From positions 64,001 to 128,000 of the forward strand of contig CAVTUQ010000008.1 in the NCBI GenBank assembly GCA_963737905.1: a stretch of 64,000 nt of DNA, written 5' to 3'. This document shows positions 1-64,000 of this stretch, in pieces; position 1 is the stretch's first letter, and every line of letters starts with the position of its first letter. The notes under the pieces were generated by a model, which saw nothing but the letters and a program-made list of their open reading frames with translations, was not told the DNA's origin and made no database searches. The translations under genes and the position numbers were made by a program. The DNA comes from an uncultured delta proteobacterium. Lineage in GTDB: Bacteria; Desulfobacterota; Binatia; UBA9968.

Positions 1-996
1 AAGATCCCTCCAGAATCAGCGGTCGATATTTCTATGGAGACCAGAACAAAGTCGACTTTAACGATTTCCATATAGTTTTCGACAAGCCGGAGAAAGATTG
101 GGGTGTTGGCTTCCACATATCCGGTGATTTCGGCCGCACCGGAGAGTTGTTGAGGGAAGCGACGTTGTGGAGCCTAAACTTGAATAAGGAACCTTCAGCC
201 GAGTTGCGCGAGTCCTACATCACCACGACGATTCCTGTCGGTGAAGGAATTCAATTCAAGGGAGGTTTGTTTGTAACGACTCTGGGAACGGAAATCCTTC
301 CAAACCCAGGCTCTTACAATGACCAAATAACGCGTTCGTTCGCGTTCAACTATGCCATTCCACTTCGTCACCTAGGCGGTCTTTTTACCTATCCATTTCT
401 CAAAACGCTGACTGGCACCATGGGTGTTGTAACCGGTTGGGATAATCCTCGCGATAACAACGGTTCGCCATCGGGATTGTTTGGGCTAACCTTCACCCCC
501 AGTGACACGTTCTCGTTGGCAAGCAATATCATCGTTGGTCCAGAACAGACGCATAACACCAACGATCCCCGTTTTACCTGGAGTAATGTCGCCACGATCA
601 AGCCAATGGACCCTCTTACTCTCTTGCTAGAGTTTACGCTTGGTTTTGAGCAAGACGCATCGACGCCGACGGGTATTAAGGATGCCCAGTGGTACGCCTT
701 CGCTGGTACAGGAGTCTTGGAGCTGGACGGACCGCTTCAGCACGTCGCTCCGAACCGAGCTATTTTTAGATGAAGGAGCGTCGAGGACGTCAAGGCTTTG
801 CGGCCACCAAACCTATATTTCAACGTTGCGTTAGGTGAAGTGACGTTGGCGGGAACCTACAAGTTCACCAAAATGTTCCAGGGCCGAGCGGAGTTTAGGC
901 AAGACTGGGCCAATCGAGCCGTTTATAAGAGAGGGTCGCAGCAACGCCAATGCCAATCAGACGACCTTAGGCCTGCAGTTGCTCTATCAATACTAG
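1..996 (+). CDS. Outer-membrane beta-barrel porin (BBP2/OmpL-like), 5' end outside window, broken by 2-3 frameshifts
   Basis: ORFs 147-773, 640-834 and 798-1124 join into one porin-like sequence (ESYITTTIPVGEG..KGGLFVTTLGTE..YNDQITRSFAF..GWDNPRDNN..RAEFRQDWAN). A further frame ends NANQTTLGLQLLYQY* at 996, a typical aromatic C-terminal beta-signal. Confidence 0.65.
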
Positions 997-1021
997 CCCA
1001 ATCGATAACTGGTTTCGCAGG

Positions 1022-1061
1022 CGGGGGAGGGAGACGGAACGTTTCCCTCCCCGTTTTTTTT
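1022..1061 (+). terminator. Rho-independent terminator
   Basis: GGGGAGGGA...TCCCTCCCC stem followed by a T8 tract just after the porin stop. Confidence 0.8.
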
Positions 1062-1177
1062 GAAATGCATTTCCCGATGACAGGTTCTCTCATGGAGATC
1101 TTGCAGAACCCCCGTCACGTTTGAGTCGTTCGGTTCTTTCCCGTATATGAAATGTTGTCCACCTGGTTTTTTAATCG

Positions 1178-2767
1178 TTGGACATTTTCGATCGTTGGCC
1201 TCATAACTTGGACGCCCAGAAGCGCCACTATTTGTACCTTTGCCTTTTAGCGGGAGTCTCTTCTTCCCAGCCCTTGGCGCAAGGGATTTTTGGGCGCCGG
1301 TCGAGCCGCGCTATGCCGAGATCGTCCGCGTCATGTTCGCCAAGGGCGAATGGATTGTGCCCACGGTCAACGGTGATCTCTATACGGATAAACCGATTCT
1401 CTATTTCTGGTTGGCCTTCATTTGCTCAAAGCTCTTTGGGGCCGTAAACGAATGGACCGTCCGTCTTCCTGCTGCGCTTGGCGCCGTGGGAGCTGTTTTT
1501 ACAACCTACGCCCTCGGTCGAAACTTCTTCAGTCCGAGAATCGGCTTAATCGCCGCGTTTGTGCTAGCGACTTCAGCGCGGGTCATTTGGGAAGGGCGCT
1601 GGGCCCATGTGGACACGCTCTTTAGTTCTTCTTTGTTTTGTCGATGTACTTCGCCGCGCGAGCGGTCTTGAAAAAGGGAACTCTCAACGAACTGGTTCTT
1701 TCCTATGCCCTCATGGCGCTCGCAACGTTGACGAAGGGACTGATCGGGGTTGTGCTGCCGGCGCTTATTCTTCTAACGTTCGCTGCCGTCCGACGCGATT
1801 GGCGACTTTTGTCGGAAGCGCGCCTCCCATGGGGAGTGCTAATGTTTCTAGTGATCGCTGCTCCGTGGTTTGTCTTGGTGAATAGTGCCACCGACGGAAA
1901 GTGGTTGACGGATTTTATCTATCTCCATCACATCCAGCGATACCTCGCAGGTGTTGGCCACAGGCAGCCATTCTATTATTACTTTACGACGTTACCGGTC
2001 GATCTTTTGCCTTGGACGATATTTGCGATCCCGGCACTGTTCGTCTACAAGCCTCACAGGAAGGTCTTTGGAGACCCACTCTTGCTTTTCTTGACGTTGT
2101 GGTTTGTCGTTGTTTTCGTCTTCTTTACTCTTTCGGACACGAAGCGTGACTTGTATCTTCTTCCGCTTTTCCCTCCGGTGGCGCTCCTGATTGGAAAGTA
2201 TATCGACGATCTCGCGTCCGGCTCCTAGTGCAGGATCGTGGATCGAGGAGGCCCTGTTGTTTTTCAACTCGCTATGGCTTGGATGCCTCGCGCTGCCCAT
2301 CGCCACATGGGTTGTTTTTAGTGAGGCCTTCCGGCCGAGCGGTTTGCCGGCGCATACTTCGTCTGGCATCGTTCATCGCGGAAGGTGTTTTTGACGGCCA
2401 CCCTCGCCATGACATTTCCTACACTGACGGCGTCAGTGTGGTTGCTGCCGTTTCTGGAACGCTATAAGTCTCCCAGACCTTTTGCACTCGCAGTCAAAAA
2501 ACGCATTCCGCCAGCAGCACGGCTTTTTGTTTACGCTGACACGATGAACGACTATAATTTTTACCTGGAGAGAACCGTCATCCCGATCGTGGCCTCACAA
2601 GCGGAAACACAAACGCTGCTATTACAGGCGGACCCCGCCTATATGGTCGTTAGGGACAGGGATCTCAAGAAGTTGAAATGGATTACGAGGGACAGGATTC
2701 TCTTCAAGGCCGGCGCCCGCGGGAGGGTTGGTACCTGATTGCGCTCGGCAGTCGTATCAATCCATAG
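1178..2767 (+). pseudogene. ArnT/PMT-family (GT39/GT83) membrane glycosyltransferase, multiply frameshifted (pseudogene or sequencing error)
   Basis: Fragments 1178-1447, 1240-1671, 1638-2228 and 2385-2738 carry family motifs (EPRYAEIVR, WIVPTVNG..DKPILYFW, RLPAAL, LTKGLIG, PFYYY, TKRDLYLLPLFP); at least 4 breaks. Confidence 0.8.
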
Positions 2768-2908
2768 TGGTCTCGCTTCATCCGGGTCTGTTTAACGACT
2801 CTATTGACACCGGACGGACAATTGGCTTAGCTCTAGTGGCTAAAACGTTCGCGCACCAAAGCCTGAATGAATTTGGCTTAAGAAAGATTGGAAGCGAAAG
2901 GAGTTGCC

Positions 2909-4516
2909 ATGAAACTTTTGAAACGCGTAAAAGCGATCGTCGCGACTGTCGTACTGCTCATTTTTCTCGTCCCTTACGTGTTCGCGGCCCAGCAGGAGAG
3001 TCCACGACCAGGAGGTGAGCTGGTATTTGCCGTGGGCGGCACCCCGCCGTCTTACGATGGTCACCGCGAAACCACGTTTGCCATGCTCCATCCGATCGCA
3101 CCGCACTACAGCACGCTGTTGAGATTCGATCCGCAAAATTACCCGAAGATTATCGGCGATGTTGCCGAGAGCTGGACGATCTCCAAGGATGCGCTCACTT
3201 ATACCTTCAAGATTCGCAAGGGAATTCAGTTTCACGATGGCAGTCTACTAACCGCCAATGACGTCAAGGCAACCTACGACAAGATTATTTTTCCGCCCGA
3301 AGGGGTGGTGAGCGCGCGCCAGGCCACCTACAGGGTCGTGGACAAAGTGGAGACTCCGGATGCGCAAACCGTGGTCTTTCGTTTGAAGTATCCATCGGCA
3401 TCTTTTCTCGCCAACCTGGCGTCGCCATGGAACTTCATCTACAAAGCCGACATCCTGGCTAAGGACCCGCGCTGGTATGAAAAGAATATCATGGGCACAG
3501 GGCCGTTTACTTATGTCGAGTACGTAGCGGGCTCTCACTGGGTGGGAAAGAAGAATCCAAATTATTTCATGAAGGGGAGACCGTATCTCGACGGCTATAG
3601 AGCAGTCATCATCCGGGACACCGCCCCGCGGGTCGCTGCAGTACGGAGCGGGCAAGCGCTCATCGAATTCCGCGGCTTCAACCCCGCAGCGCGCGACGAC
3701 ATCGTGAAAACCGCGGGGAACCAGGTGATGGTGCAGGAAAGCCCGTGGGTCTGTAATCTCACCGTGACGCTCAACAACGAAAAAAAACCGTTCGATGACG
3801 TGCGAGTTCGACGCGCCCTCACGCTTGCGATCGATCGGTGGGGAGCATCGAAGGCGCTGTCGCAGATTTCGGTGATGAAGTACGTAGGAGGGCTTTTACG
3901 GCCCGGCTCCGAGTTCGCTATACCTGAGTCCGAGCTCGTCAAGCTCGCCGGATTCGGAAAGAACATCGAGGCGTCGCGCAAGGAAGCGAGACAATTGCTT
4001 AAAGAAGCCGGAGTGCCTGAGGGTTTTTCCTTCACGCTCAAGAACCGCAACGTGAGAGAACCCTACGAAGTGACCGGCGTCTACGTCATCGATCAATGGC
4101 GTCAGGTCGGACTCAATGTCAATCACGTTCAGCAGGAAGAAGGAGCTTACTTCAATGATTTTCGCCAGGGTAACTACGAGGCCGGGATCGATTTTTCCTG
4201 TGATTTTATGGACGACCCGGATCTGCAGCTCTTCAAGTTCGTGAGCAGCAATAAGAGTCCCGTCAATTACGCGCGATACAACGACACGGTGTTGGATGAC
4301 CTATACGACAAGCAGAGCCGAGCCACCGATCCCAAAGAACGCCTGAAGCTCATAAGGCAATTCGAAAAGCGCGTTATCGATGAGAAGGCCTATCAGTTCC
4401 CCCCCACCCTCTGGTGGCAGCGCATCGTGCCGCACTGGACGAAAGTGAGAGGCTGGAAGATCACACCGAGTCACTACGTCAATCAGGACCTGAGGGACGT
4501 CTGGCTCGCGGAGTAA
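2909..4516 (+). CDS. ABC transporter substrate-binding protein, family 5 (peptide/nickel, DppA/OppA-like)
   Basis: Signal peptide; motifs GDVAESW, YTFKIRKGIQFHDG, GTGPF, PFDDVRVRRAL; AAGGAG before the ATG at 2909. Confidence 0.92.
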   Translation: MKLLKRVKAIVATVVLLIFLVPYVFAAQQESPRPGGELVFAVGGTPPSYDGHRETTFAMLHPIAPHYSTLLRFDPQNYPKIIGDVAESWTISKDALTYTFKIRKGIQFHDGSLLTANDVKATYDKIIFPPEGVVSARQATYRVVDKVETPDAQTVVFRLKYPSASFLANLASPWNFIYKADILAKDPRWYEKNIMGTGPFTYVEYVAGSHWVGKKNPNYFMKGRPYLDGYRAVIIRDTAPRVAAVRSGQALIEFRGFNPAARDDIVKTAGNQVMVQESPWVCNLTVTLNNEKKPFDDVRVRRALTLAIDRWGASKALSQISVMKYVGGLLRPGSEFAIPESELVKLAGFGKNIEASRKEARQLLKEAGVPEGFSFTLKNRNVREPYEVTGVYVIDQWRQVGLNVNHVQQEEGAYFNDFRQGNYEAGIDFSCDFMDDPDLQLFKFVSSNKSPVNYARYNDTVLDDLYDKQSRATDPKERLKLIRQFEKRVIDEKAYQFPPTLWWQRIVPHWTKVRGWKITPSHYVNQDLRDVWLAE

Positions 4517-4526
4517 TCCTTGCCAC

Positions 4527-4591
4527 GAGGATAGGGGATGGATGATAGGATCGAGAATCGCACGATCGTCGATTTTCCATCTTCAATCCTC
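4527..4591. repeat. Fold-back element of GAGGATN-type heptamer repeats
   Basis: Left arm GAGGATA GGGGATG GATGATA..GAGAATC; right arm GATCGTC GATTTTC CATCTTC AATCCTC (reverse-complement units). Confidence 0.65.
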
Positions 4592-4602
4592 TCTAGCTGA
4601 AG

Positions 4603-5556
4603 GTGCGGCAGTACATTCTCAAACGTCTATTGTTAATGATCCCGACTCTGTTCGGGGTTGCCGCGCTTATTTTTCTGGTCCTTCGCGTTCTGCCGGGAGA
4701 CATTGTTGAACTCAAATACGCAGGCGCGGGCGCCTATGCGCCGAAAGAGGCGATCGCGCGGGAGCGGGCGCAACTCGGTTTAGACAAACCCATCTGGCAA
4801 CAATTCGTGAGCTGGATATCGGGGATTGTTCGTCTCGACTTCGGCACCTCGATGTGGACCGGGCAACCCATTAGCCATGAAATCGCGATCCGTCTGGAGC
4901 TAAGCCTTGAGCTCGCGTTGATGGCGACGTTTATCGCGGTTCTCCTCTCGATTCCGCTCGGCACTCTGGCAGCGGTAAAACAGGACACCTGGGTCGACTA
5001 CTGCGTGCGGATTTTTTCCATCGCGGGTCTTGCCATTCCGTCGTTTTGGCTTGGCATCGTTATCATTCTTGCTTTCATCATCTATTTTCGCTGGCTGCCC
5101 CCGCTGACTTTTACCTCGTTCTGGGTCGATCCCAAGGCGAACCTCATGCAGCTCATCTGGCCGGCACTTGCGGTCGGCTATCGCTACTCTGCAGTCGCCA
5201 CGCGTATGACCCGCTCCGCGATTTTGGAAGTCTTGCGCGAAGATTATATCCGGACCGCGCGGGCCAAGGGGCTTTGGGAGAGAGCCGTCCTCATTCGCCA
5301 TGCGCTCAAAAACGCGCTGCTACCGGTGATCACGGTGATAGGGCTCGAATTCGCTTTCCTCGTCGGCGGCTTGGTGGTCACCGAGCAGGTATTCAACCTA
5401 AACGGAATCGGCAAGCTCTTAGTGGAAGCGATCAGCCAACGCGATTACACCATGGTCCAAAGTCTTGTTTTGCTCACTTCATTCGTTTTTATCTTCGTAA
5501 ATTTTCTCGTCGATTTGATAAACGCCTATTTGGATCCCCGCATCCGCTATCGATGA
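4603..5556 (+). CDS. ABC transporter permease (DppB/OppB-like)
   Basis: MRQYILKRLL start, GLDKP, DFGTS, EDYIRTARAKGL (EAA loop), DPRIRY end. Confidence 0.93.
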   Translation: MRQYILKRLLLMIPTLFGVAALIFLVLRVLPGDIVELKYAGAGAYAPKEAIARERAQLGLDKPIWQQFVSWISGIVRLDFGTSMWTGQPISHEIAIRLELSLELALMATFIAVLLSIPLGTLAAVKQDTWVDYCVRIFSIAGLAIPSFWLGIVIILAFIIYFRWLPPLTFTSFWVDPKANLMQLIWPALAVGYRYSAVATRMTRSAILEVLREDYIRTARAKGLWERAVLIRHALKNALLPVITVIGLEFAFLVGGLVVTEQVFNLNGIGKLLVEAISQRDYTMVQSLVLLTSFVFIFVNFLVDLINAYLDPRIRYR

Positions 5557-5577
5557 ACGATGCTAACAAGGGAGGGA

Positions 5578-5647
5578 TTGAAGTAGTTCAAACGTTCAAA
5601 CGGTTGAACTCGTCAGACTAGGTTCAACCATCTGAATCGTTTGAACG
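5578..5647. repeat. Fold-back element of CGTTCAAAN-type nonamer repeats
   Basis: CGTTCAAAC GGTTGAAC ... GTTCAACC ... GTTTGAACG inverted arms; same unit as 12820-12937. Confidence 0.65.
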
Positions 5648-5655
5648 AGCGTGAG

Positions 5656-6549
5656 ATGGCAAGATATAGCCATAGGGTTTTTAAGTCTCCAATTATCTCT
5701 CGCGTTGATCGGTGGCTTGAGGCGTCTTTCCGTTTTACTTGCCAGCGTCCGTTAGGTGCCGTCGGAGCGGCCATTATCGGCATCATGATCGCGGCGGCCG
5801 TCCTTGCGGGATTTGTTTCACCCTACGATCCGTTGACGACGGATTACGCAACAATGTTACAGGCACCGAGCTCAGTTCACTGGCTCGGAACGGACTCGTT
5901 CGGTCGAGACGTATTCACGCGGATCATCTATGGCTCGCGCACGGCTTTGTGGATCGGCTTTGCGTCTTCCTTCCTTGGATCCACCATTGGAGCGCTCATC
6001 GGCCTAACCAGTGCCTATTTCGGCGGCAAGATCGATCTCGTGCTCCAACGTTTCATGGATCTGCTTTTGTCGTTTCCATTGATCATTTTGGCTCTGGTGG
6101 TGGTTTCGTTGCTGGGCTCCGGCATGACGAATGTCATTCTCGCCATCACGGTTCCCATGGTACCGCGATGCGCTCTGGTCGTGCGCAGCAGCGCCCTCAC
6201 TTTGCGTGAGATGCCGTTTGTAGAAGCCGCGCGCGCTCTCGGCTTCGGTCCGTTGCATATCATTGTCCGCCATTTGATGCCCAATGTCATGGCGCCCTAC
6301 CTGATCATGCTGACCGCATTTCTCGGCCAGGCAATTCTTTTAGAGGCCTCACTTTCCTTCCTGGGTCTGGGCGTGGCGGAACCGCAAGCGGCTTGGGGCC
6401 TGATGTTGCGTGGTGCCGCCGTTGAATTCGCGGAGCGCGCGCCTTGGATGGCTATCTACCCGGGTATCGCCATCAGCTTGTCAGTTTTTGCCTTTAATCT
6501 TTTCGGCGACTCGTTGCGCGACGCGTTGGATCCGAAACTGCGGATCTGA
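5656..6549 (+). CDS. ABC transporter permease (DppC/OppC-like)
   Basis: HWLGTDSFGRD, FVEAARALG, EASLSFLGLG, GDSLRDALDP. Confidence 0.93.
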   Translation: MARYSHRVFKSPIISRVDRWLEASFRFTCQRPLGAVGAAIIGIMIAAAVLAGFVSPYDPLTTDYATMLQAPSSVHWLGTDSFGRDVFTRIIYGSRTALWIGFASSFLGSTIGALIGLTSAYFGGKIDLVLQRFMDLLLSFPLIILALVVVSLLGSGMTNVILAITVPMVPRCALVVRSSALTLREMPFVEAARALGFGPLHIIVRHLMPNVMAPYLIMLTAFLGQAILLEASLSFLGLGVAEPQAAWGLMLRGAAVEFAERAPWMAIYPGIAISLSVFAFNLFGDSLRDALDPKLRI

Positions 6550-6685
6550 CAATCAAAGCGGCTTCGCGCCGTCAAGAATGATTTCCACAAGAATGATTTT
6601 CCAGTCGCATGCCCCGAAAAATCTTGATAGTTTGCGGAGGGAAATTTCTGAGTTGTCATAAGACCATGACGTGCATAAGGGATAA

Positions 6686-7135
6686 ATGGCCGTGTTAAGA
6701 AGATTGTCGGCGTCTTCGGTGCTACTGTGGGGAATGGTGCTGGTTGCCGGCACCTACTTCGTTTATCTGAGAGCGCCCGATTGGCTCGAAGGTGAACCTG
6801 ATCCTCGTTCGCAGGAATTCTTGAATAAGATCGCCGCGGAGATCAATCGATCAGTACCGGTTATGATCGATCAAGAAACCGAACTCATGCCCGCAGCCGG
6901 CGCGCCAGGGATGCTGATCTACAACTATCGTCTGGTCAATGTTTCAGTAGCGCAAGTGGATCACAGTAAGTTCGCGACCGGGGCGAAAGATCGGCTGAAG
7001 CAAGGCGTCTGCAACCGGCCCGAAACTCGGGATGATTTTTTAAAAAAGGGCGTCACGTTGCGTTACTCTTACTTCGATAAGGATAAACAACACATCGCAA
7101 CCGTCGATGTGACGCCATCGGACTGCGGATTCTAG
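6686..7135 (+). CDS. Membrane-anchored periplasmic protein, PA3611/AspS-pilotin-like fold (tentative)
   Basis: N-terminal TM segment; pattern INxxxPxxIDxxT...LIYNY...C......L..G..L.Y.Y.D.......C with two Cys. Confidence 0.55.
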   Translation: MAVLRRLSASSVLLWGMVLVAGTYFVYLRAPDWLEGEPDPRSQEFLNKIAAEINRSVPVMIDQETELMPAAGAPGMLIYNYRLVNVSVAQVDHSKFATGAKDRLKQGVCNRPETRDDFLKKGVTLRYSYFDKDKQHIATVDVTPSDCGF

Positions 7136-7196
7136 AACGCGCTGCGACGGATCGACGACGTGCGGCGTATTCAGGATGATGCTCTTGCCAAGATGG

Positions 7197-8225
7197 TCAT
7201 TTCAGAATTTCTTTTGCTTTGGGGATGAGTTTCGGATCGAGCTTGAATATGTCTTTCACGTTCCGCTCGAGCTCCTCCCCGTCCAACGGGTTGATATCGA
7301 GCTTTGCCTTCTTGGCGTCAGCAAGAAACTCTGGGTCTTTCATGACGGCCATAAATGCCTTTCGCAATGTCATCAGCCGGTCTTTCGGCGTCCCGGGTGG
7401 AAGCAAATAGGGTCTGGCCGCTGGCCCTACGCTGTGAACCAACGAGCTGATCAGGTTTCGCGCTTCGTCGGTCTTGGCATAGCTCATCGCTAGTGGGACC
7501 TTGGAAAGTTCCGGGTGGGATTTCGCGGTGGTCTGTAAAACAATCTCCAGGTCGCCGCTTTTCAGCTCGTTAGGCCAGGTGGCCGTGAAGGACTGCCAAG
7601 CGTTGCACACTCCTTGAACTTCGCCGCCGTCGAACGCCAGCCTGACGTCCGCGGTCCCCTTATAACCCGAGACAATTTGCGCAGGAAGCCCGATCGTTGC
7701 GATGAGTACCTTGGGGATATCGTCCGTGGCCGAACCCGCGCCGACTCCGCCGAGTTTCACGATGGTCTTGGAGGCCATCCACTGGTCCATGCTCGAGATG
7801 CCCGTATTTTTTTTGGAAATGCCGATAACATAATCGTCCTGGGTCGGTACACCGATGTATTCGAATTTGGCTGCGTCGAACTCGATGCCAGGCTTGCCCA
7901 ATAGTTGCTGTAAGAAGAGTCCGCCGATAAAATGTCCGATGGTCAGTCCATCCGGTTTGGCTACGTTGTACATATAATTCGCCGAAATGAGAAATCCGGC
8001 CCCCGGCATATTTTCCACGACAAAGGTCGGATTCCCAGGGATGTGCTTTCCCATGTGCCGTGCGATAGTGCGAGAGTAGGTATCATAACCGCCGCCCGCA
8101 GACGCCCCGACGATAATCCTGACCGTCTTGCCTTTGTAAAAGGAGTCTTGTGCTTTTGCCGGGTTGGGGAACAAAAGCAATACGAAAGAAAAAACGGTCA
8201 CTAGACGGGTGAGAACTTGAGTCAT
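7197..8225 (-). CDS. Bug/TctC family tripartite tricarboxylate transporter substrate-binding protein
   Basis: Signal peptide; GGGYDTYSR, VVENMPGAG, KPDGLTI, GYKGTADVRLA. Confidence 0.9.
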   Translation of the reverse strand: MTQVLTRLVTVFSFVLLLFPNPAKAQDSFYKGKTVRIIVGASAGGGYDTYSRTIARHMGKHIPGNPTFVVENMPGAGFLISANYMYNVAKPDGLTIGHFIGGLFLQQLLGKPGIEFDAAKFEYIGVPTQDDYVIGISKKNTGISSMDQWMASKTIVKLGGVGAGSATDDIPKVLIATIGLPAQIVSGYKGTADVRLAFDGGEVQGVCNAWQSFTATWPNELKSGDLEIVLQTTAKSHPELSKVPLAMSYAKTDEARNLISSLVHSVGPAARPYLLPPGTPKDRLMTLRKAFMAVMKDPEFLADAKKAKLDINPLDGEELERNVKDIFKLDPKLIPKAKEILK

Positions 8226-8267
8226 AATGCCTCCTTCAGACTGTAGCCAATTGAGGTCACGCGAGCC

Positions 8268-9290
8268 CTACTTCAATATTTCCTTAAGCTGGTTCACCAG
8301 ACGCGGGTCCATCTTGAAGAGGTTGGCGACGATTATTTCTACCTCTTCCCCGGTTAGCGGATCCGTATCCAGTTTTGATTTCTTCGCATCCGCGACGAAT
8401 TCGCTATCCTGGAGGACTTCCACGAAAGCCTTGCGCAACATCTGCACTCGATCCTTAGGCGTTCCCGGCGCTACCGCGTATAATCGGGTGACCGCGGCTG
8501 GGTCATGAGCACCGAATTTGAGTAGCTGCCGCCCGTTTTCGTTCGGCGCATAGTCGATGGCGTTCGGCACTTTGGCCAATTCTGGATGGGGCTTGGCATT
8601 CACCTGTAGGACAATCGCCACGTTGCCGGAGTCGAGTCCCTGACGCCAGATCGATTTAATGGACTCCCACTGCCAGCAGCCACCCGCGACTTCACCTGCT
8701 TCGGCGGCGAGGCGAATCTCGGCGGTTCCTTTGTAGCCGGCCACGAGCTGGATCGGTAAATTCAGAGCGGCCTGTAAAATCTTCGCCGTATTATAAGTGG
8801 TGTCCCCCGGCGCAACCCCGCCCAGCTTGACTGGAGTCTTCGAATTCTTGAGCGCGTCAAAGCTCGGAATCCCGCTTGCTTTGGTAAATGCGCACGCCAC
8901 GTTGTCCTGGGTTGGGCTGCCAAGATACTCGAATTTGCGCGCGTCGAATTCAATCCCGGGTTTGCCGATGACCTGGTTAATCACCTGATTGCCGTGAAAA
9001 TTGAGGATAGTCAGGCCGTCTGGTTTGGCGATCTTGTAAACATGATTGGCTGCCACAAGGCTGGCCGCACCTGTCATGTTTTCCACGACGACGCTCGGAT
9101 TTCCCGGAAGATGGTGGCCGAGATGGCGGCCGATCACGCGCGAATAGGTGTCAAAGCCGCCCCCCGGGGAAAAACCTACAATAAGTTTGATCGCTTTGCC
9201 CTCATAGAAAGGGGCGGCGCTGTAGACCGAGGGAACAAATATCCAGCTCAGAGCGATAACAAAATAAGCCCGTTTCAATCGTCTAAACAT
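8268..9290 (-). CDS. Bug/TctC family substrate-binding protein (tandem paralog)
   Basis: Signal peptide; GGGFDTYSR, VVENMTGA, KPDGLTI, GYKGTAEIRLA. Confidence 0.9.
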   Translation of the reverse strand: MFRRLKRAYFVIALSWIFVPSVYSAAPFYEGKAIKLIVGFSPGGGFDTYSRVIGRHLGHHLPGNPSVVVENMTGAASLVAANHVYKIAKPDGLTILNFHGNQVINQVIGKPGIEFDARKFEYLGSPTQDNVACAFTKASGIPSFDALKNSKTPVKLGGVAPGDTTYNTAKILQAALNLPIQLVAGYKGTAEIRLAAEAGEVAGGCWQWESIKSIWRQGLDSGNVAIVLQVNAKPHPELAKVPNAIDYAPNENGRQLLKFGAHDPAAVTRLYAVAPGTPKDRVQMLRKAFVEVLQDSEFVADAKKSKLDTDPLTGEEVEIIVANLFKMDPRLVNQLKEILK

Positions 9291-9364
9291 CTCTACGAGA
9301 TCCCCTTCCGGAAACTCAGCCGGTGTTTGTTAGATCGCTATTAACTATAAATCAAGACACGCTG

Positions 9365-10156
9365 TCAACGGTCGCTCAGCAGAAGCGCTCGCAACTCTTC
9401 TTCCCACGAACGGCTGCCGCCAGCGTCCCATTGGCAATGAAGATCACGGATTTGTCCCGATGCAGTGAACTTCGCTAGCTCTCCAAGAGCCTCGCTGAGA
9501 ATCTCTTCCTGCTTTCGGCGGTCTCCGGGGCGGCCAAAGGTGCGACCAACGGGATGATCGACAAAAACGGCCCGCGGAGGCGGGACTTTGGCCATGATAT
9601 CTAAAGCCGTTCCAATGACCAGAGTCGGGATGTCATGGCTTTCGATGAAATGGGCGATGAGACCCACGGTCTCATGGCAGAAGGGTCAATAGGGCACGAG
9701 CAGGGCAAGGTCAACGTCCGCTTGCTTCAGCTCCCCAACAATCGCCGGGGCGAGTTCGGTTTCCACTTCTTGATGCCGCCGGATACCGCCCATAAACGAA
9801 ACGTGAATGGGGGACAAGCTCCCCACGATTTGCTTTGCAGCGAGATTTGCCAAAGCGGCCATCGGGAAAACGATTTCGGGATTGTGCCGCGGCACCGGAC
9901 CAATGCGCGAATGGTGATCAATCACAATCTCGCTTGCCTCGGAATCGGACGGAATGAGCCGGTAGCTCAGGTCTTCGGCCGGCGCAAAGGGTTCCTGACG
10001 GTTGAGACGCAAAGCCGCGCTCGTCAAAAGCGCGACGCGTGACTGGTTCACTGGCTTCTTTACCGCGCACCACGACCGTTTCGATGGCGCGACCAAAACC
10101 CGAGGCGGCTTAGGAGCCGATGATTGAGCCATGATGGGTAGATATTCCAGAGCCAT
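9365..10156 (-). CDS. PrdB/GrdB-like selenoprotein (glycine/proline reductase selenoprotein B family), 263 aa, Sec157 encoded by UGA at 9686-9688
   Basis: The two ORFs are in the same frame across one TGA: VDLALLVPY-U-PFCHETVGLIAHFIESHDIPT (UxxC motif); SECIS-like hairpin follows the UGA. Confidence 0.88.
9657..9675 (-). promoter_or_regulatory. Putative bacterial SECIS element
   Basis: mRNA reads UGA-CCCUUCUGCC-AUGAGACC-GUG-GGUCUCAU: perfect 8-bp stem, G-starting loop 18 nt after the UGA. Confidence 0.75.
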
Positions 10157-10294
10157 GGGTGGGTTATCCTTTTTTCATGGAAAATTCGTTTGGTGGGCAC
10201 GATAGAGTCCTAATATTGTACGCGGATATCGGAAGTCAACCTTCGGGTGGGCTGAGTGCTTTGTGAATGGGGATGTGGTAAGCAAGAAACACCT

Positions 10295-10986
10295 ATGGTT
10301 GATGTCGCTGCCAACTACCATAAGATTATCGAGCGAATTGGCGAGGCAGCGCTAAGAGCCGGCCGAAATCCACAAGCAATCAAGCTTTTGGCTGCAGGAA
10401 AATCTCAAAGCATCGAGCTGATACAGGCAGCGATTGCGGTGGGAGTGAGGTCATCGGCGAGAACTACGTGCAGGAGGCGGAGAGTAAAAGGCAAGTCATT
10501 TCAGAGATCGTCGAATGGCATTTGATCGGGCACCTTCAGCGCAACAAAGCAAGGGCAGCGATTCAGATATTCGATCTGATTCAATCGCTGGACAGCGCTG
10601 CCTTAGCTATGGAACTCGAAAAAGCGGGAAGAAAGAATGGAAAGACGATTTGTACGTTTATCGAAGTCAACCTTGGCGACGAACAGTCGAAGTCAGGCAT
10701 CGGACAAGACAAAGTTGCGGAGCTTTTGAAAAGGGTGAGCGACTTATCGCATGTTAAAGTACAGGGATTGATGGCTGTTCCGCCGTTTAAAGAAAATCCC
10801 GAAGAGGTGCGTCCCTTTTTTCGCGCGTTGAAAGATCTCCAGTCGGAGCTGGAGTGCTTGACCATTCCCAATGTCAGCCTCCATGAACTGTCTATGGGAA
10901 TGACCCACGATTATCCCGTCGCCGTCGAAGAAGGCGCAACCATCGTGCGCATCGGCACCGCTCTATTTGGCCCGAGGAAGACATAG
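10295..10986 (+). CDS. yggS: PLP homeostasis protein YggS/PlsC (one frameshift near 10450)
   Basis: N-part RAGRNPQAIKLLAAGKSQ; then (I)GENYVQEA, WHLIGHLQRNK, ELSMGMTHDY, VRIGTALFG in another frame. Confidence 0.9.
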
Positions 10987-10994
10987 AAAAGACG

Positions 10995-11294
10995 ATGTTC
11001 ATCATGGCGAATTTGCTTGTTGCCTTGGCCCAAGTTCTCGACTATATCCTGTGGGCTTACTGGTGGATTCTTTTGGGTCGAGTCGTGATTTCGTGGGTTA
11101 ACGCCGACCCCCATAATCCTATTGTCCGTTTTCTTTATGTTGCAACAGAGCCGGTGCTGGCTAGGGTACGCCGGATGTTGCCGGTTTATACAGGTGGATT
11201 CGACCTATCGCCGATTGTGGTTTGGATCGGGGTTATTTTCTTGCAGCGTTTCCTGGTTCAGTCGCTCTATGATCTTGCCCATACGCTCAGATAG
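10995..11294 (+). CDS. yggT: YggT family membrane protein
   Basis: ISWVNADPHNPIVRFLYVATEP, GGFDLSPIV; next to yggS. Confidence 0.9.
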   Translation: MFIMANLLVALAQVLDYILWAYWWILLGRVVISWVNADPHNPIVRFLYVATEPVLARVRRMLPVYTGGFDLSPIVVWIGVIFLQRFLVQSLYDLAHTLR

Positions 11295-11393
11295 GTACGG
11301 TTTCTGCAATGAAATCGTTCTATGCCGAGCGGTTGAGATGTTAAGACGGGGATGAATGACCGTCTGAAATAAATATTCAGGAGGTTTGGAAAG

Positions 11394-12812
11394 ATGAAAA
11401 TTTTTCTAGCCGGAAACTGGGTGGACAAAGCAAAAACAATCGAGGTCAAAAACCCATTCGATAACTCTGTGATCGATACCGTGCCCAGATCCGATGCCGG
11501 GGATCTGGAGAAAGCGCTGGCCTTCGCGGAGCATGGCGCCAAAGTGATGGCGAAGCTTTCAAGCTACGAGCGCTGGAAGATTTTGCGCAAGGCGGCCGAT
11601 TTGATGGCCGCACACAACGAAGAGTTGGGCCAAACCATTTCTCAAGAAGAAGGGAAAGTAATCGCCGAAGGGCGCGGTGAAGCTAGCCGGGCCGTTGAAA
11701 CCATGATGGGATCGGCCGAGGAAGCCAAGCGGATTCATGGGGAAACGGTCCCCCTGGACGCAGATCCGACCGGAAGCAAAAAGCTTGGATTTACGTTGCG
11801 CGTACCCTGCGGAGTCGTGGCGGCCATTGCGCCGTTTAATTTTCCGCTCAATTTGGTTTGTCACAAAGTCGGGCCGGCGTTGGCAGCGGGTAACACAGTA
11901 ATCGTGAAGCCGGCATCAGACACGCCGCTCTCGGCTTTGAAGCTCACCGAGATTTTGCTCGAGTCCGGACTGCCGCCGGAAGGGATTCAATGCATTACCG
12001 GCTCGGGCGGAGAAATCGGCGATGCTTTGGTCGCCGACCGTCGCGTACGTAAAGTCACGTTTACCGGCAGCCGGGAAGTCGGCGATCGGATCTGCCGCAC
12101 GGCGGGTATTAAAAAGGTGACGATGGAACTTGGCTCCAACAGCCCGGTTATTGTTATGCCCGACGCCGATCTAAACAAAGTAGCGGCCGCCATCGCGACG
12201 ACCGGATACGGAAACGCGGGCCAGACTTGTATCTCGACGCAGCGGGTGCTGACGGCTAAAAAAGTCTACAGCGATTTTCTCGGCGCGCTGAAACCCAAAG
12301 TCGAAGCGCTGACCATCGGTAATCAGCTCGATGAAAAGTCCAAAGTCGGACCCATGGTAAAGGAGAGTGAAGCCGTACGGGTCGACGACTGGATTACGGA
12401 AGCGGTGGCAGGCGGCGCGCGGATGGTCGCGGGCGGTGGTAGGCGAGGCGCGATCTATATGCCGGCCGTGGTGGCCGATGTCCATCCGGACATGCGTATC
12501 TCTCGTGATGAACTGTTCGGTCCAGCGGTGGCGGTAACGCCGTTCGATACGATTGAAGAGGCGCTCGCCCTGGCCAACGACAGCGTCTATGGACTGGCGG
12601 CCGGCATTTTCACCGAGAATGTCGAGTGGGCGATGAAGTTTGCCCGCGAGGCAGAAGCGGGCAACCTCCACGTCAATTGGGGCTCCCAGTGGCGCGTCGA
12701 TTTGATGCCTTACGGGGGTCTCAAAGACTCCGGCTTTGGAAAAGAAGGTCCGCGGTACGCAGTGGAGGAGATGACGGAACTCAAAATGGTCGTGTTTCAC
12801 TTGAATAGCTGA
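11394..12812 (+). CDS. NAD(P)-dependent aldehyde dehydrogenase
   Basis: PFNFP, FTGS, MELGSN (catalytic Glu), GQTCIS (catalytic Cys), ELFGP, PYGGLKDSG. Confidence 0.95.
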   Translation: MKIFLAGNWVDKAKTIEVKNPFDNSVIDTVPRSDAGDLEKALAFAEHGAKVMAKLSSYERWKILRKAADLMAAHNEELGQTISQEEGKVIAEGRGEASRAVETMMGSAEEAKRIHGETVPLDADPTGSKKLGFTLRVPCGVVAAIAPFNFPLNLVCHKVGPALAAGNTVIVKPASDTPLSALKLTEILLESGLPPEGIQCITGSGGEIGDALVADRRVRKVTFTGSREVGDRICRTAGIKKVTMELGSNSPVIVMPDADLNKVAAAIATTGYGNAGQTCISTQRVLTAKKVYSDFLGALKPKVEALTIGNQLDEKSKVGPMVKESEAVRVDDWITEAVAGGARMVAGGGRRGAIYMPAVVADVHPDMRISRDELFGPAVAVTPFDTIEEALALANDSVYGLAAGIFTENVEWAMKFAREAEAGNLHVNWGSQWRVDLMPYGGLKDSGFGKEGPRYAVEEMTELKMVVFHLNS

Positions 12813-12819
12813 CTATGTG

Positions 12820-12937
12820 CGTTCAAATCGTTCAAGTCGTTCAAAACGTTCCAATCGTCGAAGAGTCAGAACAGCTCGGAACGATCTCGGGAGGGGCAAC
12901 GACTTGAACGTCTTGGACGATTTGAACGGCTTGAACG
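12820..12937. repeat. Fold-back element of 9-nt tandem repeats
   Basis: CGTTCAAAT CGTTCAAGT CGTTCAAAA CGTTCCAAT ... ACTTGAACG TCTTGGACG ATTTGAACG GCTTGAACG (4+4 inverted units around a ~45 nt spacer). Confidence 0.85.
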
Positions 12938-12947
12938 AGACAAACGG

Positions 12948-13670
12948 ATGAGAAGCGACGGTCGAAAACCACGGCAACTTAGGCCGCTGACGATTACGCC
13001 GGGTTACTTAAAGACGGCGGACGGCTCGGTCTTGATCGAAGTGGGGGATACGAGAGTCATCTGTACGGCGAAGCTCGAAGAGCGCGTGCCGCAGTTCCTG
13101 CGCAACAGCGGCAAGGGTTGGATTACGGCTGAGTATGGCATGCTCCCGGGTTCTTCACAGGTGCGCATCGGGCGTGAAGCATCGCGCGGGAAGATCGGCG
13201 GGAGAACCCATGAGATTCAGCGGCTCATCGGTCGAAGCCTCAGGGCGATTGCTGATCTCAAGAGCCTTGGCGAAAGAACGATCTGGATTGACTGCGATGT
13301 GATACAGGCGGACGGAGGTACCCGAACGGCATCCATCACGGGTGCTTACGTTGCGCTGATGGAATCCGTGCGGCGCTGGCGCGACCGCGGAATCGTTAAT
13401 GAAGATCCGATCAAAGATTCGGTTGCAGCCGTCAGTGTGGGTATCATCGACGGCAAAATTCTTCTGGACTTGTCTTACGAGGAAGACAGCCGGGCCGATG
13501 TCGATATGAACTTCGTCATGACCGGCTCCGGCAAGTTCGTCGAAGTGCAAGGGACCGCGGAGAGCGCTCCCTTCACGCAGAAACAGATGGAGCGCATGAC
13601 GGAAATCGCTCAAGAGGGGATTCGCGAGCTGATCAAAGCGCAGAAGAAAGTTCTCACCTCCATCGCCTGA
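12948..13670 (+). CDS. rph: Ribonuclease PH
   Basis: [42 protein letters not shown]. Confidence 0.97.
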
Positions 13671-13683
13671 ATTATGATGAATC

Positions 13684-14343
13684 GTGACTGAGCTGCTCGT
13701 TGCTACTACGAATCGAGGGAAATTTGCCGAGGTTGAATCCTCCCTCAAATATCTTCCGCTAAAGATTCTTCCGTTGCCGAGTTTGGGAAACTTTCCCCTA
13801 GTATTTGAAGATGGCGCTACCTACGAAGAGAACGCCCTCAAGAAGGCAAGGACATTGGCGGAATATTCTGGCTATGTCACGTTGGCCGATGATTCAGGCT
13901 TGGAGGTGGATGCGCTGAACAGAGCGCCGGGCATTTATTCGGCCCGTTACAGTGGTGAGGAAGGAAACGATCAGAAAAACAATGACAAGCTTCTCGCCGT
14001 ACTCAAGCAGGTTCCAGATGAAAAACGCACCGCGCGGTTCGTTTGTGTCTTGGCGCTTTGTGGGCCGACTTCTTCGGACATGAAGGCATGGACTGTGCAC
14101 GAGTCCTGCGAAGGACGCATCGCTTTTGCTCCAAAGGGTAGTGGCGGCTTTGGCTACGATCCGCTTTTTTTGTATCCGCCCTTCGGCAAAACCTTTGGTG
14201 AGATCGATCGAGAAACCAAAGCAACGGTGAGCCATCGGGGTAAGGCGCTAAAGAAACTGGCGCAGGGTTTGCCAACCATCATGGATCTGGGACAAAACCT
14301 TGATTTCAAACCCCGCCTGTGTAGAATAACATGGTTCATCTAA
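13684..14343 (+). CDS. rdgB: dITP/XTP pyrophosphatase (Ham1 family)
   Basis: ATTNRGK, ENALKKA, ADDSGLEVDAL, PGIYSARY, GFGYDP, SHRGKAL. Confidence 0.95.
   Translation: MTELLVATTNRGKFAEVESSLKYLPLKILPLPSLGNFPLVFEDGATYEENALKKARTLAEYSGYVTLADDSGLEVDALNRAPGIYSARYSGEEGNDQKNNDKLLAVLKQVPDEKRTARFVCVLALCGPTSSDMKAWTVHESCEGRIAFAPKGSGGFGYDPLFLYPPFGKTFGEIDRETKATVSHRGKALKKLAQGLPTIMDLGQNLDFKPRLCRITWFI
14300..14327 (+). promoter_or_regulatory. Putative sigma70 promoter for the tRNA cluster, inside the rdgB 3' end
   Basis: TTGATT-16nt-TAGAAT, ending 16 nt before tRNA-Pro. Confidence 0.5.
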
Positions 14344-14420
14344 CGGGGCGTAGCGCAGCCTGGTAGCGCACCTGCCTTGGGCGCAGGGGGTCGGAAGTTC
14401 AAATCTTCTCGCCCCGACCA
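14344..14420 (+). tRNA. tRNA-Pro(TGG)
   Basis: Cloverleaf CGGGGCG/CGCCCCG, anticodon arm CCTGC-CTTGGGC-GCAGG, CCA. Confidence 0.96.
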
Positions 14421-14425
14421 GATTT

Positions 14426-14490
14426 ACAGTCAGCAGTGGACAGTAACCAGTGAACAGTTGGGGCGACTGTTTTCTGTTCACTGCTAGCTT
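14426..14490. repeat. Fold-back element of NNNCAGT heptamer repeats
   Basis: CAGT at a 7-nt period (14427, 14434, 14441, 14448, 14455), then inverted ACTGTTT TCTGTTC ACTGCTA. Confidence 0.7.
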
Positions 14491-14497
14491 TTGAGTT

Positions 14498-14574
14498 GCG
14501 CCAGTAGCTCAGCTGGATAGAGCAACGGCCTTCTAAGCCGTAGGTCAGGGGTTCGAATCCCTTCTGGCGCGCCA
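14498..14574 (+). tRNA. tRNA-Arg(TCT)
   Basis: GCGCCAG/CTGGCGC, ACGGC-CTTCTAA-GCCGT, CCA. Confidence 0.96.
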
Positions 14575-14592
14575 CCGTGGGTTTTTCGATGT

Positions 14593-14669
14593 GGTGAGTG
14601 TAGCTCAACGGTTAGAGCACTGGACTGTGGCTCCAGGGGTTGAGGGTTCAAATCCCTTCACTCACCCCA
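14593..14669 (+). tRNA. tRNA-His(GTG), with encoded G-1
   Basis: G-GTGAGTG/CACTCAC-C, CTGGA-CTGTGGC-TCCAG, CCA. Confidence 0.96.
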
Positions 14670-14682
14670 AGCTATTTCGTCT

Positions 14683-14740
14683 GAGGATAGACGATCGAAT
14701 CGACGATCACGATCTTCGATCCTCTGTATTCGATGCTCGA
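14683..14740. repeat. Fold-back element of GAGGATN-type heptamer repeats
   Basis: GAGGATA GACGATC ... GATCTTC GATCCTC TGTATTC GATGCTC; same family as 4527-4591. Confidence 0.6.
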
Positions 14741-14750
14741 TTTGGCGCAT

Positions 14751-14826
<76 letters not shown>

Positions 14827-14964
14827 AACATTTCAAGCAAAGACGCGTTACGTGGCACACGGGCGTTCCCGCTAAGAATCTATTGTTTAGACTAATTGGT
14901 AGTGAGATAATCTCATAACAATCCGCACCACCACGGCAAGCGCCTACCGCGGGCGGAGTCACAT

Positions 14965-15490
14965 ATGGGGCTGGATGAAGGAATGACCTACTCGATGCCC
15001 TTGGAGGTGTATCTCCAGTCAGCTGTAGTACGCGGAATCCTTGGTACGAATCAGGATCGTCTAAGCAACTATTTTATTCTTCGAGAAGGCGACGAGGTGT
15101 TTTCTCTCAAAGAGGCAATGCTGGAAAGTCGCAGACCGAAAACCGGTGGCGATAAGTGCTGACGAGTACCTTATTTATATGCAAGAAGTATTTTTGATCG
15201 CGGATCTGAGTCCGCAATTCAGGTCGGAGCGGTCGGGTCTCGAGCATCTCTACGTGAAGAAAGAGGCGAGCAAAGCGTTGTTGGGCGTCGGTCCATTCTG
15301 GCTCCGAGGAAATATCCATCTTATACCTGGGAGTGCACTCCATGAGCTTTTGATGGCAAAAACGCGCTTCATTCCAGTAACCGATGCGACGTTGATAGAT
15401 CGCTCCGACGTGGGACCCCGCACCTATCTGGTTAATCGAACCAAGATCGGTTTCATCACAGCCGTCGGCGAAGGCCTAGAAGAGTTATAA
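14965..15490 (+). CDS. Hypothetical protein with two tandem DUF6812-like domains (frameshift near 15130)
   Basis: Two similar halves (VRGIL..RLSNYF..FSLKEA / LRGNIH..LHELL..FIPVTDA..LVNRTKI) split over ORFs 14965-15162 and 15146-15490. Confidence 0.5.
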
Positions 15491-15505
15491 TCATAAGGAT
15501 GAATT

Positions 15506-15823
15506 TTGGAATCGCACTATCCGACTGAAATCAACCATATTAAAGCGGACGGCCTCATCCGGATCACTTGGGAGGATGGTCACGTTGGAGCGTACGCTCA
15601 GGAGTATCTTCGCGGGTACTGCCCCTGTGCGTTGTGCCAAGGGCACGGGGTGCAAAGAAATTTTGTTTCCGTTCCCGAGGCTAGGCTACAAGAGATTCGC
15701 GCTGTCGGTAACTATGCCATCGAATTCGTCTGGCACGACGGTCATAGCACCGGAATCTACACTTACGACTACCTAAGATCTCTCTGTCCCTGTGACGGTT
15801 GTAAAGAGCGTCAACCCGATTAG
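15506..15823 (+). CDS. DUF971 / GBBH-like N-terminal domain protein (metal-binding)
   Basis: ITWEDGH, YLRGYCPCALC, VGNYAIEFVWHDGHSTGIY. Confidence 0.88.
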   Translation: MESHYPTEINHIKADGLIRITWEDGHVGAYAQEYLRGYCPCALCQGHGVQRNFVSVPEARLQEIRAVGNYAIEFVWHDGHSTGIYTYDYLRSLCPCDGCKERQPD

Positions 15824-15934
15824 GCCTGATCTTTCCTCGCCTGAATCTGCTCGTCTCATGAACCTGCACTATAAGTCATGTCTGCTCGTGTGCAGAAATC
15901 CAAGCTCGCTTAGGTAATTTAGGCGGTGCAGCAC

Positions 15935-15963
15935 TTGACATAGCACAACTCCTTTTCTACTCT
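15935..15963 (+). promoter_or_regulatory. Putative sigma70 promoter for tRNA-Leu/tig
   Basis: TTGACA-17nt-TACTCT. Confidence 0.55.
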
Positions 15964-16006
15964 CCTTTTTTGTTCTGAGAGGTCGACGTGTTCTTGAGTA
16001 ATTCAA

Positions 16007-16090
16007 GCGAGAGTGGCGGAACTGGCAGACGCACTAGACTTAGGATCTAGCGGGTAACCCGTGGGGGTTCGAGTCCCCCCTCTCGCACCA
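16007..16090 (+). tRNA. tRNA-Leu(TAG)
   Basis: GCGAGAG/CTCTCGC, CTAGA-CTTAGGA-TCTAG, long variable arm, CCA. Confidence 0.96.
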
Positions 16091-16219
16091 AAATCATAAA
16101 TAGTCTATGACATTAGTGGTGAGATAGAATATGAGTCGTTCAGTCACAGCCGAAGCGAGCTGGAATCCGCGGATCGAATTTGAATGCACAAGGGAGCGGG
16201 ATGCGTTTTGTGATGAGTT

Positions 16220-17545
16220 ATGAAGATAGACGTTGATGAAATAAGTCCGGTGCAGCGAAAGATCCGAGTTGAACTACCTGCGGAAGCGGTGGCCAGTGAG
16301 TTTTCCCGCGCGTACGAAGACCTCCGGCGACGAGTACGCATAAAAGGATTCCGCGCCGGCAAGGCGCCCCGGGGTGTACTGCAAGGCATCTACGGGGACG
16401 AACTTAAGGGACAGGTGCGGTCGCAGCTGGTGGAGGAATCTTTGGGGGAGGTCATCAAAGAGCGGGGGCTGCAGATCGTTTCCCGACCTGAGATTGAAGC
16501 CAATGATCTGGTCGAAGGCAGTCCTTTTTCTTTCTCAGCTGTTTTCGAAATCAAGCCGGCAATCGAAGTCAAGGACTATTTGGGTATCGAGGTCGAGAAA
16601 GTCAAACTTTTTGTTACCGATGACCAGGTCAATGAAGCGCTCCGTCGACTCCAGGAGAGTCATGCGCGGCTGGAGCCTGTTGAAAATCGCACCGTCGTCC
16701 AGCAGGGAGACTTTGTCACTTTGGATTTTGAAGGATCTATTGCGGGCAAGCCATTTCAAGGCGGAAAAGGAGAGAACTATTTTTTGGAAGTTGGTGGCGG
16801 ACAGGCATTGCCGCAATTTGAAGAAGCAGTTATAGGACTGACTCAGGGGGTGCCCACGAAACTTCAAGTCGTCTATCCGGAGAATTATTCAAATAGCGAG
16901 CTTGCTGGCAAGACCGTGGATTTTTCTGTGCTGGTACGCGAGATCAAGCAAAAGGTACTTCCGGAGCTTGACGACGATTTCGCCAAAGATCATGGCGAAT
17001 GCGGTTCTCTAGCGGAGCTAAGAACAGCCATCCAGACACGCCTGGAAAATGAGCTGAATCACATTCAACAAGAGGAACTCAAAGAGCAGATTATTGGTCG
17101 TCTTATTGAAACTAGTTCCTTTGCGCCGCCACCCACGATGGTGGAGCGACAAACCCGTTACCTCATGGAGCGCTATCAAAACCGAGGCCTCGGACAAAGC
17201 GCTTCGGGACCGCAGCCGGCGCCCTCTTTGGAAGAAACGAGAAAAACTCTCGAAGGGCGCGCTCAGCGTCAGGTTCAAGCGACCCTGTTAGTTGAAAAGA
17301 TTGCTCAGCTTGAAAATATCGAGGTCTCCGACAAAGAGGTTCAGGAAAGGGTTGAAAACCTCAGTCGGGCCGCCGGTGACAGGGCAAAAACGGTCCGCGA
17401 GGCCTACTCTAAGCCGGAGACCCGGGACGATTTGCGGGCCCAGATGGTTTTCGATCGTACACTCGGTTTTCTACTCGAACGCGCGCTCATTAAGGAGGTC
17501 GATGCGCCCGCCACAAAGGTTGATGAACAAGGTAAAAAAGGCTAA
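16220..17545 (+). CDS. tig: Trigger factor
   Basis: GFRAGKAP ribosome-binding motif, FKBP domain, position upstream of clpP. Confidence 0.96.
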   Translation: MKIDVDEISPVQRKIRVELPAEAVASEFSRAYEDLRRRVRIKGFRAGKAPRGVLQGIYGDELKGQVRSQLVEESLGEVIKERGLQIVSRPEIEANDLVEGSPFSFSAVFEIKPAIEVKDYLGIEVEKVKLFVTDDQVNEALRRLQESHARLEPVENRTVVQQGDFVTLDFEGSIAGKPFQGGKGENYFLEVGGGQALPQFEEAVIGLTQGVPTKLQVVYPENYSNSELAGKTVDFSVLVREIKQKVLPELDDDFAKDHGECGSLAELRTAIQTRLENELNHIQQEELKEQIIGRLIETSSFAPPPTMVERQTRYLMERYQNRGLGQSASGPQPAPSLEETRKTLEGRAQRQVQATLLVEKIAQLENIEVSDKEVQERVENLSRAAGDRAKTVREAYSKPETRDDLRAQMVFDRTLGFLLERALIKEVDAPATKVDEQGKKG

Positions 17546-17548
17546 AAT
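17520..17548 (+). promoter_or_regulatory. Putative promoter for clpP
   Basis: TTGATG-17nt-TAAAAT overlapping the tig stop. Confidence 0.45.
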
Positions 17549-17578
17549 GCTCTTTGTGGTTGAGGAGTTTCCTAAGAA

Positions 17579-18181
17579 ATGAACTTTATTCCTATTGTCG
17601 TTGAGCAGACCGGTCGCGGGGAACGCGCCTACGACATTTACTCTCGGCTACTCAAGGATCGTATCGTATTTCTCGGGTCCGTGGTCACCGATGATGTGGC
17701 GAACCTGATCACTGCGCAGTTACTCTTTCTGGAATCTGAAGATCCCGACCGAGACGTTTTCTTTTATATCAACAGCCCTGGGGGTTCGGTAACCGCAGGC
17801 CTTGCTATCTATGACACAATGCAATATGTCCGACCCCAGATCTCGACCGTTTGCGTCGGCCAAGCTGCGAGCATGGGCGCGGTACTGCTAGCCGCAGGGG
17901 CAAAGGGAAAGCGCTACTCCCTGCCCCACTCGCGCATCATGATTCACCAGCCGCTGGGTGGGTTTCAAGGCCAAGCTGCCGATATCGATATTCAGGCCCG
18001 TGAAATTCTTCGGATGCGGGAAGATTTAAACAATATCTTGATGAAGCACACGGGGCAAAGTCTAAAAAAAATTGAAAAGGACACGGATCGTGATCTTTTT
18101 CTGAATGGCAAGCAAGCCCAGGAATACGGGTTGGTGGATGAAGTTATCGCCACGCGACCGGAAAGCAGCCTCAAGAAGTGA
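17579..18181 (+). CDS. clpP: ATP-dependent Clp protease proteolytic subunit
   Basis: [30 protein letters not shown]. Confidence 0.98.
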
Positions 18182-18207
18182 GGGAACTTTAGTGAAGCGG
18201 GGGTTCT

Positions 18208-19458
18208 ATGCCAAAGCACGGTGAGACTTCGGGAAATCTTGTCTGCTCTTTCTGCGGGAAGAGTCAGGATGAGGTGCGCAAGCTGATTGCGGGCCCGACA
18301 GTATATATTTGCGATGAGTGCATCGATCTTTGCAACGATATCATCGCTGAGGAGTGCGAGCACGACGAAACTCTGACGGCGTCGTCCAATGTACCCAAAC
18401 CCGCCGAGATCAAACGCGTATTAGATCAGTACGTGATTGGTCAGGAGAGGGCGAAAAAGATCCTGGCTGTAGCCGTCCATAATCACTACAAGCGCATCGA
18501 TAGCCAGATGGTCACGGGGGATGTGGAGTTGCAGAAAAGCAACATCCTTCTGCTGGGACCGACGGGATCGGGAAAAACATTGTTGGCGCAGACTTTGGCT
18601 CGTTTTCTCCAAGTTCCCTTCACCATCGCTGACGCCACCAGCCTGACCGAGGCAGGGTATGTCGGAGAGGATGTAGAAAATATCATTCTTAGCCTCCTCC
18701 AAGCTGCCGACTACGACGTTGAAAAAGCTCAGCGTGGGATCGTCTATATAGATGAAATCGACAAAATCTCGCGGAAGGCAGACAACCCGTCGATAACTCG
18801 CGACGTTTCGGGCGAAGGCGTACAGCAGGCGTTGCTGAAGATCATTGAAGGAACGATGGCGAGCGTCCCTCCGAAGGGTGGCCGAAAACACCCACAGCAG
18901 GAGTTCCTGCAAGTGGATACGACCAACATCCTTTTCATCTGCGGTGGCGCGTTTGTCGGGCTCGAGGACATCATTCGCAAGCGGACGGGACGCAAGCGGA
19001 TGGGATTTGGCGGTGAGCTCGAAGAAAGAGATGGTAGAAGACCGACCGAACTTTTGCATGACGTGCAGCCGGAGGACTTGTTGAAATTTGGTCTGATTCC
19101 CGAGTTTATTGGAAGGCTGCCCGTTATCGCTACGCTGGATGAGCTAGACGAGACAGCCCTGGTACGTATCCTGAGAGAGCCGAAGAATGCGCTGACCAAA
19201 CAGTATTCCAAACTTTTTGACATGGAGAGCGTCCACCTGAAGTTTACCGAGGAAGCACTTCAAGCGATTTCCCGTGAGGCGATGAAACGAAAGTCGGGCG
19301 CGCGCGGACTCAGGGCGATCATGGAAAATATCATGCTCGAAATCATGTACGATATGCCTTCCCAACCCAACATCAAAGAGGTCGTTATTTCCGAGGACGT
19401 TGTAAACAAGAATGAACTTCCCATTGTCGTATACACCAAGGCTGCGGAGAGCGCGTAG
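18208..19458 (+). CDS. clpX: ATP-dependent Clp protease ATP-binding subunit
   Basis: CSFCGK zinc finger, [22 protein letters not shown]. Confidence 0.98.
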
Positions 19459-19464
19459 AGAGGA

Positions 19465-21936
19465 ATGGATATGTTATTTCGCAATGATAAAGACAAAAAA
19501 GACGAACCGGCGACCGGCGTAACGCGGGTACCCTTGTTACCTCTCAGGGATATTATCGTTTTTCCTCATATGGTGGTTCCTTTGTTTGTCGGTCGGCAGC
19601 GTTCGATCAAAGCGCTGGAAGAAGCCACACAGAAGCAAGGACCGATCTTCCTTTCGTCCCAAAAGGATGCAAAAACCAATGAGCCAACGGAAGAGGACAT
19701 CTATAAGATCGGTACCCTAGGCACGGTTGTGCAGATGTTAAAGCTTCCTGATGGGACGGTGAAAGTTCTCATCGAGGGCAAGAAGAGGGCTCAAGTTAAC
19801 CGGTTTGTGAACAGTCCGGATTTCTTTTTGGTGGAAGTAGAGGAAGCCCCGGAGATCCTTGAACGGAACACAGAAGTGGAAGCATTAACTCGTGAAGTCC
19901 GCTCGACGTTTGAAAATTACGTCAAGCTGAAAAAGAAAATACCTCCGGAAATGGTGATGTCGGTCTCTTCGATCGACGATCCAGGCCGCTTGGCAGACAC
20001 CATCGTGGCGCATCTGGGCATCAAGCTCGAAGACCGACAAAATCTCCTCGAGACTTTCAATGCCGCAGAACGACTGGAAAAGGTCCTTGGCCATATGCGT
20101 GCCGAGATCGAGATCTTAGAGGTCGAGCGCCGCATTCGCTCGCGGGTAAAAAAGCAGATGGAGCGCTCGCAGAAAGAGTACTATCTGAATGAACAGATGC
20201 GGGCGATTCAGAAAGAATTGGGTGAAAAGGACGAATTCAAAAACGAAATTCAGGAGATTGAAGAAAAGATAAAGCAGAAGAAGCTTTCCGCGGAGGCGCG
20301 CGAGAAGGTGGATAAGGAGCTCAAGAAGCTCAAGATGATGTCACCCATGTCCGCGGAAGCTACGGTGGTCCGGAACTATATCGATTGGATTCTGAGTTTG
20401 CCGTGGAACGAGTTTACCGACGACAAACTCGATATTACCGAGGCCGAAAAGGTCCTCGAAGACGACCATTACGGGTTGGAAAAGGTCAAGGAGCGCATCC
20501 TGGAGTATTTGGCCGTCCAAAGTTTAGTCGGCAAGATCAAGGGTCCCATTCTTTGTCTCGTGGGTCCTCCGGGTGTTGGCAAAACATCATTAGGACGCTC
20601 CATTGCACGGGCAACGGGAAGAAAGTTCGTCCGCGTTTCATTGGGTGGCGTGCGCGATGAGGCAGAAATTCGAGGACATCGACGGACCTATATTGGCGCT
20701 TTGCCTGGCAAAATCGTTCAATCGATGAAGAAGGCGGGATCGAGCAATCCGGTTTTCCTGATGGATGAAATCGATAAGATGTCGACAGATTTTCGCGGGG
20801 ATCCATCCTCGGCGCTGCTTGAAGTTTTGGATCCAGAACAAAATACCACGTTCAATGATCACTATTTGGACTTGGACTACGATCTCTCCAAAGTTATGTT
20901 TATCACGACGGCGAACACGCTGGACCGGATTCCACGCCCGCTGCAAGACCGCATGGAAATTATAAGGATTGCTGGCTACACGGAGCTGGAAAAACTCAGC
21001 ATCGCTAAACGTTACTTATTGGAAAAGCAGAAGGAAGCGAATGGCTTGAAGCCAGAGAATGCCACATTTACGGACAATGCTCTGCTCGGCGTGATTCGGC
21101 ATTACACCAAAGAAGCCGGAGTGCGAAACCTGGAGCGGGAAATCGCCGCCATCTGCCGAAAGGTTGCGGTGGAAGTCGTTAAAAAGGATCGGGACTCGCA
21201 CATCCAAGTGGGCACAAAGAGCCTGCACAGGTATTTGGGTCCCGCCAAATATCGATATGGTAAAGCGGAAGCTGAACAGAAGATCGGAGTGACGACCGGA
21301 TTGGCCTGGACCGAACTCGGTGGTGAGCTCTTGGCGACCGAAGTGACGGTTATGCCCGGAAAGGGACAGCTGATTATCACGGGCAAGCTCGGCGATGTCA
21401 TGCAAGAGTCAGCTCGGGCCGCCATGAGTTACGTACGTTCGCGGGCGACTGAATTAGGATTGGAAAGAGACTTCTATCAGAAGATCGACGTTCACATTCA
21501 TGTCCCTGAAGGGGCGATTCCCAAAGACGGACCCTCGGCCGGCATTACGATGGCGACATCGCTTGTTTCCGCATTGACCAAGGTCCCGGTTTACAACGAC
21601 CTCGCGATGACCGGTGAGATAACACTTAGAGGCGCGGTTCTCCCCATCGGTGGTTTGAAAGAAAAAGTTCTGGCGGCACATCGAGCGGGCATAAAGAAAG
21701 TACTCATCCCGGCAGAAAACGAAAAGGATATTGAAGAGATCCCTGCGAGCGTTCTAAAAACTGTGACGCTGGAATTGGTTGCTCATATGGATCAAGTGCT
21801 GAAGAAGGCCTTGGTTACGGACGATCCAGAGAACCTTTTCAAAGGCCCGCCCGAGCAAGTTGAGTCCAAGGAGGAACCCCCTCCCTTCGCGGGAAAAGTG
21901 GACGAAGTTCCTGGCCCTGAGATTCTGCCACAGTAA
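19465..21936 (+). CDS. lon: Lon protease
   Basis: [32 protein letters not shown]. Confidence 0.98.
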
Positions 21937-21959
21937 GTCATTCTAACCGCACAGGTGGT

Positions 21960-21988
21960 TTGACACCCGGTATTCCTGCTGTTATAAA
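21960..21988 (+). promoter_or_regulatory. Putative sigma70 promoter for HU
   Basis: TTGACA-17nt-TATAAA with TGn extension. Confidence 0.6.
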
Positions 21989-22040
21989 ATCCCCTTGCCC
22001 TGTGTTTTGGATTGGGGCAAGGGATGATGAGGGGAGGACA

Positions 22041-22313
22041 ATGACAAAGGCGGATTTAATCGATTCGCTTGCGAAGCGATTTGAGTTACCCCGGCAGAGA
22101 GCGGAAGAGATTATCGGCGGATTGTTTGACGATATCTGTGCCGCTTTAAAGAACAGCGAGAAGGTAAATATTTCCGGGTTTGGTACCTTTTCAGTGTCCC
22201 ACCGAAAAGGGAGGACGGGAAGGAATCCCAAGACCGGTGAAACGATCGAAATTGCTCCGTCCCGAGCAGCCAAATTTAAAGCAGGCAAAATTCTAAAAGA
22301 GTCCCTCAGCTAG
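22041..22313 (+). CDS. hup: HU/IHF family DNA-binding protein
   Basis: MTKADLI, GFGTF, GRNPKTGE; GGAGG RBS. Confidence 0.92.
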   Translation: MTKADLIDSLAKRFELPRQRAEEIIGGLFDDICAALKNSEKVNISGFGTFSVSHRKGRTGRNPKTGETIEIAPSRAAKFKAGKILKESLS

Positions 22314-22420
22314 ATATCATTCACCTTAACGTTGCAACTGGAAACAGCCTAAGGTAATAAAGCTGGACGGTTTGGTCTTTTTAAGGGCGAGCTATGGGCT
22401 GGTGTGTTTTCGTTTGAGAG

Positions 22421-22495
22421 GGGCGGTTAGCTCAGCGGGAGAGCATCGGCCTTACAAGCCGGGGGTCACAGGTTCAAATCCTGTACCGCCCACCA
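22421..22495 (+). tRNA. tRNA-Val(TAC)
   Basis: GGGCGGT/ACCGCCC, anticodon loop CTTACAA, CCA. Confidence 0.96.
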
Positions 22496-22516
22496 GACGG
22501 TTCGTCGCACAGTATC

Positions 22517-22593
22517 GGGGTCGTAGTTCAGCTGGTTAGAACGCCGGCCTGTCACGCCGGAGGTCGCGAGTTCGAGTCTCGTCGGCCCCGCCA
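22517..22593 (+). tRNA. tRNA-Asp(GTC)
   Basis: GGGGTCG/CGGCCCC, CCGGC-CTGTCAC-GCCGG, CCA. Confidence 0.96.
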
Positions 22594-22633
22594 TTTATGT
22601 ATTGAAGGATCGGAGTTTGCGGAGTTAGGGACG

Positions 22634-23059
22634 ATGAAAACAAAGGAAGCGCTTGCCCAACGGCAATGGTATGTGGTCGACGCTCAGGGAAAAGTATTGG
22701 GCCGCATGGCTACTGAAATCGCCAAGGTTTTGCGTGGGAAAAACAAGCCAATTTTTACACCCAATGCCGATGCCGGTGATTTTGTGATTGTCATCAATGC
22801 GCGAGGTGTGAAACTTACGGGAAAAAAGCTTCAAAAGAAGGTCTATTATCGCCACACCGAATATCCGGGTGGGATTCGCGAAAGAACGGCTGAAAAGATG
22901 CTGGAAGAGAAACCTGAGGACCTAGTGCTTCTGGCCGTTAAGGGGATGTTGCCAAAAAACCGGTTGAGTAGAAAGTTATTTACCAAGCTTAAGGTTTATG
23001 CAGGTCCCGAACATCCTCACGAAGCACAAAAGCCACAACCCCTGCTGATTGAAACATAG
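22634..23059 (+). CDS. rplM: 50S ribosomal protein L13
   Basis: [28 protein letters not shown]. Confidence 0.98.
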
Positions 23060-23073
23060 GAGTATAAGGATAG

Positions 23074-23466
23074 ATGGCTGAGAGGATGATTACCGCAACT
23101 GGAAGAAGGAAAACTTCTGTCGCCCGTGTCTTTTTGCGACAAGGTAAGGGTGCGATCTCGATCAATGAGCGATCGTTGGAGGAATACTTTGGTCGCGAAA
23201 CAGAACGAATGATTGTGCTCCAACCTTTTGGAGTGCTACAGGCCAGCGGCAGTTTTGACATCGAAGTCAATGTCAAAGGCGGCGGTAGCTCCGGTCAGGC
23301 GGGAGCCATCCGTCATGGGATTACACGCGCGCTCATACAGGCCGACTCCGCATTTCGTTCGCCACTTAAAAAGGCCGGGTTTGTCACGCGTGATCCGCGC
23401 GCTGTGGAACGAAAAAAGTACGGTCGCCATAAGGCGCGAAAGCGACCGCAGTACTCCAAACGATAG
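23074..23466 (+). CDS. rpsI: 30S ribosomal protein S9
   Basis: [31 protein letters not shown]. Confidence 0.98.
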
Positions 23467-23606
23467 AATCCTTATCTGAGCCGTCGGATCGGCTAAAACA
23501 TTTCGTTTTGCATGCTTGAGCACCTCGGGCGCTTCGTGGGTTGAACCTGTACGCATACTGATTCCTTCACACCGCGCCTTTGAAGTGCTTCACTCTCACG
23601 TGAAAC

Positions 23607-24716
23607 CTAAGCTTCCGCTGTGAAGAAAAATAATCCGATCAATGCGAAGATGCTGTTGGGGATCCAAGCGGCGGCCCAAGGGGGGAGCGCGCCGTTGTGG
23701 CCAAGAGAAACGCAAAAGGCCGACAGGACCCAGTAACCAAAGCCGATGAGCATCGCCACCCCGAAGCTCATCGCCATGCTACCGCTCATTTGTCTCCGAA
23801 GCGCGAAAGGGATAGCGATCAGAATCATCAGCGGCGAAATCAACGGGAAGGCCAATTTGGACTGTAAATCGACCTCGTAAGAAGTGGCGTCTATCCCTTT
23901 GTTCTTCATATCGAAAATCTGTTTTTGTAAATCAAAAAAGGTAAATTCGTCCGCATCCCGCGCCAGCAGTTTGAGATCCTGCGGGGTTTCTGAAATCGGA
24001 GGTGCGGTGTTTGGTTTTTGATTAATCACTTTCCCGTCCGGCAAAAAATGCCATTCTGTGATTTCGTTGGCTTCCCAACCTTGACCGGTCCAGCGAGCGC
24101 TCGGAATCTCCATCAATCCGCGCAGGCTCAAATCACGATTTAAGAGGAAAATAGTGATGCCCCGTAGAGTGCTTGTTGAGGGGTCGAAGTTATCGATGTT
24201 GATAAAACTGCCTTCTCCCCTTATCCATATGTCCGCCGTACCGAACAGACTTTGTTGTTGTTTGTTTTTCACCTCGGTCTTGAAGATGGTTTGTGCTTGA
24301 TGCGCAAACGCGGGTACAAGCGCTTCGTTCCAAAAAAAAGTGAACACGCAGATGAACAAAGAGAGAATCAACAGAGGAAGCGCGATACGTTGGACCCTAA
24401 TGCCATTCGATCGCATGGCGGTAATCTCCTGCGTTCGCGTCAACATTCCGAGACAAAACAAAGCAGAAAACAAAGTTGCGAAACCGATCACGCGGGAAAT
24501 GGAACCCGGAGCCTTGTAGAGGAAGTAGCGGATGATAGTCCCTATCGAGGCCCCACTATCGACAAAATTACTGATGCGGTCAAAGAAATCGACGACCAGA
24601 TAGAGAGCGGTAATACAAATCAGACTGATGACAAAAGCGCGCAGGAATCCCTGTGCTAAGTAGCGGTCGAGGATGCCACCCATAGGAAGAAATCTCACGT
24701 TTCCGCGCGCTGCCAT
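23607..24716 (-). CDS. lptG: LPS export ABC permease LptG
   Basis: ILDRYL, EITAMRSNG, AAWIPN; tandem with lptF (start 24716 or 24683). Confidence 0.9.
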   Translation of the reverse strand: MAARGNVRFLPMGGILDRYLAQGFLRAFVISLICITALYLVVDFFDRISNFVDSGASIGTIIRYFLYKAPGSISRVIGFATLFSALFCLGMLTRTQEITAMRSNGIRVQRIALPLLILSLFICVFTFFWNEALVPAFAHQAQTIFKTEVKNKQQQSLFGTADIWIRGEGSFINIDNFDPSTSTLRGITIFLLNRDLSLRGLMEIPSARWTGQGWEANEITEWHFLPDGKVINQKPNTAPPISETPQDLKLLARDADEFTFFDLQKQIFDMKNKGIDATSYEVDLQSKLAFPLISPLMILIAIPFALRRQMSGSMAMSFGVAMLIGFGYWVLSAFCVSLGHNGALPPWAAAWIPNSIFALIGLFFFTAEA

Positions 24717-24726
24717 GCTGATGTCC

Positions 24727-25926
24727 TTAGTCTCTATGTTTCGACTTGAGCTGGCTGAAATATTGACTGGCCGAGGCAAGCGCGGTCTCTAATCCAGCCT
24801 GAAAGCGCAACGGGGATTCGCGGCATGCCTTTCTAAAGAAGTGGACGGAAACTCCTCCTACGACAAGATTGGGAAGCCAGAGCGCCAGGATCGGGTGAAA
24901 AACCCCTTTATCACCGAGTGCCTTTCCGAGAGAAAGAAACGCATAATAGGTGAGCAGCCAAAAAAAACATAGCATGAGTCCCCACGAACGGTTAGCTCGA
25001 GAGCTTCGAGGTAGTAGAGTCAATGACACGCCCAGGAGGCAAAATACCAACGGAGCAAAGCCGAAAGAGATCCGTTGATGAAATTCCATCCGCTCGGGTA
25101 TGGTTTTGGCTCCCTCTGCCTCCTTCTCTTGAATGATCCTGACCAAATGGCGGATGGACATCTCTTTCGGCCCTGCCTCCTTCCTTTTGACAGGGCTGAT
25201 GAGCTCATCGAGGTCAAGCTTAAAATCATAGACATTGAAGCGAGTTTGGCTGAAACCGGGCCGATTTTTTTCCCTTTCGTAAATGGAGCCGTCAAAGAGC
25301 TTGAGCCCTAACGTGTTTGTTTCCTCGTCGGTGGTAATGAGCCCGACCTTTCCCAAGATGATATCTTCTCTAAGGCGATCGCGCTTATCAACGATAAGTA
25401 CGCCTTGGGCCGTGCTACCCGGTGGGATAATTTCTTCCACGTAGATAAGGATATTGGGAAAGTCGTCGTTGAAAACCTTCTCCTTTAGAGCTGTTCCCAC
25501 ACGGCTTTTAGCAATGTTATAAAGTTCTTTCTTAATGGCCAAATTGGCCGCCGGTCGTGCCAGCATGGTTAGCAACAATGTGACGATGGCGATCATCAGC
25601 GCGACGATACCGAGGGGCCAAAGAATTTGCGTGGGACTGATGCCGGAAGCTTTCATAGCAAGCAGTTCTTGATCGCTGGACAGTCTCCCCAAACCAAGAA
25701 GAATGGCCAACAAGAATGCCATTGGAACTGTTAACTCTAAAAAAGTGGGTAAAATTAGAGAAAAAAGCTTAGCCGTTTGGACTAGAGGGACACCTCGAGT
25801 GATGACTAACTCGATCAACTTCAAGATACGGGCAATCAAGAGGATGAATGTAAAAGCCAGAAGCCCGAAAAAAAATGGGGGAAGAATCTCGGAAATCAAA
25901 TAGCGAGTCAGGGTTTTGTATCCCAC
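24727..25926 (-). CDS. lptF: LPS export ABC permease LptF
   Basis: LTRYLISEI, GRLSSDQELLAMKASGIS, LWLPN. Confidence 0.9.
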   Translation of the reverse strand: MGYKTLTRYLISEILPPFFFGLLAFTFILLIARILKLIELVITRGVPLVQTAKLFSLILPTFLELTVPMAFLLAILLGLGRLSSDQELLAMKASGISPTQILWPLGIVALMIAIVTLLLTMLARPAANLAIKKELYNIAKSRVGTALKEKVFNDDFPNILIYVEEIIPPGSTAQGVLIVDKRDRLREDIILGKVGLITTDEETNTLGLKLFDGSIYEREKNRPGFSQTRFNVYDFKLDLDELISPVKRKEAGPKEMSIRHLVRIIQEKEAEGAKTIPERMEFHQRISFGFAPLVFCLLGVSLTLLPRSSRANRSWGLMLCFFWLLTYYAFLSLGKALGDKGVFHPILALWLPNLVVGGVSVHFFRKACRESPLRFQAGLETALASASQYFSQLKSKHRD

Positions 25927-25992
25927 GATCCTGTCATGCTATCTGTTGGTTTTGTGTTTGTAAAATCCTCCAGACAGTTTTGGAGAACGGAG

Positions 25993-26766
25993 ATGAGTAG
26001 AGAGGCACCAAGATTTCTTTTTGGCATCAATCCCGTATTGGAGAAACTCAAGGCCTCGCCTCATGACATCTCCAAAATCTTGATTGCCAGCGGCTCGTCT
26101 GCAGCGGTCTTACGCGGTGTTGACGCGCAAGCCAGGGGTCTTGGGATACGTATAAGCTTCGTGCCGCCGGAGCTTTTGGATCGATTGTCGGATGGGCAAA
26201 GGCATCAAGGGGTAGTAGCCGAGGTCGTAGACTATTCTTACTTATCTTTTGCAGATTTGCTCAAGGCGATTTCATCACACTCCGGATTGGTTTGGATTCT
26301 GATCCTGGACGGATTGACGGACCCAAGAAATTTTGGCGCTTTGTTGCGGACTGCGGAGTCTGTAGGGATTCATCACATTGTGATTCCCAAGGACCGTGCC
26401 GTCGCCGTGACCTCGACTGTTATTAAGGCTTCTGCGGGCGCAGCTCATTACCTCAGTATTTACCGTGCGACTAATCTCAGGCGCGCCATTTCGGACCTGA
26501 AGGAGCTGGGATTCTGGATCGTGGGCTTAGACATTAAGGCGCCAGAGTCGATCTATGACAGGGTATATCCGCAGCGGCTCGGGATCGTCTTGGGAAGCGA
26601 AGGCGGAGGCATCCGTCCTCTGATCTTAAGAGAGTGCGATTTTCTGGCATCCATACCGATGCGAGGGAAAATCGCCTCGCTCAACGTTGCGGTCGCCGGG
26701 GCCGTCTTTCTTTATGAATTAGTGCGCCAGGCACATCGCATTGACAAGGAAGGGACGAAGGGATAA
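25993..26766 (+). CDS. rlmB: 23S rRNA (Gm2251) methyltransferase, SpoU family
   Basis: HQGVVA, LDGLTDPRNFGALLRTA, GSEGGG, SLNVAVA. Confidence 0.93.
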   Translation: MSREAPRFLFGINPVLEKLKASPHDISKILIASGSSAAVLRGVDAQARGLGIRISFVPPELLDRLSDGQRHQGVVAEVVDYSYLSFADLLKAISSHSGLVWILILDGLTDPRNFGALLRTAESVGIHHIVIPKDRAVAVTSTVIKASAGAAHYLSIYRATNLRRAISDLKELGFWIVGLDIKAPESIYDRVYPQRLGIVLGSEGGGIRPLILRECDFLASIPMRGKIASLNVAVAGAVFLYELVRQAHRIDKEGTKG

Positions 26767-26810
26767 TAGGTGTCAGAGATAGGTATTTTACGCCGGTTTT
26801 GTCTTACCTG

Positions 26811-26840
26811 TTGACATCGGAAGCTGAAGGTGGTTTAAAT
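26811..26840 (+). promoter_or_regulatory. Putative promoter for the tRNA-tuf operon
   Basis: TTGACA-18nt-TTAAAT. Confidence 0.5.
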
Positions 26841-26983
26841 ATCCGTTTACGAACAGGGAATTGATATTCTCTGTGCCGTCGTTCGCCATATAGGCTCAGG
26901 ATCCGTACGGTATAGGTCATAATCCCTCACCAATTAATCAGGATGTCGCTATTTGATGGCGCATGGGAATGTTCTCGAGCCAT

Positions 26984-27058
26984 GCTGGCGTAGCTCAACG
27001 GTAGAGCAGCTGATTTGTAATCAGCAGGTTGTAGGTTCAAGTCCTATCGCCAGCTCCA
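26984..27058 (+). tRNA. tRNA-Thr(TGT)
   Basis: GCTGGCG/CGCCAGC, GCTGA-TTTGTAA-TCAGC, CCA. Confidence 0.96.
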
Positions 27059-27151
27059 GACAGATTAATTGTCATGGTGTTGAGATATACAGAACGGCGA
27101 TCGCTCGTTGGAAGCACGGGGCAAGGGATAGTGCAGTTTTTAGAGAGAAGA

Positions 27152-27236
<85 letters not shown>

Positions 27237-27245
27237 TTTTTGTTT

Positions 27246-27321
27246 GCGGGAATAGCTCAGTTGGTAGAGCGCGAGCCTTCCAAGCTCGGGGTCGCGGGTT
27301 CGAGTCCCGTTTCCCGCTCCA
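27246..27321 (+). tRNA. tRNA-Gly(TCC)
   Basis: GCGGGAA/TTCCCGC, CGAGC-CTTCCAA-GCTCG, CCA. Confidence 0.96.
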
Positions 27322-27410
27322 ATTTGCGCATGACTGTGATGGCGGATAGCGGATGGCTGGCCTCTTTGTGGAGAAATTTAGGCCGTAGGCTATGGCCCGT
27401 TGACAGGTAT

Positions 27411-27483
27411 GCCCAGGTAGCTCAGTCGGTAGAGCACGTCCTTGGTAAGGACGAGGTCAGCGGTTCAATCCCGCTCCTGGGCT
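27411..27483 (+). tRNA. tRNA-Thr(GGT), no encoded CCA
   Basis: GCCCAGG/CCTGGGC, CGTCC-TTGGTAA-GGACG, followed by TTTT. Confidence 0.94.
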
Positions 27484-27578
27484 TTTGCCGGAATTGAGGT
27501 TGCTTTACGCCGAAGAGTTAGGAATGCAAACAAAACCGTACAGCCATTGACTGGGAAACATAGTAGTAGGAGGAAGTG

Positions 27579-28769
27579 ATGAGCAAGCAGAAATTTGAGC
27601 GAAAAAAGCCTCACCTGAATATCGGTACGATCGGTCACGTCGACCACGGGAAAACAACGTTGACCGCCGCGATTACCAAGGTGTTGGAGAAGCAGGGTAA
27701 GGCCAAGTTCATGGCTTATGATCAGATCGACAAAGCACCGGAAGAAAGAGAGCGGGGGGTCACGATCAATATCGCCCACGTCGAGTATGAGACGGATAAG
27801 CGCCACTATGCTCACGTTGATTGCCCAGGCCACGCGGACTATATAAAGAACATGATCACCGGGGCCGCCCAGATGGATGGCGCGATTTTGGTGGTTTCGG
27901 CGGCTGACGGCCCCATGCCGCAAACCCGGGAACACATCTTGCTCGCACGACAAGTCGGGGTCCCGGCCATTGTGGTCTACTTGAACAAGGCAGATATGGT
28001 CGACGATAAGGAACTCCTAGAACTTGTCGAGTTAGAGGTTAGGGAGCTGCTTTCCAAGTATAAGTTTCCAGGAGATGATACTCCGATCGTCGTGGGAAGC
28101 GCCCTAAAGGCGTTGGAGGGGGATACGTCAGAGATCGGCGAAGGGTCGATCATGAAGCTTATGGAGGCTGTGGATTCGTTTATTCAGGAGCCTGTCCGGG
28201 CCATCGATAAACCGTTCATCATGCCGGTGGAAGATGTCTTCACCATCAGCGGTCGCGGAACCGTAGTCACCGGTCGTGTGGAGCGCGGGATCGTCAAGGT
28301 CGGCGAAGAGATTGAGATCGTGGGATTTAGGGATACTCAAAAAACGGTGGCGACGGGTGTCGAGATGTTTCGCAAGCTCTTGGACGAGGGCCGAGCCGGC
28401 GACAACATTGGCGTGCTGCTGCGAGGAACCAAGCGCGAAGAGGTTGAGAGAGGGCAGGTTCTAGCCAAACCCGGCAGCATTACGCCGCATACAAAATTTA
28501 ACGCCGAGGCTTACGTACTAACTAAAGAAGAGGGTGGACGGCACACACCCTTTTTCAACGGCTACCGGCCACAGTTCTACTTCCGAACCACCGATGTTAC
28601 TGGGGTTGTGAAGCTTCCTCAGGGCACCGAAATGGTCATGCCCGGTGACAATATCAATGCAGAGATCGAGTTGATCACGCCGGTGGCCATGGACGAAGGG
28701 CTGAAATTCGCGATCCGCGAAGGCGGTAAGACCGTCGGCGCAGGCATCGTGACCAAGATCATCCAGTAA
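27579..28769 (+). CDS. tuf: Elongation factor Tu
   Basis: [20 protein letters not shown]. Confidence 0.99.
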
Positions 28770-28792
28770 CTCCAAGGAGGGAGGCTGCGATC

Positions 28793-28945
28793 ATGCGAGA
28801 ACTCATAGGGTTTGCTTGCGACCAATGTAAGCGAAAGAATTACACGACGACGAAAAACAGAAAGAAGACTACGGAAAAATTGGCTCTTAAGAAATTCTGT
28901 TCTTCTTGCCGGATCCATACCCTGCATCGCGAGGTAAAAGTCTAA
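28793..28945 (+). CDS. rpmG: 50S ribosomal protein L33 (Zn-ribbon type), missing from the ORF track
   Basis: Translated by hand: MRELIGFACDQCKRKNYTTTKNRKKTTEKLALKKFCSSCRIHTLHREVKV. Confidence 0.96.
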   Translation: MRELIGFACDQCKRKNYTTTKNRKKTTEKLALKKFCSSCRIHTLHREVKV

Positions 28946-28956
28946 CAAAGATACAG

Positions 28957-29034
28957 GGGTCAGTAGCTCCAATTGGCTAGAGCGCCGGACTCCAAATCCG
29001 GTTGTTGCAGGTTCGAGTCCTGCCTGACCCGCCA
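28957..29034 (+). tRNA. tRNA-Trp(CCA)
   Basis: GGGTCAG/CTGACCC, CCGGA-CTCCAAA-TCCGG, CCA. Confidence 0.96.
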
Positions 29035-29055
29035 TCTCATCGCGTTGGGCATTTC

Positions 29056-29271
29056 ATGGGAGATTGGATCGAGAAAGTCCAGGATAGTGTTCGCCGCTTA
29101 ACTGGGTTCTTCCAAGAGTCCTGGCAGGAACTGAGGAAAGTCCATTGGCCATCACGTAAAGAGACTTACGCCGCCACCCTGGTTGTCATAATTCTAGTAG
29201 TACTGATTTCCGTGTACTTGGCAGTGGTGGATTTGGGCCTTACTAGAGCGATTCAGGCGATTGTCGACTAG
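29056..29271 (+). CDS. secE: Preprotein translocase SecE
   Basis: ELRKVHWPSRKE plus one TM segment; synteny. Confidence 0.95.
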   Translation: MGDWIEKVQDSVRRLTGFFQESWQELRKVHWPSRKETYAATLVVIILVVLISVYLAVVDLGLTRAIQAIVD

Positions 29272-29288
29272 ATTCTTAGGTTTCCCGT

Positions 29289-29819
29289 ATGGCGAAACAA
29301 TGGTACATCGTTCACACCTTTTCGGGATATGAGCAGAAGGCTAAAGTCGCTTTGGAGGAAAGAATCAAAGCGCTCGGCAAGCAAGAGTACTTTGGCGAGA
29401 TCTTGGTGCCGGTAGAGAAGGTGGTCGAGCTCGTTAAAGGGAAGAAGAAGACTTCTTCAAGGAAGTTCTTCCCCGGCTATATCTTGGTTCAGATGGAGCT
29501 CGATGATGAGACGTGGCATGTCGTCAAAGAGACTCCGAAGGTTACTGGTTTCGTTGGTGGAAGCACTAATCCACCGTCGGTGAGTGATGAGGAGGTTCGG
29601 ACCATTACCCAACAGATGGAGGAAGGGGCGATCAAGCCGAAGCCCCGGGTTCTCTTTTCGGTCGGCGAGAATGTTAAGGTGGTCGATGGTCCGTTTGCGG
29701 ATTTTAACGGCGTAGTGGAAGAAGTTAAGCCGGACAAAGGCAAGCTCAGAGTGCTGATTAGCATTTTTGGCAGGGCCACGCCGGTGGAGTTGGAATTTGT
29801 TCAGGTGGAGCGCAACTAG
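29289..29819 (+). CDS. nusG: Transcription antitermination factor NusG
   Basis: WYIVHTFSGYE, FPGYILV, IFGRATPVEL. Confidence 0.98.
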   Translation: MAKQWYIVHTFSGYEQKAKVALEERIKALGKQEYFGEILVPVEKVVELVKGKKKTSSRKFFPGYILVQMELDDETWHVVKETPKVTGFVGGSTNPPSVSDEEVRTITQQMEEGAIKPKPRVLFSVGENVKVVDGPFADFNGVVEEVKPDKGKLRVLISIFGRATPVELEFVQVERN

Positions 29820-29837
29820 CGAGAAGGATCGAGGACC

Positions 29838-30263
29838 ATGGCGAAGAAGGTGATTGGCGAGATCAAACTTCAGATACCGGCGGGCCAAGCGAATCCAAGC
29901 CCGCCCGTTGGGCCGGCTTTGGGTCAGCGCGGAGTCAATATCATGGAGTTTTGCAAATCCTTCAACGCGGCAACCCAATCACAGCAGGGAATGATTATCC
30001 CTGTGATCGTCACCGTATACGCGGATCGTTCCTTCACATTCGTGACGAAGACCCCACCGGCGTCCGTTCTCTTAAAGAAGGCGGCGGGGGTTGAAAAAGG
30101 CTCATCGGAGCCTGGGAAAGTGAAGGTTGGCAAGGTTACGCGGGCTCAGGTCAGGGAAATCGCGGAACTTAAGCTCAAAGACCTAACGGCAAAAGATCTC
30201 GCAGCGGCGGAGAAATCTGTCGAGGGTACAGCCCATAGCTTGGGTCTAGAAATCGAAGGTTGA
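29838..30263 (+). CDS. rplK: 50S ribosomal protein L11
   Basis: [19 protein letters not shown]. Confidence 0.98.
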
Positions 30264-30315
30264 CAAACTCGAGCCTAGCGGCGGGTTTTTCTAAACGACG
30301 GTCTGAAGGAAAAAT

Positions 30316-31020
30316 ATGAGCGGAAACGGAAAATCCTATCGAGCTGCGTTGGCGAAACTCGATCGTAACCAGCGCTATGTTTTGGAAGACGGTCTTCGAC
30401 TCGTGAAGGAAACGGCCCGTGCCAAGTTTGACGAAACCGTTGAGATCGCCGTGCGCTTGGGTGTGGATCCTCGGCAAGCAGACCAGAACGTCCGGGGCAC
30501 GGTGAGTCTGCCGCACGGGATGGGGAAAACCGTTCGGGTTCTTGCCTTCGCCAAAGGGGAGAAGGAAAAGGAGGCGCGAGAGGCTGGAGCGGACTTTGTC
30601 GGTAGTGAGGAGCTTATCAAGAAAATAAGTGAGGGCTGGTTAGACTTCGACAAGACGGTGGCGACTCCTGACATGATGGCAGTCGTGGGCCGAATCGGTA
30701 AGATTCTGGGTCCTAGAGGGCTCATGCCAAACCCTAGGACTGGGACGGTGACCGGAGACATCGGTAAGGCAATAAAAGAGATCAAAGCAGGTAAACTTGA
30801 ATTTCGCGTGGACAAAGCAGGAATTGTGCATGTGCCGGTGGGGAAGGCTTCTTTCAATCCAGAACAACTGATCGACAATGCAAAGGCCGTCTTGACGTCC
30901 ATTCTAAGGGCCAAGCCCGCTTCCGCTAAGGGAAACTACGTTCGTGGGGTGACGATCTCCGCGACCATGGGACCCGGAATAAAAATCGATCTTTCTCAAC
31001 TGCGCGCCATGGCTGCGTGA
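30316..31020 (+). CDS. rplA: 50S ribosomal protein L1
   Basis: [22 protein letters not shown]. Confidence 0.98.
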
Positions 31021-31074
31021 GATCGCATCTTTTACGGTAGTGTCCATTTTCTGAATTGATATCAGGAGAAGAGC

Positions 31075-31617
31075 ATGGCGGAATTGGAAATTGTACGCGC
31101 GAGTCACGGCGAAAAGGCTGAGACTGTGGCGTTTGTTCATGAAAAATTCAAAACAGCGAAGATGGCCATTGCCACCGAATATCGCGGCCTTAGCGTGGCT
31201 CAGATGACCCGCCTGAGGCGGACGATTCGTGACGCTTCGGGAGAATATCAGGTCATTAAAAATACCCTCGTGCGCCGGGCGCTTAAGGACACCGCTTATA
31301 GTACGTTGGATCGTTTGCTTGACGGGCCGAATGGTTGGGTTTTCGCGTACGAGGATCCGGTCATGCTCTCCAAAGCCCTCGTCAAGTTTGTTGACGACAA
31401 CGAGAAATTGACGATTAAGGGCGGTGTTTTCGAAGGGGAGTATATGGATCCGGCCAGGGTCAAGGTCTTGGCCCAGATGCCGAGTAAGCCAGAACTTCAA
31501 GCCAAATTACTTGCTCTCATTCAGGCTCCCGCGACTCATCTAGTTCGACTTATGCAGGAGCCGGGAGCGCGGGTTGTTAGATTGATCGAACTATTGCGCA
31601 AGGGAAAGTCAGAGTGA
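31075..31617 (+). CDS. rplJ: 50S ribosomal protein L10
   Basis: YRGLSVAQMTRLR, VIKNTL; synteny. Confidence 0.95.
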   Translation: MAELEIVRASHGEKAETVAFVHEKFKTAKMAIATEYRGLSVAQMTRLRRTIRDASGEYQVIKNTLVRRALKDTAYSTLDRLLDGPNGWVFAYEDPVMLSKALVKFVDDNEKLTIKGGVFEGEYMDPARVKVLAQMPSKPELQAKLLALIQAPATHLVRLMQEPGARVVRLIELLRKGKSE

Positions 31618-31665
31618 TGCCATCGGAGATGTTGGTTTGGAACGAACTTAAAAGGGGGAAGGTTT

Positions 31666-32043
31666 ATGCCAGAGGTATCCAAGGATCAAGTAAAGGACTT
31701 TATCAAGAACATGACGTTGCTGGACGCAGCGGCTCTCGTTAAGGAACTCGAAGAAGAGTTGGGCGTGAGTGCGGCAGCGCCAGTGGCGGTTGCGGCCGCC
31801 GCGGGCCCCGCGGCTGCCGCGGCGGAAGAAAAAACTGAGTTTAACGTTATTCTCGCGGAGGCGGGTGAAAAGAAGATTCAAGTGATCAAGGTCGTTCGGG
31901 AGCTTACTGGTTTAGGCTTGAAGGAAGCTAAGGACCTGGTCGATGGCGCACCCAAAGCTGTTAAAGAGGGCGTCGCCAAGGCGGAAGCGGAAAGCGTCAA
32001 GAAGAAACTCGAGGAGCAAGGAGCCAAAGTCGAGATCAAGTAG
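31666..32043 (+). CDS. rplL: 50S ribosomal protein L7/L12
   Basis: [29 protein letters not shown]. Confidence 0.98.
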
Positions 32044-32116
32044 TTTACGCTTTCGCGGTTTCTTTTCGGTATTCTAATGACGGGTCAATTATCGAGAGTG
32101 CGATAGAGGAGCAAGC

Positions 32117-35100
32117 ATGCCATTTCAAGTCGCCCATAATTTACGTTTTCGCCGCACGTTCGGCAGGATCAAAAAGATTATTGATCTACCGTATCTGATT
32201 GAAATACAGAAGAACTCCTACGATCAATTCTTGCAACGCGAAGTGGCTCCGGCCCAACGCCAAAATTTCGGCCTGCAGGAAGTCTTTAAATCAGTGTTTC
32301 CGATTAAGGACTTCAATGAGACGGCGTCGTTGGAGTTCGTGAGCTACGCGCTCGGAGAGCCTAAGTACGACGTTGAGGAATGCCATCAACGAGGCATGAC
32401 TTTCGCCGCGCCGTTAAAAGTGACGGTGCAGCTTGTCCTGTGGGACGTCGACGCGCAGACCGGCGCGCGCAGCATCAAAAACGTGAAAGAACAGGAAGTC
32501 TACTTTGGTGAGATCCCCCTGATGACCAAGAACGGCACGTTCATGGTCAACGGAACCGAACGGGTTATCGTCAGCCAACTCCACCGTTCCCCGGGAGTTT
32601 TCTTCGAACACGACAAAGGAAAGACTCACGCCAGCGGGAAGTTGCTCTATTCCGCCCGTGTGATCCCGTATCGAGGCTCATGGGTCGATCTAGAGTTTGA
32701 CCCGCGGGACATTCTTTACGTGCGCATCGACCGCCGCCGCAAGTTCCACGCGACGGTTTTGTTGCGTGCATTGGGAATGACGACGGAGGACCTGCTAAAC
32801 TATTACTATCGGAGCGACACCATCGTTTTTGATGGACGCAAGCCCGCGCTGTTGTTTAATCCGCAGCATCTCCTCGGGGCCAAGGTCGGCTCTGATATAC
32901 GAGATCCGAAAACCAATGATCTGATCGTCAAGGAAGGCAAGAAATTTACCCGACCGGTTCTCCGCCAGATGGAGACCGCCCGGATCAAACAGGTGCCGAT
33001 CGGTTGGGAAGAAATCGTTGGCCGTATTGCCTCCCACGATATTGTGGATTCTCAGACGAAAGAAGTTTTCCTGGAGTGCAACCATGAGATCACACAAGAG
33101 AAGGTAGATCTTATTCGCGAACGAAGCATTCATCAGATCGAGGTCCTGTTCATTGACGAATCCAACGTCGGGCCCTATCTTCGCAATACCCTATTGCAAG
33201 ATCGAATCCGCTCCCCCCAGGATGCTATTCTCGAGATCTACCGACGGCTCCGGCCGGGAGATCCACCTACGGTCGAATCCGCGACTAACTTCTTCAATAA
33301 TCTTTTCTTTAATCCGGATCGCTACGATCTATCCAAAGTAGGCCGGCTCAAACTAAATCACCGGCTGCGACTGAATGTGCCTTTGGAGCAAGGGACGCTG
33401 CGAAAAGAAGACATACTCGAAGTGGTCCGTTATCTGATGGAGCTTAAGAATGGAAACGGCTCTGTGGATGATATCGACCACCTTGGCAATCGCCGCGTGC
33501 GGGCCGTCGGCGAGCTGGTCGAAAACCATTTCCGCGTTGGGTTAGTCAGGATGGAGCGGGCGATTAAAGAGAAGATGAGTCTGCAGGATATCGAAACTCT
33601 GATGCCTCAGGAGCTCATCAACTACAAGCCTGTTTCTGCGGCGCTCAAGGAGTTTTTCGGGTCCAGCCAGCTATCGCAATTCATGGATCAAACTAACCCC
33701 TTATCGGAAATTACCCATAAGCGGCGGCTTTCGGCCCTGGGTCCGGGTGGATTGACACGGGAACGGGCCGGGTTCGAAGTGCGCGACGTTCATCCGACGC
33801 ACTATGGCCGTGTTTGCCCGATTGAGACCCCGGAAGGACCGAACATCGGCCTAATCGCATCTTTGACAACCTATGCGAGGGTCAATGAATTTGGTTTTAT
33901 TGAGACACCGTATCGCGAGGTGGAGAACGGCCGGGTCACCGATCGGATTCGCTACTTATCGGCTCTCGAAGAAGAGGATCACGTCATCGCTCAGGCTAAC
34001 GCGCCTATTGACGGTCGGGGTGTATTTACCGCTGATCTGGTATCGGCGCGCAAGGGTGGCGAGTTCGTCATGGCACGTCCCGAAGAGGTCAATTTCATGG
34101 ACGTTTCGCCGAATCAATTGGTCAGCGTGGCCGCCTCGTTGATTCCTTTCTTGGAAAATGACGATGCCAATCGAGCCCTCATGGGATCGAACATGCAACG
34201 GCAGGCGGTTCCTTTGCTGCGGACCGAAGCTCCTTTTGTCGGTACCGGGATGGAAAAAACCGTTGCGCGGGATTCCGGGGTTACCATCGTGGCCCGGCGG
34301 GATGGTGTAGTGGAAAACGTTGATTCTACCCGGATTGTTGTCAAGGCGGACAAACCTTCCGGTGCGCGGGACACGGGTGTCGATATCTACAATCTGGTTA
34401 AGTATCAACGCTCCAATCAAAATACTTGCGTAAATCAACGACCGATTGTCGTTGTGGGTGACCAGGTGAATGCGGGTGACGTCATTGCGGACGGGCCTTC
34501 CACGGAAATGGGCGAGCTTGCGTTGGGACGCAATGTGGTGGTGGCTCTGATGCCATGGGGCGGTTATAACTTTGAGGACTCGATCCTGATCAGTGAACGG
34601 GTCGTGAAGGAAGATATCTATACGTCGATTCACATCGAAGAGTTCGAGTGTGTTTCCCGCGACACCAAGCTGGGTCCAGAAGAAATCACCCGAGACATTC
34701 CCAACGTCGGCGATGAGGCTCTCACGGACCTTGATGAGAGCGGTATTATCCGAATCGGCGCGGAAGTCAAACCTGGGGATATCCTGGTCGGAAAGATTAC
34801 TCCGAAGGGCGAAACTCAATTATCGCCTGAAGAAAAGCTGTTGCGTGCCATCTTTGGCGAGAAGGCCGGCGAGGTGAGGGATACCTCGCTGAGAGTTCCT
34901 CCGGGCGTAGAGGGGACCATTATCAACGTACGGATCTTCTCGCGCAAAGGGCTGGGTAAGGATGAAAGAAGTAGGGCGATCGAAGACGAAGAAATCACCA
35001 GGCTCAGAAAGGATCAGCATGACGAAGTCCGCATTCTTCAGGAAGGCGCGCTAAAACGGCTCAAAAAACTACTTACCGGACGACGCTTGGCGGTTCGGCT

Positions 35101-36220
35101 GAGTGACGATGGCCGCAAGATTCTTCTTAATAAGGGGAAGGAGCTTACGGAGGAAGATCTCGATCAGTTGCCGATGTCCTATTGGGGCGATATCCGAATC
35201 GATAATGAATCGGTTGAAGGGGAGCTTAATCGTATTGTCGAAAGCACCACGGAGCAAGTAAGTCTGATCAAAGATCTTTTTGAAGACAAGATCGATAAAT
35301 TGCGCGGTGGGGATGAACTCCCGCCTGGCGTTATCAAGATGGTCAAGGTTTTCGTCGCCATTAAACGGAAGCTGCAGGTGGGTGACAAAATGGCCGGGCG
35401 GCACGGGAATAAAGGGGTTATCTCGCGCATTTTGCCAGAAGAAGATATGCCGTATCTCGAGGACGGAACTCCGGTCGACGTGGTGCTCAATCCCTTGGGG
35501 GTTCCTTCTCGAATGAATGTCGGACAGATTCTCGAGGCGCATTTAGGGTGGGCGGCGAGAAGTCTCGGACAGCAGATCGACGAGTTATTGCGCGGTCATA
35601 GTGACGAGATTGATGCTATCAGGCGACGACTCAAGGAGTATTTGAATACTAAGGAGGCGAGCGAGCTGATTGAGGGAGCCAAGGAGGCCGATGTTTTCAA
35701 ACTTGCCGAAAAGTACCGCGGCGGAGTACACCTGGCATCTCCCGTGTTCGATGGGGCTGCCGAAGAAGAGACCTTCAATTTGCTCAGGAAAGCGGGATTG
35801 CCGGTAACCGGTCAAGTAACCCTGTATGACGGCCGCACCGGCGAACCGTTCGACGGTAAAGTGACCGTCGGCGTCATGTACATCATGAAACTTCACCATC
35901 TCGTGGACGACAAGATCCATGCTCGGTCCACGGGACCCTATTCACTCGTCACCCAGCAACCCCTGGGTGGAAAAGCCCAATTTGGCGGTCAGCGGCTCGG
36001 TGAAATGGAGGTGTGGGCACTGGAGGCTTATGGCGCCGCATTTACCCTTCAGGAAATGCTGACGGTGAAGTCGGATGACGTAATTGGCAGGACACGAATG
36101 TACGAGGCAATCGTCAAGGGAGACAATCTGCTTGAGCCCGGACTCCCTGAATCCTTTAACGTTATGGTAAAAGAGCTGCAGAGCTTATGCCTGGATGTCG
36201 ATTTGGTGGAAGAAAAGTAG
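32117..36220 (+). CDS. rpoB: RNA polymerase beta subunit
   Basis: [34 protein letters not shown]. Confidence 0.99.
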
Positions 36221-36266
36221 GTTAACCCCAGTGAAGCCCAAACGCTAAATTCGGAGGTGGCCGTCT

Positions 36267-39200
36267 ATGGAAGATCTATTCAACTTATTTGAAAAGCCGA
36301 AAAATCCCCTGAGTTTCAATGCAATCAAAGTCTCGATCGCCTCACCCGAGAAGATCCGCTCGTGGTCTCACGGCGAGGTTAGGAAACCGGAGACGATCAA
36401 CTACAGAACTTTTAAGCCGGAAAGGGATGGCCTTTTCTGTGCCAAAATTTTTGGTCCAACCAAAGATTACGAGTGTAACTGCGGTAAATATAAGAGGATG
36501 CGGCACCGTGGCGTCGTCTGTGAAAAATGCGGCGTCGAGGTCATTCAGTCCAAAGTCCGCCGGGAGCGCATGGGTCACATCGAGTTGGCGACGCCGGTGG
36601 TCCATATTTGGTTTCTCAAGAGCTTACCCAGCCGCATCGGCGCGCTGCTGGACATGTCGCTCAAAGAAATCGAGAAAGTTCTTTACTTTGAGTCCTACAT
36701 TGTCATCGATCCGGGCGAGACACCACTCAATTACAAAGATCTCTTAACCGAGAGCCAGTATCGCAAAAAGGTCGAGGAGTATGGGGGAAGATTTATTGCC
36801 GAGATGGGAGCGGAGGCCATTCGTAAACTACTCAAAGCGGTCGACGTGGCCAAACTTTCAGAGGATTTGCGTCAGGAGATGCGCGACGCCAATTCCGAAG
36901 TGCGGCGCAAAAAAATGGCCAAGCGATTGAAGGTTATCAATGCCTTTAAGACCTCAGGTAACCGACCCGAGTGGATGGTTTTAGAGGTTATTCCGGTCAT
37001 ACCGCCCGATCTCCGGCCGCTCGTGCCACTTGATGGCGGACGGTTTGCGACCTCAGACCTGAACGATCTTTATCGTCGAGTCATCAACCGGAACAACCGT
37101 TTAAAACGGCTCATGGAACTTAGTGCGCCGGACATGATTATTCGCAACGAGAAGCGCATGCTCCAAGAGGCCGTTGACGCTCTTTTTGACAATGGCCGAC
37201 GTGGGCGCGCGATCACGGGCCAAAACCGTCGCCCGCTGAAATCTTTGAGCGACATGCTTAAGGGGAAAACCGGTCGTTTCCGACAGAACCTGCTGGGAAA
37301 AAGAGTCGACTACTCCGGCCGTTCGGTCATCGTTGTCGGTCCTGAGCTCCGGTTGCATCAGTGCGGGTTGCCGAAAAAAATGGCCCTCGAGCTGTTCAAG
37401 CCTTTCATTTATAACAAACTCGAAGAGCGTGGACTTGTTACCACGATCAAAAGCGCCAAGAAAATGGTGGAAAAGGAACGCCCGGAAGTTTGGGATATTC
37501 TCGATGAAGTGATTCGCGAGCATCCTATTCTCTTGAACCGTGCGCCCACCTTGCACCGCCTGGGTATTCAGGCTTTTGAGCCGATCCTGATCGAGGGCAA
37601 AGCGATTCAGCTCCATCCGCTGGTGTGCGCGGCTTACAACGCGGACTTTGACGGCGATCAAATGGCGGTTCACGTTCCATTATCCGTAGAGGCGCAAGTC
37701 GAAGCTCGGGCGCTGATGATGTCCACGAACAATATTCTTTCACCGGCCAATGGCAAACCGATTATCGTGCCGACGCAGGATATTGTATTGGGGCTATACT
37801 ACATGACCCGCGATAGACTCCATGCGAAAGGCAGCGGACGCATCTTTAGTAACCCAGTCGAGGTCAGGATTGCCTACGATCAAGGGGAAGTGGACCTGCA
37901 GGCACTGGTGACGGTGCGCATCAACGACGAACGTATCGAAACTACGGTGGGCCGAGTGCTTGTCTATGAGGTGGTTCCCCGGGTGATTCCCTTCAAAGAA
38001 GTCAACCGAGTGATGAAGAAAAAGGAACTGGCTAACCTGATTGACGTCAGTTTTCGATTGGCCGGGAACAAGGCCACGGTCATCTTGGCGGATCGTCTTA
38101 AGGACATTGGTTATCGTCATGCCACAAAAGCGGGAATTTCCATTGCCATTAAGGACATGGTGATTCCGCCGAGTAAGGAGCAGTTGCTGAAGAAGGCGCA
38201 TGATGATGTGCGCGAGATTGAGGAGCAATACAAAAACGGTCTTATCACCGACGGCGAGCGCTACAACAAGGTCGTCGATATTTGGGCGGAGGTTACCGAC
38301 CGAATCGCCGACGAAATGTTGCACGATTTGGGTTCGGAAAAAATGACGGATGAGTCGGGCCGGGAGATTTCGGTTCCGAGCTTTAACCCTATTTTCATGA
38401 TGGCCGACTCCGGGGCTCGCGGGAGCGCGCAACAAATTCGCCAGCTTGCCGGTATGCGTGGATTGATGGCGAAGCCCTCCGGTGAAATCATCGAGACTCC
38501 GATCACGGCGAACTTCCGCGAAGGGCTCACCGTGTTGCAATACTTCATCTCGACACACGGCGCGCGTAAGGGCCTGGCCGATACGGCTCTCAAGACCGCC
38601 AACTCAGGCTACCTTACCCGAAGGCTCGTGGACGTGGCCCAAGATGCCGTCATCGGCGAAAACGATTGCGGTACCATGGATGGTATCGAAATTACCCCGC
38701 TCATGGAGGGCGGAGAGATTATCGAACCCCTTGGAGATCGTGTTTTGGGTCGAGTCGCGCTCGAAGACGTCAAAGATCCGTTTACGGGAGATGTCGTTGT
38801 TCAGGCCAACCAAGAGATCGATGAAGAATTAGTTCAACGTATCGAAGAGGCGGGGATCGAGCGAATCAAGATCCGATCGGTACTGACGTGTCAGTCGAAA
38901 CGTGGTGTTTGTATTCTGTGCTATGGTCGCGACCTGGGTCGGGGCCATATGGTCAACCTCGGCGAAGCGATCGGTGTCATTGCCGCGCAATCGATCGGTG
39001 AACCGGGAACACAGCTCACCATGCGGACTTTCCATATTGGTGGGACGGCAAGCCGTAGGGCGGAACAAACCACATTGGAATCCCGAAACGATGGCTCTGT
39101 GAAGTTTGTCAACGTGAGCACGGTCACCAATAAGGAAGGCGATCTCGTGGTGATGAATCGCAACGGGGAAATCGCCATCGTCGATTATCCGGAAGGTGAG

Positions 39201-40394
39201 AAAGGACGAGAGCGAGAAAGGGAGCGTTATCCCGTTGTCTATGGCGCGAAATTGAAAAGAAAAGACGGCGCCAAGATCAAAGCCGGCGAGCTGTTAGCCG
39301 AATGGGATCCCTATACCATTCCAATCCTCACAGAAGTCGCAGGTGCGGTCAAGTTCGGCGACGTTATTGAAGGTGTGACGATGGAAGAAAAGGTCGATGA
39401 GCGGACCGGATTGTCCACGAAAGTGATCATCGACTCCAAGGACGTGGACAAACGGCCGAGAATCTCCATTAAAAATATCGAGGGGCAGACGGCTCGGCTG
39501 TCCGCAACTTCCGAAGCGCGCTATCTCTTGCCCGTGGGTGCTCATATCAACGTTCAAGACAGTCAAACCGTCGACGCGGGTGATGTCCTGGCAAAGATTC
39601 CGCGAGAAACCACCAAAACCAAAGATATCACAGGCGGACTTCCTCGCGTGGCCGAGCTCTTTGAGGCACGCAAGCCGAAAGAATTTGCCGTCATCAGTGA
39701 AATCGACGGAGTCGTTTCATTCGGTAAAGATACCAAGGGTAAACGAAAGGTTGTCGTGACGCCGGAAGTCGGCGAGCCCAGGGAGTATCTCATTCCTAAA
39801 GGGAAGCACATTAGTGTTCATGAAGGGGATCGTATTCGGGCAGGAGAAGCTCTCATGGACGGGTCTTCCAACCCACATGACATCCTTAATATTTTGGGCG
39901 AGAAGGCGCTCGCCAAGTATCTCGTTGATGAAGTACAAGAGATCTATCGTTTGCAGGGCGTTCGCATCAATGACAAGCATATTGAAGTCATCGTGCGCCA
40001 GATGCTGCGACGGGTCCGCATCAAGGAAGTGGGCGATACCGATTTCTTGGTTGGAGATCAGGTCGAAAAGTGGCGATTTGATGATGAGAACCAAAGGGCG
40101 ATTATGCAAAATGGCAAGCCGGCCGTAGCAGAGCCTCTTCTTCTAGGAATCACCAAAGCCTCGCTTTCCACTGAAAGTTTTATCTCGGCTGCGTCGTTCC
40201 AGGAGACCACGAAAGTTCTCACCGAAGCGGCGATTCACGGGAAGATTGATCTTCTCTGCGGTCTCAAAGAGAACGTGATTATGGGACGGCTGATCCCTGC
40301 CGGCACAGGCCTGGCAAGATACTCCAAGGCGGAGATCGAAATCGAAGAGCCAGAGGGGAGCGAAGGAGAAATTCCGCAGGTCGCAGAGGCTTGA
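36267..40394 (+). CDS. rpoC: RNA polymerase beta' subunit
   Basis: [10 protein letters not shown] catalytic motif, zinc fingers. Confidence 0.99.
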
Positions 40395-40399
40395 GCTCT

Positions 40400-40428
40400 T
40401 TGACAATGGTGATTTTATTTGTTAATTA
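40400..40428 (+). promoter_or_regulatory. Putative promoter for the str operon
   Basis: TTGACA-17nt-TAATTA with TGn extension, in an AT-rich gap. Confidence 0.5.
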
Positions 40429-40463
40429 AAAAGTTTTTCTAAGGAGTTGTCCGAATAGCCGCT

Positions 40464-40835
40464 ATGCCTACTATTAGTCAACTAGTCCGCGAGAGCAGAG
40501 AGAAGCAGCGCCGCAAGAATACGGCGCCAGCCCTGCAAGGTTGTCCTCAGAAGCGAGGGGTATGCACCCGCGTCTACACATCCACCCCCAAAAAACCGAA
40601 CTCTGCGCTGCGAAAAGTTGCCCGGGTCCGGCTCACGAATGGGATCGAAGTCACTTCTTATATTCCCGGTGTCGGACATAATTTGCAAGAGCATTCTGTC
40701 GTGCTTATCCGAGGAGGTCGTGTCAAAGATCTCCCTGGCGTTCGCTATCACATCATTCGTGGAACTTTGGATTCCATTGGGGTTCAGGAAAGGCGACAGG
40801 GGCGTTCCAAGTACGGAGCGAAGAGACCGAAATAA
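40464..40835 (+). CDS. rpsL: 30S ribosomal protein S12
   Basis: [20 protein letters not shown]. Confidence 0.99.
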
Positions 40836-40841
40836 AGTCAT

Positions 40842-41312
40842 ATGCCGCGCAAAGGGGAAGTTAGAAAAAGAGAAGTCTTGCCTGACCCGAAATATGGGGA
40901 CAAACTGGTGGCTAAGTTTGTCAACACGATCATGGGTCAGGGCAAGAAGAGTGTGGCGGAGTCGATTTTCTATCACTCGCTCAACATCGTGACCGAAAAG
41001 ACCAAAGAAGATTCCTTGGGGATTTTTAAGAGAGCGATTGAAAATACCCGACCCACGGTGGAAGTTCGGTCGCGTCGTGTGGGGGGGGCGACTTATCAGG
41101 TGCCGATTGAAGTCAGACCCCAAAGACGTCTTTCGCTGAGCATGCGCTGGCTGATCCAGTCTGCCCGCGAGCGCGGGGAGAAATCGATGGAAGAAAAATT
41201 GGCTGCAGAGTTTATCGATGCGGCCAATAATCGGGGCACGGCAATAAAAAAGAAGGAAGATACCCATCGGATGGCGGAGGCGAATCGCGCCTTTGCGCAT
41301 TACCGGTGGTAA
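40842..41312 (+). CDS. rpsG: 30S ribosomal protein S7
   Basis: [24 protein letters not shown]. Confidence 0.99.
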
Positions 41313-41331
41313 CTAGGTTAGAGATGTAGCA

Positions 41332-41369
41332 GGAAAAAAGGAGGCGGTTAGACCGCCTCCTTTTTTTCC
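41332..41369. terminator. Intrinsic terminator-like hairpin (bidirectional) between rpsG and fusA
   Basis: AAAAAAGGAGGCGGT-TAG-ACCGCCTCCTTTTTTT. Confidence 0.7.
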
Positions 41370-41382
41370 AGTGATAGGCAGA

Positions 41383-43479
41383 ATGGCAAGATCAGTTCCA
41401 TTAGAGAAAACCCGCAATATCGGCATCATGGCCCACATTGATGCCGGTAAGACAACCACCACCGAGAGGATCCTGTATTACACCGGGATCAACTACAAGA
41501 TCGGTGAGGTTCACGAGGGCACTGCCACCATGGATTGGATGGTTCAAGAGCAGGAACGCGGGATCACGATTACATCGGCAGCGACGACCTGTTTGTGGCG
41601 CGATCATCGTGTCAACATTATCGACACTCCTGGTCACGTTGATTTTACCATCGAAGTGGAGCGTTCCCTCAGGGTGCTTGACGGGGCGGTGGCGGTTTTT
41701 TGTTCCGTGGGTGGCGTCGAGCCGCAAACTGAAACCGTTTGGCGCCAGGCTGATAAATACGGTGTTCCTAGGATCGCGTTCGTCAACAAGATGGATCGTC
41801 TAGGGGCTGACTTCTTCCGTGTGGTCAAGATGATCGAGGATCGTCTGGGAGCACGACCGGTGGCCTTGCAATTGCCCATCGGGTCTGAAGAGAAATTTGC
41901 TGGAGTCATCGACTTAGTCCAGATGAAAGCAGTGATTTGGGAAGACGATAGCTTAGGGGCCAAATTCCGAGTCGAAGCGATTCCGGAGAGTATGATAGCG
42001 GAGGCTCGGCAGTATCACGACAAGCTTCTGGAAGCCGTTGCCGACTGTGATGAAAGCATCATGGAGAAATACCTCGAAGGAGGGGAGATTGGCGAGAGCG
42101 AACTCCGCCGAGCTATTCGCAACGCGGCCCTTGCCATCAAGCTCGTCCCGGTTCTGTGCGGCTCGGCTTTCCGAAACAAGGGTGTTCAGCCGCTGCTCGA
42201 TGCCGTGGTGGACTACCTTCCGTCGCCTTTGGATATACCTCCGGTGAAAGGGATCAATCCAGACTCTCAGGCGTTGGAAGAACGTCCGGCAAAAGATGAT
42301 GCGCCATTTTCAGCACTCGCTTTCAAGATCATGACAGATCCGTTCGTCGGGACGTTGAGCTTCTTTCGAGTCTATTCGGGTTCGTTGACTTCCGGTGCGG
42401 GCATCTATAATTCAACCAAGAGCAAACGAGAAAGGATTGGTCGACTTCTCAAAATGCACGCTAACAAACGGGAGGAGATCAAGGAGGTTTACGCGGGCGA
42501 TATCGCCGCCGCGGTGGGACTAAGAACAGCCACGACAGGGGATACGCTTTGTGATGAAAGCCATCCAATCATTTTAGAATCCATTGATTTTCCAGACCCG
42601 GTTATCTCTATTGCGATTGAGCCCAAGAGCAAGGCGGATCAAGAGCGACTGGGTCTGTCGCTTCAGAAGCTTGCGACTGAAGATCCCTCTTTTAGAGTTC
42701 GCACCGACGAAGAAACTGGCCAGACCATCATATCCGGCATGGGCGAGCTCCATTTGGAAATCATCGTCGATCGATTGCTGCGGGAATTCAACGTCGGAGC
42801 GAATGTCGGAAAGCCTCAGGTCGCATACAAGGAGACAATCCGTAAGGCCGTGGAGCAACAAGGAAGGTTCGTTCGTCAAACGGGTGGTCGGGGGCAGTAC
42901 GGCGACGTCTGGATTAAGCTCGAACCGTTAGCACCTGGAAGCGGGTTCGAGTTTGTCGATGCTGTTAAAGGGGGCTCGATCCCTCGAGAGTACATTCCAG
43001 CAGTCGAAAAGGGTGTTCGTGAAGCGACGGAAAATGGAGCTCTCGCGGGTTATCCTATGGTGGACTTGCAGGTGACCCTCTTCGACGGTAGCTATCACGA
43101 TGTCGATTCCTCGGAAATCGCTTTCAAAATTGCCGGTTCCATGGCGCTTAAAGCGGCGGCACGCAAAGCAAACCCAGTTCTTCTAGAGCCCATTATGGCT
43201 GTGGAAGTGGTGGTGCCAGAGGCTTTTATGGGCGATGTCATCGGTGACATCAACTCGCGGCGAGGGAAAGTCCTGGGAATGGACACGCGGCCGGCCGCTC
43301 AGGCGATCGACGCACGTGTTCCTCTGGCCGAGATGTTTGGTTACGCCACGGATCTGCGATCTATGACGCAGGGAAGAGCAACATACACGATGCAGTTTTC
43401 ACATTACGAACCGGTGCCCGCGGTCGTAGCCGAAGGTATCGTCGCCAAATATGACGGCGGTGCGAAGAAAGAGCTATGA
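41383..43479 (+). CDS. fusA: Elongation factor G
   Basis: [29 protein letters not shown]. Confidence 0.99.
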
Positions 43480-43784
43480 ACGAGAAGATCAGGATTCGGC
43501 TCAAAGCCTATGACCACCGCGTGCTGGACCAGTCGGTGGGCGAAATAGTCGAGACCGTCAAGCGTACGGGGGGGAGGGTCGCGGGCCCGATTCCGCTGCC
43601 AACTCGAATCGAGCGTTTCACCGTGAACCGCTCACCTCATGTCGATAAGAAGTCGCGGGATCAGTACGAGATCCGGACGCACAAGAGACTTCTCGATATT
43701 TTGGAGCCGACCCAACAAACCATCGATGCGTTGGGGAAGTTGGATATTGCGGCTGGCGTGGATGTGGAAATAAAGCTCCAGTAA
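43476..43784 (+). CDS. rpsJ: 30S ribosomal protein S10
   Basis: [27 protein letters not shown]. Confidence 0.99.
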
Positions 43785-43824
43785 CCAGGGGGTCGATCAA
43801 CGCTCCTTTCTTGGAAAGCTTTTT

Positions 43825-44457
43825 ATGACAGGCCTTATCGGAAAAAAAGTCGGCATGACGCAATTCTACAACGCGGAAGGAAATGTCATTCCGGTGACGG
43901 TTATCCAGACGGGCCCGTGCGTTGTCGTGCAGAAGAAAGAGAGTGCCAAAGACGGGTACAATGCGATCCAAGTGGGCTTCGGTAGCAAGAAGAATCAGCG
44001 CGTCAACAAGCCAGAGCAGGGCCATATGGCCAAGGCCGGTAAGGGGGCGTTCGAAGTTTTGAAGGAATTTCGTTTGGACGATGTGTCGGAATTTCAAGTC
44101 GGGCAGGAGATCAAGGCGGTCGATCTGTTTAAGGCGGGGGATCGCATCGATGTATCCGGAACGTCAAAGGGGCACGGATTTACCGGCGTAATCAAGCGCT
44201 GGTCGTTCGCCGGATTCCCGGGGTCTCACGGTACCCACGAGTACTTTCGTCACGGCGGGTCCATCGGTAACCGTTCCTATCCGGGTCGAGTCCGGAAAGG
44301 AAAAAAAATGGCCGGTCATTGGGGCAACGAACAGATCTCAGTGCAAAACCTCGAGGTCGTAGACATCCGGCCTGAAAATAATCTGTTGCTGGTAAAGGGG
44401 GCGGTCCCTGGGGCCAAGCAGGGAATCGTCGTTGTGCGGCGAGCGGTGAAGGGGTAA
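43825..44457 (+). CDS. rplC: 50S ribosomal protein L3
   Basis: GKKVGMTQ, SKGHGFTG, KGAVPG. Confidence 0.98.
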   Translation: MTGLIGKKVGMTQFYNAEGNVIPVTVIQTGPCVVVQKKESAKDGYNAIQVGFGSKKNQRVNKPEQGHMAKAGKGAFEVLKEFRLDDVSEFQVGQEIKAVDLFKAGDRIDVSGTSKGHGFTGVIKRWSFAGFPGSHGTHEYFRHGGSIGNRSYPGRVRKGKKMAGHWGNEQISVQNLEVVDIRPENNLLLVKGAVPGAKQGIVVVRRAVKG

Positions 44458-44460
44458 ACC

Positions 44461-45057
44461 ATGGAAGTTCACGTGATCCAGCCGGAACTCAAAGAAGAAA
44501 TATTCGGCGTGAAGACGCGGCCTCACCTTCTACATCAAACTGTCGTCATGCAACTCAATAATCGGCGCGCGGGTACGGCGGCCACCAAATCCAAGGGGTG
44601 GGTGCGCGGGGGCGGAAAGAAACCGTGGCGACAGAAGGGTACGGGTCGAGCGCGCGCCGGCAGCATACGATCTCCGCTCTGGGTTGGAGGGGGCACGATC
44701 TTTGGACCACAACCTCGGGACTATTCGTTTCGTATGCCGCGCAAGGCACGCAAGGAAGCTCTGGTCTCGGCGCTCAGCCTGAAGCACCGTGACGGCAAGA
44801 TTATCGTAGTCGATAAACTAGAGCTTGAAGAAGCGAAAACCAAACTCATGGTGAAAGCTTTGGCGGAGCTCAAGGTCACCAGCGCCCTGATTGTGATTCC
44901 GCAGCCGGATGAAAAGATCGAGCGCTCATCGCGCAATCTTCCGGCACTCAAAGTGCTGCGGGTCGAAGGTCTGAATGTCTACGATCTGCTCCGCTACGAA
45001 CATCTCATTTTGACGGAGGGGGCTCTGAAGCTGCTGGAAGAGAGGTTGGCTGCATGA
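44461..45057 (+). CDS. rplD: 50S ribosomal protein L4
   Basis: KPWRQKGTGRARAGSIRSP. Confidence 0.98.
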   Translation: MEVHVIQPELKEEIFGVKTRPHLLHQTVVMQLNNRRAGTAATKSKGWVRGGGKKPWRQKGTGRARAGSIRSPLWVGGGTIFGPQPRDYSFRMPRKARKEALVSALSLKHRDGKIIVVDKLELEEAKTKLMVKALAELKVTSALIVIPQPDEKIERSSRNLPALKVLRVEGLNVYDLLRYEHLILTEGALKLLEERLAA

Positions 45058-45344
45058 GAGGGCTTCAAGAAATCATTCGCGGTCCGTTGATTTCGGAAAA
45101 GGGATCGTTGCTAGCCGAGAGTACCCAGCAGGTGTTGTTCAAGATACAGCCTGATGCCAACAAGATAGAAGTAAAAAAAGCCGTTGAAACGCTTTTCAAA
45201 GTGAAAGTGGTCAAGGTCCGCATGGCGCGTTACCTAGGTAAGATTCGGCGAGTCGGCAAGAACATGGGGCGCAGACCGGAATGGAAGAAGGCCTATGTGA
45301 CTCTCAGGGAAGGCGACAAGATCGATTTTTTTGGCGGGGCTTAG
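45054..45344 (+). CDS. rplW: 50S ribosomal protein L23
   Basis: PLISEK, ANKIEVKKAVE, WKKAYVTL. Confidence 0.97.
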   Translation: MRGLQEIIRGPLISEKGSLLAESTQQVLFKIQPDANKIEVKKAVETLFKVKVVKVRMARYLGKIRRVGKNMGRRPEWKKAYVTLREGDKIDFFGGA

Positions 45345-45359
45345 TTAGAAGGATCAAAA

Positions 45360-46187
45360 ATGGCGATTAAGAACTATCAGCCTACGTCCCCGGGCATGCG
45401 TTTCAGAACCGGCCTCACGTTCGACGAGGTCACCAAAAAAGCGCCCGACAAGAGCTTGCGCGAGTCGCTTAAGCACAGCGGCGGGCGCAACAACACCGGT
45501 CGCATCACGGCAGATCATCGGGGTGGAGGCCACAAGCGTCTGTATCGCTTGATCGATTTCAAACGCGACAAGAAAAATATTCCGGCCAAAGTCGAGGCCA
45601 TCGAGTATGATCCTAATCGTTCGGCGCGGATCGCTTTGCTTCGTTACGCGGATGGCGAGCGGCGTTACATTCTAGCGCCGGGGCGGTTGCAGGTCGGGGA
45701 CTCTGTTATCGCTGGCGATGACAATGTAGATATCCAACCAGGCAATTCGCTGCCGCTCAAATTTATTCCTGTGGGAACGGTTGTCCATAACGTAGAACTG
45801 AAGATCGGTAAAGGCGGACAACTGGTTCGCAGTGCTGGATCCGGCGCCCAGCTTATGGCCAAGGAAGGCTCCTATGCTCTATTGAAGATGCCTTCAGGCG
45901 AGCTTCGCTATGTCCTATCCGAGTGTCGAGCCTCCGTCGGCCAAGTGGGCAACGCGGATCAGGAAAATATTTCTTGGGGGAAAGCGGGAAGAATACGCTG
46001 GCTTGGGTGGCGCCCCGGAAGTCGCGGTATCGCCAAGAACCCGGTCGATCATCCCCACGGTGGCGGCGAAGGACGGTCAAAGGGAAATCATCCTATGACC
46101 CCATGGGGCAAACCGACCAAGGGATACAAAACGCGGAAAAATCATTTGTCCGACAAGTATATTGTGAAGGGTAGAAAGGCGAAGTAA
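45360..46187 (+). CDS. rplB: 50S ribosomal protein L2
   Basis: [20 protein letters not shown]. Confidence 0.99.
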
Positions 46188-46189
46188 CG

Positions 46190-46558
46190 ATGGCACGTTC
46201 GGTGAAGAAAGGACCCTTTGTCGACGCGCACCTGACGAAGAAAATTGCGGCGATGAACGAATCTCGCCAGAAACGGGTCATTCAGACCTGGTCCCGCCGC
46301 TCGACGGTTACGCCGGAAATGATCGGTCATACGATCGGCGTCCATAATGGGAGAAAATTCATTCCGGTCTTCGTTACAGAAAACATGGTGGGACATAAGC
46401 TCGGAGAATTCTCTCCGACCCGCACCTTCTTCGTACACTCCGGGGATCGTAAAGGAGAAGCCAAGGAGACGGTGGGGGCGGCCGCTCCCGCAGCCGGACC
46501 TCCGGCCGCCGGCACGGCCGCAGCCGTTCAAAGACCGGCTGCGGCTCCCAAAAGTTGA
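46190..46558 (+). CDS. rpsS: 30S ribosomal protein S19 with Ala/Pro-rich C-terminal extension
   Basis: [27 protein letters not shown]. Confidence 0.98.
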
Positions 46559-46614
46559 ACCAATTTGATGCGAGGGAGCCTAACGGGATTCAAGTAGCGA
46601 TGGTCATCTAGGTT

Positions 46615-46959
46615 ATGGAAGCTCAAGCGATCACCAAGTATGTGCGGCTCTCTCCACGAAAAGTGCGGCTGGTCGTAGACCAGATTCGCGGTAAAGGGGT
46701 TGAGGAAGCACTGAGTATTCTCAAATTTGTGCCGAAGCGTTCCGCGGCAATTGTCGCCAAGACCCTACGTACGGCAGTGGCCAATGCGGAGAACACCCAG
46801 AGTGTTGATGTGGACCGACTCTATGTAAAGCAGGTTAAGGTAGATGAAGGCGGGATGTGGAAACGATTTACCCCTCGAGCTCAGGGTCGAGCCACACGGA
46901 TCCGCAAACGCCTGAGTCATATCACTATCGTGGTGGACGAGGTCAGCGAGAGGAGCTAA
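46615..46959 (+). CDS. rplV: 50S ribosomal protein L22
   Basis: SPRKVRLV, PRAQGRA, SHITIV. Confidence 0.98.
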   Translation: MEAQAITKYVRLSPRKVRLVVDQIRGKGVEEALSILKFVPKRSAAIVAKTLRTAVANAENTQSVDVDRLYVKQVKVDEGGMWKRFTPRAQGRATRIRKRLSHITIVVDEVSERS

Positions 46960-46965
46960 GAGCTG

Positions 46966-47628
46966 ATGGGCCAAAAAACACACCCCAAAATTTTTCGCCT
47001 CGGCGTCATCGAGTCTTGGGACTCTAAATGGTTTGCACGTCATGATTATCCTAAACTGCTCCACGAAGACTTTAGGGTCAAAAAATTTTTGAAGAGCCGT
47101 CTTTACCATGCGGGCATCTCGAGGATTGAGATCGAAAGGGCGGCGAACAAAGCAAAAATCAACATTTACACGGCTCGCCCGGGAATCGTTATTGGCAAAA
47201 AGGGCGCCGAGATCGAAAAGCTGAAGGAAGAGATCGCCAAATTGACCAACCGTGACACCTACATCAATATCCATGAGGTGAGGCGACCGGACCTTGACGC
47301 CCAGCTCGTTGCTGAAAACGTTGCGCTACAGTTGGAACGGAGGGTTGCCTTCCGACGCGCCATGAAAGAGAGTGTCTCTCGGGCCATGCGTATGGGAGCC
47401 CAGGGCGTGAGAATCCAGTGTGCTGGTCGATTAGGAGGCTCGGAAATCGCTCGCACCGAGTGGTATCGCGAAGGGCGGGTGCCGCTGCACACGTTGCGGG
47501 CCGATATCAACTACGGGTTTGCAGAGGCGCGCACGACCTATGGCATCATTGGGGTAAAAGCCTGGATCTTCAGGGGCGAGGTCTTAACCGAAGAGGAAGA
47601 GCAACAGAAAGCAATGTTAGGCGGTTGA
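46966..47628 (+). CDS. rpsC: 30S ribosomal protein S3
   Basis: [26 protein letters not shown]. Confidence 0.99.
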
Positions 47629-47661
47629 GAGCCGGGTCACTAATCCTTTTAGTACTTTAAC

Positions 47662-48087
47662 ATGCTAGAACCGAAAAAAGTAAAATACCGAAAATTGCAA
47701 AAGGGACGCCGGCGCGGCACGGCGCACCGCGGCTCTTCTCTGGCCTTCGGCGAGTACGGGCTAAAGGCCATCGAGCGAGGTTGGATGAGCGCACGCGAGA
47801 TCGAAGCGGCTCGAGTCGCCCTCACTCGTTATCTCAAGCGGGGCGGTAAGGTCTGGATTCGGATCTTTCCCGACAAGCCGTTAACTAAGAAGCCGGCGGA
47901 GACCCGTATGGGAAAGGGAAAAGGTGCTCCCGAGATGTGGGTTGCAGTGATTCAACCAGGGCGCATATTGTTCGAAATGGAGGGTGTAGACGGACCGCTC
48001 GCACGGGAGGCTTTCCGTCTAGCGGCGCATAAACTGTCCATCCCGACGATTTTCGTGGAGCGGAAAGGACTCGCCCATGCAAGCTAA
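47662..48087 (+). CDS. rplP: 50S ribosomal protein L16
   Basis: IEAARVA, RMGKGKG. Confidence 0.99.
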
Positions 48088-48286
48088 AGAACTGCGCGAT
48101 ATGAGTGCAGACGATCTAAGTCAGAAATGCGCAGAGCTTCGGGAAGAGATCGGCCATCTGAAACTGAAACGGGCCACAAGCAGGTTGGAAAACCCGATGA
48201 AGTTGCGTCAGACCAAACGAGACTTAGCCCGGGTGGAGACCCTTCTTCGAGAAAAGGCGTTAGAGGGTGGGAAAGGCGCGGCATGA
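48077..48286 (+). CDS. rpmC: 50S ribosomal protein L29
   Basis: [18 protein letters not shown]; synteny. Confidence 0.95.
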
Positions 48287-48576
48287 TTGAGAGAGGGCTC
48301 AGAAAAGAGCGAATGGGGTTGGTGATCAGCGACCGGATGCAGAAAACGGTAGTTGTTTCTGTGGAGCGGACGGTCATGCACCCGAAGTATAAAAAGTACC
48401 TACGGCGCCGGACTAAGGTGAAGGCGCATGATGAACGCAACCAGAGCCGTGTGGGAGACCGGGTGTTGATTGTCGAATGTCGGCCGCTCAGTCGGGATAA
48501 GCGGTGGCGCGTGAGCCGCGTCCTCGAGCGAGCCAAAACGACGGAGATCGGCCAGTCAAAGGCAGACGCTGTCTGA
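48283..48576 (+). CDS. rpsQ: 30S ribosomal protein S17
   Basis: [27 protein letters not shown]. Confidence 0.97.
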
Positions 48577-48596
48577 GCCGCAGGTGAGGTTGATTC

Positions 48597-48965
48597 ATGA
48601 TCCAGATGAGAACGGTGTTGGATGTGGCGGATAACTCGGGGGCGCGAAAGGTGCAGTGCATCAAAGTCCTGGGAGGCAGCAAGCGGAAGTATGCGTCCAT
48701 CGGCGACATTATTGTGGTTTCCGTCAAGGAAGCGATTCCCAACGCCAAAGTAAAAAAGGGCGAGGTCACGAAGGCCGTGGTGGTCCGAACGGCGAAGGAG
48801 ATAGGGAGGCCGGACGGGACCTATATCCGATTCGACAACAACTCGGCGGTGCTGATCGACAATCAGAAGGAGCCGATCGGGACCCGCATCTTTGGACCGG
48901 TGGCGCGCGAACTCCGGGCCAAAAAATTCATGAAGATTATCTCGCTCGCACCCGAAGTACTTTAG
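48597..48965 (+). CDS. rplN: 50S ribosomal protein L14
   Basis: [26 protein letters not shown]. Confidence 0.99.
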
Positions 48966-48988
48966 TCGGAATTGAGGAGAAAGCGCTC

Positions 48989-49300
48989 GTGCAGATTCGC
49001 AAGAATGACAGTGTCATGGTGATCTCGGGAAGGGAGAAGGGAAAGACCGGCAAGGTTCTTCGCGTTCGCTCCAAGCAGGACGCTGTCATTATCGAAAGAG
49101 TTAACATGGTAAAGCGGCACAGTCGGCCGCGTGGCCCGCAGCAACCGGGGGGTATTGTGGAAAAGGAAGCCGCTATTCGCGTTTCCAACATCATGCTGAT
49201 GTGTGATAAGTGCAACGCTCCGGTGCGTGTCGGGCGAAAGATTCTGGCGGATGGGAATAAAATCCGTGTCTGCCGGCGGTGTAGCGAAGCCCTAGACTAG
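48989..49300 (+). CDS. rplX: 50S ribosomal protein L24 (GTG start)
   Basis: IRKNDSVMVISGREKGKTG, GGIVEKEA; GAGGAG RBS. Confidence 0.96.
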   Translation: MQIRKNDSVMVISGREKGKTGKVLRVRSKQDAVIIERVNMVKRHSRPRGPQQPGGIVEKEAAIRVSNIMLMCDKCNAPVRVGRKILADGNKIRVCRRCSEALD

Positions 49301-49311
49301 GGTAGGATGGG

Positions 49312-49851
49312 ATGGCGAGACTGAAGCAGAAATATCAGGACGAAGTCGTGCCGGCGATGATGAAGGAGTTCGGCTATAAGAACTCCATGCAGGTGCCCCG
49401 GCTAGAAAAAATTACCGTCAATGTCGGACTCGGAGAGGCGACGCAAAATATCAAGGTTCTCGATACCGCCGTGGCCGAGGTCACCGCCATCACCGGACAG
49501 AAGCCGGTGGTGACGCGCGCTAAAAAGTCTATCGCTAACTTCAAGCTGCGGGAAGGGGTTCCGATCGGTTGCATGGTCACCTTGAGGCAGGAGCGCATGT
49601 ACGAATTTCTCGACCGACTGATTCACGTCGCACTGCCGCGAGTTCGCGATTTCAAGGGGATCTCGGATCGGTCATTCGATGGTCGCGGGAATTATTCCCT
49701 CGGCTTGCGCGAGCAAATTATTTTTCCGGAGATTCCGGTGGACAAAGTCGAGAAAACACGAGGGATGACCGTCTCGTTCATCACCAACGCGAAGACGGAT
49801 AACGAAGGCAGGACTCTGCTCAAGTTGCTGGGGATGCCTTTTGTTAGTTGA
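49312..49851 (+). CDS. rplE: 50S ribosomal protein L5
   Basis: [22 protein letters not shown]. Confidence 0.99.
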
Positions 49852-49870
49852 TCCATGAGGGGGATTTCCA

Positions 49871-50056
49871 TTGGCCAAGACATGTCTTCGAATTAAGGCG
49901 GAACGACCGAATCGGTTCAAGGTACGGGAATATAATCGCTGTCCCCTGTGTGGTCGAGCGCGGGCGTTTTATCGGCGCTTTCGTATGTGCCGGCTGTGTC
50001 TGCGCGATCATGCGCGCAAGGGTCATATCCCGGGACTGATCAAAGCCAGTTGGTAG
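49871..50056 (+). CDS. rpsN: 30S ribosomal protein S14, short Zn-binding type Z (TTG start)
   Basis: 61 aa, RCPLCGR..CRLC, KASW. Confidence 0.97.
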   Translation: MAKTCLRIKAERPNRFKVREYNRCPLCGRARAFYRRFRMCRLCLRDHARKGHIPGLIKASW

Positions 50057-50071
50057 AGGGCGGAGACTACG

Positions 50072-50476
50072 ATGGGAATGACGGATCCAATTGCAGATAT
50101 GTTAACCCGTATACGTAACGCCTCCCGGGCACGCCATCAAAAGGTGGCCATCCCGTGGTCGCGTGTGAAAGAAAACATCATCAACGTTCTGATTGAGGAA
50201 GGCTACATAAGAGAATCGAAGAAGGTCAAGGCTTCCCAGGGCGCGGGTGACGAGCTTGTGATTCAACTAAAATTCGACCGAGAAAGTCGTCCCGTGATTG
50301 TAGGGATCAGGCGCGTCAGCAGGCCAAGCCGCAGGGTCTACGTCGGCGGGCAGGCCGTGACTCCGATCCGAAAAGGATTGGGCGTAAACATTTTGTCGAC
50401 TCCCAAAGGGATCATGGCGGACCGGGAAGCGCAAAGAGCAAAGGTCGGAGGAGAACTCATCTGCTCGGTATGGTAG
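50072..50476 (+). CDS. rpsH: 30S ribosomal protein S8
   Basis: DPIADMLTRIRN, LSTPKG, GGELIC. Confidence 0.98.
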   Translation: MGMTDPIADMLTRIRNASRARHQKVAIPWSRVKENIINVLIEEGYIRESKKVKASQGAGDELVIQLKFDRESRPVIVGIRRVSRPSRRVYVGGQAVTPIRKGLGVNILSTPKGIMADREAQRAKVGGELICSVW

Positions 50477-50494
50477 TTTAGGACGAGGTGTAGA

Positions 50495-51046
50495 GTGTCA
50501 CGAATCGGAAAGCTGCCCATAACGATTCCAAGTGGGGTTAAGGTGGCCGTTGAACCCAGGGAAGTCCGTTTGGAAGGGCCCAAGGGGAAGCTCAAAACGA
50601 CTATTCCGGCTGGGGTCAATGTCAAAGTAGAGGGGAATTTGCTTCGAGTCGAGCGGGAGGGGGAAGAGCGTCAAGTTCGGGCTTTGCATGGGCTTACCCG
50701 AAAGTTGATCTCCAACATGACCCAGGGTGTCAGCGAGGGCTTTAGCCGCGTGCTTGAAATCAACGGGGTTGGTTATCGCGCCGAGGTCAAAGGCCAGGAG
50801 ATCCACATCACGTTGGGTTTTTCTCACCCTGTAGTGTTTTCCCTGCCCCAAGGCGTCGCTGCTTCTGTGGAGAGACAGGTGATCATAACCCTCAGCAGTG
50901 CGGATCGCCAGCTGCTCGGAGAAACTGCCGCGAAGCTACGTGGCCTCAGACCGCCTGAGCCGTACAAAGGCAAGGGCGTTAAATATCGTGAAGAAGTCAT
51001 TCGCCGCAAAGCCGGAAAAGCGGTGGGTTCCGCGGGTAGCGCGTAG
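50495..51046 (+). CDS. rplF: 50S ribosomal protein L6
   Basis: SRIGKLP, GVGYRA, PEPYKGKG. Confidence 0.98.
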   Translation: MSRIGKLPITIPSGVKVAVEPREVRLEGPKGKLKTTIPAGVNVKVEGNLLRVEREGEERQVRALHGLTRKLISNMTQGVSEGFSRVLEINGVGYRAEVKGQEIHITLGFSHPVVFSLPQGVAASVERQVIITLSSADRQLLGETAAKLRGLRPPEPYKGKGVKYREEVIRRKAGKAVGSAGSA

Positions 51047-51065
51047 CGAGTGAGGTCAAAAACAG

Positions 51066-51431
51066 ATGGCAAATAAGCAGAAAGACATGGCCCGCACGAG
51101 ACGAAAACAGCGGGTTCGGAAAAAGGTCCTGGGAACGGATCAGCGGCCCCGGATTTCTGTATTCAAGAGCAACAAGCATATCTACGCGCAAATCATTTCC
51201 GATGATCGTGGGATCACGTTGGCATCGGTCTCGACACTCTCCAAAGATTTAGCGACCCAGGTCGAGAACATCAAAGGCGTGGAGGCCGCTAAGCAGGTCG
51301 GGTTGGTGCTGGCCAGGATCTGTAAGGAAAAAAATATTTCGCATGTCATTTTCGATCGCAACGGCTTTCTCTTTCATGGTCGGGTCAAGGCCATTGCCGA
51401 TGGTGCACGTGAAGGCGGATTGGAGTTTTAA
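51066..51431 (+). CDS. rplR: 50S ribosomal protein L18
   Basis: [23 protein letters not shown]. Confidence 0.98.
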
Positions 51432-51453
51432 AACTTTATGGAGCGAGGTTTCC

Positions 51454-51951
51454 TTGGAACGGATTGATCCGCAGGGTTTGGAGTTGAAAGAGAAAGTGGT
51501 TCACATTAGCCGGGTGGCCAAAGTGGTAAAAGGCGGCCGACGATTCAGCTTCAGCGCGCTGGTAGTGGTGGGTGATAACCATGCTGTTGTCGGTCACGGA
51601 ATGGGAAAAGCGAACGAAGTCCCGGAAGCGATACGAAAGGGTCTAGAACAGGCCAAGAAAAATTTGATTCGAGTTCCCGTGATGGAAGGAACCATCCCCT
51701 TTGAGGTGAGTGGAAGGTTTGGTGCCGGGTACGTGATTCTCAAACCTGCGTCTGATGGAACGGGAGTCATCGCCGGTGGAGGCGTGCGAGCGGTGGTGGA
51801 AGCGGCGGGGATACAAAACGTTTTGACCAAGTGTCTCGGCTCCAACAACCCGCACAATATGGTCAAGGCGACGTTTGAAGCGCTAAAAGATTTGCGTCCT
51901 CCCGAGGAAATTGCCGACCGGCGAGGAAAGGTACTGGCGGAGATCCGCTGA
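51454..51951 (+). CDS. rpsE: 30S ribosomal protein S5 (TTG start)
   Basis: [22 protein letters not shown]. Confidence 0.97.
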
Positions 51952-51959
51952 GGATGAGC

Positions 51960-52412
51960 ATGAAACTAAGTGATCTGAGACCGGCGCAGGGTTCCAATAA
52001 TAAACGGAAGCGCGTAGGCCGGGGAGATGGCTCTGGCCATGGAAAGACCTCGTGCCGAGGCCACAAGGGACAGGGCGCTCGGTCCGGAGGAGGCACCCGC
52101 CCCGGGTTCGAAGGCGGCCAGATGCCGCTCCAGCGGCGTCTTCCAAAGCGCGGGTTTCATAATCCCTTTCGAGTTGAAATGGCGATCGTTAATCTGGAGC
52201 AGTTGGAAGCGTTCCCATCGGGGAGCGAAGTGACGCCCGCGCTGCTCGCCGAAAAAGGGCTTTTGCGCGGCAAGAACCAAAGAGTCAAGATACTCGGTGA
52301 TGGCGCCTTGACGAAGCCGTTGACGATCAAGGCCCATGGATTTTCTGCCAAGGCTAAAGATAAAATCGAAGCCTGCGGCGGCAAATTGGAGTTGTTGGAG
52401 GCCCATGCTTAA
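51960..52412 (+). CDS. rplO: 50S ribosomal protein L15
   Basis: [28 protein letters not shown]. Confidence 0.98.
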
Positions 52413-53715
52413 CGGTTTCCAGAACGCCTCGAAAATTCCCGAGCTCAGGCGTCGGGTCCTCTTTACCCTGGCGATGTTGGCGGTGTATCGGCTCGGCGTT
52501 CATGTACCAACGCCGGGAATCGATCGCCAGGCACTGGCGGCCTACTTTGAGCAGGTCAAAGGAACGATTTTCGGACTTTTCAATCTCTTTTCTGGCGGCG
52601 CTCTTGAGCAATTTTCGGTTTTTTCCCTGGGCATTATGCCCTACATCAGCGCATCAATCATTCTGCAGTTGTTGACGGTGGTTTTTCCTTATATCGAAAG
52701 GCTTTCGAAGGAGGGCGAAGCCGGGCGGCGCAAAATCACCCAATATACGCGTTACGGGACGGTGGTCTTATCGATCATTCAAGGACTCATGATTAGCTTT
52801 GGGCTGGAGGGAACGCGGGGTCCTGGAGGCGCCGCCATCGTTTTAAACCCGGGTTGGAGCTTCCGGCTGATGACCGTGATCACGCTGACATCGGGCACGG
52901 CGTTTATTATGTGGCTGGGTGAGCAAATTACCGAACGAGGAATTGGGAACGGTATCTCTCTGATCATTTTTGCGGGCATCGTGGCCCGGCTCCCATCGGC
53001 GCTTACGACAACCTTTCAGTTCATTCGCGAAGGGGAATTGGGAGTCTTGATTGCGTTGTTTCTGCTCGTTTTTACCGTCGTCATTGTGGGAGTCATCATT
53101 TTCATGGAACGAGGACAGAGACGTATTCCTGTCCAGTACGCCAAACGGGTGGTTGGACGGAAGATGTACGGTGGGCAAAGCTCCCACTTGCCATTAAAGA
53201 TCAATACAGCGGGAGTGATTCCGCCGATTTTTGCCTCGTCTATTCTGATCTTTCCCGCCACGGTTGCTCAGTTCGCCCCTTACCCTTGGGTACAATCGAT
53301 CTCGGGCATGTTGAGCCCGGGACAATGGCTTCACGATTTGGTGTATGTAGTACTGATTATTTTCTTTGCTTATTTTTATACTGCGGTTGTCTTCAATCCC
53401 GTGGACGTAGCTGAAAACATGAAAAAATTTGGCGGCTACATTCCTGGAATCAGACCCGGGCAGAAGACGGCGGAGTTTATCGACCGAGTCCTCTCCCGCA
53501 TCACGTTGGGGGGAGCGCTTTATATTTCCGTTGTTGCGCTTTTGCCGACGATTTTGATCCAGCAGCTTAATGTGCCGTTCTACTTCGGCGGGACAGCGCT
53601 GCTGATCGTGGTCGGGGTCGCGCTGGACACGGTAGCACAGATGGAGACCCATTTGATTACCCGCAACTATGAGGGTTTCATGAAGCGAGGGCGCTTGCGG
53701 GGGAGAAGGGGCTAG
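52405..53715 (+). CDS. secY: Preprotein translocase SecY
   Basis: [39 protein letters not shown]. Confidence 0.99.
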
Positions 53716-53718
53716 CGG

Positions 53719-54381
53719 TTGGCGAGTTTACGCGTCGTTTTGCTAGGGCCTCCAGGGGCCGGTAAAGGGACTCAGGCGAAGCTGCTCCACGAGAAGTTCG
53801 AAGCTTGTCAGGTATCGACGGGGGACATTCTCAGGAAGGCTGTGGCGGACCAAAGTCCGGTAGGAAAAGAGGCTTCCGAATACATTAAGAGCGGGACCTT
53901 GGTGCCGGACAGTGTTATTGTCAAGCTCGTCGCAGAACGGCTGAAGGAAAAAGATTGCGCGCGCGGTTTCATTCTCGACGGCTTCCCGAGGACGATTCCA
54001 CAGGCTCGAAGCCTCGATGAGATACTGCAGAAAATGGGATTGGGGCTGCATTCTGTTTTATCGGTGCAGGTGCCCCATAACCTCATTGTTGAACGGCTTG
54101 CCGGGCGCCGAACCTGCAAGAATTGTGGTGCGCTATACCATCTGAACTTCAATCCTCCGACGAAGGAGAATATTTGTGATCGCTGTGGTGGCGAGCTTCT
54201 TCAACGGGACGATGATCGTGAAGAAACCATCGGTGCGCGTCTGAAGGTGTATGACGATCAGACCGCGCCTTTGGTCGATTACTACCGGCGGCGGGGGATA
54301 TTGAGGGAAATCGATGGCGTTGGAAAAGTAGACGACATCGGAAACCGTATGCTAAAGGCCCTAGGGGACCTGACGCCGTGA
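53719..54381 (+). CDS. adk: Adenylate kinase (Zn-LID type)
   Basis: GPPGAGKGTQA, LDGFPRT, CKNC..CDRC. Confidence 0.98.
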   Translation: MASLRVVLLGPPGAGKGTQAKLLHEKFEACQVSTGDILRKAVADQSPVGKEASEYIKSGTLVPDSVIVKLVAERLKEKDCARGFILDGFPRTIPQARSLDEILQKMGLGLHSVLSVQVPHNLIVERLAGRRTCKNCGALYHLNFNPPTKENICDRCGGELLQRDDDREETIGARLKVYDDQTAPLVDYYRRRGILREIDGVGKVDDIGNRMLKALGDLTP

Positions 54382-55136
54382 TATCGCTCAAATCGCCTCG
54401 AGAAATCGACATCATGAGGCGGGCGAATACGATCGTCGCTGAGGTATTGCAAGAGCTAAAACAACGAGTAGGCCCGGGAGTAACGACGCTAGAACTAGAC
54501 GGGGTAGCTGAAGAGCTGACGCTAAAAAGAAAGGCCATCCCGGCGTTCAAGGGCTACAGCGTCGCCGGCAGAGTTTTTCCGCGCTGTCTTTGTGTATCGA
54601 TCAATGAGGAGATTGTTCATGGAATCCCGTCCCATCGCGCGCTGCGTGAGGGGGATATCGTTGGGCTCGACTATGGCGTGATTTTCGATGGCTTTTATGG
54701 CGATTCGGCGGTGACCGTTGGCGTGGGAAGGGTGAGCGAGGAAGCCAAACGACTGATGGAGGTTACGGAGCAGGCGCTCTACCGGGGTATTGAACAGCTC
54801 CAAGACGGAAAGCGGTTGGGAGATCTCGGCTTTGCGGTTCAGCAAACCGCAGAGAGCGCGGGCTACTCGGTTGTTCGCGCCTTCGTCGGTCATGGCATCG
54901 GCAAGAAATTGCATGAGGAGCCGCCGGTGCCGAATTACGGAGAGCCTGACCGTGGCGTTCGACTGAAGGAAGGGATGGTCCTGGCCATCGAGCCCATGGT
55001 CAATGCCGGAAGTTACGAAGTCGAAATTAAAGAGGACGGCTGGACGGCGATAACCAAAGACGGCAGCCTGGCGGCGCATTTTGAACATTCGGTAGCCGTC
55101 ACGAAGAACGGCCCGTTCATTTTAAGCAAGTTATAG
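54378..55136 (+). CDS. map: Methionine aminopeptidase type I
   Basis: VHGIP, GHGIG..LHEEP, AIEPMV, AHFEHSV. Confidence 0.98.
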
Positions 55137-55174
55137 TTGGGTATTCACCCAAACGAACAGTCCGAAAATTTGGT

Positions 55175-55393
55175 ATGCCGAAAGAAGATGCCATCGAAGT
55201 GACCGGAAAGGTGTTGGAGACCTTGCCCAATGCGATGTTTCGAGTGGAGCTCGACAACGGTCATAAGGTACTCGCTCATATATCGGGAAAAATGAGGATG
55301 CACTACATCAAGATCCTCCCGGGCGACAAGGTCAAGATCGAATTGTCTCCCTACGACTTGGCACGGGGACGAATCATCTTTCGGGAGCGCTAA
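55175..55393 (+). CDS. infA: Translation initiation factor IF-1
   Basis: [20 protein letters not shown]. Confidence 0.99.
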
Positions 55394-55405
55394 GGAGTCG
55401 TCGTC

Positions 55406-55519
55406 GTGAAGGTTAGAGCCTCCGTAAAGAAAATTTGCAACAAATGTAAAGTCATAAGGCGAAAGGGAGTCGTGCGCGTGTTGTGTGTTAACACCAAGCA
55501 CAAGCAAAGACAGGGGTAG
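55406..55519 (+). CDS. rpmJ: 50S ribosomal protein L36 (Zn type, GTG start), missing from the ORF track
   Basis: Translated by hand: [37 protein letters not shown]. Confidence 0.97.
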
Positions 55520-55562
55520 ATAGTTTAACACTGAGGGATTAAACAGGAGCTAGAGAAAAAAT

Positions 55563-55946
55563 ATGGCACGCATTGCAGGAGTCGATCTCCCGAGAAGCAA
55601 AAGGATGGAAGTCGCGCTCACCTACATTTACGGAATCGGCCGGAGCGCCTCGCGAAAGATCCTTGAGCAAGCCGGCATCTCCTTCGACCTGAAGAGCGAC
55701 GATCTCTCGGACGACGATGTGGTAAAAATCCGCCAGCTCCTCGATCAAGGACACAAGGTCGAGGGTGATTTACGGCGTGACGTGTCCATGAATATCAAGC
55801 GGCACATCGACATGGGATCGTATCGAGGCCTGCGCCATCGTAAGAATCTGCCGGTGCGCGGCCAACGGACGCACACCAACGCACGTACGCGCAAGGGGCC
55901 ACGCAAAACGGTTGCGGGGAAAAAGCCGGCCCCCTCTAAAGGTTAG
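55563..55946 (+). CDS. rpsM: 30S ribosomal protein S13
   Basis: [26 protein letters not shown]. Confidence 0.99.
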
Positions 55947-55954
55947 GAGAACCT

Positions 55955-56410
55955 ATGGCAAAAGCTGACGACGCCGTCGAGGAAAAACAGGAGAAGAAAG
56001 CTGAAGGACAGGTCGAGCAGAAGTCTCTCGACAGGGCTGCGCGCAAGAAGCGGGGACGAAAAAATATCGCTGAGGGTGTCGTTCATATTCATTCGACCTT
56101 CAATAACACGATCGTTACGATTACGGATTACCAAGGCAACGTCATCTCCTGGTCGAGTGCTGGAAGCATGGGCTTCAAAGGCTCTCGAAAGGGAACTCCG
56201 TTTGCGGCCCAGCAGGCCGCCGATAGCGCGGCCAAAAAAGCCATGGATCACGGGCTGCGAAGCGTCCAGATTTTTGTCCGAGGGCCGGGCGCGGGCCGAG
56301 AGTCGGCATTGCGAGCGCTTCAGTCGGCGGGCTTCAACATCAGTCTGATAAAAGATGTAACCCCCATTCCTCACAATGGGTGCCGTCCGCCAAAACGAAG
56401 GCGAGTTTGA
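55955..56410 (+). CDS. rpsK: 30S ribosomal protein S11 (charged N-terminal extension)
   Basis: [25 protein letters not shown]. Confidence 0.99.
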
Positions 56411-56423
56411 TAAGGAGGAAAGA

Positions 56424-57050
56424 TTGGCTAGATACACAGAATCTGTGTGCCGGCTTTGCAGGCGGGAAAACCTCAAGCTCTTTTTGAAAGGAGAGCGATG
56501 TTACACGGACAAGTGCGCCATTGAAAGGCGCAATTATCCGCCGGGGCAGCATGGCCAGAAGAGACCCAAATTCTCTGAATACAGCATTCAGTTACGTGAG
56601 AAGCAAAAGGTCAAGCGAATGTACGGCCTGATGGAAAATCAATTTCGTCGCACATTCGCGCGGGCGAATCGCGAGAAGGGGATCACCGGAGAGGCCCTGT
56701 TAGTCTTATTGGAGCGACGGCTGGACAACGCTACCTATCGGCTTGGATTCGCCAGTTCCAGAGCGGAAGCACGATTGCTCGTCCGGCAGGGGCATATCTT
56801 GGTCAACGGAAAGCGAGTCAACATTCCGTCCTATCTGGTTCGCGTCGGCGACGAGGTGTCTGTCAAAGAGGGGAGTCGCCAGATGGCGAGGGTGTTGACG
56901 GCGATGGAGGGCGCGCAGCGCCGCGGTGTGCCGGAATGGGCGGAACTCAACCGGGATGCATTTAGTGGGCGGGTCAAATTAATGCCCGCGCGCAGCGACA
57001 TCACGATGCCCATTAACGAAAAATTAATCGTAGAATTGTATTCGAAGTAA
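56424..57050 (+). CDS. rpsD: 30S ribosomal protein S4 (Zn type, TTG start)
   Basis: [26 protein letters not shown]; TAAGGAGG RBS. Confidence 0.98.
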
Positions 57051-57071
57051 TTTTCGAAGGTGGGAGACGCT

Positions 57072-58100
57072 ATGTCTACAATGTATCAGCATTGGACGGA
57101 TTTGATCAAACCCAAGCAGCTCGAGGTCGACGAGAAGTCATTAACCCCGACTTACGGAAAGTTTTATGCGGAGCCCTTTGAGCGCGGTTTTGGTCAGACC
57201 ATCGGCAACACCCTGCGCAGGATCTTGCTTTCCTCGCTTATGGGCGCATCCATTGTCGCCGTCCGTATCAAGGGGATTCTCCATGAATTCTCAACCATTC
57301 CCGGGGTGACGGAAGACGTAACCGATATCATACTCAATCTGAAAGAGGTGCGACTCCGGCTCAACGATGGGGAGCAGCAGACCCTCAAGATCGATGCCAA
57401 AGGGCCTGGAACAGTGCAGGCAAAAGACATCGTCGCTCCCCCTACCGTGGAAATCCTAAATCCTGAGCACAAGATCGCGACTCTATCTCGCGACGCTAAG
57501 TTGGAAGCGGAGATCATCGCAAAACTCGGTCGCGGCTATGTCCCCGCGGAAAGGAACAAGGAAGAAGGGGCGCCGGTGGATACGATTTTTATCGACGCGG
57601 TTTTTTCCCCCATTCACAAGGTGAACTTTAATGTGACCAACGCTCGCGTAGCTCAACGGACCGATTATGATCGTTTGGTTTTTGAGGTTTATACCGACGG
57701 CAGCGTGAAGCCGGAAGACGCCGTAGCGTATGCGGCGAAGATTCTCCAGGACCAGGTGGGGATCTTCGTAAACTTCCAGGACGAACCCCGCCAGGAAAAA
57801 GGCGAGGATGGACCCACGATTCCGTTGAACGATAATCTTTTCCGCAGCGTGGATGAGTTGGAATTTTCCGTGCGCTCGCAGAACTGCCTTCAAAACGCTG
57901 ATATCAAGTACATTGGTGAACTGGTCCAGAAGACTGAACAGGAGATGTTGAAGACTAAGAATTTCGGCCACAAGTCGCTCAACGAGATCAAGGAAATTCT
58001 TCGTGAGATGGGGCTAGAACTTGGCATGAAGATTGATCATTTTCCCTCCCGAGAAGAGATCGAGAACCGACGGCGCGCCAATGAGAAGGAATCGGCATAA
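57072..58100 (+). CDS. rpoA: RNA polymerase alpha subunit
   Basis: [22 protein letters not shown], alpha-[18 protein letters not shown]. Confidence 0.99.
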
Positions 58101-58103
58101 ACC

Positions 58104-58565
58104 ATGCGCCATCTCAAGTCGGGTAGAAAACTTAGTCGAACGCCCAGTCACCGGTGGGCCCTGATGCGCAATCTCATCACCTGTTTGTTACGCGACGAGA
58201 GAATTCAAACCACAGACCCGAAAGCCAAAGAGGTGAGACGCTGGGTTGATCGCGTCATTACGTTGGGCAAACGGGGCAGCTTGCATGCGAGGCGTCAAGC
58301 CCTGGAAATCGTTCGTGACAAAGCCACCGTGCGCAAACTATTCGATACCCTCGCGCCACGCTTCAAGGATCGTCCTGGCGGCTATACCCGGATCGTCAAG
58401 ATCGGTCGGCGGCGAGGAGATTCAGCGCCGATTTCGATGATAGAATTGGTGACGAGCGCGGAACCTGCAGTTGAGACACCATCCGGGAAAAGGAGAAGAC
58501 GACGTAGAGGAAGGGCATCATCCGAAGAGGCCGGCGCCCAAGAGAAAAACGCGCTGACCGCGTAG
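58104..58565 (+). CDS. rplQ: 50S ribosomal protein L17 with Arg-rich tail
   Basis: [24 protein letters not shown]. Confidence 0.98.
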
Positions 58566-58586
58566 CCTTTTTCGTCGTCTCTTTAC

Positions 58587-58630
58587 AAAAGCCGAAGCTA
58601 GGCGATTTCCACCTAGGCTCCGGCTTTTTT
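58587..58630 (+). terminator. Rho-independent terminator ending the superoperon
   Basis: AAAAGCCG-AAGCTAGG...CCTAGGCT-CCGGCTTTTTT. Confidence 0.75.
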
Positions 58631-58767
58631 GTTGCTCGCCTTTCTTGCCGATGGAGTTGGTGTCTCTGCGACACTCATAAAGAAAAAATCATAGCGTTAA
58701 TAGGCCGGACCGATGGCTTTTGTTCAAAGCACGGTCGTGATATGAGGCACGGTGGACAGGAAAGACC

Positions 58768-59133
58768 ATGGGACTACTGCGTCGATCGCTCAACGATATC
58801 CTGCGCATTGACTTGAACGTTGGTGCTTTGGATCGGCTCCAGTGGCGCGATTTTGGCAATGGTCTTTCCATGTCCCGCTTGGCGCGTGAGGGGAAGCGGG
58901 AGCTGATTCTGTATCGAATTGCGGCCAATGCCGCTCGGGACGCGTTTCTGCAACACGAGCACATCGGCGGCGAATTCTATCTTGTCCTCAGAGGCAAGAT
59001 CGCCGATGAGACGGGGGAGTACGTCCAGGGAGACATAGTTTTTCTGGATCCGCAATCCATACACCGGCCACAAGCAGTTGGCGAGACGGTCGTTTTGGTG
59101 CTCTGGCCGCAAGGCGTGCGTATCGTCGACTGA
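58768..59133 (+). CDS. ChrR-like cupin domain protein
   Basis: HEHIGGEFYLVLRG...GDIVFLDPQSIHRP (HxH/E/H metal site). Confidence 0.82.
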   Translation: MGLLRRSLNDILRIDLNVGALDRLQWRDFGNGLSMSRLAREGKRELILYRIAANAARDAFLQHEHIGGEFYLVLRGKIADETGEYVQGDIVFLDPQSIHRPQAVGETVVLVLWPQGVRIVD

Positions 59134-59170
59134 GTGAGAGCGATCAACGGGCTCGCGGACAGGAGGATTT

Positions 59171-60055
59171 ATGAAAACGTTGGGATTCATCGGCACTGGC
59201 GGCATGGGCAGTGGTATGGCGACAAACTTGATCAAAGCGGGTTACAGCTTGGTCGTTAATGATTTGCGGCGGGAGCAGGCCCAAAGATTGGAACATCAGG
59301 GGGCGGTATTCAAGGAGTCGCCTCGGGCGGTGGCTGAGTCCAGTGAGATGGTACTTTCGATGCTGCCATACAATGAGGCGGTTCGCACGGTTGGACTAGG
59401 TAACAGCGGATTGCATGAAGCCGCCACCGGCGCAAAACTGTGGGTTGATTTCAGCAGTATCGACAAGAAGACGATCGTTGGGATAGAGGCTGAACTGCAA
59501 AAAAAAGGGTGGACGGTTCTCGACGGCTCTGCGGGCGGTGTCGAAGAAGCAGCGGCAGCGGGAACGCTGTCGCTCTGGATCTCGGGATCGAAAGAGTTGT
59601 TTAATCAACATCAACCCGTGTTTAAAGCGATGGGCAAAAAGATTCTCTATGTTGGCGAGCTCGGCAACGCCAAGTTGGTAAAAAACGCCATGGCGATGTT
59701 CGCCGCGATTCAGCACTTGGGACTCGCGGAGATTTTCTCTTGGCTCAGGAAAGGGGGCGTGACCGAAGAAGCCTTTTACACTGTTTTGAAGAATTCCCAG
59801 CAGAGTTCCGAAGCCATCGACCGCATCTGCGAGATCGTTGTCAGTCGGAAATTCAAACCCCGCAAGTCGTGGATGCCCAAAGATGTCGGCTTCGGGCTGG
59901 ACATGGCTCGCGAGATGGAGGTGCCGGTTCCCTTCACCGCCCTGGCCTATCAGATGTTTTCTATCGCCCAAGCCACCGGCCTTGACGGCTATGAGGCCAC
60001 CGGCATCGCCTGCAACGTGTTCGATCTGATTACGGGGCAAACGAAGGGTCACTAA
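59171..60055 (+). CDS. NAD(P)-dependent beta-hydroxyacid dehydrogenase family protein (3-hydroxyisobutyrate dehydrogenase-like)
   Basis: GFIGTGGMGSGMA Rossmann motif, AAAAGTL, AKLVKN, MPKDVG. Confidence 0.88.
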   Translation: MKTLGFIGTGGMGSGMATNLIKAGYSLVVNDLRREQAQRLEHQGAVFKESPRAVAESSEMVLSMLPYNEAVRTVGLGNSGLHEAATGAKLWVDFSSIDKKTIVGIEAELQKKGWTVLDGSAGGVEEAAAAGTLSLWISGSKELFNQHQPVFKAMGKKILYVGELGNAKLVKNAMAMFAAIQHLGLAEIFSWLRKGGVTEEAFYTVLKNSQQSSEAIDRICEIVVSRKFKPRKSWMPKDVGFGLDMAREMEVPVPFTALAYQMFSIAQATGLDGYEATGIACNVFDLITGQTKGH

Positions 60056-60066
60056 AGGAGGGGCGA

Positions 60067-60606
60067 TTGTTTCCCCAGGAGCGCATCTCCCGTTTTCTTA
60101 GCTATCTCCTACGCCATCGGCCGAAGGAGTATCCGATCTCGTTTGACCGCCATGGGTTTGCCCCATGGACCGATGTTGTCGACACGGTACGGGAGCGGTT
60201 TCAGGAAGTCATGGAGGAGCAAATTCACTCCGTGATCGACGGTTCCGACAAGAAACGCTTCGAATTAAAAGAGGGTAAAGTTCGCGCTACTTACGGTCAT
60301 TCTTTTCCGGTGGATCTTGGTCTCGAACCGGTGGAGCCGCCACCACAACTCTACTTTGGAACCGCGCGGGATCTGGCTCAATCGATCTTACACAAAGGAC
60401 TTAGGCCGCGTGACCGGCAGTATATTCATCTCAGTCCATCCGTGAGTGAGGCGATTGCCGTGGGAAAGCGACGGGATCCTGCCCCCGCGATCATCGTGGT
60501 GGATTCACTGGCCGCGTACGCCGAAGGCGTTCGCTTCTTTGCCTCCGGCCCTCTGTTTCTGGCAGAGAACGTTCCGCCTAATTTCCTGTCCTTGGATCAA
60601 AAGTGA
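60067..60606 (+). CDS. kptA: RNA 2'-phosphotransferase (Tpt1/KptA)
   Basis: LSYLLRH, KKRFE, VRATYGHS, GLRPRDRQYIHLS, VGKRR. Confidence 0.92.
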   Translation: MFPQERISRFLSYLLRHRPKEYPISFDRHGFAPWTDVVDTVRERFQEVMEEQIHSVIDGSDKKRFELKEGKVRATYGHSFPVDLGLEPVEPPPQLYFGTARDLAQSILHKGLRPRDRQYIHLSPSVSEAIAVGKRRDPAPAIIVVDSLAAYAEGVRFFASGPLFLAENVPPNFLSLDQK

Positions 60607-60788
60607 AGCGGTTCCGTCTAGCTAGTTTGGAGGCGCAGCAAAGCCGCGACTTGTAATCTTTATCCAGGCCCAATCGTTGCTGTGTTGCGCATCGCCTACG
60701 CGGAAGACGTTCGCACAATTAATTGACTCGTAGGTCTTGCGCCGGCAGACTTGAGACGGCGACGGAGCCCCCGTGAAAGGAGGTCGGT

Positions 60789-61289
60789 ATGTACTTACGC
60801 ACGTTATTCATCCTGATCGTAATCGGCGCCGTGGCTATTTTTGCCGCCGTCAACTGGAATGCATTCGTGGCGCCGACGACAGTATCGGTGGTTTTTACCA
60901 CCGTAGAGGCGCCGCTCGGGCTTATCTTGCTCGCCGTTGTCGGCGTGCTCACATTGTTGTTTCTCCTCTATGTGGTCTATCTGCAATCTTCGGTTCTCAT
61001 GGAAAACCGGCGCAATGCGCGTGAATTGCAATCGCAGCGAGAACTCGCCGAGCAAGCGGAGATTTCTCGTATCAACCAACTGCGCTCCTTTCTGGAAAGC
61101 GAACTTAGCAGGCTCGGAGAAAAAACCGAGGAATCGAAGGTGGCCGCGTTAACGAAGCTTGAAACAGTGGAAGGCGAACTGCGATCGGTGATCGAACAGT
61201 CCGGAAATACGCTTGCCGCTTACATTGGGGAGATCGAGGATAGGCTGGAACGAACCTCCGGCGGACGGTCTTCAAAAGACCCTGCCTAA
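60789..61289 (+). CDS. LapA-like membrane protein with C-terminal coiled coil
   Basis: IFAAVNW...EAPLGLILL two-TM pattern; AAAGGAGG RBS. Confidence 0.7.
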   Translation: MYLRTLFILIVIGAVAIFAAVNWNAFVAPTTVSVVFTTVEAPLGLILLAVVGVLTLLFLLYVVYLQSSVLMENRRNARELQSQRELAEQAEISRINQLRSFLESELSRLGEKTEESKVAALTKLETVEGELRSVIEQSGNTLAAYIGEIEDRLERTSGGRSSKDPA

Positions 61290-61389
61290 GCGGGATTTGA
61301 GGTACCGTAGCCGACGCCGTATAAGTTCAGTCTGGGACCTAGCGAATTCTCGCTAGGCGTCAATCTATCCGGGCGGCTTCTGCAGCCGC

Positions 61390-61418
61390 TTGCTTCATAC
61401 GTGAAAAGCCATTATAAA
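61390..61418 (+). promoter_or_regulatory. Putative sigma70 promoter for argS
   Basis: TTGCTT-17nt-TATAAA. Confidence 0.5.
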
Positions 61419-61532
61419 TAGCTAATTAGCTCTGCTACAAACGAGTTTTCCCGCAAAAGTTGCATCAAAAAGCTGTTGGGTACGGGCGGGGTGGCGCATG
61501 CGTGGAGCCGCTCCGAATAAACCAGAATAGAA

Positions 61533-63248
61533 ATGCGAAGTCACCTTAGGGAGCTTTTGACCCAAGCCATCGAGAAAACAGCAAAGGGGGGAGAGCTGAA
61601 TTCAACAGAGCTCCCCCCTTTGCTTCTTGACCCGCCCAAGCAGCGGGAGTTTGGCGACCTGGCAACCAACGTCGCGATGTTGTGGGCGCAAAAAGCCAAA
61701 AAATCCCCACGGGTCATCGCGGAGATGATCCTCAAGAATCTCGAGGATCCGCATGGTATTCTCGCGCGCAAGGAGATCGCGGGTCCCGGTTTTTTGAACT
61801 TTGGGTTTTCTTCGCAGTTTTACTACCAGCGGCTGTGGGAGCTTGCGGAAGGGAAGACAGGCAATCTCGATATCGGTCGAGGCCGGAAGATGCAGGTCGA
61901 GATCGCCAGTGTCAACCCGACGGGTCCGCTCCATGTCGGTCACGGGCGTGTCGCAGTCATTGGAGATGTCTTGGCACGGCTGCACGAAGCGGTCGGGTTC
62001 AAGGTTGAGCGCGAATACTATGTCAATGACGCCGGTAGGCAGATGGAAAATCTCGGACTTTCCGTTTATGCTCGGTACCGCGAGCTTTTTGGCGAGCAGG
62101 TCGACTTTCCCCAGGATGGCTATCCCGGGGACTACGTTAGGGAAATCGCGGCTCAAATCAAACAAAGGGATGGCGACAAGTTCCTGAAGGGGCCCAAAGA
62201 AATGGCGGTCGATTATTTTCGCCAATATGGCGGTAATTCGCTGCTCGATATCATTCGCCGCCAATTGGGCGCGTTCGGCATTGAGTTTGATAGTTTCTTT
62301 TACGAGAAGGATCTGATGAGGGCGCCTCTAGACGACCGCAGCGCAGTGGCGCTGACGATGGACCAGCTACGCGCGCGCGACCTGCTTTATACTCAAGACG
62401 GCGCAGAGTGGTTCAGGTCGACGCAGTTCGGTGACGACAAGGACCGCACCGTGATTAAAAGCGACGGTGAGCTGACTTATTTTGCCAGCGACATCGCTTA
62501 TCACCGAAACAAGTTCGAGCGGAAGTTTCATAAGCTTATCAATGTCTGGGGAGCGGATCATCATGGCTATGTGCGGCGATTGAAAGCGGCGATGCAGGGA
62601 CTGGGCTATGACCCGAACCTCTTGCACGTCGTCCTGGTCCAACTGGTGCAGCTTACGCGCGGCGGCGAGCCCGTGCGTATGGGAAAGCGCACCGGTGAAT
62701 TCGTATCGCTAGAAGAAGTTTTACAGGAAGTTGGGTGCGACGCAGCGCGTTTTTTCTTCTTGATGCGAAAATCAGATAGTCATCTCGACTTCGATTTAGA
62801 TTTGGCGAAGCGCCAGTCAAGCGATAATCCCGTCTTCTACGTGCAATATGCCCATGCGCGCGTCGCCAGCATTTTCGAGCAGGCCCGCAAGAGCGGCATG
62901 TTGGACGGTGTCGGTGGAGGTGATCCGCCGATTGCGCTGGAACGGTTGAAGCTAGCTGAGGAGTTGGAGCTGATTCGCCAGATGGTTCAATTTGACGACG
63001 TGTTGGAAGACAGCATGCGGGAGCTCGAACCGCATCGCATGGTCTTTTATCTGCTTGAATTGGCCGGGGAGTTCCATCGCTATTACAATCGCTTTCGGGT
63101 GATTTCGGATGATCCAGAGTTAAGTCACGCCCGGCTATTCCTGGTGCAGAATGTTCAAAAAACTATTCGCCGAGGGCTGGAAATCTTGGGGGTTGAAGCA
63201 CCCATGAAGATGGCCTCCCGTTCGGAGGAAGATCCGCCTGAATCCTAA
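61533..63248 (+). CDS. argS: Arginine--tRNA ligase
   Basis: SVNPTGPLHVGH (HIGH), WGADHHGY, MGKRTG, YVQYAHAR. Confidence 0.98.
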   Translation: MRSHLRELLTQAIEKTAKGGELNSTELPPLLLDPPKQREFGDLATNVAMLWAQKAKKSPRVIAEMILKNLEDPHGILARKEIAGPGFLNFGFSSQFYYQRLWELAEGKTGNLDIGRGRKMQVEIASVNPTGPLHVGHGRVAVIGDVLARLHEAVGFKVEREYYVNDAGRQMENLGLSVYARYRELFGEQVDFPQDGYPGDYVREIAAQIKQRDGDKFLKGPKEMAVDYFRQYGGNSLLDIIRRQLGAFGIEFDSFFYEKDLMRAPLDDRSAVALTMDQLRARDLLYTQDGAEWFRSTQFGDDKDRTVIKSDGELTYFASDIAYHRNKFERKFHKLINVWGADHHGYVRRLKAAMQGLGYDPNLLHVVLVQLVQLTRGGEPVRMGKRTGEFVSLEEVLQEVGCDAARFFFLMRKSDSHLDFDLDLAKRQSSDNPVFYVQYAHARVASIFEQARKSGMLDGVGGGDPPIALERLKLAEELELIRQMVQFDDVLEDSMRELEPHRMVFYLLELAGEFHRYYNRFRVISDDPELSHARLFLVQNVQKTIRRGLEILGVEAPMKMASRSEEDPPES

Positions 63249-63276
63249 GGCGTCTGGTCAATCGCAGAGAGTTTCG

Positions 63277-63972
63277 ATGGCTGAGAATAGAAGAGATCGG
63301 GACAAGCGTTTTTACTTCAGTCGTGGACAGTTGGTGTTGCTCGGTGGCGCATTTACGCTAGCTTCACTGGTTATTTTTTTCCTGGGCATTGTCGTCGGCA
63401 GGGGAATCGAAGAACGAAAAATGGCTAGGCCAGAGGAACCCCTCATCAAAATTCCCGTAAACCCATCGGCCCAAGGTAGCGGTGCAGGACCTGCCGGTCA
63501 GACAAAAGAAGAGCTGACATTTTACGACACGCTGGCCAAATCATCCAAAAGCGAATCCTCGCTCGAGGAAAAAGCCAGCGAGCCGAAACAACCCGAGAAG
63601 GCAACCAAGTCTGAAAGAAAAGAAATCAAAGCCAAGGGACGTGAAGCCTCGCCTCCGGTGTCGTTCAAAACGGAGGAGAAGGCGCCCCGAGAAAAGTCCA
63701 ATGCGGTCCAAGTGTCAAATTCTGGCGAAGAATCGGGTAAAGCTTGGTATGTGCAGGTCAATGCCTTCCCCGATGAGAAATCGGGTAAAGTCTCTGTTGA
63801 TAGGCTCAAGAATAAGGGCTACAACGCCTATTTGACGGAAGCGCGAAACAACGGGAAACTCTGGTACCGTGTCCGGGTGGGCGAGTTCAGTTCACGCGAG
63901 GAGGCGGAGAAGATAGCGGATATCCTGAAGTCCAAGGAGAATTTCCCCAAGGCATTTGCCACCCGTCAGTAA
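63277..63972 (+). CDS. SPOR domain cell-division protein (FtsN/DedD-like)
   Basis: N-terminal TM segment, LTFYDTL, low-complexity linker, WYVQVNAF...WYRVRVGEF; argS-SPOR synteny. Confidence 0.88.
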   Translation: MAENRRDRDKRFYFSRGQLVLLGGAFTLASLVIFFLGIVVGRGIEERKMARPEEPLIKIPVNPSAQGSGAGPAGQTKEELTFYDTLAKSSKSESSLEEKASEPKQPEKATKSERKEIKAKGREASPPVSFKTEEKAPREKSNAVQVSNSGEESGKAWYVQVNAFPDEKSGKVSVDRLKNKGYNAYLTEARNNGKLWYRVRVGEFSSREEAEKIADILKSKENFPKAFATRQ

Positions 63973-64000
63973 CGTTACAGGCCAAGATGAGTATTCGGGA

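Follow-up and report, generated by a model that had tools for sequence, protein, structure and literature searches.

A probable selenocysteine codon within a PrdB-like gene of an uncultured Binatia bacterium

Introduction

Does the TGA that interrupts a minus-strand reading frame in this DNA end a gene, or does it encode selenocysteine (Sec)? The locus lies in a 64,000-nucleotide stretch from an uncultured bacterium of the Binatia (the window, to which coordinates refer unless another contig is named). The table 11 open reading frame (ORF) list cuts it into two pieces, 9686-10156 (156 aa) and 9365-9667 (100 aa). The original prediction was that the two pieces are one gene, 263 aa long with Sec at position 157, and re-translation of the minus strand and comparison with the ORF list found every one of these details to be correct. 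In bacteria, a SECIS element is a stem-loop located just 3' of the UGA with a G in its apical loop, the rule given in the description of bSECISearch. We examined the locus for conservation of the TGA, for a stem-loop of this kind, and for the genes of Sec incorporation. We conclude, with a probability of about 0.9, that positions 9365-10156 of the minus strand are a single intact Sec-encoding gene and that its product is a PrdB-like selenoprotein of the PrdB/GrdB superfamily.

Results

One reading frame crosses the TGA

When TGA is translated as U, a single minus-strand frame of 263 codons runs from an ATG at 10156 to a terminal TGA. The in-frame TGA is codon 157, in the context LVPY-U-PFCHETVGLI. 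The features of the gene are as follows.

9365..10156, minus strand: the whole PrdB-like selenoprotein gene, 263 codons plus a TGA stop at 9365-9367; delimited by the TIGR04483 match, the N-terminus and the AlphaFold2 model
9686..9688, minus strand: in-frame TGA, codon 157, probably read as Sec; orthologues keep the TGA and distant homologues have Cys
9677..9679, minus strand: codon for Cys160 (TGC), the putative resolving Cys of U-x-x-C; C-x-x-C in 76/110 representatives, and the model helix begins at 160
9657..9675, minus strand: SECIS-like hairpin, stem AUGAGACC/GGUCUCAU with a GUG triloop; 92.4% paired, with covariation across 24 sites

Both ends of the frame are supported by comparison with orthologues. 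The N-terminus, MALEYLPIMAQ, is conserved among them. At the other end, 12/12 orthologues also terminate in TGA, and the second TGA is a true stop because the residues beyond it are not conserved in orthologues (including loci L024-L034).

Relatives keep the TGA or encode Cys in its place

We searched the genome of the window together with 40 others of the same order, and 23 of these 41 genomes have a match. Matches were taken as orthologue-level at E<=1e-69, where they are 44-100% identical, and all 18 of these contain an in-frame TGA. The same is true of all seven paralogue matches, which are only 28-36% identical. For 12 orthologue loci that we extracted (47-73% identical), the TGA is at the same aligned place in every one and the frame is open on both sides, with the motif P-[YF]-U-P-[FY]-C-H-E-T-V around it. 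Across orthologues and paralogues, the TGA occupies the same aligned position in 24 of the 25 loci examined. One 28% identical locus (L059, G013:C116) showed no P-x-U-x-x-[CS] site by motif pattern and was omitted from the hairpin alignment described below. Sequencing error is excluded as the source of the TGA because independent genomes have kept it. In an even sample of 151 genomes from the phylum, 43 had a match at E<=1e-20, and 54/54 matches contain one TGA, its presence being counted irrespective of position.

An exhaustive HMMER search returned 945 representatives at E<=0.001. When the best 150 of these 945 were aligned to the query, column 157 was occupied in 110: by Cys in 85, Ser in nine, Gly in seven, Trp in four and another residue in five. 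The C-x-x-C form of the motif is present in 76/110 of these distant representatives, and full-length Cys homologues of 250-310 aa span the TGA site. The original prediction expected homologues to have Cys or Sec at this position, and the TGA in 12/12 orthologue loci and the Cys in 85/110 distant representatives agree with that expectation.

Close relatives are stored differently in the protein database. Of the best 120 of 811 matches, 119 are 148-197 aa long and cover 56-59% of the query. In the sole long entry among these 120, W stands for the internal TGA and likewise for the terminal one, and since that stop is converted too, the W is a mark of the code chosen by the gene caller. Close full-length Cys forms were sought with residues 150-263 only; this search gave two matches, the long W entry and one 148-aa piece, neither of which is a Cys form. 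A pattern search of genome contigs for related loci gave 40 pattern matches, none of them confirmed; one pattern crossed the Sec site as Cys.

The part of the protein encoded after the TGA is conserved. In an alignment of 58 family members, E172, G175, T178, R195 and other C-terminal residues are conserved, and the first three of these are at least 90% conserved. The consensus of the 58 members is C-P-x-C-H-Q-T-x-G-L-x-A-R-x-x-E-x-x-G-I-P-T. It matches the active-site signature that had been recognized in the sequence, (U/C)xxC followed by H...L.A...E..GIPT.

A covarying hairpin follows the TGA

The hairpin AUGAGACC-GUG-GGUCUCAU is a perfect 8-bp stem closed by a 3-nt loop that begins with G. 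The stem begins 10 nt past the UGA and the loop 19 nt past it. Its length, loop and distance from the UGA are as first described, and comparison with relatives now adds that the structure is kept, with covariation, in 24 sites. By itself the fold is only weakly unusual: a 71-nt segment has a minimum free energy of -18.7 kcal/mol (z = -1.79), a stability that 13 of 200 shuffles equal or exceed. An Rfam scan of 9000-10500 at E<=10 matched nothing at the hairpin and gave only two chance matches at other places. It is the comparative evidence, not the stand-alone fold, that lifts the hairpin above chance.

We aligned 24 homologous sites (23 distinct) from orthologues and paralogues, leaving out L059. 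The eight pairs are formed in 92.4% of cells, a figure that drops to 80.2% in shuffles and, with the partner strand slid, to 28.8-42.4%. Changes on both sides of the stem occur in 4/8 pairs (19 cells), although they separate two or three clades and so represent few independent events. Neither the observed pairing nor the covariation score was matched in any of 500 shuffles. The 18 orthologue sites have GAGACC/GGUCUC, some with A replacing the closing G; the paralogue stems are CGGUCC/GGACUG in five cases and CGCUCC/GGAGUG in one, in an unchanged register. All 24 aligned sites have a GUN triloop.

The stem lies within conserved codons, and part of its conservation derives from the protein. Synonymous codon choice within the stem is also frozen: GAG is used in 18/18 sites, ACC in 17/18, GGT for 11/11 Gly codons and CTC in 17/18. 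Genome-wide, GGT accounts for 19% of the codons used for Gly and CTC for 26% of those used for Leu. Codon choice varies freely for the flanking Pro, Phe/Tyr, Cys, His and Val residues.

The genome encodes selA, selB and selD

Does the organism have the machinery for Sec? The genome encodes selA (606.9 bits), selB (409.8 bits) and selD (381.4 bits), all above curated cut-offs. They form a selD-selB-selA cluster (G000:C29:71024-75669), in which selD itself has one TGA. The assembly comprises 46 contigs and is 87.49% complete, with 6.69% contamination.

At default thresholds, ARAGORN found 44 tRNAs in this 87.49%-complete assembly, none of them for Sec. The Rfam model RF01852 scored at best 46.6 bits in the assembly, on a tRNA-Leu, with 150 of 852 candidates scored. 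Rfam searches of the selABD loci found no tRNA-Sec gene adjoining the cluster, and a profile of the tRNA-Sec genes of five relatives gave a tRNA-Ser as its best match in the assembly (E=0.0039). Neither nhmmer nor blastn with those genes detected a tRNA-Sec there. The C10 region that is syntenic with the selC locus of a same-genus relative has no selC. Relaxing ARAGORN to -ps95 also revealed no tRNA-Sec in the assembly; at -ps90 a single one of the 222 calls, 75 nt long and on C30, was 'SeC', and the thousands of calls at -ps85 and -ps80 were treated as noise, which is all that the lowered thresholds gave.

All five relatives tested, one of them of the same genus, encode selC (73.1-77.1 bits), and their five tRNA-Sec genes are nearly identical. 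Because the assembly is incomplete and 5/5 relatives have the gene, we read the absence of selC as a putative assembly gap. Of the four sel genes that had been proposed as a check on the Sec reading, then, selA, selB and selD were found above their cut-offs, and selC was not found in the 87.5%-complete assembly. As a side observation, 12 of the 44 tRNA genes of the assembly are clustered on the plus strand of the window (14344-14826, 16007-16090, 22421-22593, 26984-27483 and 28957-29034).

Elsewhere in the genome TGA is an ordinary stop. It ends 667 of 1598 long ORFs, as well as the selenoprotein gene itself, and these counts indicate that the code is not reassigned. Further TGA-bearing genes in the genome are selD, one grdA-like gene and three GrdB-like genes. 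The grdA-like gene has one TGA and lies at G000:C27:45666-46100. The three GrdB-like genes, also in the window's own genome (C34:78004-79500, C9:239276-240800 and C38:700-2173), carry an in-frame TGA as codon 347-349; the motif around it, T-[ST]-T-U-G-T-x-T-R-S-G, differs from the UxxC listed for GrdB in having no Cys three residues past Sec. Each of them follows a GrdG/GrdE-like gene. Two more GrdB-like copies (C28 and C38:9803) look frame-disrupted.

The protein is PrdB-like but scores below the PrdB cut-off

The best family match of the read-through protein is TIGR04483, the D-proline reductase PrdB model (E=1.3e-34). The alignment pairs residues 26-240 with profile positions 17-231 of 238, running across the TGA, and its score is 119.7 bits versus a cut-off of 300. 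The GrdF, GrdH and GrdB models align only to residues 90-226, at 11.9-18.5 bits versus cut-offs of 65-800; TIGR01918, for example, gives 14.4 bits versus 65.45. A Pfam search of the read-through protein returned nothing at E<=1. Nevertheless, GRDB PF07355 is matched by 45 members of the 58-member family alignment, which comprises orthologues together with full-length homologues that are distant, and superfamily membership therefore holds despite the protein's own sub-cut-off score. This sequence evidence places the protein in the selenoprotein B superfamily, closest to PrdB although no PrdB equivalog. The original prediction of a PrdB/GrdB-like protein thus stands for the PrdB-like identity, with U157-P-F-C160 as its motif, and fails if it is taken to mean PrdB proper, given the score and the lack of any PrdA-type gene among those found.

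The AlphaFold2 model, built from the 58-member alignment, is one domain that continues across the TGA (pLDDT 96.8, pTM 0.94). In this model a strand spans residues 150-154, Sec157 is in the loop that follows, and a helix starts at Cys160. The conserved charged residues of the 58-member alignment include D62, R66, D92, E172 and R195, which would suit a small carboxylate or amino-acid ligand.

Searches of solved structures in the PDB by sequence gave only HdrB, which was not significant (E=0.69-0.71). Residues 123-198 (window about 9563-9790), which contain V-P-Y-C-P-F-C-H when Sec is written as Cys, weakly and non-significantly resemble the C-x-x-C end of the HdrB cysteine-rich domain. Foldseek against the PDB found nothing at E<=0.001, with a best value of 8.1e-3 and a TM score of 0.26. 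VIA-align wide gave Z scores of at most 7.7, to LacI-type and Rossmann-like domains; this is usual background, and we rejected these as specific fold relatives.

TctC-like genes lie downstream and no PrdA-like gene is adjacent

Two tandem paralogous genes for putative secreted binding proteins follow the selenoprotein gene on the same strand.

8268..9290, minus strand: TctC-like paralogue, 340 aa, with a signal-peptide-like N-terminus; about 50% identical to orthologues of the 7197-8225 gene, with no Pfam or NCBIfam match of its own
7197..8225, minus strand: second TctC-like (tripartite tricarboxylate transporter receptor) binding-protein gene; PF03401, E=3.1e-7, 30.6 bits

The selenoprotein stop is 74 nt from the first of these genes, which is followed after 42 nt by the second, and no terminator-like site was found between the selenoprotein gene and the TctC-like genes. 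A TctC-like gene is directly downstream in 6/11 orthologue loci, all of one family; one of the other five loci is cut by a contig end. The selenoprotein gene and the TctC-like gene possibly share an operon. No TctA or TctB membrane component was found among the scanned neighbours.

A YggS-like gene is divergent upstream in 4/11 orthologue loci. In the window, this gene encodes a PLP-binding protein (Ala_racemase_N; 10295-10986, plus strand) and is divided between two frames by a shift that lies a short way upstream of 10441. Locus L024 has an unbroken orthologue of 238 aa, and the split in the window is either an assembly indel or a pseudogene. Other neighbours vary by family. An Amidohydro_2 gene (directly upstream) and genes for TPP enzymes are neighbours in G025, and two genus g25 genomes have, convergent to the orthologue, a gene of the ornithine cyclodeaminase/mu-crystallin family (L071 6769-7719; L073 about 8753-9680). 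G025 and G037 each have a bicupin gene no more than 3.5 kb away.

Is there a partner of the PrdA type? No PrdA-like gene was found beside any orthologue locus whose neighbours were scanned, and no PF09338 (GrdE/PrdA family) match is present on the window's contig. The genome has five PF09338 genes, all on other contigs, where they adjoin its own GrdB-like genes and score best on GrdG/FarE-type models. The PrdA model TIGR04480 gives them at most 24.5 bits versus a cut-off of 700. A PrdA-type gene was thus not found in the 87.49%-complete assembly, which does not prove its absence from the organism.

Discussion

Why is Sec the preferred reading of this UGA? If the TGA were a true stop, the locus would be a pseudogene, a product of sequencing or assembly error, or two small genes, and there are observations of the sort that would then be expected: gene callers split the locus, at least one apparent frameshift is present nearby in the assembly (in the YggS-like gene), and selC was not found. 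Yet the same TGA, with the frame open on both sides, is kept in 12/12 orthologues that have diverged to 47-73% identity, all 54 phylum-sample matches carry one TGA, and homologues have Cys at column 157. Moreover, the conservation of E172, G175, T178 and R195 is unexpected of a dead 3' half. We regard a true stop as exceedingly unlikely. It is also highly unlikely that the UGA is read through as Trp, Cys or Gly, by near-cognate suppression or under a reassigned code. The missing selC, the one database entry with W at both TGAs and the W in 4/110 representatives at column 157 would fit such a reading, but TGA ends 667/1598 long ORFs and the gene itself, and the W readings that also convert the terminal stop reflect the caller's code choice. 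Sec is indicated instead by the complete selA-selB-selD set and by the covarying hairpin, which lies at SECIS distance. The claim that this UGA is recoded, and is neither a stop nor an error, is therefore upheld by the conserved TGA, the Cys homologues, the hairpin and the three sel genes together.

A further explanation accepts Sec and concerns the identity of the protein. Could it be the genuine PrdB of a D-proline reductase, with its pyruvoyl-bearing partner PrdA encoded elsewhere in the genome? The best family match is to the PrdB model over nearly its full length, JGI labels many relatives 'D-proline reductase (dithiol) PrdB', and the genome has five PF09338 proteins. The score, however, is far under the equivalog cut-off, the five PF09338 genes pair with GrdB-like genes of their own and barely register on TIGR04480, and the scanned orthologue loci have no PrdA-like gene beside them. 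We consider a genuine PrdB very unlikely, and favor a PrdB-like selenoprotein that is distinct from it.

How might this PrdB-like selenoprotein be made, and what might it do? We propose that SelB and Sec-tRNA decode UGA157 as selenocysteine and that the hairpin 10 nt downstream, embedded in the H-E-T-V-G-L-I codons, guides this decoding. The product would be a 263-residue cytoplasmic protein with a Rossmann-like alpha/beta domain. As modeled, Sec157 and Cys160 would form a U-x-x-C redox pair, placed in the loop that connects a beta strand to the N-terminal end of a helix. Function is assigned here by homology. By analogy with PrdB and GrdB, Sec may attack a carbon of the bound substrate, a small carboxylate or amino acid, after which Cys160 would resolve the selenoether to a selenenyl-sulfide that a thiol or NAD(P)H-linked system could re-reduce. 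The protein would stand alone, rather than serve a classical PrdA/PrdB D-proline reductase as its PrdB subunit, and the TctC-type solute-binding proteins usually encoded downstream in its own family may supply the substrate.

A broader proposal can be made for the clade, and we offer it tentatively because we find it rather doubtful as a whole. The clade might be a self-contained Sec/Cys reductase that has no pyruvoyl PrdA/GrdE partner, always uses Sec in this phylum, is encoded upstream of TctC-type genes in 6/11 loci, and acts on a substrate that a tripartite tricarboxylate-type system brings into the cell. This substrate is perhaps a cyclic imino or amino acid, a suggestion that comes from the ornithine cyclodeaminase/mu-crystallin neighbor in one genus. 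If the proposal were true, non-fermenting soil bacteria would be using the selenoprotein B fold for a new enzymatic activity.

The value of the result is mainly as an annotation fix. Among the best 120 of 811 database matches, 119 are fragments that break off at the Sec codon; NCBI names its entries 'hypothetical protein', and the clade exceeds the cut-off of no curated NCBIfam or Pfam model. A dedicated clade model would restore many full-length selenoproteins in lineages rich in metagenome-assembled genomes (MAGs). Additionally, the gene adds to the evidence of heavy selenium use in this lineage, since selD, a grdA-like gene, three GrdB-like genes and the PrdB-like gene all carry a TGA in one genome. 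The hairpin also provides a clean, strongly covarying example of a SECIS element.

How does the gene compare with known systems? Its resemblance to GrdB, GrdF and GrdH (PF07355) is confined to residues 90-226, which align weakly, around the Sec site, to the C-terminal third of models of 431-435 positions. Unlike those proteins, it does not have their N-terminal part of roughly 280 residues, and no GrdE-like gene adjoins it. It is also distinct from the genome's own GrdB-like genes, which are at separate loci and have the Sec motif T-U-G-T.

PrdB (TIGR04483), of the type found in Clostridium sticklandii and Clostridioides difficile, is a closer match. The two are similar in length (263 aa versus a 238-position profile), can be aligned nearly throughout, and share recoding of TGA and a Sec in U-x-x-C, the motif with which the PrdB family is listed in the available text of PMC13188914 and PMC9312934. 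Unlike PrdB, the protein falls below the 300-bit cut-off, has no adjacent or detectable gene for a PrdA proprotein, and is encoded in a context of TctC-type binding proteins rather than a prd operon. Nor is its host a Stickland-fermenting Clostridium; the nearest named relatives in the database are MAGs labeled Candidatus Binatia and Methylomirabilota. For the latter phylum, the accessible part of PMC13188914 describes a MAG with 63 predicted selenoprotein genes.

By description, the gene also resembles PrdB homologues reported from environmental surveys and non-clostridial genomes. Such homologues have been among the commonest bacterial selenoprotein families since 2005, according to the portions available of PMC1088965 and PMC2398784. 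The same portions count 42 PrdB-homologue selenoprotein genes in the Sargasso Sea (PMC1088965) and 235 PrdB-homologue genes with 110 Cys homologues in the GOS data (PMC2398784), and the text available of PMC1794560 places a 'proline reductase' selenoprotein in Anaeromyxobacter and Geobacter uraniumreducens. No function is given for such homologues in the available text of these three papers. We found no literature under the name 'PrdB-like', although the supplementary tables of selenoproteome papers may list the clade. The new part of our finding is accordingly modest: a sub-cut-off clade that is uniformly Sec in the sampled genomes, truncated in databases, and often linked to TctC-type genes. 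Like the Sargasso and GOS homologues as described in the accessible text, the gene is PrdB-related, has UxxC, is TGA-encoded and occurs outside Stickland fermenters. PrdB-related selenoproteins are, on the strength of that text, already known as a family, and this gene is a further member.
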